DNA of 63,703 nt, counting the filler, from Polymyxa betae A26-41 (taxonomy: Eukaryota > Protista > Endomyxa: Phytomyxea): the NCBI GenBank assembly GCA_003693705.1. It is 4 parts of 4 records of this genome, joined end to end, with 100 filler letters (N's around TTAATTAATTAA, not from the genome) between each part and the next. Parts side by side here need not be neighbours in the genome. Positions count along the whole stretch, not along the records: positions 54,078 to 58,418 come from RBZT01000909.1; 3 more parts are not named here. One strand, given 5' to 3'. Below, in pieces: positions 1 to 63,703 of the stretch (the stretch's first letter is position 1; each line of letters opens with the position of its first letter). The notes below the pieces were generated by a model. The model had not been told where the DNA came from. It ran no database searches and saw only the letters and a program-made list of their open reading frames with translations. The position numbers and the translations under genes are program-made.

Positions 1-294
1 TGATCTGCTGGTACGGTCATTGAATGGGCGGCGGCAGATATCTGTTGGTGAGGTCGTCGTGTCGCGTATTCCAATGTTGGCGTCAAGTCTTGACACTTCG
101 GACACGACACACCAAGCGGGACTTTTCAAAACTTACTAAAAAATATTATCAGGCTGGTCAAAGAAATCGCTACATGCACAAACTTATCCGGAATTTTATG
201 TCAATTGAGGATCATTAATGGATGATTTCCTCAGGGTGTATGATAACTTGCTTTATGTTCATTTGATTAGAGAATTATGATGAAACCAAAATGG

Positions 295-1156
295 TTAATT
301 TTTGGAGATCGATGTAGCGACAATTTTCCAAAATAAGCTATTTTTGGTAGTTCTGGCATTTGCCAGGTTTAACGAGGCCTGGGGTATTGTAAACAAGGCT
401 TCACGCTCTAACAGAATTACAGCGCCAGCAATTCTGCCCGTCATGAAGTTCGGACCGTCTGACTCAATACCCAGAAGCTTCCTACGCCAAGAGGGACAAA
501 GAGCATCCAGAGCTTTACTGTGAGGCTGAGAATATTTGCAACAGTATGCATTTCGAGCCTCGGCAAAGCTGCAAAGTGAAAGTTGTGAAGATGGCCCTTG
601 TGATGTGCTCGAACACATATGGCTTGATAGGGAACGCGACGATGAGTGCAATGGAATAACCGCGAATCCGCAGATTCAAGAATATCGCCAATGATACTGA
701 GGTTCTCTGCAACGATGATTCGAGAGAAAATTTGAAACCTGAGTATTCGAGATAGATCATAGATCCGATTTTTCCGAGCCCAGGTAACAGCTTGATGGAT
801 TCTAGAACATCAGCCACTTGATGAAAGGACAATCCGTGAGACAAGTACTTTGCAGAAAGATTAAATTGAGGCGGATTATTGTTCGCAGATATGTTGTTCT
901 GGAAGATATCAGTATCACCGGTTCTTGCCTCAAAAAGCGACAACGCTCGTTGTTGGGAAACGGTTCCATGGTCTTCAGGATAAAAGAACATATCGCCGAA
1001 CATAACTTCCACAATCTCTCGCTTCACTATGAAAGTCAATGGCTGCTCCGTGCGACCAAAATGAGAGTGCAGAATGTTCGCATGTAACGTGACACTCCCA
1101 TAAAACGTCTCTTCGCATCCAGATCGGCAGTTTGTTATAACACCTTCGTTTCGCAT
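295..1156 (-). pseudogene. hAT-like DDE transposase remnant (frameshifted)
   Basis: Overlapping minus ORFs read FIVKREIVEVMFGDMFF...QFNLSAKYLSHGLSFHQVADVL...YSIAL... and ALDALCPSWRRKLLGIESDGPNFMTGRIAGAV; the latter matches the hAT 'xxDG(A/E)xxMxG' second-aspartate region. Confidence 0.55.
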
Positions 1157-1209
1157 GTTGGCCTTTATGATGGCTTTCGTACAGCTCCGGGAGAAACGAC
1201 TCCCATATC

Positions 1210-2122
1210 ATGATCCCGGATTTCATCACCATCGTCGATGCGATTCAAGCCAATCTGCTGGATCTCAGCACGCGGATGACCGATGCCGAGCTCCGGATGA
1301 AGGTCATCCAAAAGCTCCCGGAAAATCGCTTCTCCAAATCGGATGCGATTATGAATAATCCGAACAAGACCATTGTCTGGCAGCGTCTTAGCCTGATTTC
1401 AATTTCAGAGCGCAAGGGCTACGGCCAAACGTCCGCGGTAGACTCCATTGTCGCCGCGCCTTCCCACAGCTCCCAGTGCAATTTCTGTGGCCGCAACAGT
1501 TACAACATCTCCGATTGCCGCGATAAGGCGCGAGCGAAAGAGCTGTTGGCGGCCGACAGTTTGTCCCGTCAATCCAGCTCAAAACATTATCCAAATTTAC
1601 ATGAGATCTATCCTTGTGCCTCCCACTCGGAAGACTCCGAACACTTTGTAGCTCTGATAGAGGATAGCCTGACCAGCTTTTCCATGAACCATCTCACATT
1701 GTCACCGATATTATGGTGAGAGTGGATGTACAACACATTCATTTATGTGGTGAAAACAGCAAAGTGGGAAATTGCCAACAGCACCAAATTGGCAGTTACA
1801 GGTTCGGGGTCAGTCTGGATACAACTGACCCAACCTGGTAACAAAGCTCCCGTTATAATTGTGAAAAGCGCAATCAACGTTCCTGAGCTGACAGGAAATT
1901 AATTTTTTGTTAATTTAGCCACGGACAGCGGGTTGGTCATTCTTTTCGACAATACAAAATTGATTTTATTCAACTCCGATACAAAGAAACTCATCACGGC
2001 CGGCGAACGGAAAGGAAATCTGTATTATCTCTCCTCGCTTCCCTTTGAAGTGTCAGATATACCTCGAGTTGATTAACTTTCTCTATCAAACGCAGCATCC
2101 ACAGCTATTTGGCATGCACTCT
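1210..2122 (+). mobile_element. Ty1/copia fragment (gag with zinc knuckle, degenerate protease region, GAG-pre-integrase), truncated
   Basis: UBN2-like gag DFITIVDAIQANLLDL...KVIQKLP (similar to the copia gag at 27.9 kb); CNFCGRNSYNISDC knuckle; ANSTKLAVTGSGSV; GNLYYL...AIWHAL pre-integrase motif; stop codons throughout. Confidence 0.8.
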
Positions 2123-2540
2123 AATGAGACATTAATAAACACAGCTTTGATAAAGTCAACCACGGCTGATAGTATTCTGAAAGATCCCCTCGCTATCTGA
2201 GCCCTTGGCACTTAGACCGCAAATTTGATGCAGCGATTACAATTTCAGCATTGAAATTTCCCTGGGTAGTTCGAGGAAGACGGTTTGATAATAACACTTC
2301 AATTAACCCAAATTTTATAAGGCCCACCCAGACTGACTGTATTCTGAAAGATCCGCTATATAACAGAGCCCATCGCACTTAGCCCACAATTTTGAAGCGA
2401 AGATTACGTTTCGACCACTAGAATTTCCAGGTCGTTTGAGGAATACGGTTTGAAAATGAGACACTAATAAACAGCATTTAGAAAATCAATTATGGCAGAT
2501 TGTCTTCTGAGAAATCCTCTATGTCAGCGGCGCAGCGCTT
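2123..2540. repeat. Degenerate ~167-bp tandem repeat (~2.5 copies)
   Basis: Recurring blocks gagacattaataaac..gtattctgaaagatcc (~2125, ~2292, ~2458) and gaaatttcc..gaggaa..cggtttga (~2253, ~2421), with a period of about 167 bp. Confidence 0.7.
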
Positions 2541-3162
2541 GACAGTGACCAACAGAGGCCCCGCCACCGTCAAACGCCTTTGCAGGAGAAGCTTCCACAG
2601 AGTTGATTCTGAGAATCAAGTTAACTAGTCCACGGACTTTCCTGCCTCAGCTGTGATAGTAGCTGGAGCATTCTTAGAACCTTCCAAGCGAGTATATAAG
2701 GGCATCCAGGCCAAAATCCCTTCATTACGATAATCTTCTTTCATAAACAACATTATTGATTTCGCTCCGTCTCCTGCCTCAAACCCTCCGATAGTGTCCG
2801 TCCTGACACTCAATAAAACAGAGAGCACGCCACTTAGACTTCAGTTTTGATTCGACGATTACATCAAAACCATTAGATTTGCACAGGCAGTTCGATGAGG
2901 GTGCTGTGAAGATGAGTTTTGTTAGAAACAAATTCAACATATGTCACAAAGAATGACACTCTCTATCGTATTGAAACCGAACTTGATTAGACTGAGACAA
3001 TCAAGTGATGCATCACTAATATCTCCCGTTAATGTATTGTTTTAAGCCGCAGACCCTATTCAGAAGGGGCTGGGGCAAAACTTTTCAAGCGTTCGCGACG
3101 ATTTGGAGCTAGCTATCTGCAGCCTCTTTGTTCTTGCCGGCAATATTGCGGGTTGGAATCCT

Positions 3163-4352
3163 ATGACGGGTATTCTCATTCTCATTGTCTTATTAGTAAG
3201 TTCATATCAGCATCACCTTTCAACCCTCGCTGATACTTTGCCACCACCAATAGATCATTGCCCCCAACCCAATTTAGCCTTCACATGGATAACTCCCGAC
3301 TAAATGAAGTTTGTGTCAGCTGCCTTTCCGTTGCCGAGTGGAGCGATTTCATCGCGAAGGCAATGGTCGACGAAAGGAGATTGCTCCTATCCAATGCATA
3401 CGATATGGCTAGGCTTGGGACAACAAATCTGAATTCATTGTGGTAAGAATTTCGCTTGATTTTCTAACTGTGCACTCCCTCACATTTGAGGGAGTGCAGT
3501 CCAGGTCACGGCAGCTGCCCAAGATGGGTGCGGTCTGTAGACAGGATACAGACTGGGAACCCGAATCCTAGATGGATCAGCACAGAACGTTCTGCCTTAT
3601 TTCTTGGCAAGGCCATTTGACTTAGTTTGCGGCAACCATATTTGCAGCAGAAATATCCCGCTTTGTGCTCAAGGCCAAAGTGCGGTATCCATTCCTCTTA
3701 GCTTTGGCAACTTTGCCTCAGGATACGGCGGTTCCCAAAAACGACCCATCCGGTCAATCGCCGACGACAGCTGCGCCAAAACCTTCCGCTGTGGAAAAAA
3801 CGAGTGGCTGTGGAACACTGGACAATCTAAAAACAGGGTTACCGTTCCACATGCTCCACCAAATCGACAGAGGTGCCCGTTGCACTTTTGATTTCGTGCA
3901 GGATCAGCGCAAACGTTTACAGGCCCTTGAGTTCGTTAAACTTTCAGAAAAGGTAGCAACCGCAGAGTCCCATGGTTCCAAATTAATAATGTGTGCCGAT
4001 GGTCGAATTTGCGACCCTGAAAAGGGGATTATTTCAACAAAATGATTGTTAATTAGAGCCTGGTCCAAGTGAGCAAATGCAGAGAATATGCAGAAAATAC
4101 ATGAGCAACACTCCATATAATTTGCGAGCTATTTCTAGAATCGCATTCATTGGAAATGAGCTCGGCAACCTGATTTCTATAACTGTGATGGTAATTCCTG
4201 GAACCGTCGCTGTGGTCGGCGCCGTCAAAGCTTGCGGCATTGCTGTCTGTGGGGCTGTATACGTAATGGCTCTTGAGTCGATTCGGCGTCCACCAGATGG
4301 TCTAAGCAATCCTTCACCTTGCTCGATCAAGACGATTCAGCATACACCATAG
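3163..4352 (+). pseudogene. Possible host gene relic (signal-peptide-like N-terminus, Cys-containing, intron ~3443-3504, C-terminal hydrophobic segment)
   Basis: MTGILILIVLLVSS...LA hydrophobic leader; gtaag..ctaac..ccag intron; chain of short plus-strand ORFs broken by stops and frameshifts. No family recognised. Confidence 0.25.
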
Positions 4353-4377
4353 TCAGTTCCGAATTGCAGATGCTTAC

Positions 4378-4830
4378 TTAATTTACGATTACTGCTGGTT
4401 CCGCAATAGTTTCGCTTTGCCAAACCATCTTTGAAAATACTGCTGAGCGTACTAAGCAGCATTGGCTGCAAACAAACGAGTTTCTTAAAGTCAACATTTT
4501 TTCTGGGTTCACGATAGAACAGTAGTCATTCGATGATTTCTGGAGTGGTCGAATTCGCAGTTTCGGCAATGTTAGATGTAATCAGCAGATACCAAATCGA
4601 AGAATTGGGAAAAGGCTTGTCGCATGCTATTGGATCCGAAGTCATCAGATAGTCGTAAATTAACCCGTTGCGATTTCGGATGTAAGTTAAAGCGGCTGCC
4701 AGACATTTCTGAGAGGCTGCCTTTATGGTGTGCTGAATTCTTCCTTCCACGTCAGCTCTGAAGATTTTCTTCACGTTTTGTTCGAGGTCAATCATGCATA
4801 TTGATTTGAGAATCTGAGGTAAGATGCGGG
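4378..4830 (-). pseudogene. Mutator/MULE transposase remnant
   Basis: C..DLEQNVKKIFR...KAA...AALTYIRNRN..IYDYL...LITSNIAETANS matches the MULE CxxH region and the TxNxAESxN catalytic-glutamate motif. Confidence 0.6.
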
Positions 4831-7455
4831 TCGGTGCACTATGCATACCCTTTTCACGATCGTGCAAATTTACGAAATGTGAACTGTTGATTACAGGCAC
4901 ACACGTCTTCAAGTTTTCATACACCGGAACTCCGTGGACTTGCTTTATACAGCGTCCGTACAGCCAATTGGCCCCGAAAACACGCTGGAGTCCAAACGCG
5001 CATTTTTACGGATAATGCGTGAAGGCGCAGATTCCCATTCGCTTGAAAATGCTGATAAATGATGAAAATCGCATATTTTGATTAGCTGAAAAGAACCGGA
5101 AATTTACAAAAAACGCATATTCTTGTGCGTGTGAAAGTCAGAACAATGCTTGCAATAGCGACCGGATGCAGGCATGGAATTGCATTTTCTGTTCTTTCAT
5201 CGACGCAATTCTCTACGATAATACAGGTACAATTATTATATATTTAATGTTCCTGCTTTGTTTTATTAGAGTAATTTGTATTATGAGTCCAGAAAACACC
5301 AGCAGTTCTGATGTCATGCTTCACTTGAGTTGAAATTGTAATAACAGAATGTTTACAACAGTTGCTGCAGCCTAAATACTTTTCTCCGATATCAAAATAT
5401 GGTGGTCTCAACGAACCAACGAGCTCCGAATTCGGATATCACCCCCTACAACAATCCATAAACATCAACGCGTTCGCTCAACATGCCCTTGCGTGCGTCC
5501 GAGTGCACCTAGAGCTGGGAGTCTCTTAACTCCATAGGACGCCAGTAGAAAGTTTGAGGTCCCCATTCCGAAGACAGGCTTCCTCAATCATGGGGCCGTA
5601 CATCGGCGTCAAAATCCAACTACATTATTTCAGGAAACAGACCCCTAATAAGCGGAGCCGTACAAGGAATGTTTGAAATCGAGGACATCTATGTGGAGGA
5701 CCGGTCCCAGACAAGTTAACAGTACATCAAACAGCATTACTACGCGGCTGTCTTGAGTGCTCTCAGAAAAGTCCACCGGTATTAAGCACCCTCAATCGGG
5801 CCGTATGGCATATTACTGAGGCAGATCCAGGGGCAGCAGCGTGCTTCCATCCGGTAGCGACAGTTTTGGCAACAACTTGGGACGATGTCCAGGTTCAATG
5901 GAGAAGACGAAGGGATTGAACCCCGTCCGCGGCGGACTGTGCCCCGCCCGCTGTCCGGCAGGACTGCGCATTCAAATTTGCGTCAGTTAGCCATAACATA
6001 TCTGCGACTTAATAAATATTCTTGCGTCAGTGCATATTGCAGAAAATGCGTATATTACAGCATCACTACTGTTCTTGGCTGGAATTGTCATTGCAAATGC
6101 AATTATGAGTATCCGTTTGGGCTGTCTTTAGAGGACATGGGATAAGGGGATCCTCATTGATGCAAAAATTCTGTGAAATGGCGAACGCTCTTTGATAAAT
6201 CAAAGGACAACTCTTGAGTTGGGATCATCTTTGTGAAACTCAATGAGAAAAATGGTCATAACCAGAGTGAGAAGATATCAAAGATAATATACATTTCAAC
6301 ATGGTTATATTCAGAAAGGACTTGGATATCACTCATATCAGTCTTTTTTCGAAGTATTTGACCAGAAAAAGCAGAATTCTTTTCCGTGATATTCATCAGA
6401 GAATTTCAGTCTCATCTGTTTTCGATTCAATTTTGGAGTGGACGATCCCAGCTCTCATTCTCGAGATGGAGACTGCTGCTCCTGGATCGACTGTGATTTT
6501 CCTTGTTGGTCTCCAACCAGTTGCTCGGGCTCAGCTTCTGCCTGACGAAAGCAATCTACGAGAGTACTATAAAGTGGTTCATGGGGTTGATTATCTCTCT
6601 CAACAAGGGGTACGCATTGCTCGGGTGCTGACAAATTCCAACATTACGGCTGTTCGGACCTCCGGATCAAACGGAAAGAAGTTCTGGTAAAAGGCCAAAG
6701 GTTCATTGCAGCCCTTGATGATCTTCGATTTGAGATTGCCGGTCGAAGTCAGTTCCTGAATTGCTCCAATTTGGTTCATAGCTGACTTTGTGCTAGATAA
6801 AAGACACAGGGTTGAAGAGGCTGAGATGTCAGATGTTCGTGATTCCAACTGGCAGCTAAAAACAGCTTTAACAATAATGATGGATTGCTTTCGAATCATC
6901 TAATTTCTATGTAGTCTAGACATTAGGTTATCTATCTTCGGTGTAGTCTATGCAGAAATGTCTATTCTAGAGTTGGAAAGAGAGATTGGGTTTCTAATTT
7001 TCGGTCGAGTCTAAGAAGAAGACTCTATTCTAGAGTAGGTAATGCCAACGTTTTTAGATCCGAGACGATTCCAGTTTTTGCAGCAATGTCCAAACTCTGC
7101 GTGGGACATAGGACGAGGATCTAAATAACTATATGAAGATACTGATAAAGATCTATAAGCACGCGTGCCTACAGCACGCGCAGCTGTCGCCCAGTGCTTA
7201 ACATAGTTCTAATCGTGCCTCAGGCACTTAATATTCTGTCATCTGTTCCTCCCAAGGGCAGACTCTGTTTAAGTCTACAGCCAGCCGGGCACACATCGAT
7301 TCGTCCACTAGGCGTATGGAATACTGCAGTTACAGATCCTTTCTAAGAGTATCTGCCCGCGATTGGGCATTTTGCGCTGTGAAGAGTTTCGCTGTTCAGT
7401 TTTCATAATGTTCATTGGATACAACTGTTAATCAAGCTTTGTTGTGAAACAGCCG

Positions 7456-7752
7456 TGTTGATTCTTTATGTGGGATATTTTTGTTTTGATGTTGCGGTTT
7501 GAGCTAAAGCCGACCATTTGCAGATGGTTTTTATTCGTTTGAGAAGCTTTCAGACGTAGTATAGTTTTACCAATCTTATCCATCCAACGCTGATGGGATG
7601 GTCTGACGCGAACCAAAGCAAACTCGCCCTGAAGCAAGGTGTAAGCAGCTTGTAAAACTTCGAGACTCGCTAATTTGTAATAGTCAGTCAGTTGCAGTCT
7701 ATGCAAAAGACAAACTTCACTTGTCTATCTAATCAACGGGTTATGGTCCCAG
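7456..7752 (+). mobile_element. Copia 5' LTR (7456-7738) and primer-binding site (7739-7752)
   Basis: Terminal inverted tgttgatt...aatcaacg is followed at once by ggttatggtcccag, a 1-nt variant of the copia PBS GGTTATGGGCCCAG (also at 27348). Confidence 0.7.
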
Positions 7753-7812
7753 CTTTATCGACGAATAATTGAGAAATGGTTTGTGCTGAAAACTTCTGAG
7801 CAAGATTCCCCA

Positions 7813-8009
7813 TGTCATGACTCAATCCTGATCCCGACTGTGTGTCACCTGTTATTTCCCGCTGACTCAACTTTCCTTCTTTTCCTACAAATTTTGACAA
7901 TATAATACATTACTGAATCTTTCGCTTTATTAGCACATTCGACATCACTTACCTGCTTCTATTCCGAGCTTTATAGTTACATTTCCGGCCTCTACGTCCG
8001 TTCCTGACA
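7813..8009 (+). repeat. 5' LTR of Ty3/gypsy element
   Basis: tgtca...tgaca termini; direct repeat of 12609-12807 (~17 substitutions plus one 2-bp indel by manual alignment). Confidence 0.95.
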
Positions 8010-8040
8010 ATAGATTCAGGAATCTTCACCCAGAACCTAA

Positions 8041-9015
8041 GTGAAGTCCAACGATCCTGCAGCGCTGCATGACTTCTCTGATCACAAGGAGATCGCAGCC
8101 GCACTCGGTCATCTTCAGCAACAGCTTAATGAAACGCTAACTGCAAACGAAGCATTAAAAGCAGAACTTCGTTCCCTTCAGTCCCAAGTTCCGCACACCG
8201 GTGCTTACAATGATCAACTGGCGCGACAGAACAAATCATCGACAGTCCCAAGAAGCACTGTAAAATTACCACTTCCTGAGAAGTACGACGGGTCAAGAAG
8301 CCACTTTCGTCAGTTCCTACAGAATGTAAAGCTGCAAATTTCCCTACAGTCAGAACGATTCCCTTCCGATAATAACCGCGTCGGCTTCGTTGCCGCCCTT
8401 CTTAAAGGAGCTGCTCAAGATTAGATCACGCCTTATCTAGAAAGAATCGACGAGTTGCTCTACGATTGGGCGATGTTTGAAAAGAAGTTTGCGGAAATGT
8501 TCGATGACCCCAATCGCGCCAGAACTGCAGCAGCAAAACTGGCACAGCTCCTTCAAGGGCGAAGATCAGTTGTCGCTTATGCCGCTGAGTTCAAGCGAGT
8601 CTCCATGGATACCAATTTCGACGATCCATCGCAGCTATACAGGTTCCGAGCTGGATTGTCAGACTGAATCATTGACGAGCTCCGTCATATCACCTCTGAG
8701 TCTACTTTAGAGAAGTTCATCGTTCAATGTATCGAAATCGACACAAGGTTGAGAGAATTTGACGACGAACGCAAACGAAGAGGGCAAAAACCGATGTTGA
8801 TCGCAACCCCGGTAGTCAGACCCCAGCCAGGGGACGATCTGATGCAAATCAACGCTGGGCAGACTACAGGTCCACAGAGACGCTCACAGTTAACTACTGA
8901 AGAAAGGCAACGCCGTATCCTTAACGACCTCTGCCTTTATTGCGGCGCAAGTGGCCCCATGCTGGATGTATTCCCGATAAGCCTGCCGGGAAACGGGCAG
9001 TCCCGTCGCCAGTGA
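8041..9015 (+). pseudogene. gag: Gag (Retrotrans_gag/DUF4939-like) with CCHC knuckle, two in-frame stops
   Basis: LPLPEKYDGSRSHFRQFL...LLKGAAQD*; QGRRSVVAYAAEF; LCLYCGASG. Confidence 0.9.
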
Positions 9016-9217
9016 CGACTGGATACCACTCTACCCCACCCCCATCTCTACACAACATCCCCCTGTTCTGTCCTGTCCCCTAACCCTTTGTCCTGAGCTT
9101 TCTCGTTCATGCTCACAGTTTCCGTCTATATGTTCTGCTTCCATACCAACCGACGATACCGCGCGTCCAATCTCTCTTTCTTCCTGTTGTGCTGTTTTCC
9201 CATTAGAAGCGCAATGC

Positions 9218-12200
9218 ATGTTCGTCGCGCTATCCTTTTTTATCAATGGTAATATCATCGAAACCCAGGCATTGCTCAATAGTTGTTGTACTTCTTTCTT
9301 TATGGATCGCCAATTCGCCGAATCACATCACATCAAATTTGTTTCGCTGGATCATCCAATCCCAGTTCGCACAACTGAAGGGTCTCATTTACGGCATGGC
9401 GATGTTCGGGAGCGTTCCGATATGCTTCATTTACACTCAGTTCTGGGCGATGAGAAGGCGTCTTGTTATATCATCAACTGTCCGCATTCGCCGATTGTTC
9501 TTGGCATCCCGTGGCTGAAAAAACATAATCCACACATTGATTAGCGGAAATGTACCTTACGACCTGGATCTGTCAAAGTTATTGACAGCTCAGTACCCGA
9601 CGCTGAAGGGGGCATGGAGAAATGCGTGCAACTCCCACAAGCGTATTCGGACTATGCAGATGTCTTTGGCTAGTCTCTTATCGACACTCTTCCTCCTCGC
9701 CGTGAATACGACTGTCGAATCGACCTTGAAGACAACAAGAATCCACCATTCGGTCCGATATACTCACCGTCAGAGCCGGAGTCCCAAGCGTTGCGCGAGT
9801 TCATTGCGGAAAATTTACCAAAAAAGCTCGTTCAAGAGTCGACATCTCCGGCCGGCGCTCCCGTCCTTTTTCGTTAAGAAAAAAGACGGGTCTCTAAGGC
9901 TATGCATCAATTATCGCGGCCTGAATGCTATTACCATCCGCAACCGATACCCCTTGCCTCTAGAAAACCAGCTACTGGACCGATGACGATCTGCCCGACT
10001 CTTCACCCGAATTCACCACCGTTCAGCCTACAATCTCGTGCGCATCCCAGATGGTGATGAATTGAAGACCGCCTTTCGGACGCGTTACGGCCACTTTCAG
10101 TTCAATGTCATGCCTTTTGGCCTAACCAACGCTCCAGCTATTTTCCAACACTTTCTTAACGATATCTTCCGCCCTCTCCTCGACAATTTCGTCGTCATAT
10201 ACCTTGACGATATCCTGGTGTATTCTTCTGATCTTACAGAACATCGCGATCATGTGCGTCAATTACTATCTCTCCTCCGTCATCATAGGCTCTGCGCTAA
10301 GCTTGAACAATGCCAATTCGATACTAACTCTACTGAATTCCTAGGTAACATTGTCTCAAGCTCTGGCATCTCTTTGGACCCTAGGAAAATCTAATCCCTT
10401 CTTAATTTGCCGGTCCCCAAGAACCTAAAGCAAGTACAAGAATTCGTCGGTTTCGCGAATTACTACAGCCGATTTATTACTAATTTCTCACAAATTGTTC
10501 GACCGCTCACCAGCCTCGCCAGGAAAGGCTTTCCGTTCCGTTGGAGTGCTCAGCAGGACGAAGCTTTCCGCCAGCTGAAAAAGTCATTCACATCGGCTCC
10601 AATATTGGTACATACCGATTTGTCGAAACCGCTCATCGTCGAGACAGATGCATCGCAGTTCGCCGTGGGTGCCGTCGTATCTCAGTACGACAATGAAGAA
10701 CGACTTCATCCTTGCTGTTTTTCTCTCGCTCTTTGAATAGTGCTGTGTCACGCGATAAGGAGTTGTTAGCAATTAAATGAGCTTTCGAAGAATGGCGACA
10801 TTATCTGGAAGGAGCTTCGCTTTCGGTTCAAGTGCTAACGGACCACGAAAGCCTCCGATATTTCCAGACCATGAAATCTTTATTGAACTGCCATGCACGC
10901 TGGTCCCAATTTTCTCGATTCGACTTTCAGTTCATTTATCGCCCAGGATCCCGGAACGGTAAGGCCGATGCACTGTCACGCCAGTCCGACCTGAAGCCAG
11001 ACCCTACTTCCGACAATCCCGATTCGTTGCCTGCCATGTTCCCGGCCCAATATCCGCATGTCATCAGTGCCGACATAACCATCGATGCTCGAGCGCTACC
11101 TCTCTATGAGCGGCTTCGCACCTTCACCGAAACGGATCATTACGCTCAGAATAAGATGTCCGAATTAACGAATCACGATGCCAACACGCCTTCTCGATTC
11201 TCAATTTCTGGTGGGATATTGTTGTTCGATAATCGCATCTATGTAACCGAGGGAGATCTACGCCTCCATATTCTTCAAATGACGCACGACGCACCCGCTG
11301 CTGGCCACATCGGCCACAGTCGGACTCTTGATCTCATCTCACGTTGCTATTGGTGGCCAAATCTCAGAACGTTTGTAGACCAGTTCGTCAAGAGTTGCGA
11401 TACATGTGCAAGATCGAAGGTTCCTCGCAAGAAGCCCGACGGTTTACTACAGCCCCTTCCCATTCCAGAACGTCCATTCTCTTCCATCGGCGTCGATTTT
11501 ATTGTCTATTTTCCAAACTCTGATGATTACAACAGCATCTGCGTATTCGTAGATCGCTTCACAAAAATGGGCCCCCCGTGCTCCGGTCCTCCTTCAGCAC
11601 CTTCAACTGCGCAGCTCGTCATCGATCATATCTTCTGTTTTCATGGACTTCCTGACCAGATAATTTCAGATCGCGGACCGCAATTCATCTCCAAATTGTG
11701 GACACGCGTTGTTGAATTACTCAATGTCGATGTTTCGCGTACATTCGGATATCATTGTCAGTCTAATGGGCAGACAGACCGCCTGGATCAGACCTTAGAG
11801 CAATATCTGCGATGTTATGTCAATTATCAGTAGAATGATTGGTGAAAGATGCTTCCTCACGCCGAATTCACGTACAACAATTCTGCTCATCGTCGCTAAG
11901 TCTTCTCCGTTTTTTGCTCTGTACGGCTACCATCCCATATTTGATCAGACTGTTCCTTCTGTTTCCCAAGTGCCGCGAGCCGAAGAATGTGTTCAAAATT
12001 TGAAGGATCTGCATGAGTGGCTGCGCACACAAATTCGGTCTGCACAAGTGTCATATTTTCGACACGTTAACCGGTCGTGATCGCCAGCGCCCGTCTACTC
12101 GGTTGGCGATAAGGTCTGGATGTCCGCTGAAAACGTCCGGTCTGCACGCCCTTGTGCTAAACTCGCTTCGAAACGGCTCGTCTTGTCAGTCCAAGCGCCG

Positions 12201-12590
12201 CAGAGCTCGAGCTTCCGGCGAATATGAAAATCCATCCTGTTTTTCATCTTCACTGTTGTATCCTTACCTCCAGAAATACTTTCTCGAACCGCATCCAACC
12301 TCCTCCAGATCCAGTTTGTATTGAAGCTGATCCCAGCCTGACTCCACATTTTCTCGTTCGTTCCATTCTTGATTCTCGTTAGTATCGAAATAGCCTGCAA
12401 TATCTTTTCGATTGGGTCGGCTATGGTCCCTCCGATCGTTCTTGGGAGCCAGCGTCTACGATTCGCAAGGATATTCCAGATGTGGTTGAGGCTTTTCACA
12501 AGAAATTGCCGTTGGCAGCAGGTCCTGCTTTACGTCTTCCGCGTCCTGATAATTCCAATCAGTATCGCTTCCGAGCGCCTCGCAGTCGCT
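9218..12590 (+). pseudogene. pol: Pol: protease, RT, RNase H, integrase, chromodomain (stops and frameshifts)
   Basis: ALLNSCCT (degenerate DSG); [19 protein letters not shown]; MPFGLTNAP; VIYLDD; ETDAS; TDHESL; H..P.AGH..C..C; SDRGPQF; QSNGQTDR; chromodomain VRSILDSR..LQYLFDWVGYGPSDRSWEP (~12350-12450). Confidence 0.93.
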
Positions 12591-12608
12591 CCTTTAAGAG
12601 GGGGGTAA

Positions 12609-12807
12609 TGTCATGACTCATTATCCTGATCCCGACTGTGTGTCACCTGTTATTTCCCGCTGACACAATTTTCCTTCTTTTCCTATAAATTGTGACAATA
12701 TAATACATTTTTGAATCTTACGCTTTTTTAGCACATTCGACTTCACTTACTTGCTTCTATTCCGAGCTTTCTAGTTACCTTTCCGGCTTTTACGCTCGTT
12801 CCTGACG
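12609..12807 (+). repeat. 3' LTR of Ty3/gypsy element
   Basis: Direct repeat of 7813-8009; terminal CA mutated to CG; preceded by a polypurine tract. Confidence 0.95.
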
Positions 12808-12812
12808 CCCCT

Positions 12813-13640
12813 GCTCAGTAAGAGCAATGAATACTTCAAATGGAATCGACAAGTCCGGTTGGCCTTCGAAGCAAACGATCAATAGAAATATCTAACAGCG
12901 ACGCCAACTGCAAAATCAAAGAAGCAGGACAAGGCTGCAAAAGGATTCTCCTAAGTAGTCTCAGCGTCGTTTATCAAGACGAGGCCAAGAAAGGTGCTAA
13001 TGAAGTATGGTATTACATGGCTATCGTTGCGAGTCAACTTTCAGTCTACACAGCAACTGAAATGAGGTGTGAATTCTATGGCAAGAAATTATGACCAATT
13101 GAGGATATAATTAAATTCATCATCCGGAAAAAGGAACTGTATTTAAACGCTAACAAAAGCTCGCTCCAAACAGTGAATGATATTACTTTATCACATGCAA
13201 TAGTACTATGCACGCGGCAGCGGTTCAAAAGTTTGGTCGAAGCCTACTGCAAGTCAACCAGCATCCTATTGACGAACTGACCAATCAAATTCCAGAAGCT
13301 GAGAAAGCGAGAGTCCATAAAACACGGATTCATTCGCTCTAAGAGTTTCAACAGCTTGCGGCTATGTAACAAAATCATGCAGGAGGCGAAGCAAATTGTT
13401 GGAAACAATTCCCAACCAAAAACCAAAAATGCTGAAGGAGAAAGGAAACTCGAACGCGAAACTCGCTAATGACGCTAAAGACACTGATAAAGAAATATTT
13501 TCTGTTTATATTACCTTGTGTACTTCGGATGTGTGGATAGCTGATACAGTATGCAGCAAAACCATGACTGGAACAAAATCCAAGTGTTTCAATCCTGCCA
13601 GACGCAACCGTGATCGAGATTGTCGATAATAAAATTATGT
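12813..13640 (+). pseudogene. Copia gag-protease remnant (continuation of the element whose LTR/PBS is at 7456-7752)
   Basis: Gag-like KGANEVW; degenerate knuckle near 13357-13400; protease motif VWIADTVCSKTMTG. Confidence 0.65.
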
Positions 13641-13739
13641 CCTGAAGCAGAAGGCAAAATCGAACTGGCGGGACAAGTTTTGGAAACGTTATACGCACGC
13701 GCGCTTAGAAAAACACATCTGCCATCAACGATTTCAGCT

Positions 13740-13985
13740 CTGATGCGGGAAATCTATGATTCCGTCTAAAAAGGTCGTATTAGCTGTTATCTTTGCTTTG
13801 AAACGGTTTCATTATTATCTTTATGGCAGGCATTTTGAGCTCTTCTCTGATCATCGCGCTTTACCGTTCCTTTTCACTCAAAACGACGATTATCCTCAGT
13901 TGGCCAACTGGATCAAGACCATTCTGTCATAGAATTTCCAAATCATTCACAGACCGGGTGTTGAAAATGTTCTACCTGACACAAA
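13740..13985 (+). pseudogene. Ty3/gypsy RNase H fragment
   Basis: Manual translation: LAVIFALKRFHYYLYGRHFELFSDHRAL...NFQIIHRPGVENVLPD. Confidence 0.8.
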
Positions 13986-14179
13986 AGGTGTCCGTAAAAG
14001 GCTCTGAAAGTCTCTCAGTCGCAGACCTTCGAGACTAAAGTTCTGCCGGAGCCTCCGAATGCTGCAGCCTGCAAGTCTTAGCTAAAGATCTCTCGAACTT
14101 TTCGAAGCCCAATAAAACAACCTCCACACAGTCTCAAAGACTTTTGAATTAAGCGCTTTTCTGTAGTTCTAAGGTTTTA

Positions 14180-14975
14180 ATGGAAATAGAACTTGATCTG
14201 TTCCCAGAACAAAGTGCTGTATGTAGATTTTCAGGCAGATGGGAATTCTGGGCTTGCTCCAGGGAGTTATCCTCCTCCTAAACGCCTGAAGTTGACTGCG
14301 AGAGAAGTTGTGAATTTGGTTAAGACCAGCGTTCTACTCACAGCGCATCGAAAATTCTATGCGGAATGGTCAAATGGAAGAAAGAAAGCTGGCACACAGC
14401 TCATCCTGAAAAAGATTTGGCCGAAGGTAGCAAAATATGACGTTGTTAAGAACGAATTGATCTCAGCACTTTATTCTGTACAGATATACGCTGAATACAA
14501 GAAAGAATATCCTGATTGCACGATGAGAGAGAAGGTTCTTAAAACGAACATTCGCTCTGAAAAAGATGAGCTCAAAACCGTAGATTCTGACGATGCATCC
14601 GGCAAAGTCTCCCGCCAGCCTTCTGAGATGCTCTAAAAGATCAAGGCTGGCAATCCGCATGCCAAGCGCAACATTCTTGCGAAACAAGGAAAAATTATGA
14701 GCGAATTTTCGTCCAAAAAAGAAAACGATCGTGATGGGTCGAATAGAAGCACTCCTTCTAAAAAGGGTTCGAAAACGAAAGCCCAAACTCTGGTCGAGCA
14801 AGCAGATTCCATTTCCAAAATTAGCGAAAATTATGCCCAGGCACGCCAAGCACAAGAAACCCTCATCAAAAATCAAACGGACCTTGTTCAGCTCCAGAAA
14901 CTGAAGCAGGCTCTCGAGCTGGGTCTCCTATCACAGGAGGAGTTCAATGCCAAGGCACGAGCCTTGCTGCTTTAA
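14180..14975 (+). pseudogene. PIF/Harbinger accessory protein (Myb/SANT-like N-terminal half, SHOCT-like C-terminus), spliced and frameshifted
   Basis: Convergent with the Harbinger transposase (stops 35 bp apart); LTAREVVNLV...KKIWPK|IYAEY across a GT..AG intron (~14427-14482); C-terminal LQKLKQALELGLLSQEEFNAKARALL. Confidence 0.65.
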
Positions 14976-15010
14976 CTAATAAATCTATTTTGAGCGACAT
15001 TTGCCTTCTG

Positions 15011-16173
15011 CTATGACTCAATTTCTTCATCTAAATCCCAACCAGCGTTTTCGCCAAAACCCGCCTCGAGCTGAGCACACGTATCCAAACGACGGCGTTG
15101 GAAAAAATTGGTCAAAATAGCGGCACTGCGAAACAGATAAGGAAATCTATCGCGGAACGATTCAAAGGTCTTCATGAAAATCTTCCATTTGCGTTTGAGA
15201 CCCCCTATACCCCATTCTACACCGACGCGATAACCTGCATGCATCGCGTTGAAGGCATCGATGACGTCTACGTCGCCCTCTGCAGGAATTTCTCTGCGAC
15301 CTAGGCGGCGCATAATTAACATCTCTTCGCCAACGTAGCCTGGATCGCCTAATCAGTATTCGAAGTAATCATCGCGGTGAGTTAGCAATCGCCGCCAATA
15401 CTTGTAGAGATCAGACTGCCGAAGACAATTTACGTCATGGAAGGATCCTGGGTAACCAGGATCGATTAAATGAAAACTCCCCGATGATCAATCACGACTG
15501 TGTTATTTAAGCAATACATGGATTTGCGTCCATTGTACCAGGGTCTGTCGGTATCCACGCTGGAAGGGCGCCGTATGGGAACCAGGGTGCCATCAATATA
15601 TCCTACGCAACCGTCGAATCCAGGAATTGCTTGGGCGGAGATTCTTCGTTCTGACTCAGAATGCCAACGGAGCTCATCGTGCAAGACGGCATTGATGCAC
15701 TAGGAAACAAAGACTATATCATCGCCAGTCGAGGATTTTGCCCAGTTCCATGTAAAAGCATTTAAACGCACCGTGTTATCGTGCTTCAAATATAGAACGA
15801 AGAGCAGAAGTCGTTGTTGAGGTGAGATCTTAGGTTGCCTTCCGAATACAGAGCGTGGCTGGCCGGTCGAGCGAGCAGTTCTCTCAATAATCGGACAGAC
15901 GAGACTGGATAGTTCTTCGAACTCTTTCGCTGAAAAAATTGTAATGATACGGAAGTACGAAGGTGTTCGTTGTAGCAGATTCAATTGGTCACGATCACCT
16001 TCTTCGGGGCTGACGAAATGCTGATCCTCGTTCAAAAGCTCATCATCCGTAAAAAGATTGGACGAGATCGAGGCCGCCATACAGACAGAGGTGATCGCTA
16101 TTAGATTTTCGTCCATTAACTGATCGATTATAAGTTCAACATCGCTCTTTTCGTAGCCTAGGAAAAGATCCAT
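15011..16173 (-). pseudogene. PIF/Harbinger (DDE_Tnp_4, HARBI1-like) transposase with stops/frameshifts
   Basis: ISPQQRLLLFVLYLKH HTH; VGYIDGTLVPIRRP; YNGRK..Y.LN; GYPGSFHD; GDPGY; FN..H...RVGVEWGIGGLKRKW. Confidence 0.9.
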
Positions 16174-16479
16174 ATTTGATATTGCAAAAAATAAATCTGT
16201 GTATTCAGAGATTCTTATGTGTGACAGGGGGATCCGTCAGACCTTTGCAAAGATCAGGCACATATACGGGCAACTGCAAAGATCTGCCAGTGACAGACAG
16301 AGGTCAAAGATTTTTTCATTCGAGGGGACGAAAAATAAGATGATTCGTTGATGCAGATGGGGATATTTCCTTTTAATTGATGAGTGGCTCTCGCTTTATA
16401 GAATGACAATTTCCAGCAAAATCCATTATCTGCCAACTCGTACGGGAAGAGCTCCGACAGTTTTCAATGGTTGTTCATT

Positions 16480-19341
16480 CATAGGGATGTAAATCAGGAA
16501 GAAACGTCGAAGACGAATTGGAAAGTTCGTTTTCGTTGTCGAGATGGCGGTCGCCGAGTCTGTTTGCCACGGTTTCTACCAAAGTTCGTCAGCTGCTATC
16601 TTCAAGTTAAGTCAATATGCTGACGTTGCCAAAAAGCTTGTGCTGTGTTCTAGAGTGTGAAACAAGAATGATGTCGAAATCGAAGAAGAAGGCTCGAATC
16701 GGTTGATGCAATGGCTCTCGCAGACCCACTGCAATAGAAACGGGCTATCGGCGTTCGTGAAACCATCAGCGGCAATGATTTGGTGATCTTTTAGCAGTGT
16801 CGGCAAACGTTGTTAGTTTCACGAACGAAACTTTGTGTTTGTGAAAGTACTTTTCCAGATGCTCTATTGAATTCCCTATCCGCACGATATTGGTCGACGT
16901 TATCAAACATCTCTTCGTGCAACCGGGATAGTTACGATTCATTTGTGCCATTTTCTTGAACCAATGCGTCAGCATACCTATTTGCAAATCGTTGTTTTGA
17001 AAGAAATGGTGTGTTTTCCAGCGTCTTCTGCCGAAGATCCAAAGCCGCTCTGCTCTGTAATTAAACTGGTCGTGATGATCAACTCTGAAAACAGTTAGCA
17101 TCAATTGTTAAAGAGTAGCGTACAAAGCTCAAACTCAATATTATAACTTGCGCTGAGTAATTCTGCATAATATTTGTTGAATGACCACGTGTCGCATGGT
17201 TCAATTTCTGTAGCCGTCTCATGAAGCATTCCGACCAGAAGTTCCATGATGTTCCTGTCAAAGGACCTAAATCAATTAGAATATGAGGAACAGCATGAAG
17301 CATGAAATGCAGGGGCAAAGTCTACATGTTGGGGAGTTGCTGCATATGTTTTCATCGAGGTTCAACGACAGTGAAGACGCGCTTACTTCTTCCAACGAAG
17401 TCAGACTCTCGGTTATTCTTAGCTGCAAAAGCCCAAGCTGCGACTTGTTCTGAATCGAAGCAAAGCACAAAGACAGCGTACCAAAAAAACAATACATAGC
17501 TTCTTGGAATTCTCTTGCATGAGCAGTATCTTTGAAAAGACCTCGAGTCAAGAACTTGAACATGCCATGCACTAGACTATGCCATTGCGCGTTTTTAATC
17601 CAGAGCTGACTCTTGATATATGCAAAAGCTGTTCTGATCCTAATCGCCATCGTCAGTGAAAGCACCCAAATGACGTAAAGTATATTCCTTCTGGAGCCCA
17701 TAGAGTTTGTATTCGGGACGAAATCTCGCTTCGACCTTTCGGGGCCAAAGTCCAAGCAAGGTCAGAATCTTAATCGCAAACGGGTTTGAGACGATTCAAC
17801 GATCTTTCTGCTTATCGTGCTTCATTGTTAAATGCCAGCCCGCTTCCACCGCTTTCGCCATCTAAAATCTTCGACAGTCGTTCGAACCGCATTCTCCATC
17901 AATGAATAAATCCCCCATTGGTTGTTAAGAGCTCGACTGACACCAAGGTGCTGCATAGAATCTGATTTGAACTGCCATGACGGATCCCATCCTCTGTCAA
18001 GGCATTGTGTAAGGGCATCTATCCCATAATGACCCTGCCCTGGGAGCTTGTATGGGTAATTGGGATCACCTGATCTACTGTATCATACTGCTTGGCAGCA
18101 TGATGACCCTTCAGGCAGGCCGCCCCTCGATTTCGATGGATTGTCTTTTCAACATCGTACTGAGAGGATGTTTGGCCTAAAAAGATGTTAGTCTTTTGCT
18201 TCGGTATGTGACCTTGAAAACCTGATAGTACAATCTGCTCGTTCGTCCACAGCATTGGTGCAGATGATTTAGATGTTGAACCCAGGAATTTAGGAACAAG
18301 AGCTCGTTTACGCGAAGGATGATTAGCAGGAAGAAACCAGAAAGAGCCCTGTCTACATGTTCGTCGAAAGCATCTCAGCCTTCAAATGAACATATACAGG
18401 CGCCATGGATACTAGATGAGCCAGCTTTTCTCATTGTCTTTGCATAAACCGGCAATCAGCCATGCTGGTCATCAACTTGCCTTTAACCAGGACTATGGTC
18501 AGCAAAGAGATCATAGTATGATGTTTAGTCACCGTAATCAAGAAGATTGACGAAGCATCAAATATGCAAAGACCACTGTGATTGATCATGTTCAGTTCGT
18601 GTGTTACCAGTTCAAAAAATGCTTGCCTGCTAAAGTAGGAACAGCAAGTCATCAAAACAGAAGAAGGCTTACAACGGGTGAAGCTGGCAGCGTCAGGTAG
18701 GAAAAGAGGTGTGGCCAAACAGAGATTTTTGAAGAGTTTTGAACGCGCGCACCGTCAAAAGAGTGAACTAACGCTAGCACAAACGTTTCCATTCCTAATA
18801 CACTTATCAGATATCGAGTCTGGAATAGAATCAAATTGACCTTCAGATCTGGAGGAATGTTCATTTAGCGCAGCTTGATGAAACGGAATGTAATGATCAT
18901 AGAAAAGATCGCCATGGAACCAATCCGTCATTAGCTCCTCCTTTTCTTTGTTCGTGAGTACCTACTAACTAATTCGTTGATCTCTGATAATCCAGCTCTA
19001 AACAACTTAGCAAAGGCAGCAACCTCGAATCGAATCTGTAAATCAGGTCAACTGACACCAATCATCATTCTGTTGACCTGTATACCGGAAGGGATGGGCC
19101 AGGATAGGCACGACTTGGCGTTTTGCCTTGAAATACCACAAATTGGACACACGTCAGCATTTTCCAGTGACAAGACAAATATGCAATGCCCGTTGGGGCA
19201 AGATTCAAGAAAAAAGGGCTTGAATTGCGAAAGTGTCACGAAGCAGTATCGTTTTAACCTCGCTCCATGTTTTAGGAAAGCCCTTGTAAATCGAAATCGC
19301 ACGATTTGGGATAAAGTCCATATCAATATTTTTTCCATCAT
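16480..19341 (-). pseudogene. CACTA/EnSpm-like (Transposase_21-type) transposase, copy A, 5'-truncated
   Basis: LESCPNGHCIF...CPICGISR; DWFHGDLFY; HSFDGARV..SS.ISVWP; HFMLHAV..ILIDLGPLTGTSWNFWSECFM. Left boundary is approximate. Confidence 0.75.
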
Positions 19342-20720
19342 TTCTTCTTTTTGACTGGGCTGATTGCTGATTGTGATAATTTTTATTGCTGAACCATTTG
19401 GGATTTTATATTGTTTTTATCGTCCTTATTTGTAATTTTTCGAGTTTTTATTTGCTCTGGGTCTCAATCACTATCATTGGAGGCCATCTCACTTTTGTAA
19501 GCTTTTCTTGCTATAGGACCACAGGGCGAAACCAGAGCGTGTTGCAGCAGATTACGCCAGTCGTGTTCATGTTATATCTGGCGTTCGATCGAGGTATCGC
19601 ACGAGACGGGCCCCAAGTTTGCCCATATCAATATCTTTCTATCATTTTTCTTCTTTGATAGGGCCGATTCTCTGCCCAATTTCGTTATATTTCATTGCAG
19701 AAGCAATTTGGGCTTTTTTTTACAATTTTTCTCGTCCTTATTGGTAAATTTTAGGGCATTTATTTCCTATGGGTCTCTATCACTATCATTAGGGACCATC
19801 TCACTTATGTAATAATCTTATCTTTCTATAGGACCCCCTGGCGAAACAAGGAATTGTAGAACGAATTGCAGCATTTCACTCCAACCATGTACATGCTCCA
19901 GCTGGCGTTGGTTCGAGGTATTGCATGATGTGGGCTCCGATTTAGCCTATATCAATAGTTTTCTATTATTTCTTCATTGTAATTTGCTGATACTCTGCCC
20001 AAATTGGAAGTTTTTCATCGTGAAAGTCGTTTGTGCTTTCAAATGCTTTTCTCGTCGCTCTTTGTAAATTTTAGACTTTTTATTTACATTTGTTTCTCAC
20101 ACTATCATTAGTGATTTCTCTTTGTAAGCTTATCTTGTTATAGAACCACCGGGCGACACAAGGGACGGTAAAACGAGTTCCAGCACTTCACTACCGGCAT
20201 GTACATGCTCCAGCTGGCGTTTATTCGAGATATCGCAGGATTTGTGCTCTATTTTAGCCCATATCAATATTTTTCTATCATTTCTTCATTTTGGGCTGAT
20301 ACTCTGCCCAATTTGGATATTTTTCATTGTTGAACTTATTTGTGCTTTCCTATATGTTTCTCGTCATTCTTTGAATTTTTAGAGCATTTTATTGATTATG
20401 AGTCTCAATCAGTTATGAATCGTCTCGCTTTTGAAAACTTTCCTGTCTTTAGGACCATCTGGCGACATCAGTGCTGCTATAGTGAGTTGCAGCACATCAC
20501 GCCAATCCTGTTCATTGTATCTTGGCATCGGTTCGAGGTATCGCGTGCTATGGCCCCAATTCAGGCAATGTCAAGTATCTCAATCATTTCTTTATTTTGA
20601 GAGGACTGATACTCTGCCCGATTCCGATATTTTTCTTTGATGAAGTCATTTGGGCTTTTTTCTCATCCTTTTCAATTTACTATCGGTCTCTATAACTAGA
20701 GACCATCTCACTTTGGTATC
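19305..20720. repeat. Degenerate ~305-325-bp tandem satellite (~4.5 units)
   Basis: Anchor (c/t)atatcaata..tt..atcattt at ~19319, ~19624, ~19948, ~20259, ~20566; each unit has cactatcatt, ctataggacc, ggcgtt..tcgaggtatcgc. Confidence 0.9.
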
Positions 20721-20879
20721 TTGAGCTCAAGCAGTTCGCTTTTCGGTTATCGATATCAATCGCTATCCGTTATTGTTGTTTGTCTCATTTTTCAGATTTC
20801 TTGTGTTATTTTCTTAACCAAGCGTGCAGTGCAAAGTTTCAAACAGTAACCATAAATATGAGAATAAAGATTGTATTCT

Positions 20880-23800
20880 TTTCAGCTTCTTATATGATCA
20901 TCTCCTCTGCCTTGCCTGATCCTATCACGAAGTAGCCTTTCTCTTGTGATAGCTTTCCAAGCATAATATTCATTGGTTCCACGTTTTCACGTTTTCTAAA
21001 AACACCCATCGCGACCATCCTTTGTTTTCGGCTGCTGTCATAGCCTGGACTATTGGAAGATTAGTCTCCTGGTCTACGAGATATCCAACATTTTTGCTGT
21101 TTGGAGATCTATACCAATCGACGAAGGCTAATTGTTGCACTGGAATATCGTCACGAATTGTGAGTGAAGAAAACCAGTTAGTGGAGCAGAACCAAACTGA
21201 AGATTGAGTGGTAGACGTTGAGACTTTGACCTGTAGAATGTGGTTGCTTGTTTTAAGAGCTTTCTTCCGCTAATATTCCCTGGATCGAAAGAGTTTCCCA
21301 CGATGGACTCGATGTGTAACAGTGTTAAACTCCCCTAATGACAGCAATTCAAAGGTTCGGCTGTGTTGATTAAAAGGAAGCTTTGCAATTAAAAATATAG
21401 AGTTTATTCAACGTCATATTGGTTATTAGAAATTTCAACACATCAAGCGTTTTCTGCAAAGTGCTATCACGAAAAAATAATCGAAGAAACTGATCATCTC
21501 ATAACGAAATACTGATTCCCTGGCTTAAACCTACCTTGCAAAGCTAATACAAGCGCCTGGCTAAAGCAAGCGCATTGCAAGTACTTGATCAGTTGCTCCT
21601 TGTTCTGCTGGAAAAAAGCAACAGCATTCTTTTGCAGTTTCAACTCGCTGTATGGAGCCCCGATCGTTGCTGTAAATCTTTTGATTGCAGTGCGATATTC
21701 AATCGTCCTGCAAAGAATCAATATACGACAGGCCCAAAAGGATGTGACGAAGCTCATCCTCACCCAGCTGCCAATCGTTGTGTTTGAAGTGAACGATAGT
21801 ACGCTGGCTTGCATTACACACATCACTTTCATCTGTCTCATCCGAGCTGCCAAATGTCCAAAGTCTGTTGGGGCTGTGACTAAACTGTAGATGGTTTTCG
21901 AATCTAAACACCGTGTTAGATCACGACGCCAAGCTGAAACGTCAGAGACGTACCGATAACATGTGATCACCACTTGCTCTGCATAATTTTTCATGATGTT
22001 CACAGCTTGCCCTCTAGAAGCGTGATTCATTGACTTCGCTGGTCTCATAAACCTTTCAGACCAAAAGTTCCATGAAGATCCCGTTAATGGCCCTAAATCT
22101 TTGAATATATGGTCAACAATGTGAAGAGCAAAATGAACAGGTAATGTCATCAACATGCTTGGAATTTACTGATGAGAATATATTTGACGAGCTCCAAATA
22201 TAAATATTGTTTGGTTTCCTCCTCCAACAAGGTTAGTGCCTCCGCGAGTTTGCTCTGGCAATTGTTTATTTGTGAGCGATGAATGATTGAGCAGAAGCAG
22301 TCTGAAAGCGAGTCGAAAAACCGATACAACTTCTTTTAATCATCGCAGCGCTGTCATTACCAAAGAGTCTTTTGGTCAGGAATTTAAACAGACCATGCAG
22401 CATCAGATGCCACTGTGCATTCTTTACCAACATCTGGGAAGGTACATACGGATTGAATATTTCTGGCGCTCCTAGATTTCACTGTTACCATCGTTAACAT
22501 GATTAAATACAGCAGCTCACCCTCCGGTACTCTCAGATTCCTCAAGCTCGTGCTAATTTCTGTCCGGCTACCCTTTATCAAAGCCCAGGGCAAACGAGAC
22601 TGGTGGTCCCAAACGTGCGGTAGCCTATTAATCGCTTTTTCTGCATCGCGTGCTTCACAATCGAACACGAGTCCCGCGCCACCAGGCTCGCAGTCCAACG
22701 CTTCAATCAGTGTCTTTGCCATATTCTAGGAAGATTGTAAGCAAAGTTGCTGATGATCCATTACAAGCACACACACCCAAATGATGCATATAATCTGACT
22801 TGAACTGGCGGCTGGGATCCCATCCACTTTTCAAATGCCTCGACAGAGCATCAATTCCATAGAACCCGGACATCTTATAAGGATGGTAGGGTTACCTTCG
22901 TCCGGTCATATGGTCTATATTCCTTTTAGTCCACGGTTTCTTGCTGATTGAGCCCTTTCATCGCGTTTTGAAATTTCGTAAGTTTCAGATAGGGAGCCTT
23001 TAAGCATTTTTTCAGAATCATTCATCAGCAATTTACAGCGAAAGTGATATACCATAGAGAGCGATTTCGTCCTTAGTAAACAGCATAGGAGCGGGTTTTC
23101 GGCTCGTTTTCAGTCATGGAGGAACAGCAGCCGTCTTTCGAAGAGGATGATTTTGAGGTAAATGCTGGTATGAGCCCAGAGGACATGTTCGGCGAAAACA
23201 TCTGATACCTTGGATTTTGCAAATGCAAGCTCCATTGATGCTCGATGATCCAGCTCTTTTCATTGCCTTTGCCCACGCTGGTAGGTCGCCCATGCTATTC
23301 AGCAGTATCATGTTGATCTGTAAGGAAAGTGTTTAGATCATGTCAACAGTTCTCTACGACATACCTTTGTCAATCTTGAAAGCGACGCATCAAACACGTA
23401 TAAACCGCTCTTATTGATCAAGCTTAGCTAATGAGCGACCAACGCGAAAAATGCTTGACTGGAAAAGTAAGAGCACGAGGTCATGACTACGGATGATGGC
23501 TTGCATCTTGCTGTCGGAGGCAAGGTTAGATACGAAAACAGATGAGGCCAGACCGATATCTGCGATGAATTGTGTACTCTTGTCCCATCGTAACAATGAG
23601 TTAACGCTATGATCATATTACTGTCACCTAAAAAATTCGTAAACAACAAGCAGACATGTGAGCTCTTTCAACCATTTCTGGACATCTTTCTGAGCTCCTT
23701 GGTATGAAATGGAACATAATAATCGTAAAATAAGTCTCCATGCGTCCAGTCACTCATGAACTCTTTCTTGTTGCCGGTTTCTATATGTTTCTGTTCTAAT

Positions 23801-25072
23801 TCTCCAATGCTTTCGAAACCTTCCCAGTATAGCTTCGCCATTGAACTAAATGAAAATCGGATCTGATTGCATTTCAGTTACTATGCATTAGTAATTCCTG
23901 GCATCTTACTTGGATATCGTATGACAAAGGCCAATACAGAAAAGTTTTAGCGTTTGTCCTTTCGCTTAAACATTCAGGGCATCTTTCCTCATTCTCCAAG
24001 TCCAGTGTGTAGATGCAGTGACCTGAAGGACAAGATTCCAACCTAATGGGCTTGAAGCAAAGAAACACATCTCTGAGAATAGTTTCCTTAGCAGCCTTCC
24101 AACTGGAAGGAAAATTGCTATATATTGGAATAGACTCTCCCAACTCTTTTTCTGGCTTAGATGACATTTCTGCAAGATGCATGCTTAGTATTACCTCAAA
24201 ACTTTTACTGTTGATACTGGAACGAAATCTTATGTCGGCGAACTGCATAATCTTGGTTTTGATTTTTTTGAAAATGAGAGCGACTCTCAATTCCTAGTTC
24301 GTCTAGTTGATTTTCGTGAATGTGAGACATTCTTTGCAGCATCGATCTTTCGCCATTCATGGCTTTCAAGATTTCTTTTTCGAACTTTGACTGTGATTGA
24401 TCAACATATGGTTCCTTTAGAACCGCACTGTCAGATGAATCGTGCGAACTTTCATCTGTCAAATCGTTATGGGCTTCGTTTGTCGACGGATCAAGAGACT
24501 CGTCATCATTCAAGCATTGATCAGCAGCATTGACATCACTGCAGCTCGAAGCGATTTCGATATAAAGTTCATTATCTAGCAGATTCTCAATGAAACTTCT
24601 GTGAAAACCTATATAATTCTTCCAAGTTACCATCTGAGCCAGCCGTATGAAAGGCATTATCTTGGTGTGGCTTGAATGATGTCGCTGCAGGCGTTTCATC
24701 ATCCGTAGGACCTGAATTCGTCTGAGATTGATTCTGTTGATAACAATAGGCATAGGCTGACCCGGGGCATCTTCCATGTTTGTTGTGTTGTTTAACAAGT
24801 GATGATCGGGCATTGCTTCTGTTTCAGGTTCAAAACTAGGCTCTTCATCTACTAATTATAACAAGATATTAGGCTGAGCTTTCCGAACTGCTCTGCTTAC
24901 CATTGAGAATGTAACGACGTTTATTTAGACTCTTTTCTTCTAGCAGAATATCGTCGTTTCTGTGCTTCTCGCAAGTATCTGGGTAGCGAATTTTTCCTCC
25001 GCATCTGTGTGTTTTACAGTAACAACGTCTTTGCATTCCATTCTTTGTTTTCTTTAGCTTGACAAATGACAT
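20880..25072 (-). pseudogene. CACTA/EnSpm-like (Transposase_21-type) transposase, copy B, near full length but degenerate
   Basis: N-terminal CYCKTHRC..TCEKH; LESCPSGHCIY..CPECLSER; DWTHGDLFY; YDGTRVHNSSQISVWP; HFALHIVDHIFKDLGPLTGSSWNFWSERF (DUF4218-like); C-terminal QLAFVDWY. Confidence 0.8.
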
Positions 25073-25166
25073 TAGGTCTGCTTATAAAAGATCCTGGCTA
25101 TCTAAAGAATACTCAGAGCTGTGACTTGATGCTGGCACCAGTGTACTGGTCAATAGAAAAGCTGTT

Positions 25167-26230
25167 TTATGTAATGCTATAGCTTTCGTTTTTGGCCTCC
25201 TTTAATTGCTTTTCAAGCAAGTTGGCTATTGCTTTTCGGATCTTTTGTCCTGAGGGAGATTCCATATCGAACGCAAGTTCGTTGGAGGATTCGAGATTCT
25301 GAAAGTCTTCGAAGATAAATTCCAGCATGAGCCCCAGCGAGCACTCCGGGAACTTGTACTCGCAAAGTGCTGGGTTTACGTCATTGCCTTCATTGCTGGC
25401 TAAGGCTGCTTTAACTTTCTCTTTTGTCATCATATGAAATTTTTCTCGTAATTCTGTGCTCGAGTAAATTCCATATCGTTTTCGACTAGACAGCCTCTTA
25501 CCATCTTTGACCATCTCCAGCTCTGGCATTGCTGCTGGAAGCTGCTTCTTGATTTCCACAATCAACATCTCAGCATCTCCATTGATTGTTTCCAAGGACA
25601 TGCTAGATGTTATTCAACTTTAGCATGGCATCAAATCTATAATCGAATCCATTACTTACTTATGGAACATTAATTGATCTCGAAGTAGCTGTCGAAAAGC
25701 TTTTCGTTCCGGCGTCAGTTCTTTTGGTTTCGTGATGCGAAACTTTCTCAGAAGTTTGGTGGTGATTCGTCCGCTTTTGGGGTGATCGCGCCATCTTTCT
25801 CGTGACCAATAACAATCACGAATTGTCGGAAGTTCGGTTGATCCCCTTTTACGATTTTCTTCATGATTGTTAGATATAACATGATCACAGCCTTTATTCA
25901 TACATACTTCGAGAACTTTAATCGGATAGTTCGTCAAGACTTGCCACAAAACGTAGACCTTTACAAATTGTTTCCTCGTTGACTCCATCTGTCAAGACAG
26001 ACGGGGGATCTTCAGAAACTGACAAGGAAGAAACACGAACTGCTCTATGCGTTTCCAGGTTGATCGCACGACCGTGCAAACTGGATCGGTGTTCGCATGG
26101 ATCGCTTTCATCACTAAGCAGCTCAACACGAGCAACACGCTTCGAGTTTCTAACAAACCAGACAATCGAGCACGGTGCTGCAACTTCCACCAGATTTATT
26201 GTTGTTTAATGCAATCACATATATCAATCT
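25167..26230 (-). pseudogene. Uncharacterised gene upstream of CACTA copy B (possible second, TnpA-like ORF of the element)
   Basis: Co-oriented ORFs of 76, 110 and 144 aa with a gtaag-type break near 25660; ends 94 bp upstream of the transposase ATG. No recognisable domain. Confidence 0.35.
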
Positions 26231-27142
26231 CACAAAAATATTCCATCTACAGCAAAATTTTGAAAACAAACTTGGTGTCCCACTACCAAGCTCTGCGCAA
26301 TTCCGGAGGTCAGCTTCAATATTGACATCTCTCTCGTGTTGCTGTCATGATGTTTGGTTTCACCTTGCCATGCTGCAATGGGCGTGAGGGTTCTTTGGAC
26401 AGATGACAGTGCAAATATACGGCCCGTTTCTAGGGTGCTTAATATCGGTGTCGCACTGTGCTCTCTGCCTAAAAAATCCTCATAGAAAGAGATAGGGTGT
26501 ACGGCACAATGTAATATCGGTCACCCGAAAGAATGGTCGACCCCCCGTCTCTTTCGTGCTCATTGTGTTCGAACGGCTATAGGTTGAAATCAAAGACATC
26601 ATTGGCGACATCATCTGATGAAAGTGGTTCCAATATTTGATCTAGAGCAGGATTGCATGTTATACTGTTACATGTAAAGGTATCCAGGTATCTACAGAAT
26701 CGAAAAATCTTGTTTTGTGGCTTTTTTCTTTTTACTTTCACTTTGTTACAGAAAGGGTCAATTTTCGAATATTTTAGTGAATTTTCGATGACAGCTAGGT
26801 CGCTCTTCTGCCGAGAACCAAATAGAGCCCAGATTTCGTCCGGTGAGCTTTTTGTGTGTCTGGAAAAGGAATGATCACTTTGGTTATGGTTTTCAAGAAC
26901 TGGCATCCTTGTAACGTGATGGTTGGCTATCGCATACAAGTCCAGATTAGAAAGATTTTGCTGATAGAAACCAATTAAAATGCAATCCAGAATAAAGCAC
27001 ACATAATCATAATTCCATTGAATTAAACAACATTGATTTGACATTGATACGTAGCAAACCATCATGCTGTAACATCCTGCGAATGTTCACTAATTCATGC
27101 CAAAGTATCACGCGTATTGCATGCTTCGAGCATTCTGCGTTT

Positions 27143-30100
27143 TGTTGGAATGAAAATTAAGGTTTTAGGGTTTGATCGGAAGGTGACCCAGGATCGATTC
27201 CGCAGTCCGACGAGTCAAGACTTCCCTTTCCGGTCCCGATCGGACCTTCCGTCGTGAATATATGGAAATAATGGACACACTGGATTTCTCTTACATTGTG
27301 ATACTTCTCGTTTATTGGAACTTTCACTAACAGCACCACTTCCAAGAGGTTATGGGCCCAGTCAACGCTAACATTTCTGCAAACCAAGCTGCTGACTCTC
27401 CCAACCCAGCAGCCCCAGCAATACCGAGGCAGAAACCAATCGACGGGACTCCGACTTTCCGTTCAACTCCAGGAGGCCCTTGCCACGTCATGCCTCTACG
27501 GCTCTTCTCAACTCCCGCCCCGCCAACCATCACGGCAACCCCTCAAGGAACCGCATCCTCGTTGTCCTCCGCGAACGGCACGTCCACGGATCGACCTTCG
27601 TGGCTTCCAATGCTGATGGCCTCATTAAATGGCATCAACCACTCCCTTAGACAGCTTGCGCAACTTAATGCGCAGCCCTCCCTGCCGGATCCCATCGAAC
27701 AACGAGCAGAAGAGGACACGCCCGCTCCGCCGGGTCCAGAAGCGGAGAGGGCCACGCCTGGTCCGACATCCCCACCTGTTCCGGTGGCAGAGCCGATTTG
27801 GACGCTATAACAGCTGCGACGGACAATGCCCCGACGGTGCGGGCAGCTACTCAAACCCCCACGTCCACTCTGGCACACACGCCAGCCACGACCCCCACGA
27901 CCATGTCTAAGACTGGCGCATCATGCAACTCAACGACGAGCTGGACAGTCTAAGGTTCCCCTTCAACCTTGCTCTGGTTGACAAATTTATCACTTCCGTG
28001 GATCGCATTCGATCCGAGCTGATAGATATTGGCGATCATGAACGGGTTGAAGATTGCCGACTTGGACTGCGAATTGCGCAGAAATTGCCCGCCGACTCGT
28101 CAAAGCAGGAGGTTCTCCGACGGAGAATGACTTGGACTGAGATCAAACACGATCTCAAACTTGAGCGCAGCCTCCTTCGACGTGCGCCAACCAATTAAAA
28201 TCCATCATCCAATTCTCATAGCAAACCCTCGGACAATCTCTCTTGCACTTACTGCAAGAAGAGAAACCACGTTCGCGAAGTTTGCAGAAAACGAAAAGCG
28301 GATGAATCAAAGCCGGATCGCAACGACCGCACCGACTCCAAGCCTTCCAAAAAAGGCAAAGTCGGCTCCATTATCGATCAGGAAATTCAAAATAAACTGA
28401 GCGAATTTGAAGCCTATCCAAATCTCACTCCAAATGTAGAATTCGAAACGCATTTTCCAGTTTCACTCCCTACAAAGACAGCAATCGCCGGGTACAAATG
28501 GCTGAATACTCAAAAATATCAGTAGAAGGAACGGGTACGATCTCCATAAAAACCGCGCCTTCGAAGAGCTCAGATTCAATCATACTGAATTTGAAAAAGC
28601 GTAAATTATATTCCGCAACTTTCCGGAAATTATTTTTCCGTAAGGGCGGCTGCAGACAGCGGCATAATCTGCATGTTTCTATATGAAAACGTGTTACTCT
28701 TCACAGCAGTCGAACATAAACTCATTGCTGTTGGCAAAAGTCGAGATGATCTGTATTACCTTTCTGGTACTTTAATCAATCTAAAATCACAACAAATAAA
28801 CAAAATTTGCATGACTGCGAATTCAGCTTCCGAAGCACTTTGGCATGCTCGCCTTGGTCACATTAGCAGAGATCGCTTGAAAGTCCTCTGGCTAAAGAAC
28901 ATGGCCAATGGCATGAAAGTAACTAATCGGAAAGATTTCCGCTGCATCCATGGAAAAGGGACCCGAACTCCTTTCCGAACGCATTCAAAGAATGCGAGAG
29001 CGACCGAGACACTGGGACGAGTATCCACGGACCTTTGCGGACCCATGCGCCAAACTCCCGCATTTGACGGTGAGCTGTACGCAATGATCATACTCGACCA
29101 GTACTCTCACTATGCTGAAGTATGTTTCCAAGGAGAAAAATCAGAAGCGCTCAATTTTTTCAAAATCTATCACAACAGAGTGACAAACTTGCATAGAAAA
29201 GGCATAATTGCACTCGGTGTTGATGGAGGGGGGTGAATTCAACTCCATCGAATTTTTAAAATTCCTTAATAAAAAGGGAATAGTTAGAGCGAACAATGCC
29301 GCACAGTTCTCAGGAGAATCCATCCTCCGAGAGAATTAACCGCACAGCCACGGACATGGCTCGCTGTATGCTGCACTATGCAGGAGCTCCAAAAATATTT
29401 TGGCGAGATGCCATGAAAATGGCCATCTATGTTCACAACAGAACCCAAACCAAAGCGCTAAACTCAAAGACTCCATACGAGACTTGGTTTAATTCAAAAC
29501 CCGATCTTTCCAACTTAAGAATTTTTGGATGCACAGCCTACGCTATAATCCCAGAATCACAGCGTCACAAATTCGATGATAGGGCAATAAAATGTGTATT
29601 CCTCGGCTACTTAGACACGAGTTCTGGATACCTTCTTTTTGACATCAAAAATAACTCTTTTATTGAAAGTAGAGATGTCCGCTTTAATGAAGAAAATTCC
29701 AATTCCGCGAATTCGATCAAACAGACCCCTTTTTCGATTTCGGATTCGAAAATGCGGCTGATGATGATTATGTCCAAACTGGAATTATCGACCAAATCTC
29801 AGGAAGCAGGCCCCAAGTTGAAGACAGAGAAAATGATCACCTCTCTAATAGTATTCACCATACATCTTCAAATACAGGCCTAGCCCCAATTTCTGGTGTC
29901 TTAATAAACAATGCAGAACTTCCCCTGACCTCTACCGGTGGTTCCGGAGATGATCACGGAGTCCGCAATTCCACCGGCAGCCACCCTGATGAAGGGACGC
30001 GGCGCTCAAAACCGCAAACGAAGGCAGCGCGACTTGGGACCCTACCTAAGCAGTCAAAACTTGGCCATCCACTCCGTTACAAAAATTTCCAGGTTCACGT

Positions 30101-30336
30101 CGGAGAAAATCCCAGTCCCTCGCTCAATCACTGAGGCCAGATCCGGCCCGTATGCCAATGAGTGGACGCAGGCGATATAATCGGAACTGGGCTCACACGC
30201 CGAAAACGGAACTTGGTCTCTGGTGGACGCACCGGAAAGAGTAACGTAATAGGCTCAATGTGGGTGTTCAAAGTCATATACGATCCAACTACAGGAGCAG
30301 TTGATCGATTCAAAGCGCGCTTAGTTGCGCGAGGAG
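27143..30336 (+). mobile_element. Ty1/copia LTR retrotransposon, 5' portion (LTR 27143-27347, PBS 27348-27361, gag-PR-IN-start of RT), cut by contig end
   Basis: tgttggaa...ttccaaga LTR ends; PBS ggttatgggcccag; CTYCKRENHVREVC; LWHARLGH; TDLCGP; VDGGGEF; SERINRT; LRIFGC; IGSMWVFK..DRFKARLVARG. Confidence 0.93.
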
Positions 30337-30436
30337 NNNNNNNNNNNNNNNNNNNNNNNNNNNNNNNNNNNNNNNNNNNNTTAATTAATTAANNNNNNNN
30401 NNNNNNNNNNNNNNNNNNNNNNNNNNNNNNNNNNNN
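30337..30436. other. Artificial contig spacer (N44-TTAATTAATTAA-N44)
   Basis: Six-frame-stop linker inside an N run; identical spacers at 53978-54077 and 58419-58518. Confidence 0.97.
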
Positions 30437-30539
30437 ACTCTTGACGGGCCTGAACGAGGTTTGAGGCCTGATATTGAATCGCAATAAAAATCAATCCAAT
30501 TCAACGCTTTATTAAAACGTGTCACGTTCTCGAGACGAA

Positions 30540-33500
30540 ACCGCTACAACTGGCAGCTAAGCACAATGTCAAATTGAACTTGAAGAAATGTGATTAGTTC
30601 ACTCGCAAGGTCAAGTTTTGCGGAAGGATATTTACTCCGAGCGGAGTTGCACATGACACCGATCGGATGACGCCCTGCTTGCGATCCCTCAATCCAAAAC
30701 AGCTAGAGATTTGCAGCAGTTTTTGATGGCAACACAATGGATGAGCAGGTCAATCCCTGAATACAACAAAATAGTTCATTGGTTGCAGGACATCTTTGAA
30801 CACAGTACGAAGGACCAGCCATCGAGGAACAAGAGCGTTGCGCGGCAAGTTAGACTATCCAAATACGGATGGAGCCCACAACATGCTCTCGCATTTGAGA
30901 AACTGAAGACAGCAATCGCTAACAATGTCAAATTGGCGTATCCAAGAGAAGATATGGTCCAGTGCATGTTCACTGATGCCAATGAATCCAGTACCGCTGG
31001 AGTGGTGACTCAAATCCCAATAGAAGATATAAATAAACCTGTGTCATTACAAAGTCATGAACCATTAGGATTCATAGGCCACAGGTTCAATAGATGCGAG
31101 ATGAACTGGAGTGTTGCTGAAAAAGAAGGGTTCGCTATCAAAGACACGATGGAGAAACTAGATTATTTATTACAGATGAAACGGCCAACCAAATTATTCA
31201 GTGATCACCAAAATCTAATACAGATTTTTTCACCAACGAATGTGTCAAAGCCAACAGCACAAAAGCTACAGAGATGGGCCCTTTACATGCAGCGATTTCA
31301 TTATCAAATCGAGCATATCATAGGAGAAGAAAATATTTGGGCCGATCTGATGACAAGATGGGGGACGAAACCTGTTGATGAAGAAGGCTCTACGCATCAA
31401 ATGGTCCGTAGAGTGCGAACGGTAACGGTCCCAGATGACCGGAAGATCAGACCATTACAGAACCCCGCCTTCGAATGGCCTACTATGGAAGAAATAAAGG
31501 AAAGTCAGAAGAAATGGCTATCAACTATGACTCGCCAAAAAATGAATGAAGGTTTAATAGTCACAGATTAGAAGAAAGTGATAATCCCTTCAAAAGCAGA
31601 AGACTTGCGATGCCGTTTGAGTATAATTGCGCATTCGGGAGGAAACAGTGGACACTTAGGGTATCAGGCCAGCACGCAGAAATTGACGCAGTTTTTCTAC
31701 TGGAAGAATTGTACTGAAGACGTGAAAGCAATTTGTTATTCATGTCTGCACTGCCTGCCTACGAGAGGAGGAATGCGGATTCCACGGCCTTTAGGAACCC
31801 AGGTTCACGGTCAACGACCGAACGAAGTTTTGCATTTGGACTGGATATACACATGGCCAATGAAGAAGAATGGTATTCATGAATACCAGGTGAATCTAAT
31901 CTTGCGAGATGACCTATCAGGAATGATAAAGATAACACCCGCAAAAATTCCCGATACCTCCGTGACAGTAGAGGCCTTGATGGAGTGGAGGGCCCTGTTC
32001 GGAGCACCAAAAGTACTGGTCTCTGATATGGCATCCTACTTTGTTTCGACGACTATGAAGGAGTTTGCCAGAAGGTGCAATATGAGCCAAAATATCACTA
32101 CGGCATATGGACATTACAATAACGGCACTATTGAGGTTATTAATAAAATTTATTTAGCCTTAGTACGAGCCCTTTGCCCGAGCTCAGATGGGAGAAGGGG
32201 TACTGGCCATGGTTGAACCGCAATGTCGAACACACCATAAACCATAGAGAGCAGAGCCGTCTGAATGGCAATGCGCCAGTGACAGTGATGACTGGATTGA
32301 AACCTGACAATCCTTTGGATGAAATTTTCAAAAATCCCAAAACTGCGCAGTTTTATAGAAACTGCGTCGACAAAATGAATATTCAGAAGAAAATCGAAGA
32401 CCTTCGGACTGCGCTAGACAGCATGCATAAGGCAGTCGCGGAGAAATCTGAAAAGCAGAGGACACTGAAGAAACAAAATCAGAGGAATTTTAGAAAAGAG
32501 CCAAACTTCGGAATAGGAGACTTCGTCCTGGTTGGTGTACCGGAGCCAACAAAGATGACTGGACGTAAACTATTTCTAAAGTGGCGAGGCCCATACCGGA
32601 TCACTGATACTGAAGATACTATGTGTTCGAAGTAGAGAATATCATCGATCACAGTAGGAGCCGGATCCATGGTGACCGGATTCAACTATATACTGATTCC
32701 AAACTTAATGTTACAGACGAAATAAAGAAGCAGTTCGCACATGACAATGAATCGTATCAAGTGAGCGATTTTATTGACTGCAGACTCAATCCTGAGACTG
32801 GACAGCTAGAGTTGCTGGTCGACTGGAAAGGATTCACGAAAGAAGAAAATTCATGGGAACCCCTGAAGAACCTGTTTGAAGACGTTCCTGAATTAGTGAA
32901 GAAATATTTAAAGAAACTGCGCAACGAAAAAGATGCGCTCGCAGAATGTGTAGAGAAAAATTTACTATTGTTTTCAAGCTTTTATCCCAATGGGTTTTAA
33001 TGCTGAAACTATAGCAAATGATCAGTAAGTACGATTTTTTAGATGACATAATGAAATGAATTTAGATAAAATTATTTATAAATAAATAATGATACTGATG
33101 GCTGATGACAGATGATTATTGATGAAACTCGATGATAGCGCTACGATGACTTACAATAAAGATGAAGTTATATGGCGAACTTGATGATCGGATCTGATAA
33201 TGATGACCTTTGGATGAAGATGAAAAGAGATGACAAGAAAAGACATAATGAACTATGATAAAGACCAGTCATGAAACCCTAAACTCTATGTACAAGAAGG
33301 ATACTAAAGACTATCGAGATTTTGAGGACGGGAGTGTAGCAAATTATTACTTTTTTATAAGAAAATACAAGAATAGTTTGCAAGTTTTCAAGCTACAGCT
33401 GCGCTAAGATTCGCCCACGGAGTCCTACGGACTCCGTGACGGCATTTGGGTCCTGGGATTTCCCATGATAAAAATACAGAATCATTATTGATTTTACCTT

Positions 33501-33542
33501 CATTCTCGTGAATCTGATCGTAGAATCGAGACGATTGCTACA
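30540..33542 (+). mobile_element. Ty3/gypsy retrotransposon 3' portion (RT end, RNase H, integrase, chromodomain, PPT, 3' LTR 33335-33542)
   Basis: VKFCGRIF; LQQFLMATQWMSRSIP; FTDAN; EKEGFAI; SDHQNL; H..GH..C..C; LHLDW; LVSDMAS; WRGPY; ELLVDWKGF..EENSWEP; PPT gaggacgggag followed by tgtagcaa...ttgctaca. Confidence 0.92.
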
Positions 33543-35746
33543 AGCCAAGCTAGAGAGTAATTTTGTTTTCACCTGAGAATAGATTTTTCCAATCAATGAA
33601 AGCTGTTGTTAGCAGAAAAAACATGACTAAATACCTGGATTGTAGATTTCGATTTACACATTTAGCCATATCACCCAATTGATTTTCGATGATCTCGGAT
33701 GAATTGAAGCATTGCCAGCTTTTCTTTAGGCTTATTAGCGAGCGTATCCATACCCAAAATTTCAAGGATTTCTTCAGTAATCGGCCCTGATTTATCGTCT
33801 CGCCAGTTATCTCGGTGCCAGTATGCATCCTTAACGTCGGAGAGTTCGCCATTGGGTCTCGAACGCTCTAATAACGTCGTTCAGCATATGAATTGGAAGA
33901 ATAAACGCAACGGAGTGTCACTTCGGTTTTCAATATTGAATTTCAGATCTTGGAGATTTGCAGCGAACCGTAAATCTTTGGTCAGAACCTCATTTGATCC
34001 ACTGGTGCGAACTGCTGGAGGATTCTTGTCGGGAAGGATTCAATGACACTAACACGGCGTTGGATCGACCTCTTGCCCATGTACTATTTTGGAGCCCTGT
34101 CTTTTGAAATCCGGTTTTGAAAGCAGAAAAACACGCTCCACTGGCTTGTCTTCTATCAAAACCATAGGTTCGACCCTGGAGCAGCAACAGCTACATACCA
34201 TTTCAAAAGCAGGATCGCAGCAAATAACTGCGAAATTTCTGCAAGTCATTGTTTTTCTATTGATCGTATATTGTTCCATAGATGCGTTTCGAAAAGGTCA
34301 AATTTCTCAAAAACAAAACAGCTCTGTTTGACTTTGTATTCTAAACACACATACAGTTGTACCTATTGTAAGCCATTCAAAACATTTAAAGCCTGTGAAC
34401 ATGTTAGGATTGTTTATACGACAGCGCGATAACATTGGAACACATATGTCTTCGGGGTCCGTTACGGACTCTTCTCGGGTCATCTCTTCTTGGTCTCAAT
34501 GCATGATAACAGCACGCCTCGTCATAATCAGAGTCTCCTATCTGATCTTGCCATGTCTGGTGATTGAAGATACGCTTTCCAGTACCGGACGCTCGTATGA
34601 TATTCCTGACCCGATAGCCTAAGAAACTGGAAGACCCCAGGATTCTGTACTCGTGTCTTGTCCAAGTTTTGCTATCTTGGTTACACACGAAATAGTCGAC
34701 TAAGTGAGGATATTGACATACATTCAGCAATGGATGCCCCTAAAGTCAGGTGTAAAATCCAAACGGCCCAAGTTTCGGGTGATTAATACCGGCGGATTTT
34801 GACTGCATCGAATGATTTTATGTATAGTGACAGCATCGGTGTACGGCTCTTGAGCACAAGGGCCGGTCTCCTGAAATAATGGACGACCTCAAATCAAGGT
34901 TACAGGCAATCATCTTTACTATGTCAGACGACAGTGTTAAACCAACAGGCACTGTATGCAGTGCAACTTTCTGACATAATGCGAAATCCAAGAAAAGGTA
35001 TTCCAAGGGATGTTGATATGGTGGGAATTTGATACGAAATCGCCTAAATATTCATTACTGAAAGTCAATGCCACAAGCAAATTTTTCCTTTATGTACACT
35101 GTAACGATAAATTGAAAATCACTTAAAAATATATTTTGTGTGGTAGACATGCCACTGTATATGCTAATTAGTGAGCTCTATTTTTCTTTATGACGTTGAA
35201 ATGATAAGCTTTATCACTGAGCAGATTTATGCCAATGTGTAGTGCAAAAATCTGCAAATTTGTGCAGTTCTTTGCGCTGGAGCACATTTCATTGCCTTTT
35301 TGTTAATGCTTTTTGAAAAGTATTTAATGCAACATCATGCTGGAAGGATCTGCTTTTCTTGCGTATCAAAGCAATTTTTTGCCTCTCAAACAATGCCGTT
35401 TACGCGGAAACCTTGCCAAAAACTGCGAGGTCCTGCCAATTGAGCGCGCAAAAAAACGCAGCTGACCGAACGGCAGGAAAATGCTTCCCCAAGGAGTTGC
35501 GGTCTGCCGATTCAGATCTCATATTTAATTCGCGCAAAAGGTTCTTGTATCTTCGATTCTGCTATCACTGCCACATGTTCTACGATGGCATTTCCTCTGC
35601 TGACCATCGCACGAGTTTTGTGGGCACATGATCGCAATCGCATTGTTGATTCTTACAAGGTAACCTTATGATATCATGAGGTCGAAGTGACGATCCCGTA
35701 AAAAATATGATATTTCACGACACATGACTGCGTCTATCACTTTATT

Positions 35747-37600
35747 TCATACAGTTTCGTTCTTATTTGTTTTTCTCGTCGCCATTACGGTCCTGTGGCT
35801 TTTCATTACGCCGCATTTTCTGATGGCGAGTACATCATTTTTGGTCTTTTGACCTTTGTTGCTAGTTCCATTGAATCCGATGTAAGCATTCAGCTTGCAC
35901 ACAGTCAGCTCTTCATAGCCCTGTTCCAGCATAATGCCGACTGCATCCCGATGGAATCCGTACTGAAGTTCTTCAGCTAGGACATGTTGGGTGTGGTTTT
36001 GAGCCTTCTTCCAAACTTTCTGTTTTGCTTCTGGTTTTGATATGCTGCGAGAGAGCTCTGTCAATGTTTCGTTAATGAGTCGGACATATTCTCAACTGCC
36101 GCAAAACTATCCCTCTCTGTCTATTTACCTTGTGATTTTGAGAATTCGGAAATTGTTTATCTATAGCATAAAGAAGATTCTCCGCATTCAGTAGATGATT
36201 ATCGGTAAAATTTATTACCATTGTGTGTTTAAAGAGGAGGCCAAAATTCGCCATCGGGAGGGAGGAAATAGGATCCTGTCCCCTCAATTATCCAAAACGT
36301 TTATTTTCTGGGCCTCCCTTAGATTCGTGAGTTTAATAATTCGACTCCAATTCTCTTTATATGTCTTGGCTTGGGTCGGCAACTGGTGAATCGATGTTGA
36401 GGTTGTCGAATCGTTTAAAATGGATTCAAGGTAGAGGCTTCGAGTTCGGGTGATCACCCCCAGACTTGCGCATTCCTGCTGTAGCGAAAACACACTGGTG
36501 TTGTTAGAAAGGTACAGTGCCGTTACAACTTAAGCCACTGGGATCCCAGTTGGCCGTTGGACTCCATAACCGCCACGCGGACAGCCGCACTTCTCTTGAC
36601 TACACCTTCAGGACAATTCACGCAATGCGGCATTTGGCAGTGGACTGTAAAAAGATTTAACAAACTGTGTGAGATTTGACCCTAAAACCTGACATTGAAA
36701 TGATTTAGTTTGAACCACTTGGTCTATGATGGAACCTTTGAATCTTCATCCTTTTATCCATAATCTCGATACTTGCTGATTTCGCTCCTTCATTGCCAGA
36801 TCCCAAATATTGACCATATTCATGACACTACACATGTAACTTTCGCTGATTTCGTATGAACTCAAGCATTGCAAGCTTCTCTGTCGGATTATTTGCAGGA
36901 ATATACATCCCAGGCTTTCATGGATCTCATCAGTTATTGGGCCTGTTTTGTCCAGACCTTGCTAGATCAATACCAATATGAGTCGCTGATATTTGATGGT
37001 TCGCCATTGGGCTTCTTTTGTTCTGAAGCAATTCAGCATATCAATGAAAAGCCTGCCGCAAATATTTCTTTCTACGGTTCTCAACATCGAATCTCAGGTT
37101 TTCAAGATCTGCAGTGAATGGTCAGTCTGTTATAAGATCCTTGTCATTAGATCCGGTCGTAAGCCGATGGATTGCTCGATTCGTTAAGCATTTCGATGAC
37201 AAAACGCCGTGCTAGCTAACGAGGTTGATTTCCTCCTCATGCATCACAATGGTATGTTTCTTCTAGGATTCTGGTTCTTAAAGCCGAACGCACGTTCCTC
37301 TGGGTTTCCATCAAACCAATGGTTCGACCCTGTATCGTCAACATCCGCCATGATGAGGAAGACAGGTCTTTGGAAAATTCCGCGAATTTTTCAGATTCGC
37401 CTATTCTATATCGGGTTGCTTTCTTCATGAGTACAGATCAATATTTCCAATCCGTTGACAGAAAGTCATCCTGGTTTTTAGTGGTGACAAACATAATTCA
37501 AAATCTGTGCTGAAACCCATTGAGTCATTTGGAGCGTTTCAAAAAGATCAATCGGGTTATATGATGAATGCGATAATATTGGCCAAAAATAAGAGTCCGC
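35747..37600 (-). pseudogene. Highly decayed Zator/Sola2-like DDE transposase with SAP-like C-terminus
   Basis: Manual translation gives FDGNPEE (cf. DGGPDE), SAYDRI** (cf. SAFNRVER, GAA/CGA mutated to stops), HCQMPHCVNC, and terminal LTVCKLNAYIGFNG..GQKTKNDVL. Weak overall. Confidence 0.35.
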
Positions 37601-38609
37601 CACTGGCTATGATACAACCTTCCTCCTTTTTGCGTCACCAAGATTCTACCCGTGCATGAGACTTGATAAGAGACACAGACAGCCTACGATGTGTCTCCCA
37701 TCTTCTAACTCCATCGTGTAGTTCCTCATCTCATCGTCGTCGCCGGGCGTGGTATCGACCACCTCGCCCTTCTATAGAGCCACCGGTAGGCTCACATCAA
37801 TTTTCGAACTTGTATACAAGCCGGACATTGAGCGGCTGAGTTGAGGCACCTTCGAACATATTTATCTTGTTTATTAAGTTTTCAAATGGATAGGGCCGCC
37901 CTCTATAGCTTCGGTAAACAACTGTGTTTGATAGCCTGTTGGATTATACGCAATCGTCGAGTCGTTCTGATCAACTGAATGCGCCAGTACAGTCTCTTGC
38001 GATTTATGTTTAAATTTCTGTGTACGGCCATGATTTGTTAAGTTAGTTTGATTGCCATGCGCAATCTGTATTTGTTCATTTCGTCCAGTTATATATAGAG
38101 AAATTTGTATTGATAAACTGTCGCTTTATTCTTGAAAATTAATTTCGTATCCATAACCAGCTCTTGATATGCTGTCGATTGCGCAATCGTGGTCTATCTC
38201 CGTGATTATAGTTTTACAGATAGCACCGTATCTGTCAACATAATTATAGGAGAGACGCACTTGTGATAGTGCGAAAGTCCGCGGTTCCAATTCAGACAGT
38301 TCCCAAGATGAGTGATCATTGGCTTTCTACTATTGTTCATGATGAATGCAGCCATGTCCAAAATGCAGTGATTTGTAATAATAAATCATCGTTTTATTGA
38401 GAATATCTGATGGCGTAATCGTACTGCACTTGTAAAATGCTGTCGAATAAGCTATCGTGGGTGATCTCAGCTGTTCTGAATACCGAGTTTCGACACAATC
38501 TATCGAGACGTTGAGAGGCCAGATTCAGAGAGAGACGGACTCTTCCAAGAGCGCAAGTCCGCTGCGCAAGCTCAGACACTTCGCTTGTCTGATGATTATT
38601 AACGTCCTC

Positions 38610-41187
38610 TAGGGGGTGACCACGGTCCCGGCTACGGCTAGCAGGCTAGAGAATCCATGATAGCCGGCTAGACGGCTATTCTCAAGTTTTGTAAAATCTC
38701 GAATTAACCGGCTCGCCGAACGATTAGCCGGCTTTCCTTTCAACCCTTCACTATCTATAATATACAATGACAGGCAATGAAAAATTTGTATTTCTTACTC
38801 ATTGAACAATTATCACAATAATTCAAGCAATCGATTCCAAGAGCGCAGCCTCATCATCATTGAGATGTTGTCCTCTTTTAAACGCGCTCTGTCCCCAACA
38901 ACATAATGGCCACTGTCAGAGAACGCCGATTCAGATGGGACCGATGAGCCCATGCACATTAATGTATCACGGGCAAGGAGTGCCACTCGAGGAAACCGCC
39001 TTTGTCCTATTGAATCCCACCATTGCATTGCAGGACATCATCACATGCATCATCAGCCGTTTTTGTGAAAGAGAAATAATCATCGACCTCATCACCGTGG
39101 TGTACAATGGAGGCTGATGGGGCTCTTGCACGCCGAGATAGCGATATAAGGTCAGAGTTGCGAGATGATGGACGCTGAACATCAACAGCATCAGCAACAT
39201 ACCCGTAATCTGTTTCAAGAATACTGCGAATCCGATCTTTCATTCGAGGAACGTCGTCGTCGATGTTTGGAATTGATGGATCCAGTGCAACACCTAGCGA
39301 GCACAAACTGCTGTTCATATATGGGTGGTAAGCTAGCAATTTCTGTTTCAAAGCTTTCGCTGCCGCATGTGAAGTCGGCGTTGTGAAACCTAGTGCATTC
39401 AGTAACACATGTTTCCATTTAACGCATTCATTACCGGTTACTGTAGTGCCATCTATAGTTCGTTGGCAATGCTCCATTAGACTCTGGTAGATTAGAGACA
39501 GCAAAGCTAGTGTGCTGTAATTGCGGCCACTGGCTTTTGTGGTGCAGTTATACGCCGGCTCTAGGAAATTTTGCATTGATTTCAAAAAAACTCTCCAGTC
39601 AAAGGCAGTCAGTGCGGTCAGTTTTTGTCGAAATGAGGGCGTGTTACCTAATGCTTCAAAGACATCTTGGAGCTCTGAACAAAACGTTAAGCGATTATAA
39701 ACTTACAATGAATTGGCTACCGTAGCAGCTGTTGATCATCAAGAACATAGAACTCCAGCGCGTCTCAACATCTAACGAAGGAACCTCACTGATAACCGAA
39801 CGGCCAAGACGGATTTGCATTGTCCTGAATTCTTCTCTCAATGCTGACGATGACCGGATTGCCTTTAGCATGGTCCGAACTAATTCCACCTCTTTCTTCA
39901 TTAACGTTTGGGCATCGATTACTGCACGATTGATGATATGGCAGACGCATCTCAAATGCCAATCTTCATTCAGGTTCAGGGAATATTTCGTGCTGAGGAC
40001 ATCGCAAACGATACGCATCGCCGGTGGCATCTCTGCTCCGCTGTCAGTAGTAATAGACCTGACTTTTGTCTGGATGTTGAAGGAGTGAATGACGTTCAGA
40101 ATAATTGCGGAGGAGGTCCATTGATTGTGTGGCGGAGGGAAATACATAAAATCTAGAACACACGAATTCATCTTCCCCTTCACATGAATCCAATGAGCAG
40201 TAACCACAAAGTATCCTCGCATCACCCGTGAAGACCAGCCTTCGGCTGTCATAGCGATTCGGCCAGGAATGCTGTCCAGTACGGACTGTAGCTTCACACG
40301 GCCGATGTCGTATGCGTCTGCAATGCCTCGGCATACAGTCGACATGCTTGGGAGCTTATAGAACTTATTCAGAGCCTTACAAAAATTCTTGGAAAGAACG
40401 TTTTTCCAAAAGCGAATGCTTGCTTGCTTGTCGTCAACAATGAACTTAATTAAAGCATCGAATATATTTTTTCGCGAATCTTCGTTTAGCTGATTATGAG
40501 CCTTTGCAAGAAATCATTACCACAACAATAATTTGATGCATGCCGATCATCACTTACAACAAGCGCAGATCCTTCAGAATTAAAATGTTGTTTGTAAGAA
40601 TCTGGCGTAAATGCATCTCCGGATGATGACATCTTATGACATTTGTCTAGATGCCTTCCCAAGGTCCCCCGTTCCCGTTGAAGAAGAGAACGATGACTTA
40701 CATCCAGTAACAGCGCAATGCCTTTTGCCAGATTTTTCATCAAGTGCGAAATGATTAACAACCCAAGAAGTCTTATGACGCCGTTTTTTGTTGGAGCGCC
40801 CAGTAGCGGATACAGTGATGGACGGAGCAGAGCTGCGTGCGCTCAATGACATTTCGATGCAATCACTATCGAGGTCACTACTGGACTCGTTGATTGGCAA
40901 GCCGCCGTTGAGGACAGGTTCGACATTGCAATCCATCAGCCGGTCGCGAAATCAAGCCAGACACAATACACTCATTTCGCATTATTTTTCATCCCGCATT
41001 ATATTTAACAATTTTCAATTTCCAAAATTTTCGATAAATCCTGAACTGAATAATCAAAATGACATAGAAAGTCTGAAGACTACTGCAGAATGATAAATCC
41101 AAAATTATAGGCCTTAGAAAACCAACAGAGGAGGGTAAATTGCTTAGCCGGCTAGCCGGAAATTAGCCGGGACCGTGGACACCCCTA
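38610..41187 (-). mobile_element. Full-length hAT (Ac-like) DNA transposon
   Basis: ~24-bp TIRs tagggggtgaccacggtcccggcta / tagccgggaccgtggacacccta; perfect 8-bp TSD acgtcctc (38602-38609, 41188-41195); subterminal tagccggcta repeats. Confidence 0.95.
38813..40936 (-). pseudogene. hAT transposase (BED finger, catalytic core, dimerisation domain), frameshifted
   Basis: SWVVNHF..C...C..LGRHL..CH; MTAEGWSS..YFVVTAHWI; ITTDSGAEM; RCVCHIIN; DVETRWSS; WW...FPRVALLARD....SSVPSESAFS. Confidence 0.93.
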
Positions 41188-41275
41188 ACGTCCTCTATTG
41201 CTATGAGATGATTGGCGCCCATTACGATGCTCTCAGCGTGCTCTGAATGTGCTGCCAGTGACCAAACCCGAAAAC

Positions 41276-43399
41276 CAACAGAGTTCTACCTCCCAATAGT
41301 GGCGTATATTGGGGCCGTCCCTGAAGGTCACTATTGCGAGGGTGTCACAACTCAGAGGACATGGGAGCGCGGCCCTTATGGGAGCGCAGCCCTTCAGTAC
41401 TCAGGGCTCTGGTACGTTCTACAGTGTAATCAAGGTCATGCCAACAAGGTCGTCCCGTCCGGCCACACTCCCATGGTTTCTGAATCCCAAAAGCGGAGGC
41501 GTCTGACCTTGGACCAGAAGCGAGAAGTGCTGCAGTATTTAGGCCAGCTAGGCGCAACACATGAGAACGCTGTCGATAAGATCGGTGTGTCACGCCCTGC
41601 TGTTTCTAAAATTCTTAATCTTGGATACTTCGTCGCTTGTCAATTGTGGTTCCAGAAAGACGGTTTTACAAACACCGCGTGTGTCATTACTCACCGATAT
41701 GGTTCATCAATGGCATATGCGATTTGATGTGGATGCGCCTGACCTCAATGTGACTGGAGAAACCTTGAAAGCCAAAGCCTTGTTCTTTCGTGACAAGATA
41801 CTGGAAGATTATGCTGATTTGATGAAGCCAGCCGATAATGTTGCGTTAAAGGCATTCGATTCCTCAAATGGATGGCTCAACAAGTACTTGAAGCGTTTCG
41901 GTACATCAAGCAGACGGAGATGCGGCGAGCATAGCTTTGTGAACCCTGAAATGGTCGAGAAACGCTTACAGCAAATTCGTGATATGCTGAAAGACGTGCC
42001 ATCCGAAAACATTTGGAACGTTGATGAATCAGCTTTACAGCATCGAACAACGTCGTCAAGATCATATTGTACTACTAACAGCGATGGACGGGGAGTCAAA
42101 ATATCTAGAGAACGCATAACCATAACTCCGATTGTCAGTGCAGCAGGAGAGAAAATCACTGTTCAAGTTATCGGGAAAAGTGCCCGGCCCCGAGCTCTTA
42201 AGAATATTGCCGACAGTAGCAAAGCTTTCGGTGCTCAAGACGATCATCAGTCAAAAGCTTGTCAGGACACTTACTCGTATATGCGTCTTTTACACAGAAT
42301 CAACAGGCTTGCGAAGAAGCGGAACAGTACGTTTTTTATTCTACAGGATGGTTGTTCTTCGCATGCTGCCGCCTCCAAAATGCTTAACCCCGAAAGCCCA
42401 AAAGATTTCGTCTACCATTTTCAGAATATCGTTATAAATTTGTTCCCTCCGAACGCAACGAATGAGTGCCAACCTTTAGACCAGGGATAATCCGCTCATT
42501 CAAGGCCGCCTTTCGACGTTTTCAGCTTGATTATCTGTTGGCCGAGAACAAAAGTTGGAGCTGTCTGGAATCATCTGATTGCAAAAAAATTCCCAATTAA
42601 TGAGCACCCTCATTTGAGAAATACGTTGAGCTGGGTGAAATCCGCTTACGATTCAATCAGTCCAGACCAGATTAAACGATGCTTTGTGAAGGCCAATTGC
42701 CTTCCGTTAACAATCAAATCGATCTTAAATCAAGAAATAGAAAGACGATCAGCATTCGCATGCGAGTCAGACGATGCTGTTTACCCGCTGGTCTCTGTGC
42801 TGGGCGAACTACTGTTTGATAATGAGCTTTCGACGAGTCTGGGCGTTGATGGGGCAAACATCTCGGAAATTGCAGAAGAGATCATAGGGATCGATGCTGA
42901 AGTTGCTACAGGTGACGATCACATCAGTAAAGAAGATATTGCTCGTGAGGTTCTAATTTCCAATAATCGGATTCCGGAGTCAGTTGAGAGTCAGGAAATC
43001 GACGATGATGAGGTCCGTCCTGTGGTCGAACTTCCTGAAGCAAATGCAGCCAAAACTTCTTTATTGGACATTTTATCATGCGACGCAGAAACTAATCAAC
43101 AGCTTCGTGAAGAGGCGATCTCGATCCTTAATCGTATTCGACGACCCCTTATCTCAAGAGAGAAAGAGCAAAAATTGCCAGCAGTAAAACAAATATCGTT
43201 GAAAGATTATTTTTATCAATAAATACATCAATTTTAAGCGGGTATGACAGATTTACATATTACGAACGGTCACTGAAGACCTCAATGTCACTATTGAATA
43301 AAAATCCTCTAACAAAACTAATGGTTCCCAAACGTTTTGTCATTATTAAGAGGATGTTATTAATAAGAGGTTTCACTATTGGGAGGTAGAACTCTGTTG
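41276..43399 (+). mobile_element. pogo-family DNA transposon with 26-bp perfect TIRs
   Basis: caacagagttctacctcccaatagtg (41276-41301) and its exact reverse complement at 43374-43399 flank a pogo transposase. Confidence 0.9.
41473..43222 (+). pseudogene. pogo/CENP-B-like transposase (HTH_psq, HTH_Tc5, DDE_1), frameshifted
   Basis: KRRRLTLDQKREVL; SNGWLNKYLKRF; IWNVDESAL; ERIT...SAAGEK..VIGKSARPR; ILQDGCSSH; FPPNAT..CQPLDQG(IIRSFK); C-terminal KQISLKDYF. Confidence 0.92.
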
Positions 43400-46300
43400 C
43401 ACTTTTTGCAGTCATAACATTGATAATACAGAGTTGTTTGAGTTAGCAATCTGAAAATCGGTACCTGAACATGTCTCAGCATCTGTGAGGATATGACTGT
43501 CTTATATCGGACGTTTTTCGCCTTTTCCTGATTTCGATATCGGGTCCTATTGGAAATTTACACTCACGATGATAATGTTACTGATTTCTGTATTTGAGTT
43601 AGCGATATGAAACTTCCTTCATGAACGTGTCTCATACGATGTTTTGCAATGGTATTCTCACATTGGACGTGTCGAGCCTTTTCCCCAGGCTCGTTATATG
43701 ATGACAGGGTCGTACTGTCCCCGCAAATCTGGCTGTCTCTCTCGATGTATGATAGATGGAACAACCACTGCGCAATCAGAATCTCTCAGGAATTAGGTTG
43801 TTGTTTGATGTTCGAAATGCTGTCCTGATCCTGCTATTGTAGAGCTGGCTATGCTGTCAAAATCGCAATTTTTGTTAGAATTTTGAATACGGAGCAAAAT
43901 ATTTTCAAATCCATCTGATGGGATGTTCGTGTTTCTCGCATCATCCCGGTTCCGAATCTCTATTCGGTGCTGTCGTAACTCAAACGCTCATCGAGTTAAC
44001 CCTACTGATCGCAAAGGCTCAACAGATATTGCATGACAGCCGCACTTTTGAAATCTCGTGATTCTGTGTAAGCTCCAACCTTTTGATAATCGTGGAAATA
44101 GTTTTATGTTATATATCAGATCTTCGAGCCTTTAAATATTCATCTCGGAGATTGAAGTTCATCGGCCAAATAGTTCATGTTGTTGAGCTCCTCTACGCCA
44201 GTCCCCGCAGATTCTCTCTATCACGCATTAAAAATTGCGAAGATGACTTTATATTTTAAAAAAATACGTTGTATTCGGATTTAGACGTCGTGCGACGAAT
44301 CCATGGAATGCTCTTATCATGCCCTATCTCCATGCCGAGCTTCAAAGGATTTGAAAAACCAAAACTTTTGTGAGCTGAAAATGGATCAGATCTCAGCAAA
44401 TCGTGATATTCATGGCATTATAGTGACGGCGCTTTGAGACTTGATATTCTGAAATTTTGTACAAACATTTTGCTGACCATGTACGTTCAGAATACATTTT
44501 CAACGGATCGTGAAATTGGGTTTTTATTGATTTCGAATTCGGATTTTGGTCTGAATCATAGAGATTTGCGCCTTGAGAAACTGAATCTTGAACTTTGACA
44601 CAATGGCAACCGCAGATCATTTGATGTCGTTTTATGCCGTTAACAACGAGTTCGGTTTTTGAAATCATGGTCCATTTCCGCCTTCGCTATAGATTCCAGA
44701 AAGAAGAGTGACTCATGCGGGCTTGTTGATTTAGAGAGTCCGGTTTTGACCATGAAGGAGTTAAGCATTGCACAAACACGTGTTTGGACATACCTGACGC
44801 AATGGTTTATTCAGATTCATGCAGTTCCGCATTAATCCAAGGTCTGTCTATCAAGCCGATTTTGTATGGAACCCTCTCTATATAGAAATGAGAACTTTCT
44901 TGGCCAACAGATGCTGTATAAGACTTGAGAGAGCGTGCGGCGGCGCTTTGGAACCGCGCAACAATGTGTGCTATGAATACGTAATCTCAGAATTTATTAT
45001 ATAAATTGAATATATTGTAGAAATCCAGGTTCGTTCAGAATGACTGTTTCTTGGAGTTTTGGTGGGTCCTGTTTAAATGTCCAGGGACTGAAAGATTGCG
45101 AAAATATGTATTTTATAATTGCAACGGACAGCTCAGATTGAGGCTGTCTTGAATCGTTCTATGAGCTGTCTATCAACCCGATTTCTGTATATAGCGCTCT
45201 ATCAAGATATCGTCCAGATTATCTGGGATAACCGATGCTGTAATATGCTACAGATAGCGCACAACGGCGCGTTGGAATCGGGAAACAATGTTTATTATGT
45301 GAATGAAATTCCAAAGTTCGTAATTGTTGACTGAATATAGTCTCTTTCTTTTAACACAATTTCGTTTCGTCTGAATAAGTCATAACGCACTCAGCTCTAT
45401 TCGATTGAACTGAAGTTGCAATGCTGATGTATTCTCTTATTTATATCGTTTTTACATGCACAGAACCGCAGACTTATCTGATTTAGAGATTGTGCTACAG
45501 GGTTCTGACATATTTTGATATTGGATTCTGCACTCTTAGGGTTTTATTACCATCAGTCACAAAAGTTCATTATCGAGCATTATCTTCGGATTGATGCAGA
45601 TTTGAATGCTTCAAGCGCACAATGTAAACCACAAGTGTGGGTACGCAATTGTTGTTTTTGTAAAAACAGCCTCGCAACCAGAGTCCGCTATAGAGTTTGA
45701 CAGACTGTAACATGGTTCAGGAACGTATTTAGACATCTCAGATTTGTCAATGCTCAGAAAACATGAGATTGGGCGAGGTATTAATCATCGGTATACGGCA
45801 GGACCACAATAATGCATCATCCTTTCGAGCCCAAGCCCATCCAAAAACATTGTTTATGTTTGAGTTACTGACTTATGTGAAGGCAACACGTCATTACTGA
45901 TCCCGATCAGCTGAAGTGCTGTTAGAATGACCACGTTTGGAAGTAACGTTACTGCGTAGGAACGCAGAATCGATTTCTGTTGAGCCGCACAAGACCGTCA
46001 ACGATAGCCACAGTAGGCGCGATGATTGCCTTCGATCAAGAGCCGAATTCTAAGCAATCGACCTGTGCTTGAGGCACATTGAAATTATATGGAGTCCAGG
46101 ATGATGAACCTTAACCGGTTCTATCATTGGTGTATGGCTCGATCACTATCATTAACAGACTCCCTTATTGGTGTCAGGGTTTATTTTAGCGCAATAAACC
46201 TTTGATTGCTGTTCTCACCACCTACTGATTCCCATCATCTCTCTGCAGTCAATTGTTCCATAACTGGGGTAGATTGCTCACACTTGAAGACAATTGCTCA

Positions 46301-46623
46301 CACCTGAGCAGAATTGCAGTGTTCGTGCAACGCGCAGCCCTCACGAATCCAAGGCGCAGCCTCGGTAATATTTATGGAGAGGTCTGGGTAGTTTATCAAG
46401 GTGAAGCCTTGCTTCCCGGTCATTTAGAGAGACGATTTGCCGCCAGATTACTTCAGCCTCCGAGATCCAGTCCAAAAACAGCGCATTTGTGCCGACTGAC
46501 GGCTCATTCTGCTATTCGTAAGTTAATCTCAGGTTAGCGTTCCCCTTTCATCACAATTACTGACACTTTGCATCCCTCACCAAATAATCTGATCTTACTG
46601 AAAACCTACGAAGCTGCGTTAGA

Positions 46624-47919
46624 ATGGACTACACGGGCCTGAAATCTGTTTCTGTGAGCTGCCTGAGCAGTGATCAGAGGAGCAACTTCGTTGACAAGGC
46701 CAAGGAAGACGAACGTCATTTGGTCCAAGCCAAGGCCGCCAATATGACTGACGTTTGAAGCAATAAAGATTCGTTTATTGTGGTAAGAAATTCACCTGAT
46801 GTTCTGACTGTGCAGACAAGTCTTAGGGTGAAGAGAGTTGCAAAAACAATTGCTGGTACCCGAACAGATGGGCAAGTAAGTTCCATGACGTTGGTAAATT
46901 GTTTGATTTCATTGTCGTTATAGATGCGGGATGGAGGTTGGCTTGTCTACACGCTAGGGAACGACTTGGTTCAAGTAGACGTCAACAATCCCTCATGTTT
47001 GGAGCAACTGACCGTGGTCAATGTTTTTCAAATGCACTATGGAAAATCCATTTTAATGTTTGATTGCTGTACTGCTTAGTTTTCCCGCCTGTGAGCTCCG
47101 AAGGGCGGGTCAGCGTCAGATGAAACAAACCCCTGCGCTCTATAATTTGAATGATCGACCATCACGCTGAGGGCGTTCGAGGAGCTGTACTGCCTCACGA
47201 CGTTTCATCCATGTACAGGATTTTTCGGTTTTTCTACCCATACTCAGGCGGGAAACTGTATGGAAAGTGTCTGACACCCTCTCACGCCGACATCGGCAGA
47301 GGCAGCGCGTCGCTGCTCTCGGCAGTGGGAAACCCTGCTTCAAGATAGGGCTGCTTTGGCGCAAACTCTCTTCCCAGACCAAGTTCGCCGTACAGGGGGG
47401 AAGAACAGGATCGGCGACATGGACACGTTCCTCGACAGCTCTGAAGACAAAGATCACAATCCCATTATCTTCATCATGCGGCCGGGGGACGTCTTATTCA
47501 TGCCCCTGTTCAATTATCACTGCGTGCTAACGGTCTGGGAAGAGCAGTTGCCAAAACAAGACCAATGGTGCGTAGTTGGCGTATGTCGGTTTGGCACACA
47601 AGAAGACATCAAGTTCCTGGCCAAGATGGTCTCACAGACAGGAGCATCGGGCATCAATAACTGCCTATGGAACGACATTTGGGATGAAGTTTGGAATCTG
47701 CACGTAAAGCTCAATCGTTCCCATGACAAGGTCAAAGATTCCGAACAAAAGCTCGAGAAGGCCCTGATGAAAGGTCAGACGTACATAACCAAAGCCAGGA
47801 GGCCAGTGATCGTGATACCGGACATGCCAGTCAAGATCATCGGCAAGAGGAGGGCCATCAAGGCGTGTCGTTTGAAAAACTTACCTGTCAGGACATATAT
47901 GATTTTTTTAATGTCATGA
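46624..47919 (+). pseudogene. JmjC-like 2-oxoglutarate/Fe(II) dioxygenase, spliced and frameshifted
   Basis: LTPSHADIG (HxD), then G...CFKIGLLW, then IMRPGDVLFMPLFNYHCVLT (distal His) and WCVVG; short gtaag introns at ~46783 and ~46876; two frameshifts between motifs. Confidence 0.65.
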
Positions 47920-47964
47920 TAATAGGTTTCGTTATAATGTAGGGGTAACAATTGTAGGTTAGCA

Positions 47965-48245
47965 GCGTGATAGAGATTTTACGTGGTCGAATTTTGCAAT
48001 GAAGTTGAATCTTAAGAAATTGCTGCATCAAACTTCCTGAATATCAGTCGACAACACGAGGATGCAATCAGATTCAATGTAATCACGTCCACTCTGTCGA
48101 GCAGACAGCGGCTCTGGGACAGAGATAACCATTGTAGCCTATATCTGCGTATGATAGAGATTCTGCGTGGCCAACGTCTACATGAAGTTGAATCTCAGCA
48201 ATGTTTTGCATCGAAGTTCCTGAATATCAGTCTATAACACGAGGA
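47965..48245. repeat. Degenerate ~100-bp direct repeat (47965-48062 / 48147-48245)
   Basis: tgatagagatt..cgtgg..atgaagttgaatct..gcatc.aa.ttcctgaatatcagtc..aacacgagga occurs twice. Confidence 0.8.
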
Positions 48246-50626
48246 ATGTGACACATGTTTTTAAGCTTCGTCAACGTTGAAACCCTAAGGTTCAAGGAAC
48301 CCACATTATCGGTGACGAAATGACAAGCAAATAACCAGTTTTAGACGAAACTGTGTATCTATGAACCCGATTGTATGTGCAATATCTCAGCTCAGAATCG
48401 ATTTTTCTCATTCTCGCTCGTGTCTTTGACATGCCTTTCACCGTTAAAACGAAAAAGCTTCAGGAACCCATACACTCGGTCCTCTTATGGAGCGTTGATA
48501 ACCTGTTTTAGGGGAAATTGTATAACAAACAGCCAGTTGTTGCACCCCGGAACCTTGAGTGCCGTGAGTTCTGTATTCCCGGGTGGGAAATTATTCCTTT
48601 GTATCCGATCGATCGACAATTCGAGCTAGTTCCGGAGACTACACTGTCAATTTTTAATGAACTCTCTACATTGTAAACTGCAACCACTGCTGGAGTGCTG
48701 TCTCATGGACCTCAGAACGCATTGGGCGAGTCTCTGACATTCGAACCAATGGTTGGTTTCAAGAACCTAGCGACCAATAAATAGGGTTAGATGGGAGCGC
48801 AGGGACGGGGACTAAAACTAGAGTAGGCTTGGGACAGGGACAAGGGAACATCACGAATTCGAAAGGCAGGATTCGGTTCAAGCGTTTGTTGAACGAACTG
48901 AAGATCAGTTCGTCCTTCCTGGGCTTTCTTTATTAGCAGATTTCAGTCACACACTGGGTAGATAAACTATCGAGGTTAACTCCTACTGTTACTGGGCCGC
49001 TCCATCGGGGCACCGATACTGACATTATCCCCCCTTTTTGGCCCTGTCCCTGGCTTGGCTGGATTGTGAGAGTGAATATTCCGATTCCTGCTTTTAATGC
49101 TTCTGTTGCGGAACCGCCGAACTGTGATACTGGTTCCCAAGTGCGGTCGTCAACATTATATCCTTTTTAATGAATTAAGAATTGTAGCTGGCTCCGGTAG
49201 TACCGTGAATCAATAATAGATTCTACTTAGGTTGCTAATCTAAATTCAAGATGACCGGTCGTGGAGATGGTTGCGTGCGACCGGGAACAACATTGCGGAT
49301 GTACGGCTCGATGAGTGAAGTGTGGAACACCGGGTGAAGACGTGATCCTTCCGGCAGGTCCAATTCATAGTTTACGGGAGTAAAGGCCCGCTTAATGAAA
49401 AAAGGTTACAACTGTCGTTCGGACAGTTTCTCGCAAGGCTGCCTCGATTCCAGGTCTCCACGCCGTTAACCCGACAAGGTCGCCGGACGGCAGGCGGGGT
49501 GAGGCTGGCGTCGCTTGTCAGCATATGTTTTATAACTGCTAACGGCGTCCTTCAGGCTCGTTGAGGCCCGGCGATGGGTTCCCCTTTAAATGATTTAAGA
49601 AGTCGGCCGACCCAGGGCTATATAAGTTTGCGACCGTACTTCAGATATCAAGGCGAGGATGACATAATTCAAGAAGGAAGGGCTAAAGCCCGTCGAGGAA
49701 TGCACCGAATTGTTGCAAGCGAACTCGGATCGTGCGACTCTGTAATGAAACAACGTAAATACTGCTCCAAAGTCTGATGACACGTTCAGTTTGACCATCT
49801 GATTGTGGGTGTCGCGACGAAGAGAGGTTTCGCAGAATTGGGAGGAGTTGAAGGAGGTATTTCCAAAAATTGTGCGACGAACTGTGGTCTTCGATCTGAA
49901 ACAATATCGTCTGGTAAACCGTGCAGCTTAAACACTTTACTGAATACTAATAACGATAAATCAGAGCTCGAACAGGATTCATTGCAAGGCACGAAATGGG
50001 CCCTTTTGGTAAACCGGTCTGCCACGAAAAGGATCGAGTACAATCAAATCCATGGATATTGACTTCCAGGGTCGCGAGGCTACCGGGAGCGGTTGAAGAA
50101 GCCCCGAGGGCTTGTGACGAGGGTTTTCTAAACGAGCTCAGGTATCACACGATCTAACGAAGCTCTCAACCATAGATTCGAACCCTGATTACCAGAATTC
50201 CCGAGAAAAACTAAGTTCGTAGGTTTTAACGATCCCTTTGTGGCCAGCAAGCGGAGTGTCGTGAACAGGCCTGTAAAATCGTTCATCGTTTGGAGTCGTA
50301 ACGAACAACTTCGCGTCCCTTGCAATACAGGACTCCGCCGCCCATTGACAAATCGACCAGATTCTCAGCAGGAAAATTCAAGGAAGAATCTATAGCGGAC
50401 AACTCTGAATCGACCGAGTCTATAGGCTTAGCGATTCTCATGCTGTAGATGAAGATCGAAGACGAACAGAATTGGGCGATTGTTGACCGGACCAGACTTA
50501 TCGGAGTAGTGATCTGCTCGCCGTGATAAAGCGTCCGGTTCAATTGACTGAGAGCCGGCTCGGCGTTTGCTGTGGAAGGAAAATTCTTGGAGAAAAATGG
50601 TCCTGACGACGGTTAAGTAACTCCGT

Positions 50627-50750
50627 GGATGTGAACCATTCGAGATTCTTATGGTCACTCCAAACGATAATTTTAGGTATCCGGACGAGGATGTGAACCA
50701 TTCGAGATTCTTATGGTCACTCCAAACGATAATTTTAGGTATCCGGACGA
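50627..50750. repeat. Perfect 62-bp tandem duplication
   Basis: 50627-50688 is identical to 50689-50750. Confidence 0.95.
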
Positions 50751-51095
50751 GAGAGCGAGCCACAAGTTAGGCGAACGAGGAACAGATACCGCTATTGACG
50801 GCCACGAAGATAATATATGACAAGACACCCCTATGAAATTTCTGCGGCTAGGTCCGTGGCGCAGTCCGGACCCCAGCCGCCACGAGGGAGGGAGACCAAG
50901 CTCTCCCGACCTCTAGACTCTCACTCTTCTATCTCGCGTGCATTTGCCCCGTAGCCAACCAAGCCTAACCAAAAGGAATTGAATACCGATAAGCCGAGTA
51001 GTAAAAAAACAACCGGGGAAAGGGCTGAGAAGATTCTCGAAACGAACGAGATCTTCGGCCCTTCCGGCCTTTCCACCCAACCGAAGTGAGACACC
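50735..51095. mobile_element. ~360-bp non-coding insertion into the gypsy RNase H
   Basis: Interrupts ...SATTPI|IVWSDHKNL; flanked by aatt (50731-50734, 51096-51099). Confidence 0.6.
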
Positions 51096-51392
51096 AATTG
51101 GTGTGGTAGCGCTATTTAAATAATGACGCCATGTCTGGAAAGCTGTCACGATGGCAAGGAGCTCTGTCAAAACTTCGTAATTCAGCTCGGCGGGGGTAAA
51201 TTTTCTGGAGTAGTAGGCTACTGTGTAATCGCCATCTGGGTGGTCTGTGAAATGATCGACGCAATGGCGAAATCCGAGTCATCTGCTTCTATAATGATGG
51301 GAAGATTAGGGGCGAATGTTGCCAATACTGGAGCAGATGTAGACACCTCTTTTAACGTACGAAATGCTTGGTCTGCTGTAAGATCCCAAGTG

Positions 51393-51616
51393 TCCAATGT
51401 TTCTTAGGCTTTGCTAATTTTTATCGACAGTTTATTGCCAATTTCGCGAAGATATACATGCCCCTGTATTCATTGACTAGCTGGACTATCGATTGTCAAC
51501 AATCGTTCGAAAAACTGAAGAACGCTTTCATTTCCGCCCCGTCTTAACTACATATGACCCCTCTTTACCCTTTGTTATCGAAACCGATGCTTCTGATTTC
51601 GCTTTAGAGCCTGTTC
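51393..51616 (+). pseudogene. Ty3/gypsy RT-connection/RNase H fragment in opposite orientation
   Basis: QCFLGFANFYRQFIANFAKI..PL..LT..W..CQQSFEKLK..FISAP...PFVIETDASDFAL. Confidence 0.85.
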
Positions 51617-52218
51617 CAAGTAGAATTTAATTCGATGCATTTAATTGCTCCATTTTCAAATCGGTCCCAAGTAAACAAACTTGAATATAGAGCTTCTGGC
51701 CAGTCAGATTGCAGCGTTTATTAATAAAATTTCCGCAAGGTTTTAGGGTTGCTAGTGCTGTCGATATCATCTCCATCGAAATGTCTGGTGACGACCTCAA
51801 CAGCTCTGAAATAACTGCTATTCTCGCTGATGACCCAGGACTGCAGACCATTCCTCGGGTTCTCTTTCCTCCAGTAGTTTCTATGCGGTGCCATTAGAAA
51901 CTCCAAAAAAAACGTCGTGAGAGACCGTTGAAGCCAAATAATTGAGAAAGTGAAGCCAGCAGGACGGCGGAAATGAACGAAATTCTTTTGGAACAGAAGG
52001 CGGTGTTTGCCCTCATCTTCGCCGAAGCTCGTAATAATAACGCTGTCCAAGCGGGCTGGTCTCGTGTGACATTGTCAGTTAGTACCCTATGTCAGTCAAA
52101 TATTTCTGATAAACAGATCAAAGACAAATACTGCTATTATTAGTTGAAGTGGGACAACGCGATAGAAACATTTCGCATTGCGCGGAAGTTCGGAGGCCCC
52201 GCCGATAGTAATCGCAAC

Positions 52219-53389
52219 ATGAGAGAGAGGCAAGGATATGGGTTATTGGCAACACTGGATATTCAGCAAGCATCTGTCAATACAAAGCAGCATGCTGTTT
52301 ATGCATATTTTTTCTTGGGATTCACGATAGCCCGTATTGCCACGATTTATCGAAAGGGAACATCAAGTATATCGCGCTGGATAGAGAGATATAAGACTGA
52401 TGGTGATCTTTCTCGAAGAGTGTCGAGCGGCTCGAACATTAAGTTCTCCCGCGAGCAACGCCAGTGGATCTTTCGGTAGATTATGGACCATCCTTTGTCG
52501 TTTCTTGATGAAACAAGGCTCGCTTTCATGCTTTATTGGAATCTCAGCATCAGCACCTCAAGCGTCTGGCGTCTAATGCGAGAATCGAATCTCTCGTACA
52601 AGGTTTGGCCAGGGTATGCTTGGGCCAAACCACTGAAAAGTCATTCCAGGTCATCGAGCGTCGCGCTATGCAGATATCTGTAACAGACGTGATAAGATTC
52701 TTTCGTGAGCTCACTTCTCTACACTGGACACACGAAACCTTGTTTTCTGGACGAAGTCTCCTTTGACAATCGAGGAATGCTTCGACGACGTGGATATGCT
52801 GTGAAGGTATGTGATTTCGAGTTCGTGGGAGCTTCTCGCTGGTATCACTGCTAACAGGGTCAAAAGCTTCTTTATCGTGGAGAGTTTTAACCGAATGCCT
52901 CGAATTTCTTTGCTATGCTTCATCGATTGTGATGGACTGGAAGAGACTTTCGTTACTGATGGAACCTTCGATCGGAGCCGATTCATTGCATGTTGTCGGG
53001 AGTTCGCGCTCTCTGGCAATGTACAGCAGTATCCTGGCAGACGATTTGTTTGGGTATTGGATGGCGCTCGAATCCATTGTCATCCGAATTTCACATATTA
53101 CCTCCGATCATTAGGAATAATAACAATATTCCTTCCTGCTTACTGCCCATTTTTCAACCTTATTGAGTTCTTCTTCGGCTATGTGAAGAAACACATGCGT
53201 TGCGTTTATCCTGAAGGCTTCATGGCGCCTAAGGACTTGATCAAGATGGTAGCGACATCACTTGCTCGGTTCGAATCATACTCGCTACGTAAAGTGTTCG
53301 CGAACTGTGGGTATCGCCCACATGGCGGGTTTAATCCTGGAGTGGCGTATTCTGATACCCATGATACACAGTCGCTCGGTTTTCAGTAA
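52219..53389 (+). pseudogene. IS630/Tc1-type DD34E transposase with two short introns, disrupted
   Basis: HTH region TIARIATIYRKGTSSISRWIERY; HPLSFLDE; FLDEVSFDNR; WVLDGARIH-(34 aa)-E in LPAYCPFFNLIE; introns ~52603-52649 and ~52807-52858. Confidence 0.88.
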
Positions 53390-53418
53390 ATCAGGTTTTT
53401 AATCATAGCAACCTTCTA

Positions 53419-53977
53419 CTATGCATGGTCGAGATCCGGCATATTGGGAATATCTCCCAATATTGCCAAACTATCTGGTCTTTCTTCGGGAAGTAAAGCG
53501 CTCCTGAGTGCTCTGGCTGTTCTTCGATGACGTTCTAAATTGCCACGCAGCGCTCTCAGGCGTGAGCAGATCTGCTCCTCGAAATCGTTGACCTGTTGAA
53601 GGATATCGTCCAAAATTGCCAAAGAAGTGGTGTTGTCTTGTCGCAAAGAAGCTATCATAGCATCTCCATCAGTTGGAGAATGTCGGAATAGATGAATGAT
53701 ATCTATCGGGGGTGGCTGGGTGATTAAAGTCGCATGCCTGTGGGCAGGCTCGGTGGATATTGAGTTCGCCCATATTTGCCAATTGATGCTCTGTGAGACA
53801 TAGGTAGTGCCCCAACGGTCTCGAAGCTGATTGATGATCGACAAAACCACATCATTAGACGCGGCTCCTGCACGGTCAACTGTAGCAGGCTCTAACACAG
53901 CGGCTTGAAAATCAGCATAGTGTGCAGCTGTTTGAATGTTGATTCCGTATTTGTAGATAAAGAAATCTACTACATGC
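53419..53977 (-). CDS. Hypothetical protein convergent with the Tc1 transposase (5' end beyond the contig)
   Basis: Open for at least 186 codons to the contig edge (..FIYKYG..EPATVDRAGAA..LRDRWG..WQIWANSI..QPPP..coiled coil..IPNMPDLDHA); stop codon 29 bp from the transposase stop. Confidence 0.6.
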
Positions 53978-54077
53978 NNNNNNNNNNNNNNNNNNNNNNN
54001 NNNNNNNNNNNNNNNNNNNNNTTAATTAATTAANNNNNNNNNNNNNNNNNNNNNNNNNNNNNNNNNNNNNNNNNNNN
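53978..54077. other. Artificial contig spacer
   Basis: N44-TTAATTAATTAA-N44. Confidence 0.97.
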
Positions 54078-57062
54078 ACGTAGGAGACAAACGACACACA
54101 CCCGACCATTAGAGTCAACCAATAAACCCTCCGAATTCCTCAGCAAATTGCTATTGGGAAAGTATAACTTTTGCTCTCTAGCAATCTCAGAGGTGTCTGG
54201 CCAGACAATATTTAGGAGCGGCTGTACTCTAATGTTCAAATCTGGGTCAGAAATGGTAGGATTAATATGTTCGTCATGATGAGCTATCGACCGTCTCAAT
54301 GAGCGAATATTTGGAACGGGGTCTTTGTCATAATAACCTCCTCCCCAGCGTGCAATCAAATCTACCCCAATGATTAAGCTCACCTGGGATATGATGGATT
54401 ACGTAATTGAAATCACTTAATTCTATTCCCCAGCGAATAAGACGCTCCGCTGATTGCTTGGAGCATTTCACCGGATTATACATGAAAAATAAATTTCGAT
54501 GATCTGTAAATAAGTGGAATGGTTTTGACATACGTAATAAGTACTCAAGCTTTTTATAGTATCTTTAATGGCGAAAGCCTCTTTGTCAATTGTGGCCCAA
54601 TTTAGCTCCGACCTATTGAAACGGTGACCTACGAATCCTAAGTGTTTGTGGTGCTGCTCATGAAATGATTTCTTAAGATCCTCAATGGGTATTTGTGTAA
54701 CAATACCGGAACTGCAAGCATAGCTTGCGTCACAAAAGACGCATTGAATCATGTCATCATTGGGATAACTTAATCTGACCGAATTAATAATAGCTGATTT
54801 CAGGCGGAAAAAAGCCTGGTCATGGAAACAGCTCCATCCATAGGCCGCTAAGCTAACGCGATTTGCGACCGTTTTCGTTCTTTATAGCTGGTCCTTCATA
54901 GCCTGTTCAAAGATATCCTGTAATGGAGTAACAATATTATTGTAATTGGGGATTGAACGGCTCATCCATTGAGAAGCCATCAACAATTGTTGCAATTCCC
55001 TAGCTTTTTTCGGAACAGGAATGTCCGTCAGTGCGTGAATTCGGGATGGATCATGAGAGACCCCTTTTTGGCTAAATATTCTTCCACAAAATTTAACTTC
55101 TCGTAAAAAGAAGAAACATTTTTCAATATTTAATTTTAAATTAAATTCCCGAGCGAGTTCCAATGTGCGGCTGAGAATCAAGAACCAAGATTCTTCAGAG
55201 GACGCATGACCTAATAGATCATCTATCCAAATGATTAAAGATTTAAATAAAAGCTCTTGGAATATTTCAGCCATCCGAGCCTGCAATTGGGTGGCCGAAT
55301 TGGAAGCTGCTTGAATGGATCGCGTCGGCGTAAACACGCCTCGATCTGTCATAAAAGAGAAAATCTCACGACAGCTTGGGTCCAAAGGCATAATCCAAAA
55401 GCCTTTGAATGCGTCAAGTATAAACCAATACCTGGATTTACCTAGATAGTTAACTATCGACTCAAGAAAAGGCATAGGCCAGGCTGTGGGTTCGCATTGA
55501 GCACTAACTGCTCTCAGGTCTACAACCATGCGAAAACCGTTCGATTTCTTAACGATTTGAACGGGACTAGCCCATTTGGCATTGTAGTTCTCATAAATGA
55601 GGCCAAACTGTTTTAACGTTGTCGTGAAATCGTGAAGAAATTCACTTTGTTCCACCGTATAAGAACGGGCTTTGCACCGAACAGGTTTGGCATCTGGTTT
55701 CAAATTCGTCTTAAATGGTGTTACAAAAGCAGGTGAATCCGGGCCGATTTTCAAACGAAACGTGTCAATATATGTAAACAGTAATTTTAATAATTGATGT
55801 TCGTATTCTGGCGAAATGCCATTATTAATAGCTTCTTTAACTTTTGATCTAATTAAAATAGCGATTTCTGATAAACCATCACTACCAATTTCAGGACTTT
55901 CCTTAATATTCGTTTCATAAGTTGGCTTGGAATCTGCGCTGCTTTCAGTAACATTTTCAGCGCTGGCTCTCGTGAGGGTGTCCAAAGCACTTCTCGGGTC
56001 GATGCCTATTGCCGTTAAAAAATCATTGCCTAATAAAAGCGTATCTTTCAGCTCATTAAGTATAAGACATCGCTGTTTGGGCACGATTACGTTACTAATT
56101 TTTATTTCGATGGCAATATCGAGGTCTAATGCTCGAAACGTCTCGATTTTTTCCCCGTTAGGTAATTCTAAAACAACAGGTTGGTCCAAAGACAAAATCT
56201 CTATATCCTTAATGTTGGATTTTAATAAATTAGCAAGGTCATTTGAAATCAAAGTCAAGTCAGCACCACTATCGAGTACTGCGTCGCATGTTATGTTACT
56301 GCAGGCCAAAGTAACTTTAGCTATCGATTGGCAATCAGCGTTAGCAAAGCGAGCGATGATATAGTGAGAAGATTTAGGAGGTTTATAAGTGCCCTTATTA
56401 ATTAAATGCTGAATACAGAGCTTCTTTTGCTCTTCTGGGGATGGTTTTTCAGGACAGTTTTTAATATGATGCCCTTTCTTCTGGCACTGAAAGCAAATCA
56501 TGTCGCTTTCTGACTTTGAATCCAGTTTCGGCTTCTTCGATTCTGTATTGCCTGCATTGCCCGAAAAAGATCGTTTTGAAGAAAAAGGTCGGAAACGGGA
56601 AGAATTCGGAACATCATAATGAAATATGGGCGTGTAATTTCGACCTTTTCATAAAGAAGTGCAGATAATTTAGTAGGATCACGTTTAATAGCCGGATTCC
56701 ATTGAATGGCGTTCATAACATCATTTTTTAAATTTCCAAGGTAAAAGAGCATCAACAACAGCGCGAACATAATGTTTACGGCCCTGCTCGCTCTCAAAAA
56801 TAGACCCCCAATTGTTGTCATGAATAAGTTTTTCAAACTGTTGATATAAATTCAAAATTCGGTCACGAGGCGGTAACGTAAGGTCTATTTTTAAGCTTTT
56901 AGACACCGTCTCACCTATCGTATGAAGGGAATCCTTATCAGCTATGAGATAATCCTCAAAAGCTTCCAAAAGTAATTCATCAGTAAGATCATCAAGAATA
57001 ACACCTGCAAGTTTCGTGCTAAGCTTTCGAAGAGCTGAAACAGCGCTGGGGGCGATCATCAT
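54078..57062 (-). mobile_element. Ty3/gypsy gag-pol (gag, CCHC, protease, RT, RNase H); same family as 30540-33542; 5'-truncated, no LTR
   Basis: CFQCQKKGHHIKNCP; VLDSGAD; WASPVQIVKK; LDAFKGFW; IWIDD; LQQLLMASQWMSRSIP; FCDAS; DKEAFAI; FTDHRNL. Confidence 0.93.
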
Positions 57063-57332
57063 TCTCAAGGTGGATCGGTGAAGCTGGGCGACATGGAGGT
57101 TCAAGCCATGTGTTCGTCAGGCTTGACAGCCTGCCTTCAGGAGCTGATGGACCGCCGAGACGCGAGTACAGTTTCGGTGTGCACCACCTGCAATCGCATT
57201 GGAACCCTGTGTGACTGTGAAGTTGATATCGGCCTGACTCGAGCGATGGTGGTACCGTACTCGACTTTGGTGTTGGACGTGATAAACGCTGTAACTATTG
57301 GCTCCAGCTTTCAGTACTTCCCCAAAGAGTGA
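57063..57332 (+). pseudogene. C-terminal fragment of a divergent DNA-directed RNA polymerase second-largest subunit (Rpb2/beta domain 7), virus-like
   Basis: SQGGSVKLGDMEVQAMCSSGLTACLQELMDRRDASTVSVCTTC..LCDC..VVPYS aligns by eye to the Rpb2 GGxRxGEME..G...L.E....SD...V.vCxxC..C..C...vPY clamp/zinc region. Confidence 0.75.
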
Positions 57333-57373
57333 GTTAGACTTGTTTTAAAACACGAGACTGTTGACCAAATCCG

Positions 57374-58257
57374 CTATGGATTTGGAGAACACAAAGGGCT
57401 AAGTATGTCCCGGAGCAGCTTCGTGCTTCGAAATCTCTTCCATCTATCGGATGACTTCCCGACGTAGGGTGAGGCGAGATACACACTCCAGCTATTCTCT
57501 TCGAACAGAACTATCTCTGACAGGAACGGTTCGTCGACCTTGGCTACTACTTCTATCAGCTTCGGACTCTCGATCGGATCTTGTCCCTCAGGTAGGTCCG
57601 ATATGTCAACCAAAAGTCTCTGACGCTTCGACAAGTCCGGTGGGGTTGTGGAGTGGAGCGTTAGCGGAGCGGAGCTCGTAGCTCGCTTAGTTCCGGTGCG
57701 AGCTTGATTGTGACGTCCTCTGACTTGTTGTAGTTGGTGGGTAGAGATTTCGCTAGGTCCTCTATCAGCTGATGCCGACACGGAGTTGCGCCTAGTACTT
57801 TAGGGTCTGAGCGGAATCTGCGGTTCATCACAATTAGAGCGGTGACAGCTACCGATCTCACTACCACCATCAAAACGAAGCTCAACTCGCTGTGAGTGAG
57901 GTTCACGTTGTCGATGTGTGCTCCGTAACGCTCCAGGTCACTCCAGATATACTGTGTGAACTTGCCTTGAACTTGAACGCCGCGCCTGCTCATCCGATTG
58001 TGTGGCACTTTAGTACCAGAAGGCAACGAGCCTTTGAGCGCCTCCATCCTCCCGTGCACCAACGCCTTTATTTCCTGGGACGGTGTACACTTGGTGAGGG
58101 GAACGCGATCCCACTGACTTGTGAGCTTCGTCGCCTGGATGGCGTTCTCGGCACATTGGTAAGTTAGTCCTTCGTGCGTGAGTGGGGCAGGATATAGATT
58201 GGACAGGAAGGCATGCTCACCGGAGAAGTTGGTGATCAGTCGTGCAACTCCCGCCAT
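57374..58257 (-). pseudogene. NADAR/YbiA-like N-terminal domain fused to an unknown C-terminal region (probable frameshift ~57665)
   Basis: ITNFSGEHAFLSNLYPAPLTHEGLTYQCAENAIQATK..R..L.KCTP.E matches the NADAR start (F.G.Y.FLSNFY...GxxY...EH.FQA.K); similarity is lost after ~63 aa. Confidence 0.7.
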
Positions 58258-58284
58258 TTCGCAACAACCCCGTTGGGCATAAAT

Positions 58285-58418
58285 ATGAAGTGCGCTAAAG
58301 TCATCTCAGACGACGGTGTTGTGTCAGAGAAGTTCGCTTCTGGCGCGCTGCTAGTCGCCAGTGGTGCCGACGGGTCTACATTCAAGTTCGGTGAGTTGTC
58401 CACTATCCGGCAGAATGC
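58285..58418 (+). CDS. 5' end of a hypothetical gene divergent from NADAR, cut by the contig end
   Basis: ATG 27 bp from the NADAR ATG; open to the gap (MKCAKVISDDGVVSEKFASG...). Confidence 0.4.
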
Positions 58419-58518
58419 NNNNNNNNNNNNNNNNNNNNNNNNNNNNNNNNNNNNNNNNNNNNTTAATTAATTAANNNNNNNNNNNNNNNNNNNNNNNNNN
58501 NNNNNNNNNNNNNNNNNN
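58419..58518. other. Artificial contig spacer
   Basis: N44-TTAATTAATTAA-N44. Confidence 0.97.
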
Positions 58519-60920
58519 GTTGACTCAAGCTAATTCAACCGGAAGCATTGTCTTCCGCTTGCATGCTATCAAATAAAACACTTCTTCAAACACATTCCAG
58601 TTCAAAACCCTCTCCCGTCTAACAGATTAAGAGTCCCACTTGCCTCTATATATAGCTGCGTGGAGTTTCGCTGCAAAGACAAGCGAACATTCGGGAGAGA
58701 GGTACAACCCTGTCAGGGAGCAGGAGCTGGATTCCAACTGAAAGAGCCAAACGTGAGCCGCAGTTGAGAAGAAGTCGTCAAGTTCCGACTTAGAGAACAC
58801 AAAAGCCGTAGGACAAGCCAAGTTTACTTCCAACATAGAGCCTAGAAGGGCCAAAGCGGCGATCGAGAAACGACGACCGTTATTATGGCGATCACAAGGA
58901 TGACGACCATGAAAGGAACCGGCGACCACAGAGATGGCGACCGAGAAGGCTGCCCGGCTAAACGACGCACGAAAAGATGCGCATTGGAATTGCAGAAGAT
59001 GGCGATCCAGATTACAGCCCCACTTTATCAATCAAAGAAACTCTCGATGTCAACAGCGAAGGGGCGTGGTTAGATCAATCTCGAGATATCNNNNNNNNNN
59101 NNNNNNNNNNNNNNNNNNNNNNNNNNNNNNNNNNNNNNNNNNNNNNNNNNNNNNNNNNNNNCAAAACCCTCTCCCGTCTAACACGTTCCCTAGCAACGGG
59201 AGGAACTGGAAGGTGGATTGCAGGAACATTTGTAGGATATTCTTCAGTATGAGTTAACGTGAGTCACCACTATTGATATCTGGAGATTGGTCCACGGCGT
59301 TCATACTCCCACCATTTGAAATTTGTGGCTTATGACACCATCTTATGATAACTGACGAATTTGCACGAATGCGGAATACAGTTATCGACTTCCCAGTTTC
59401 AGGCTGCCAGCTATGTCTCTGGAGTCGGGGTTAGGGTTTAGAAGATTAGATGGCGGATCCACTGGCTTCTTTACCAAGGTTATCAAAATCGGCCATCAAG
59501 ATACCCTGATCATTAGAGGGGGATACATATAGGACAATCTGATTCGTACAGCAGGCCGACGTCACATCGTAGCATTGCTCACGACTTTGAATCGCAGTAA
59601 TTTCGCTTAGAGCCGCTACTCGAATGACCTAGTCGCCATTTTAATAATCTGTGAAAATTGTTGCAGATCGGCAGCAGGCTTTTGCATTGATACAGAGAAA
59701 CGCCAGATCAGCCTCGTTCAAGAGACACTATCGCTCGTTGATGTCTTTACAGAGATAATCGGAAATTTGTAACTGGCGATTATCAAATCGTTTCTGCAGA
59801 TATTCTCGAATTTGCAATCCTGTTGTACGGCTTGACCATCAAGATAAACATTTGGGCATTGAGAAGCATTGGGATTGATTGCGTCGATATTTGATATCGT
59901 TTGAACTGGAGATGATTTGTTAATGAAGTCTTTGGAGTTGTAACGATCTCAAAAACCGCTGGGGAAAGAAGCCGATAGAGGTCGGAACTAATTGCAATAC
60001 TGCCGCATCGGAGATCACAGCAATAATTTATAGGAGCAAAATCATATTGGTTCCTATTTGACGCCAAAATCGTATGTTTAACAGATCAGTGTTAAGGTGC
60101 ATTATGTCCGGAAAGCCGTTTCAGCAATGAACGGCTCAGCTGGCGTCACTCCGAAGTAAAATGTTTTTCAGGTGACGATTGAAGCTATCGGTACGAGAAA
60201 AGCCTTCACTGCAGTAGGCTCACTTAAATGGACCACTATAATGGATCCAACAATGAGGAACTGAAAACCAAATAGGTCCAGAATTCATCTCACCGAATGT
60301 GACCATCCAAATGCCCACTTCTGCGACACGATTTATGGCAAAGCCCGCATATAGATGGTCTCTCTCCCGTATGCGTCCAGTCATTGCTATGTTATGCAAA
60401 TCATCGATAAGAACCCTAAATAACTTGAGGAGACATTTGACACTCTAAACCTTAACCACTGTCGTAATGATATTTCTCATCTGATCGAGTTAGGAGACCG
60501 GTATCGCAAACAAGGCAGAGTTATCGTTTCTTCACCAAAATCAATGCTACCTTGAAACTTGATCTTTATTCGGTTAACGTTGTTAGATATTTCCTTAATG
60601 GATTGTATTATTGACAGTGGTAATGTCAGACCATGTGTTGACCATCCTACCAGGATTGGATTGGATTGCACTATTTGTTCGCACCCTTCGGCGGAGTGGG
60701 CGGCACAATAACCCTAGTGCGGGGCCTGAACCGTGGTCCAGGTTCTCCTACTTAATATTTTCGGAGATAATTCAGCCCATGAATGATGATCGTATTTCAG
60801 CCCTACAGAGGACTTAGAGACTTTGACAGTGAAGGCAGCCACCTGTTGGCCCAATCCTACAGGCAGTTGAACCCTGTACCTTCAAAAGGCTGTCGAGATC
60901 TCCTCCTGGTTTCCCAGCTT

Positions 60921-63703
60921 TCAGTATAATCCCGGCTCTATCTCACAGCCAGCTTTCGTTGCTTTGCGCAAAAATTTCGCCATTATTTTGCTATCTCTCC
61001 ATAGAGCGTCGTTAAAGTTTTGTATTTTAGCTGCTTTGTATTTTGCTCGATGCTTAGATAGCGAGCGTTTCAGGTTTGAGCATTTGATTAATAGGTGCTC
61101 GAGTGTTTCGCGCTTGTTTAAGCAGAATCGCCATTTATCGTCTGATTCAATGTCCGAATTCTTTAGATGGGCTTTACATCTGGTGTGACCAGTACGAGCT
61201 CTATTTAATAGAGGTCTGTTGTGTTGAATTTTTATAGATATTCTCTGGGGTCGTGTTTGCACAAGATATTTATCGATAATGAATGGATATCTCTGTGGAT
61301 AATCATTAAATTGACTCAATTTAACATTTGTCTCGAGGTATCTCTGTAGTCTAGCTCGGGTATGTTTCTTCAAATGTAAACGATATGAGCTTAGTAAAGG
61401 ATCGTGTTGGGTTGGGTCCCCAGATTGTGCGGCCTCCTTTGCTAATTCGTCGATAGTGTTGCTTTCCGGGATCGCCGGCTCTGTATGACTTGGAACGACG
61501 TGCAGTTCCACAGTGTTATTCCGGGCCAGTTTGGCAAGATTCTTTGCACAGTCCTTAACAACTGCGTGGACATATTGTCGTTTATATGGGAGTGTTGCCA
61601 GCTGTTGTAAACAGGATAGAGAGTCGCTAAAGATGTGAATTTTCTGATTCTTCGGCCGTAGCCGTTTGTAAACGTTTGCGATTCCATACTGGAGGGCAAT
61701 GATTTCTGTCTCATAGCTTGATGTAGCGTCTGGGATGAGAATTCTCTCACAGACCTCGATTGAGGAAGTAACGTTATTGGTTTCCGGGTCGATAGAGTGA
61801 GTTATGAGGTGTGTGGAACCTGTTGGGAAATCCGGGCCATACAGAATATCTTGTGGTATAATCCATCGCGCTTTATAAGCTGCACCGCAATATATCTCAT
61901 CTGTATCTTCGTCTCTAGTTAGACTACCATCTGTCCAGTGGGTTATTCCGTCGCATTCTGGAATTAATGTTCCAGCTTTGTATTTGTTCAGAGCTTCTTC
62001 CTTTGTACTCAAATGAAAGATGCATTGACTCATATCCTCGAGTAATATTGTGGGAATGATCTCCTGTGTATGAATGTGTATCTGTCCGTTTTCGATGTAT
62101 TGTTTAGGGATGCGATAATCAAGAGCGGCTTGAGCTATTCCAAACGGGGTCCAGTTCTCTCCATAACCGTCTTAAATTTCGAAATCTTTCTCTATCAAAT
62201 TGCTACGCGAAATGGCTGTAAGAATCGCCATGGTTGTGTCTGTTCTAATTTTATCGGTTAATAGAGGGAATTTGGACATTGAATGCAGTAGGGATATGGG
62301 AGTTGATTTCATGCAGCCAGTATACGTTCTCATATATTCATTATAAGCAGATTGTAAGGGCTTCATAATGGCTGTATTGTGCATTTCAGCCCCAATCCAT
62401 GTTGTGTAATAGTTGAGTTTGCCTCCTATGAAAGAGTGACATAATTGTTGAAAAATCTTTTTGCTAATCCGGTATTTGCGCAACGCTTTGAGCGCTGCAC
62501 ATCGTTTGATAATTTCTTGTGCAGGTTTGTGTAACGTTATTTGAAATGTGGAGTGTGACTGGACCTTGTTTGCAATCAGTTCGGCTCCCAAATATTTGAT
62601 CGATTCCGCAGTTTTGATTGTATTTGTGGATGTTGTGACATTATCTGATGGATGACTTTCATTGAATAGTACGTATGTTTTATCTGTGTTTATCTTAATT
62701 TTGTTTCGATGGCACCAAGATTCCATGCTTTCTAACTGCAGTTTTAATCCATTTGTAACTTCGTCTTTTGTAGTCGCTGAGACCCAGCCTACTGTATCAT
62801 CTACGTAAATATTGGAGTTGCTTTCTGGAAGAGGCATGTCATAGACAAAAATTAGCCACAGTAAAACGCTTAAGCTGGATCCTTGAGGGATTCCATTTTG
62901 TTGCTGCCTGATTTTAGTTGTATAGCTTTGTGTGCAACTGTGAATGTTCTATCGCTTAACCAATCATAGATAATCATGGTTAATTGAGGTGGAATTCCCA
63001 AATTGATCATTTTTTGAACTAAAATATGTTTCGGGACTCGATCATATGCTTTCGTGAAATCAAAGAAAATGCATTCCAAATTGTTCGTTGCTGGCTGCAC
63101 TGGTGCCACAGTAATGCATTAAACATATGAGAGCATGCGATGTTGAATGACCAGTTCGGCAGCCAAACTGATTGGGAGGAAGTTTATGCTGGATGATATT
63201 TCTGATTCGATTCTGTATTATGTACTCGGTAAGCTTTGATATGCTGTCTAGACTAATCGGTCGGAATTCTCCCGGTTTGGGTTTCGGCAGGGCGACGATA
63301 CGGGCCGTTTTGAGATCTTTCGGATATGTTCCTATTTCTAAAATCTGATGATTAATCGCATTGTGCAAGAGTTGGAAGAAGGATTCGTTCTGGCAAACAG
63401 TTTTTTAAATTCTGTTCGAGATTCTATTCGGACCTGGTGCAGATCGGTTATTTGCGCATTTCAACGCCTGTCGTATCTCTCTCTTAGTAATTGGGGCCAT
63501 AGGCTCTCTGTGTATTCCCTGCGACAAATATGCCAGATTTTCATGAAGTTTTTGCTGTTCGTATTCATCAGGTGTTAAGTCTTTTTGATCGAAAATGGCT
63601 TCAAACTGATCAGCGATCTGTTCAGCAGTTTCTTTGATATCTGTGGTCAAGTTTTGTGCCTTTTGAGCCTTTTTATTAAGTGACGGGTCAATTTGTTTAA
63701 TGA
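60921..63703 (-). mobile_element. Non-LTR retrotransposon (I/ingi/Tad1-type) ORF2: RT, RNase H and C-terminal zinc-knuckle remnant, frameshifted, running off the window
   Basis: SAPGPNRI; ALPKPKP..FRPISL; QFGCRTGHST; FFDFTKAYDRV; GIPQGSSLS; IYVDD; IKYLG; RNase H WTDGS/SYETE/IFSDS/VPSH/NTIDELAK; RARTGH..ETLEHLLIKC. Confidence 0.93.

Follow-up and report, generated by a model that had tools for sequence, protein, structure and literature searches.

The right-hand end of one contig in this Polymyxa betae assembly carries a few tightly packed coding frames, among them the 3′ end of a gene for a second RNA polymerase subunit (Rpb2), directly beside a retrotransposon remnant, which raises the question of what kind of element they come from and whether that element also exists outside the chromosome. 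A preliminary description had proposed the edge of an integrated genome from a possibly undescribed lineage of large DNA viruses. The window, that is, the whole stretch of 63,703 nucleotides (nt) analyzed here, consists of contigs joined by N44-TTAATTAATTAA-N44 linkers at 30337, 53978, and 58419; parts lying across a linker from each other are not genomic neighbors. The contig with the Rpb2 fragment spans 54078-58418 (4341 nt), with the fragment region at its right end, and the remainder of the window is mainly transposon remnants. Position 58418 is the end of the assembly, not of the element, and one run contig extends 2.7 kb beyond it.

Base composition changes sharply along this contig, as first described: GC content rises from 39.9% (54079-57062) to 52.8% (57063-58418), the latter exceeding all 1120 other 1356-nt windows tested (maximum 52.6%), and the earlier counts over 60-nt lines were roughly recovered (32%, 60-62%, and 52-53%). 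A second GC-rich stretch lies at 27051-28500 (about 52.6%) and includes a Pro/Ala-rich ORF (27331-27810) with no Pfam match. To the left of the Rpb2 fragment, 54078-57062 (minus strand) holds a Ty3/gypsy retrotransposon remnant of the host with a gag-like ORF, zinc knuckle, protease, reverse transcriptase (RT), and RNase H region, the gypsy flank noted earlier being confirmed by Pfam matches to protease and RT. The best named match of this RT is from Plasmodiophora brassicae (55%), followed by Phytophthora (42%) and Spongospora (41%); seven metagenomic proteins (62-65%) rank above it. A chromodomain-bearing gypsy element at 30657-33000 is related to this flank (30696-31217, 65% nucleotide identity over 526 nt), and in the next contig an identical 22-nt sequence at 58603-58624 and 59162-59183 flanks a 71-N gap. 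Rfam and bacterial promoter scans gave no matches, and an exact look-up of eight window proteins found none.

At 57062/57063 a truncated gypsy gag meets a truncated Rpb2, with no LTR and no terminal repeat. The junction is placed here because contigs of a closely related sequence, the abundant relative described below, carry the Rpb2 frame on upstream of 57063. Single contigs from three studies cross it with no differences (sequencing runs X1, 56955-57818; X2 and X3, 56970-57826), confirming integration in host DNA, and the depth of the local copy at this point is about single-copy. The left edge is a deletion or recombination junction inside Rpb2, not a terminus, so it does not mark the edge of an integrated genome.

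The Rpb2 fragment itself (57063-57332, plus strand) comprises about 89 codons of the 3′ end, with the 5′ side cut off. A profile search supports its identity through domain 7 (PF04560; 31.7 bits, E = 2e-7, just below the gathering score of 32.1), and the GGSVKLGDME motif and compressed zinc site (CTTC..LCDC) are present as originally written. The fragment thus has the domain 7 clamp, the G-[ED]-M-E motif, and the zinc site of a two-barrel RNA polymerase (RNAP) second subunit, and its full-length relatives add the HGQKG motif of domain 6. It is 52-56% identical to the proteins P0048, P0049, P0052, and P0054 of a compact Rpb2 family, whereas word-index protein searches with the fragment and with the neighboring NADAR-like ORF returned nothing. 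A further protein, P0051 from Logan, is 87% identical to the fragment's end but enters it from another frame; it may be an additional copy with a frameshift, or its contig may be erroneous. The loose ends of the relative do not conserve a 14-nt hairpin present at 57359-57391.

Cellular Rpb2 proteins are about 1100-1200 amino acids (aa) long. A pseudogene of a cellular Pol I, II, or III second subunit would agree with the best PDB sequence matches of the fragment, which are to cellular proteins, but none of these is significant (E = 0.08 or worse), whereas the compact family is matched at E = 1e-23 in the HMMER search, and neither the family's length of 728-918 aa nor the variable depth between runs is that of a cellular gene. 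The junction would have to be an artifact were the locus an assembly chimera, yet it recurs in three studies, and the packed neighbors are under selection, which speaks against both versions. We regard a cellular pseudogene or a chimera as extremely improbable, and the earlier description of a non-cellular, virus-type Rpb2 stands.

The count of three genes given originally does not hold, as four coding segments are present and the NADAR-like ORF (57661-58257, minus strand, 198 aa) stops at 57661. Spacers of 41 and 27 nt do occur, but the stop at 57374 that bounds the 41-nt spacer lies in another, ATG-less frame (57374-57766, minus strand; conserved part about 57392-57623). This frame, which has no match in Pfam, PHROGs (E < 0.1), or the PDB, may be a separate gene or the distal half of a frameshifted gene. 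The 27-nt spacer between the divergent ATGs (58258-58284) contains the reported TAAAT, at 58280-58284, just before the ATG at 58285. Vaccinia late promoters and those of cytoplasmic linear plasmids, or VLEs, have TAAAT/TAAAN as their initiator (PMC6211774, available part); by analogy, this one instance is a candidate initiator. The following gene (ORF3; 58285-58418, plus strand) is represented by its 5′ 44 codons, cut by the contig end. Its WD40-repeat matches are weak only, its matches to Tako8 were rejected, their scores being summed repeats, and its candidacy as the N terminus of an NCLDV capsid protein was likewise rejected, with 46 of 488 shuffles scoring equally high.

The NADAR assignment made earlier holds for residues ~2-57 (TIGR02464, E = 1.9e-4; phage NADARs, E = 5e-8), where the ORF shares the N-terminal FLSN(L/F)Y...Y...E region with the NADAR family (TIGR02464, phage YbiA-like) at 40-55% identity over 40-56 aa; there is no Pfam match, and the rest is unmatched. 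NADAR proteins carry a catalytic E/D and a WG motif in their C-terminal half. Unlike in the family, this C-terminal catalytic half is undetectable in the local copy, no significant alignment extending past residue 57-65, and an internal deletion at 58071-58075 leaves 3 letters where the relative has 522 (X7, X8), a net loss of 519 nt. The single-sequence structural model of this ORF is uninformative (pLDDT 35).

To place the fragment, we rely on the compact Rpb2 family recovered by HMMER from 1.84 billion representatives (98 matches, 96 of them genuine; P0055 and P0062 were discarded as low-complexity repeats). Because 85 of the 96 share the compressed zinc site C-x2-C-x6-[CH]-x-C, the odd motifs of the fragment can be read as hallmarks of the family. 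Among 30 near-full members, 28 are 728-918 aa long, and two, of 1114 and 1159 aa, are joined to a PF00136 family B DNA polymerase (PolB; E = 1.5e-37, compared with 8e-4 for the protein-primed type, PF03175). Domains 6 (HGQKG) and 7 are kept, Pfam Rpb2_1/2 found no match in the 13 genuine family proteins scanned, and 29 of the 30 end 22-98 aa past the clamp zinc site; the window copy likewise stops after this site. The two proteins with PolB and compact Rpb2 in one predicted polypeptide, P0080 (KAH9806640.1, Melampsora americana) and P0127 (KAI8609734.1, Chytriomyces sp.), may be true fusions or gene-calling joins.

In a tree of 57 rows, 29 family rows fall on one side of a branch (SH-aLRT 99) from 28 references, and the fragment groups with P0048-P0054 (support 88). 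This is an unrooted tree from a quick search, in which the query fills 30% of the columns, the references are 25 IMG/VR and 3 metagenome rows picked by motif, and a single Pol I-like metagenome row represents cellular proteins. The pairing of the fragment with L126 in a first tree was set aside as long-branch attraction. L126:1-1251 encodes an AT-rich, very divergent Rpb2 with several TGA/TAG stops at otherwise coding positions and may reflect an alternative genetic code or a pseudogene.

The contigs that carry family members are small. Looking up 20 clusters listed 44 proteins, on contigs of 0.9-28 kb (longest 28,237 nt); 27 of the 44 lie on contigs of at least 10 kb and none on one over 30 kb, although contigs this short may be parts of something larger, as fragments or as segments. 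In the P0094 cluster (39 members, mostly from ENA metagenome assemblies), 6 of 15 listed proteins are on contigs of 18.9-19.2 kb, which is likely the complete unit length. Four clusters carry names, all of fungi (Aspergillus hancockii, Melampsora americana, Chytriomyces sp., and Pyricularia oryzae), with contigs of 11.9-16.1 kb. Related-locus scans, motif scans, and the family alignment found no family member in IMG/VR, the alignment giving four distant loci; in JGI metagenomes, related-locus scans found nothing, and the 16 matches of metagenome motif scans include none from the family.

Could the locus nevertheless stem from a large DNA virus (Nucleocytoviricota or Mirusviricota), fossilized here but still actively infecting the host? 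NADAR is known from several NCLDV clades (PMC9503650, in the portion available), 50-fold coverage is a mark of active Mycodnaviridae (PMC13533422, in part), NCLDV RNAPs are the top BFVD fold matches of a family member, and weak mirusvirus marker matches, with no capsid, are listed for Polymyxa, Plasmodiophora, and Spongospora. The fold matches are, however, only 12-19% identical and no better than those to cellular Pol I/II/III, the model of P0049 (pLDDT 64) matching viral and cellular Rpb2 folds about equally; the family stands apart from the sampled viral Rpb2s and is 200-400 aa shorter, and the ORF3 shuffles offer no capsid start. A genome of more than ~50-100 kb, as expected of a large virus, finds no counterpart among the listed contigs, fragmented as these possibly are. 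With an Rpb2 of 728-918 aa, contigs of the sizes given above, and no member in IMG/VR, the large DNA virus originally proposed is not borne out, and we consider it unlikely.

Evidence for a form of the element outside this locus comes from sequencing runs. Six studies contributed the 13 runs, out of 24 listed, in which all or part of the stretch occurs, and seven of these runs were examined in detail; X12 and X13 contribute one piece each (446 and 166 nt), which is weak evidence. From their contigs, X2 and X3 were treated as DNA (whole contig covered, no splice joints) and X1, X7, and X8 as RNA (GT-AG joints). Depth for the local copy is 13-17 (X2) and 251-271 (X3) and does not exceed that of the gypsy pieces beside it. 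A set of X3 records with 82-91% identity to the stretch (about 85% overall) reaches 11,670-13,000, or 43-52 times the local copy; this figure comes from a single DNA-type run, possibly the source of the window, and from contig depth, a crude measure. Precedents for such a ratio are VLEs at 9-60x (bioRxiv 10.1101/2025.10.13.682091), an Allomyces virus at ~50x (PMC13533422), and AurliV-1 at 9x (PMC12606086), each as given in the available part of the source.

Loose ends in X3 and X7 carry the Rpb2 frame of this relative upstream beyond 57063, and a 1863-nt X7 contig adds 1645 nt. Among 47 listed differences between the local copy and the relative, third codon positions account for 33, all of them synonymous and spread over all four frames (p = 3e-7); these include 17 of 26 in the NADAR-like ORF, 8 of 12 in the ATG-less frame (all 8 synonymous), and 6 of 7 in ORF3. 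As judged from these listed sequence differences, this shows purifying selection on all four frames of the relative. The local copy is decayed: its Rpb2 is cut at 57063, the NADAR-like ORF has lost its interior, one frame has no ATG, and cryptic splicing occurs. Across the contigs examined, we saw neither an end nor a terminal repeat of the host's own element, and no gene for a polymerase, helicase, or capsid.

The high depth could alternatively reflect a chromosomal repeat family, large and transposon-like, with ~45 near-identical copies and no free replicon. Several integrated copies do exist, because at 58338-58368 X2 shows the sequence of the relative with single-copy depth, and further diverged copies occur in X3 at depth 165-168; such diverged low-copy pieces, the possibly frameshifted P0051, and the setting of the stretch in a transposon graveyard would suit a repeat. 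The relative was not seen, however, at three of four loci (57311, 57413-57557, and 57904-57910) in contigs of X2, a run with an identical organism label, contig absence not being proof; fungal members sit on small stand-alone contigs, no integrase or transposase was seen, and the relative's RNA contigs run unspliced through sites of splicing in the chromosomal copy. We therefore find the repeat quite unlikely and infer that the relative is a free molecule rather than a collapsed repeat.

A free molecule might also live in a co-sequenced organism, such as a root fungus, with only the fossil belonging to the host. An obligate root parasite is sampled together with other organisms, and the named family members are all fungal, but the relative has 85% DNA identity to a copy fixed in the host, compared with at most 47% protein identity to fungal members, and it occurs together with the local copy in four of the seven runs examined, from four studies. 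An origin in another organism is accordingly very unlikely.

The transcripts separate the two forms further. The DNA is intronless, as the preliminary description held, yet five spliced joints of 50-55 nt, four of them antisense to ORFs, appear in contigs from the local copy. These are GT-AG introns at 57207-57260 (54 nt, minus strand, antisense to Rpb2; X7, X8), 57469-57523 (55 nt, plus strand, antisense; X8), 57892-57946 (55 nt, plus strand, antisense; X1, X8), 58159-58210 (52 nt, plus strand, antisense; X1), and, in the sense of the NADAR-like ORF, 57818-57867 (50 nt, minus strand; X1, X7, X8), removal of which shortens that ORF to 135 aa. Splicing as a form of gene repair was rejected, since no ORF on either strand becomes longer once the observed introns are taken out. 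The intron lengths fit the mean intron of 60 nt reported in the accessible text on Plasmodiophora brassicae (PMC4471660). Contigs of the relative cross three of the local intron sites without gaps (X1, X7, X8). Host Pol II would thus transcribe the chromosomal copy into non-coding RNA, and the relative would be expressed as intronless genes. In RNA-type runs, contig depth over the relative's ORF3 region and NADAR region is 4116 and 165 in X1, ~1900 and 153-219 in X7, and 242 and 34-36 in X8; ORF3 may encode an abundant or structural product, contig depth being unable to rank genes.

A small, multicopy, intronless, and tightly packed element with its own reduced RNAP and nuclear fossils resembles the VLEs of yeasts and early-diverging fungi (pGKL2 type; PMC6211774 and bioRxiv 10.1101/2025.10.13.682091, each in part). 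That the element is itself a pGKL-type cytoplasmic linear plasmid would also fit the TAAAN-type initiator and the occurrence of VLEs beyond yeasts. ORF6 of VLEs, however, is a β-β′ fusion lacking most of the clamp, whereas here a free-standing Rpb2 keeps the clamp zinc site and stops shortly past it, in the window copy as in 29 of 30 members; the polymerase joined to Rpb2 in two members looks to be of the PF00136 type rather than protein-primed, and the GC content of 53% contrasts with AT-rich VLEs. Membership among the VLEs is highly improbable.

Compact NCLDV-derived cassettes beside Ty3/gypsy elements are known from fungi (fundsalphaviruses; PMC7017919) and moss (NCLDV-like regions of Physcomitrella; PMC4083422), and the locus resembles them in having, within the family, RPB2 near a family B DNA polymerase with no linked capsid, inserted next to Ty3/gypsy. 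According to the available parts of both sources, these cassettes comprise PolB, D5, an SNF2 helicase, a capping methyltransferase, RPB2, RPB5, and a split RPB1, the RPB2 being placed near pitho-like viruses; they are reported as silent fossils, whereas the relative here is abundant and apparently transcribed. The hosts named in the available part of PMC7017919 include none of the four fungi named here and no rhizarian. Of the cassette genes, only the adjacency of PolB was seen here, in 2 of 30 family members. The moss RPB2 retains a recognizable lobe-entry motif near its N terminus (by eye, within the first 400 alignment columns; PMC4083422, in part), whereas none of 30 family members matches. 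This comparison of N termini by eye, as distinct from a direct sequence comparison, suggests that the compact family differs from the fundsalphavirus and moss RPB2.

The coexistence of an integrated copy and an abundant form in one host has parallels in the Mycodnaviridae of zoosporic fungi (~50x; PMC13533422) and the mirusviruses of Aurantiochytrium (9x; PMC12606086). Those, in the portions of both sources available, are genomes of 300-350 kb with capsid genes; nothing that large, and no linked capsid, was seen here.

On balance, we think it probable that a virus-like DNA element with a compact two-barrel RNAP left the stretch as a decayed chromosomal fragment, present in single copy, and that an ~85% identical relative persists as a small (probably ~19-28 kb), multicopy, extrachromosomal, intronless, and predicted self-transcribing element in a probably plasmodiophorid host. 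The host assignment is based on the best named match of the flanking RT, on intron size, and on a 166-nt match with no differences in a root metatranscriptome. The relative would replicate with a family B polymerase, PolB-Rpb2 linkage being known from two fungal members, and would use its own RNAP and TAAAT-type starts for transcription that the spliceosome does not reach. The NADAR-like protein that it encodes would strip ADP-ribose marks as a counter-defense, a counter-ADP-ribosylation role having been proposed for viral NADARs in the available part of PMC9503650. A piece of the element would have been captured in the nucleus and then hit by gypsy insertion and deletions; host Pol II would now transcribe both strands of this decaying piece into non-coding RNA.

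More broadly, and with somewhat less than an even chance in our estimate, the family represents an undescribed class of self-replicating, self-transcribing DNA viruses or plasmids of ~19-28 kb, with Rpb2s among the shortest free-standing ones of eukaryotic elements, present in ascomycetes, rusts, chytrids, and plasmodiophorids, and with one member replicating at ~45 copies per genome in a root-infecting protist of the plant-virus-vector type. The earlier suggestion of an undescribed lineage apparently holds: in a literature search that touched thinly on the compact Rpb2 family, we found no description of it, nor of any plasmodiophorid DNA virus. The family reaches Dikarya, from which no double-stranded DNA viruses are known according to the available part of bioRxiv 10.1101/2025.10.13.682091. 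Should the abundant form be free, a probable plasmodiophorid parasite of crops has a resident DNA replicon that public data already contain and that is open to assembly. Such an element would be intermediate between giant viruses and killer plasmids and would offer a naturally minimized eukaryote-type RNA polymerase. The question of which left the capsid-less NCLDV-like cassettes in fungi and moss as fossils, big viruses or small autonomous elements, would also become testable.
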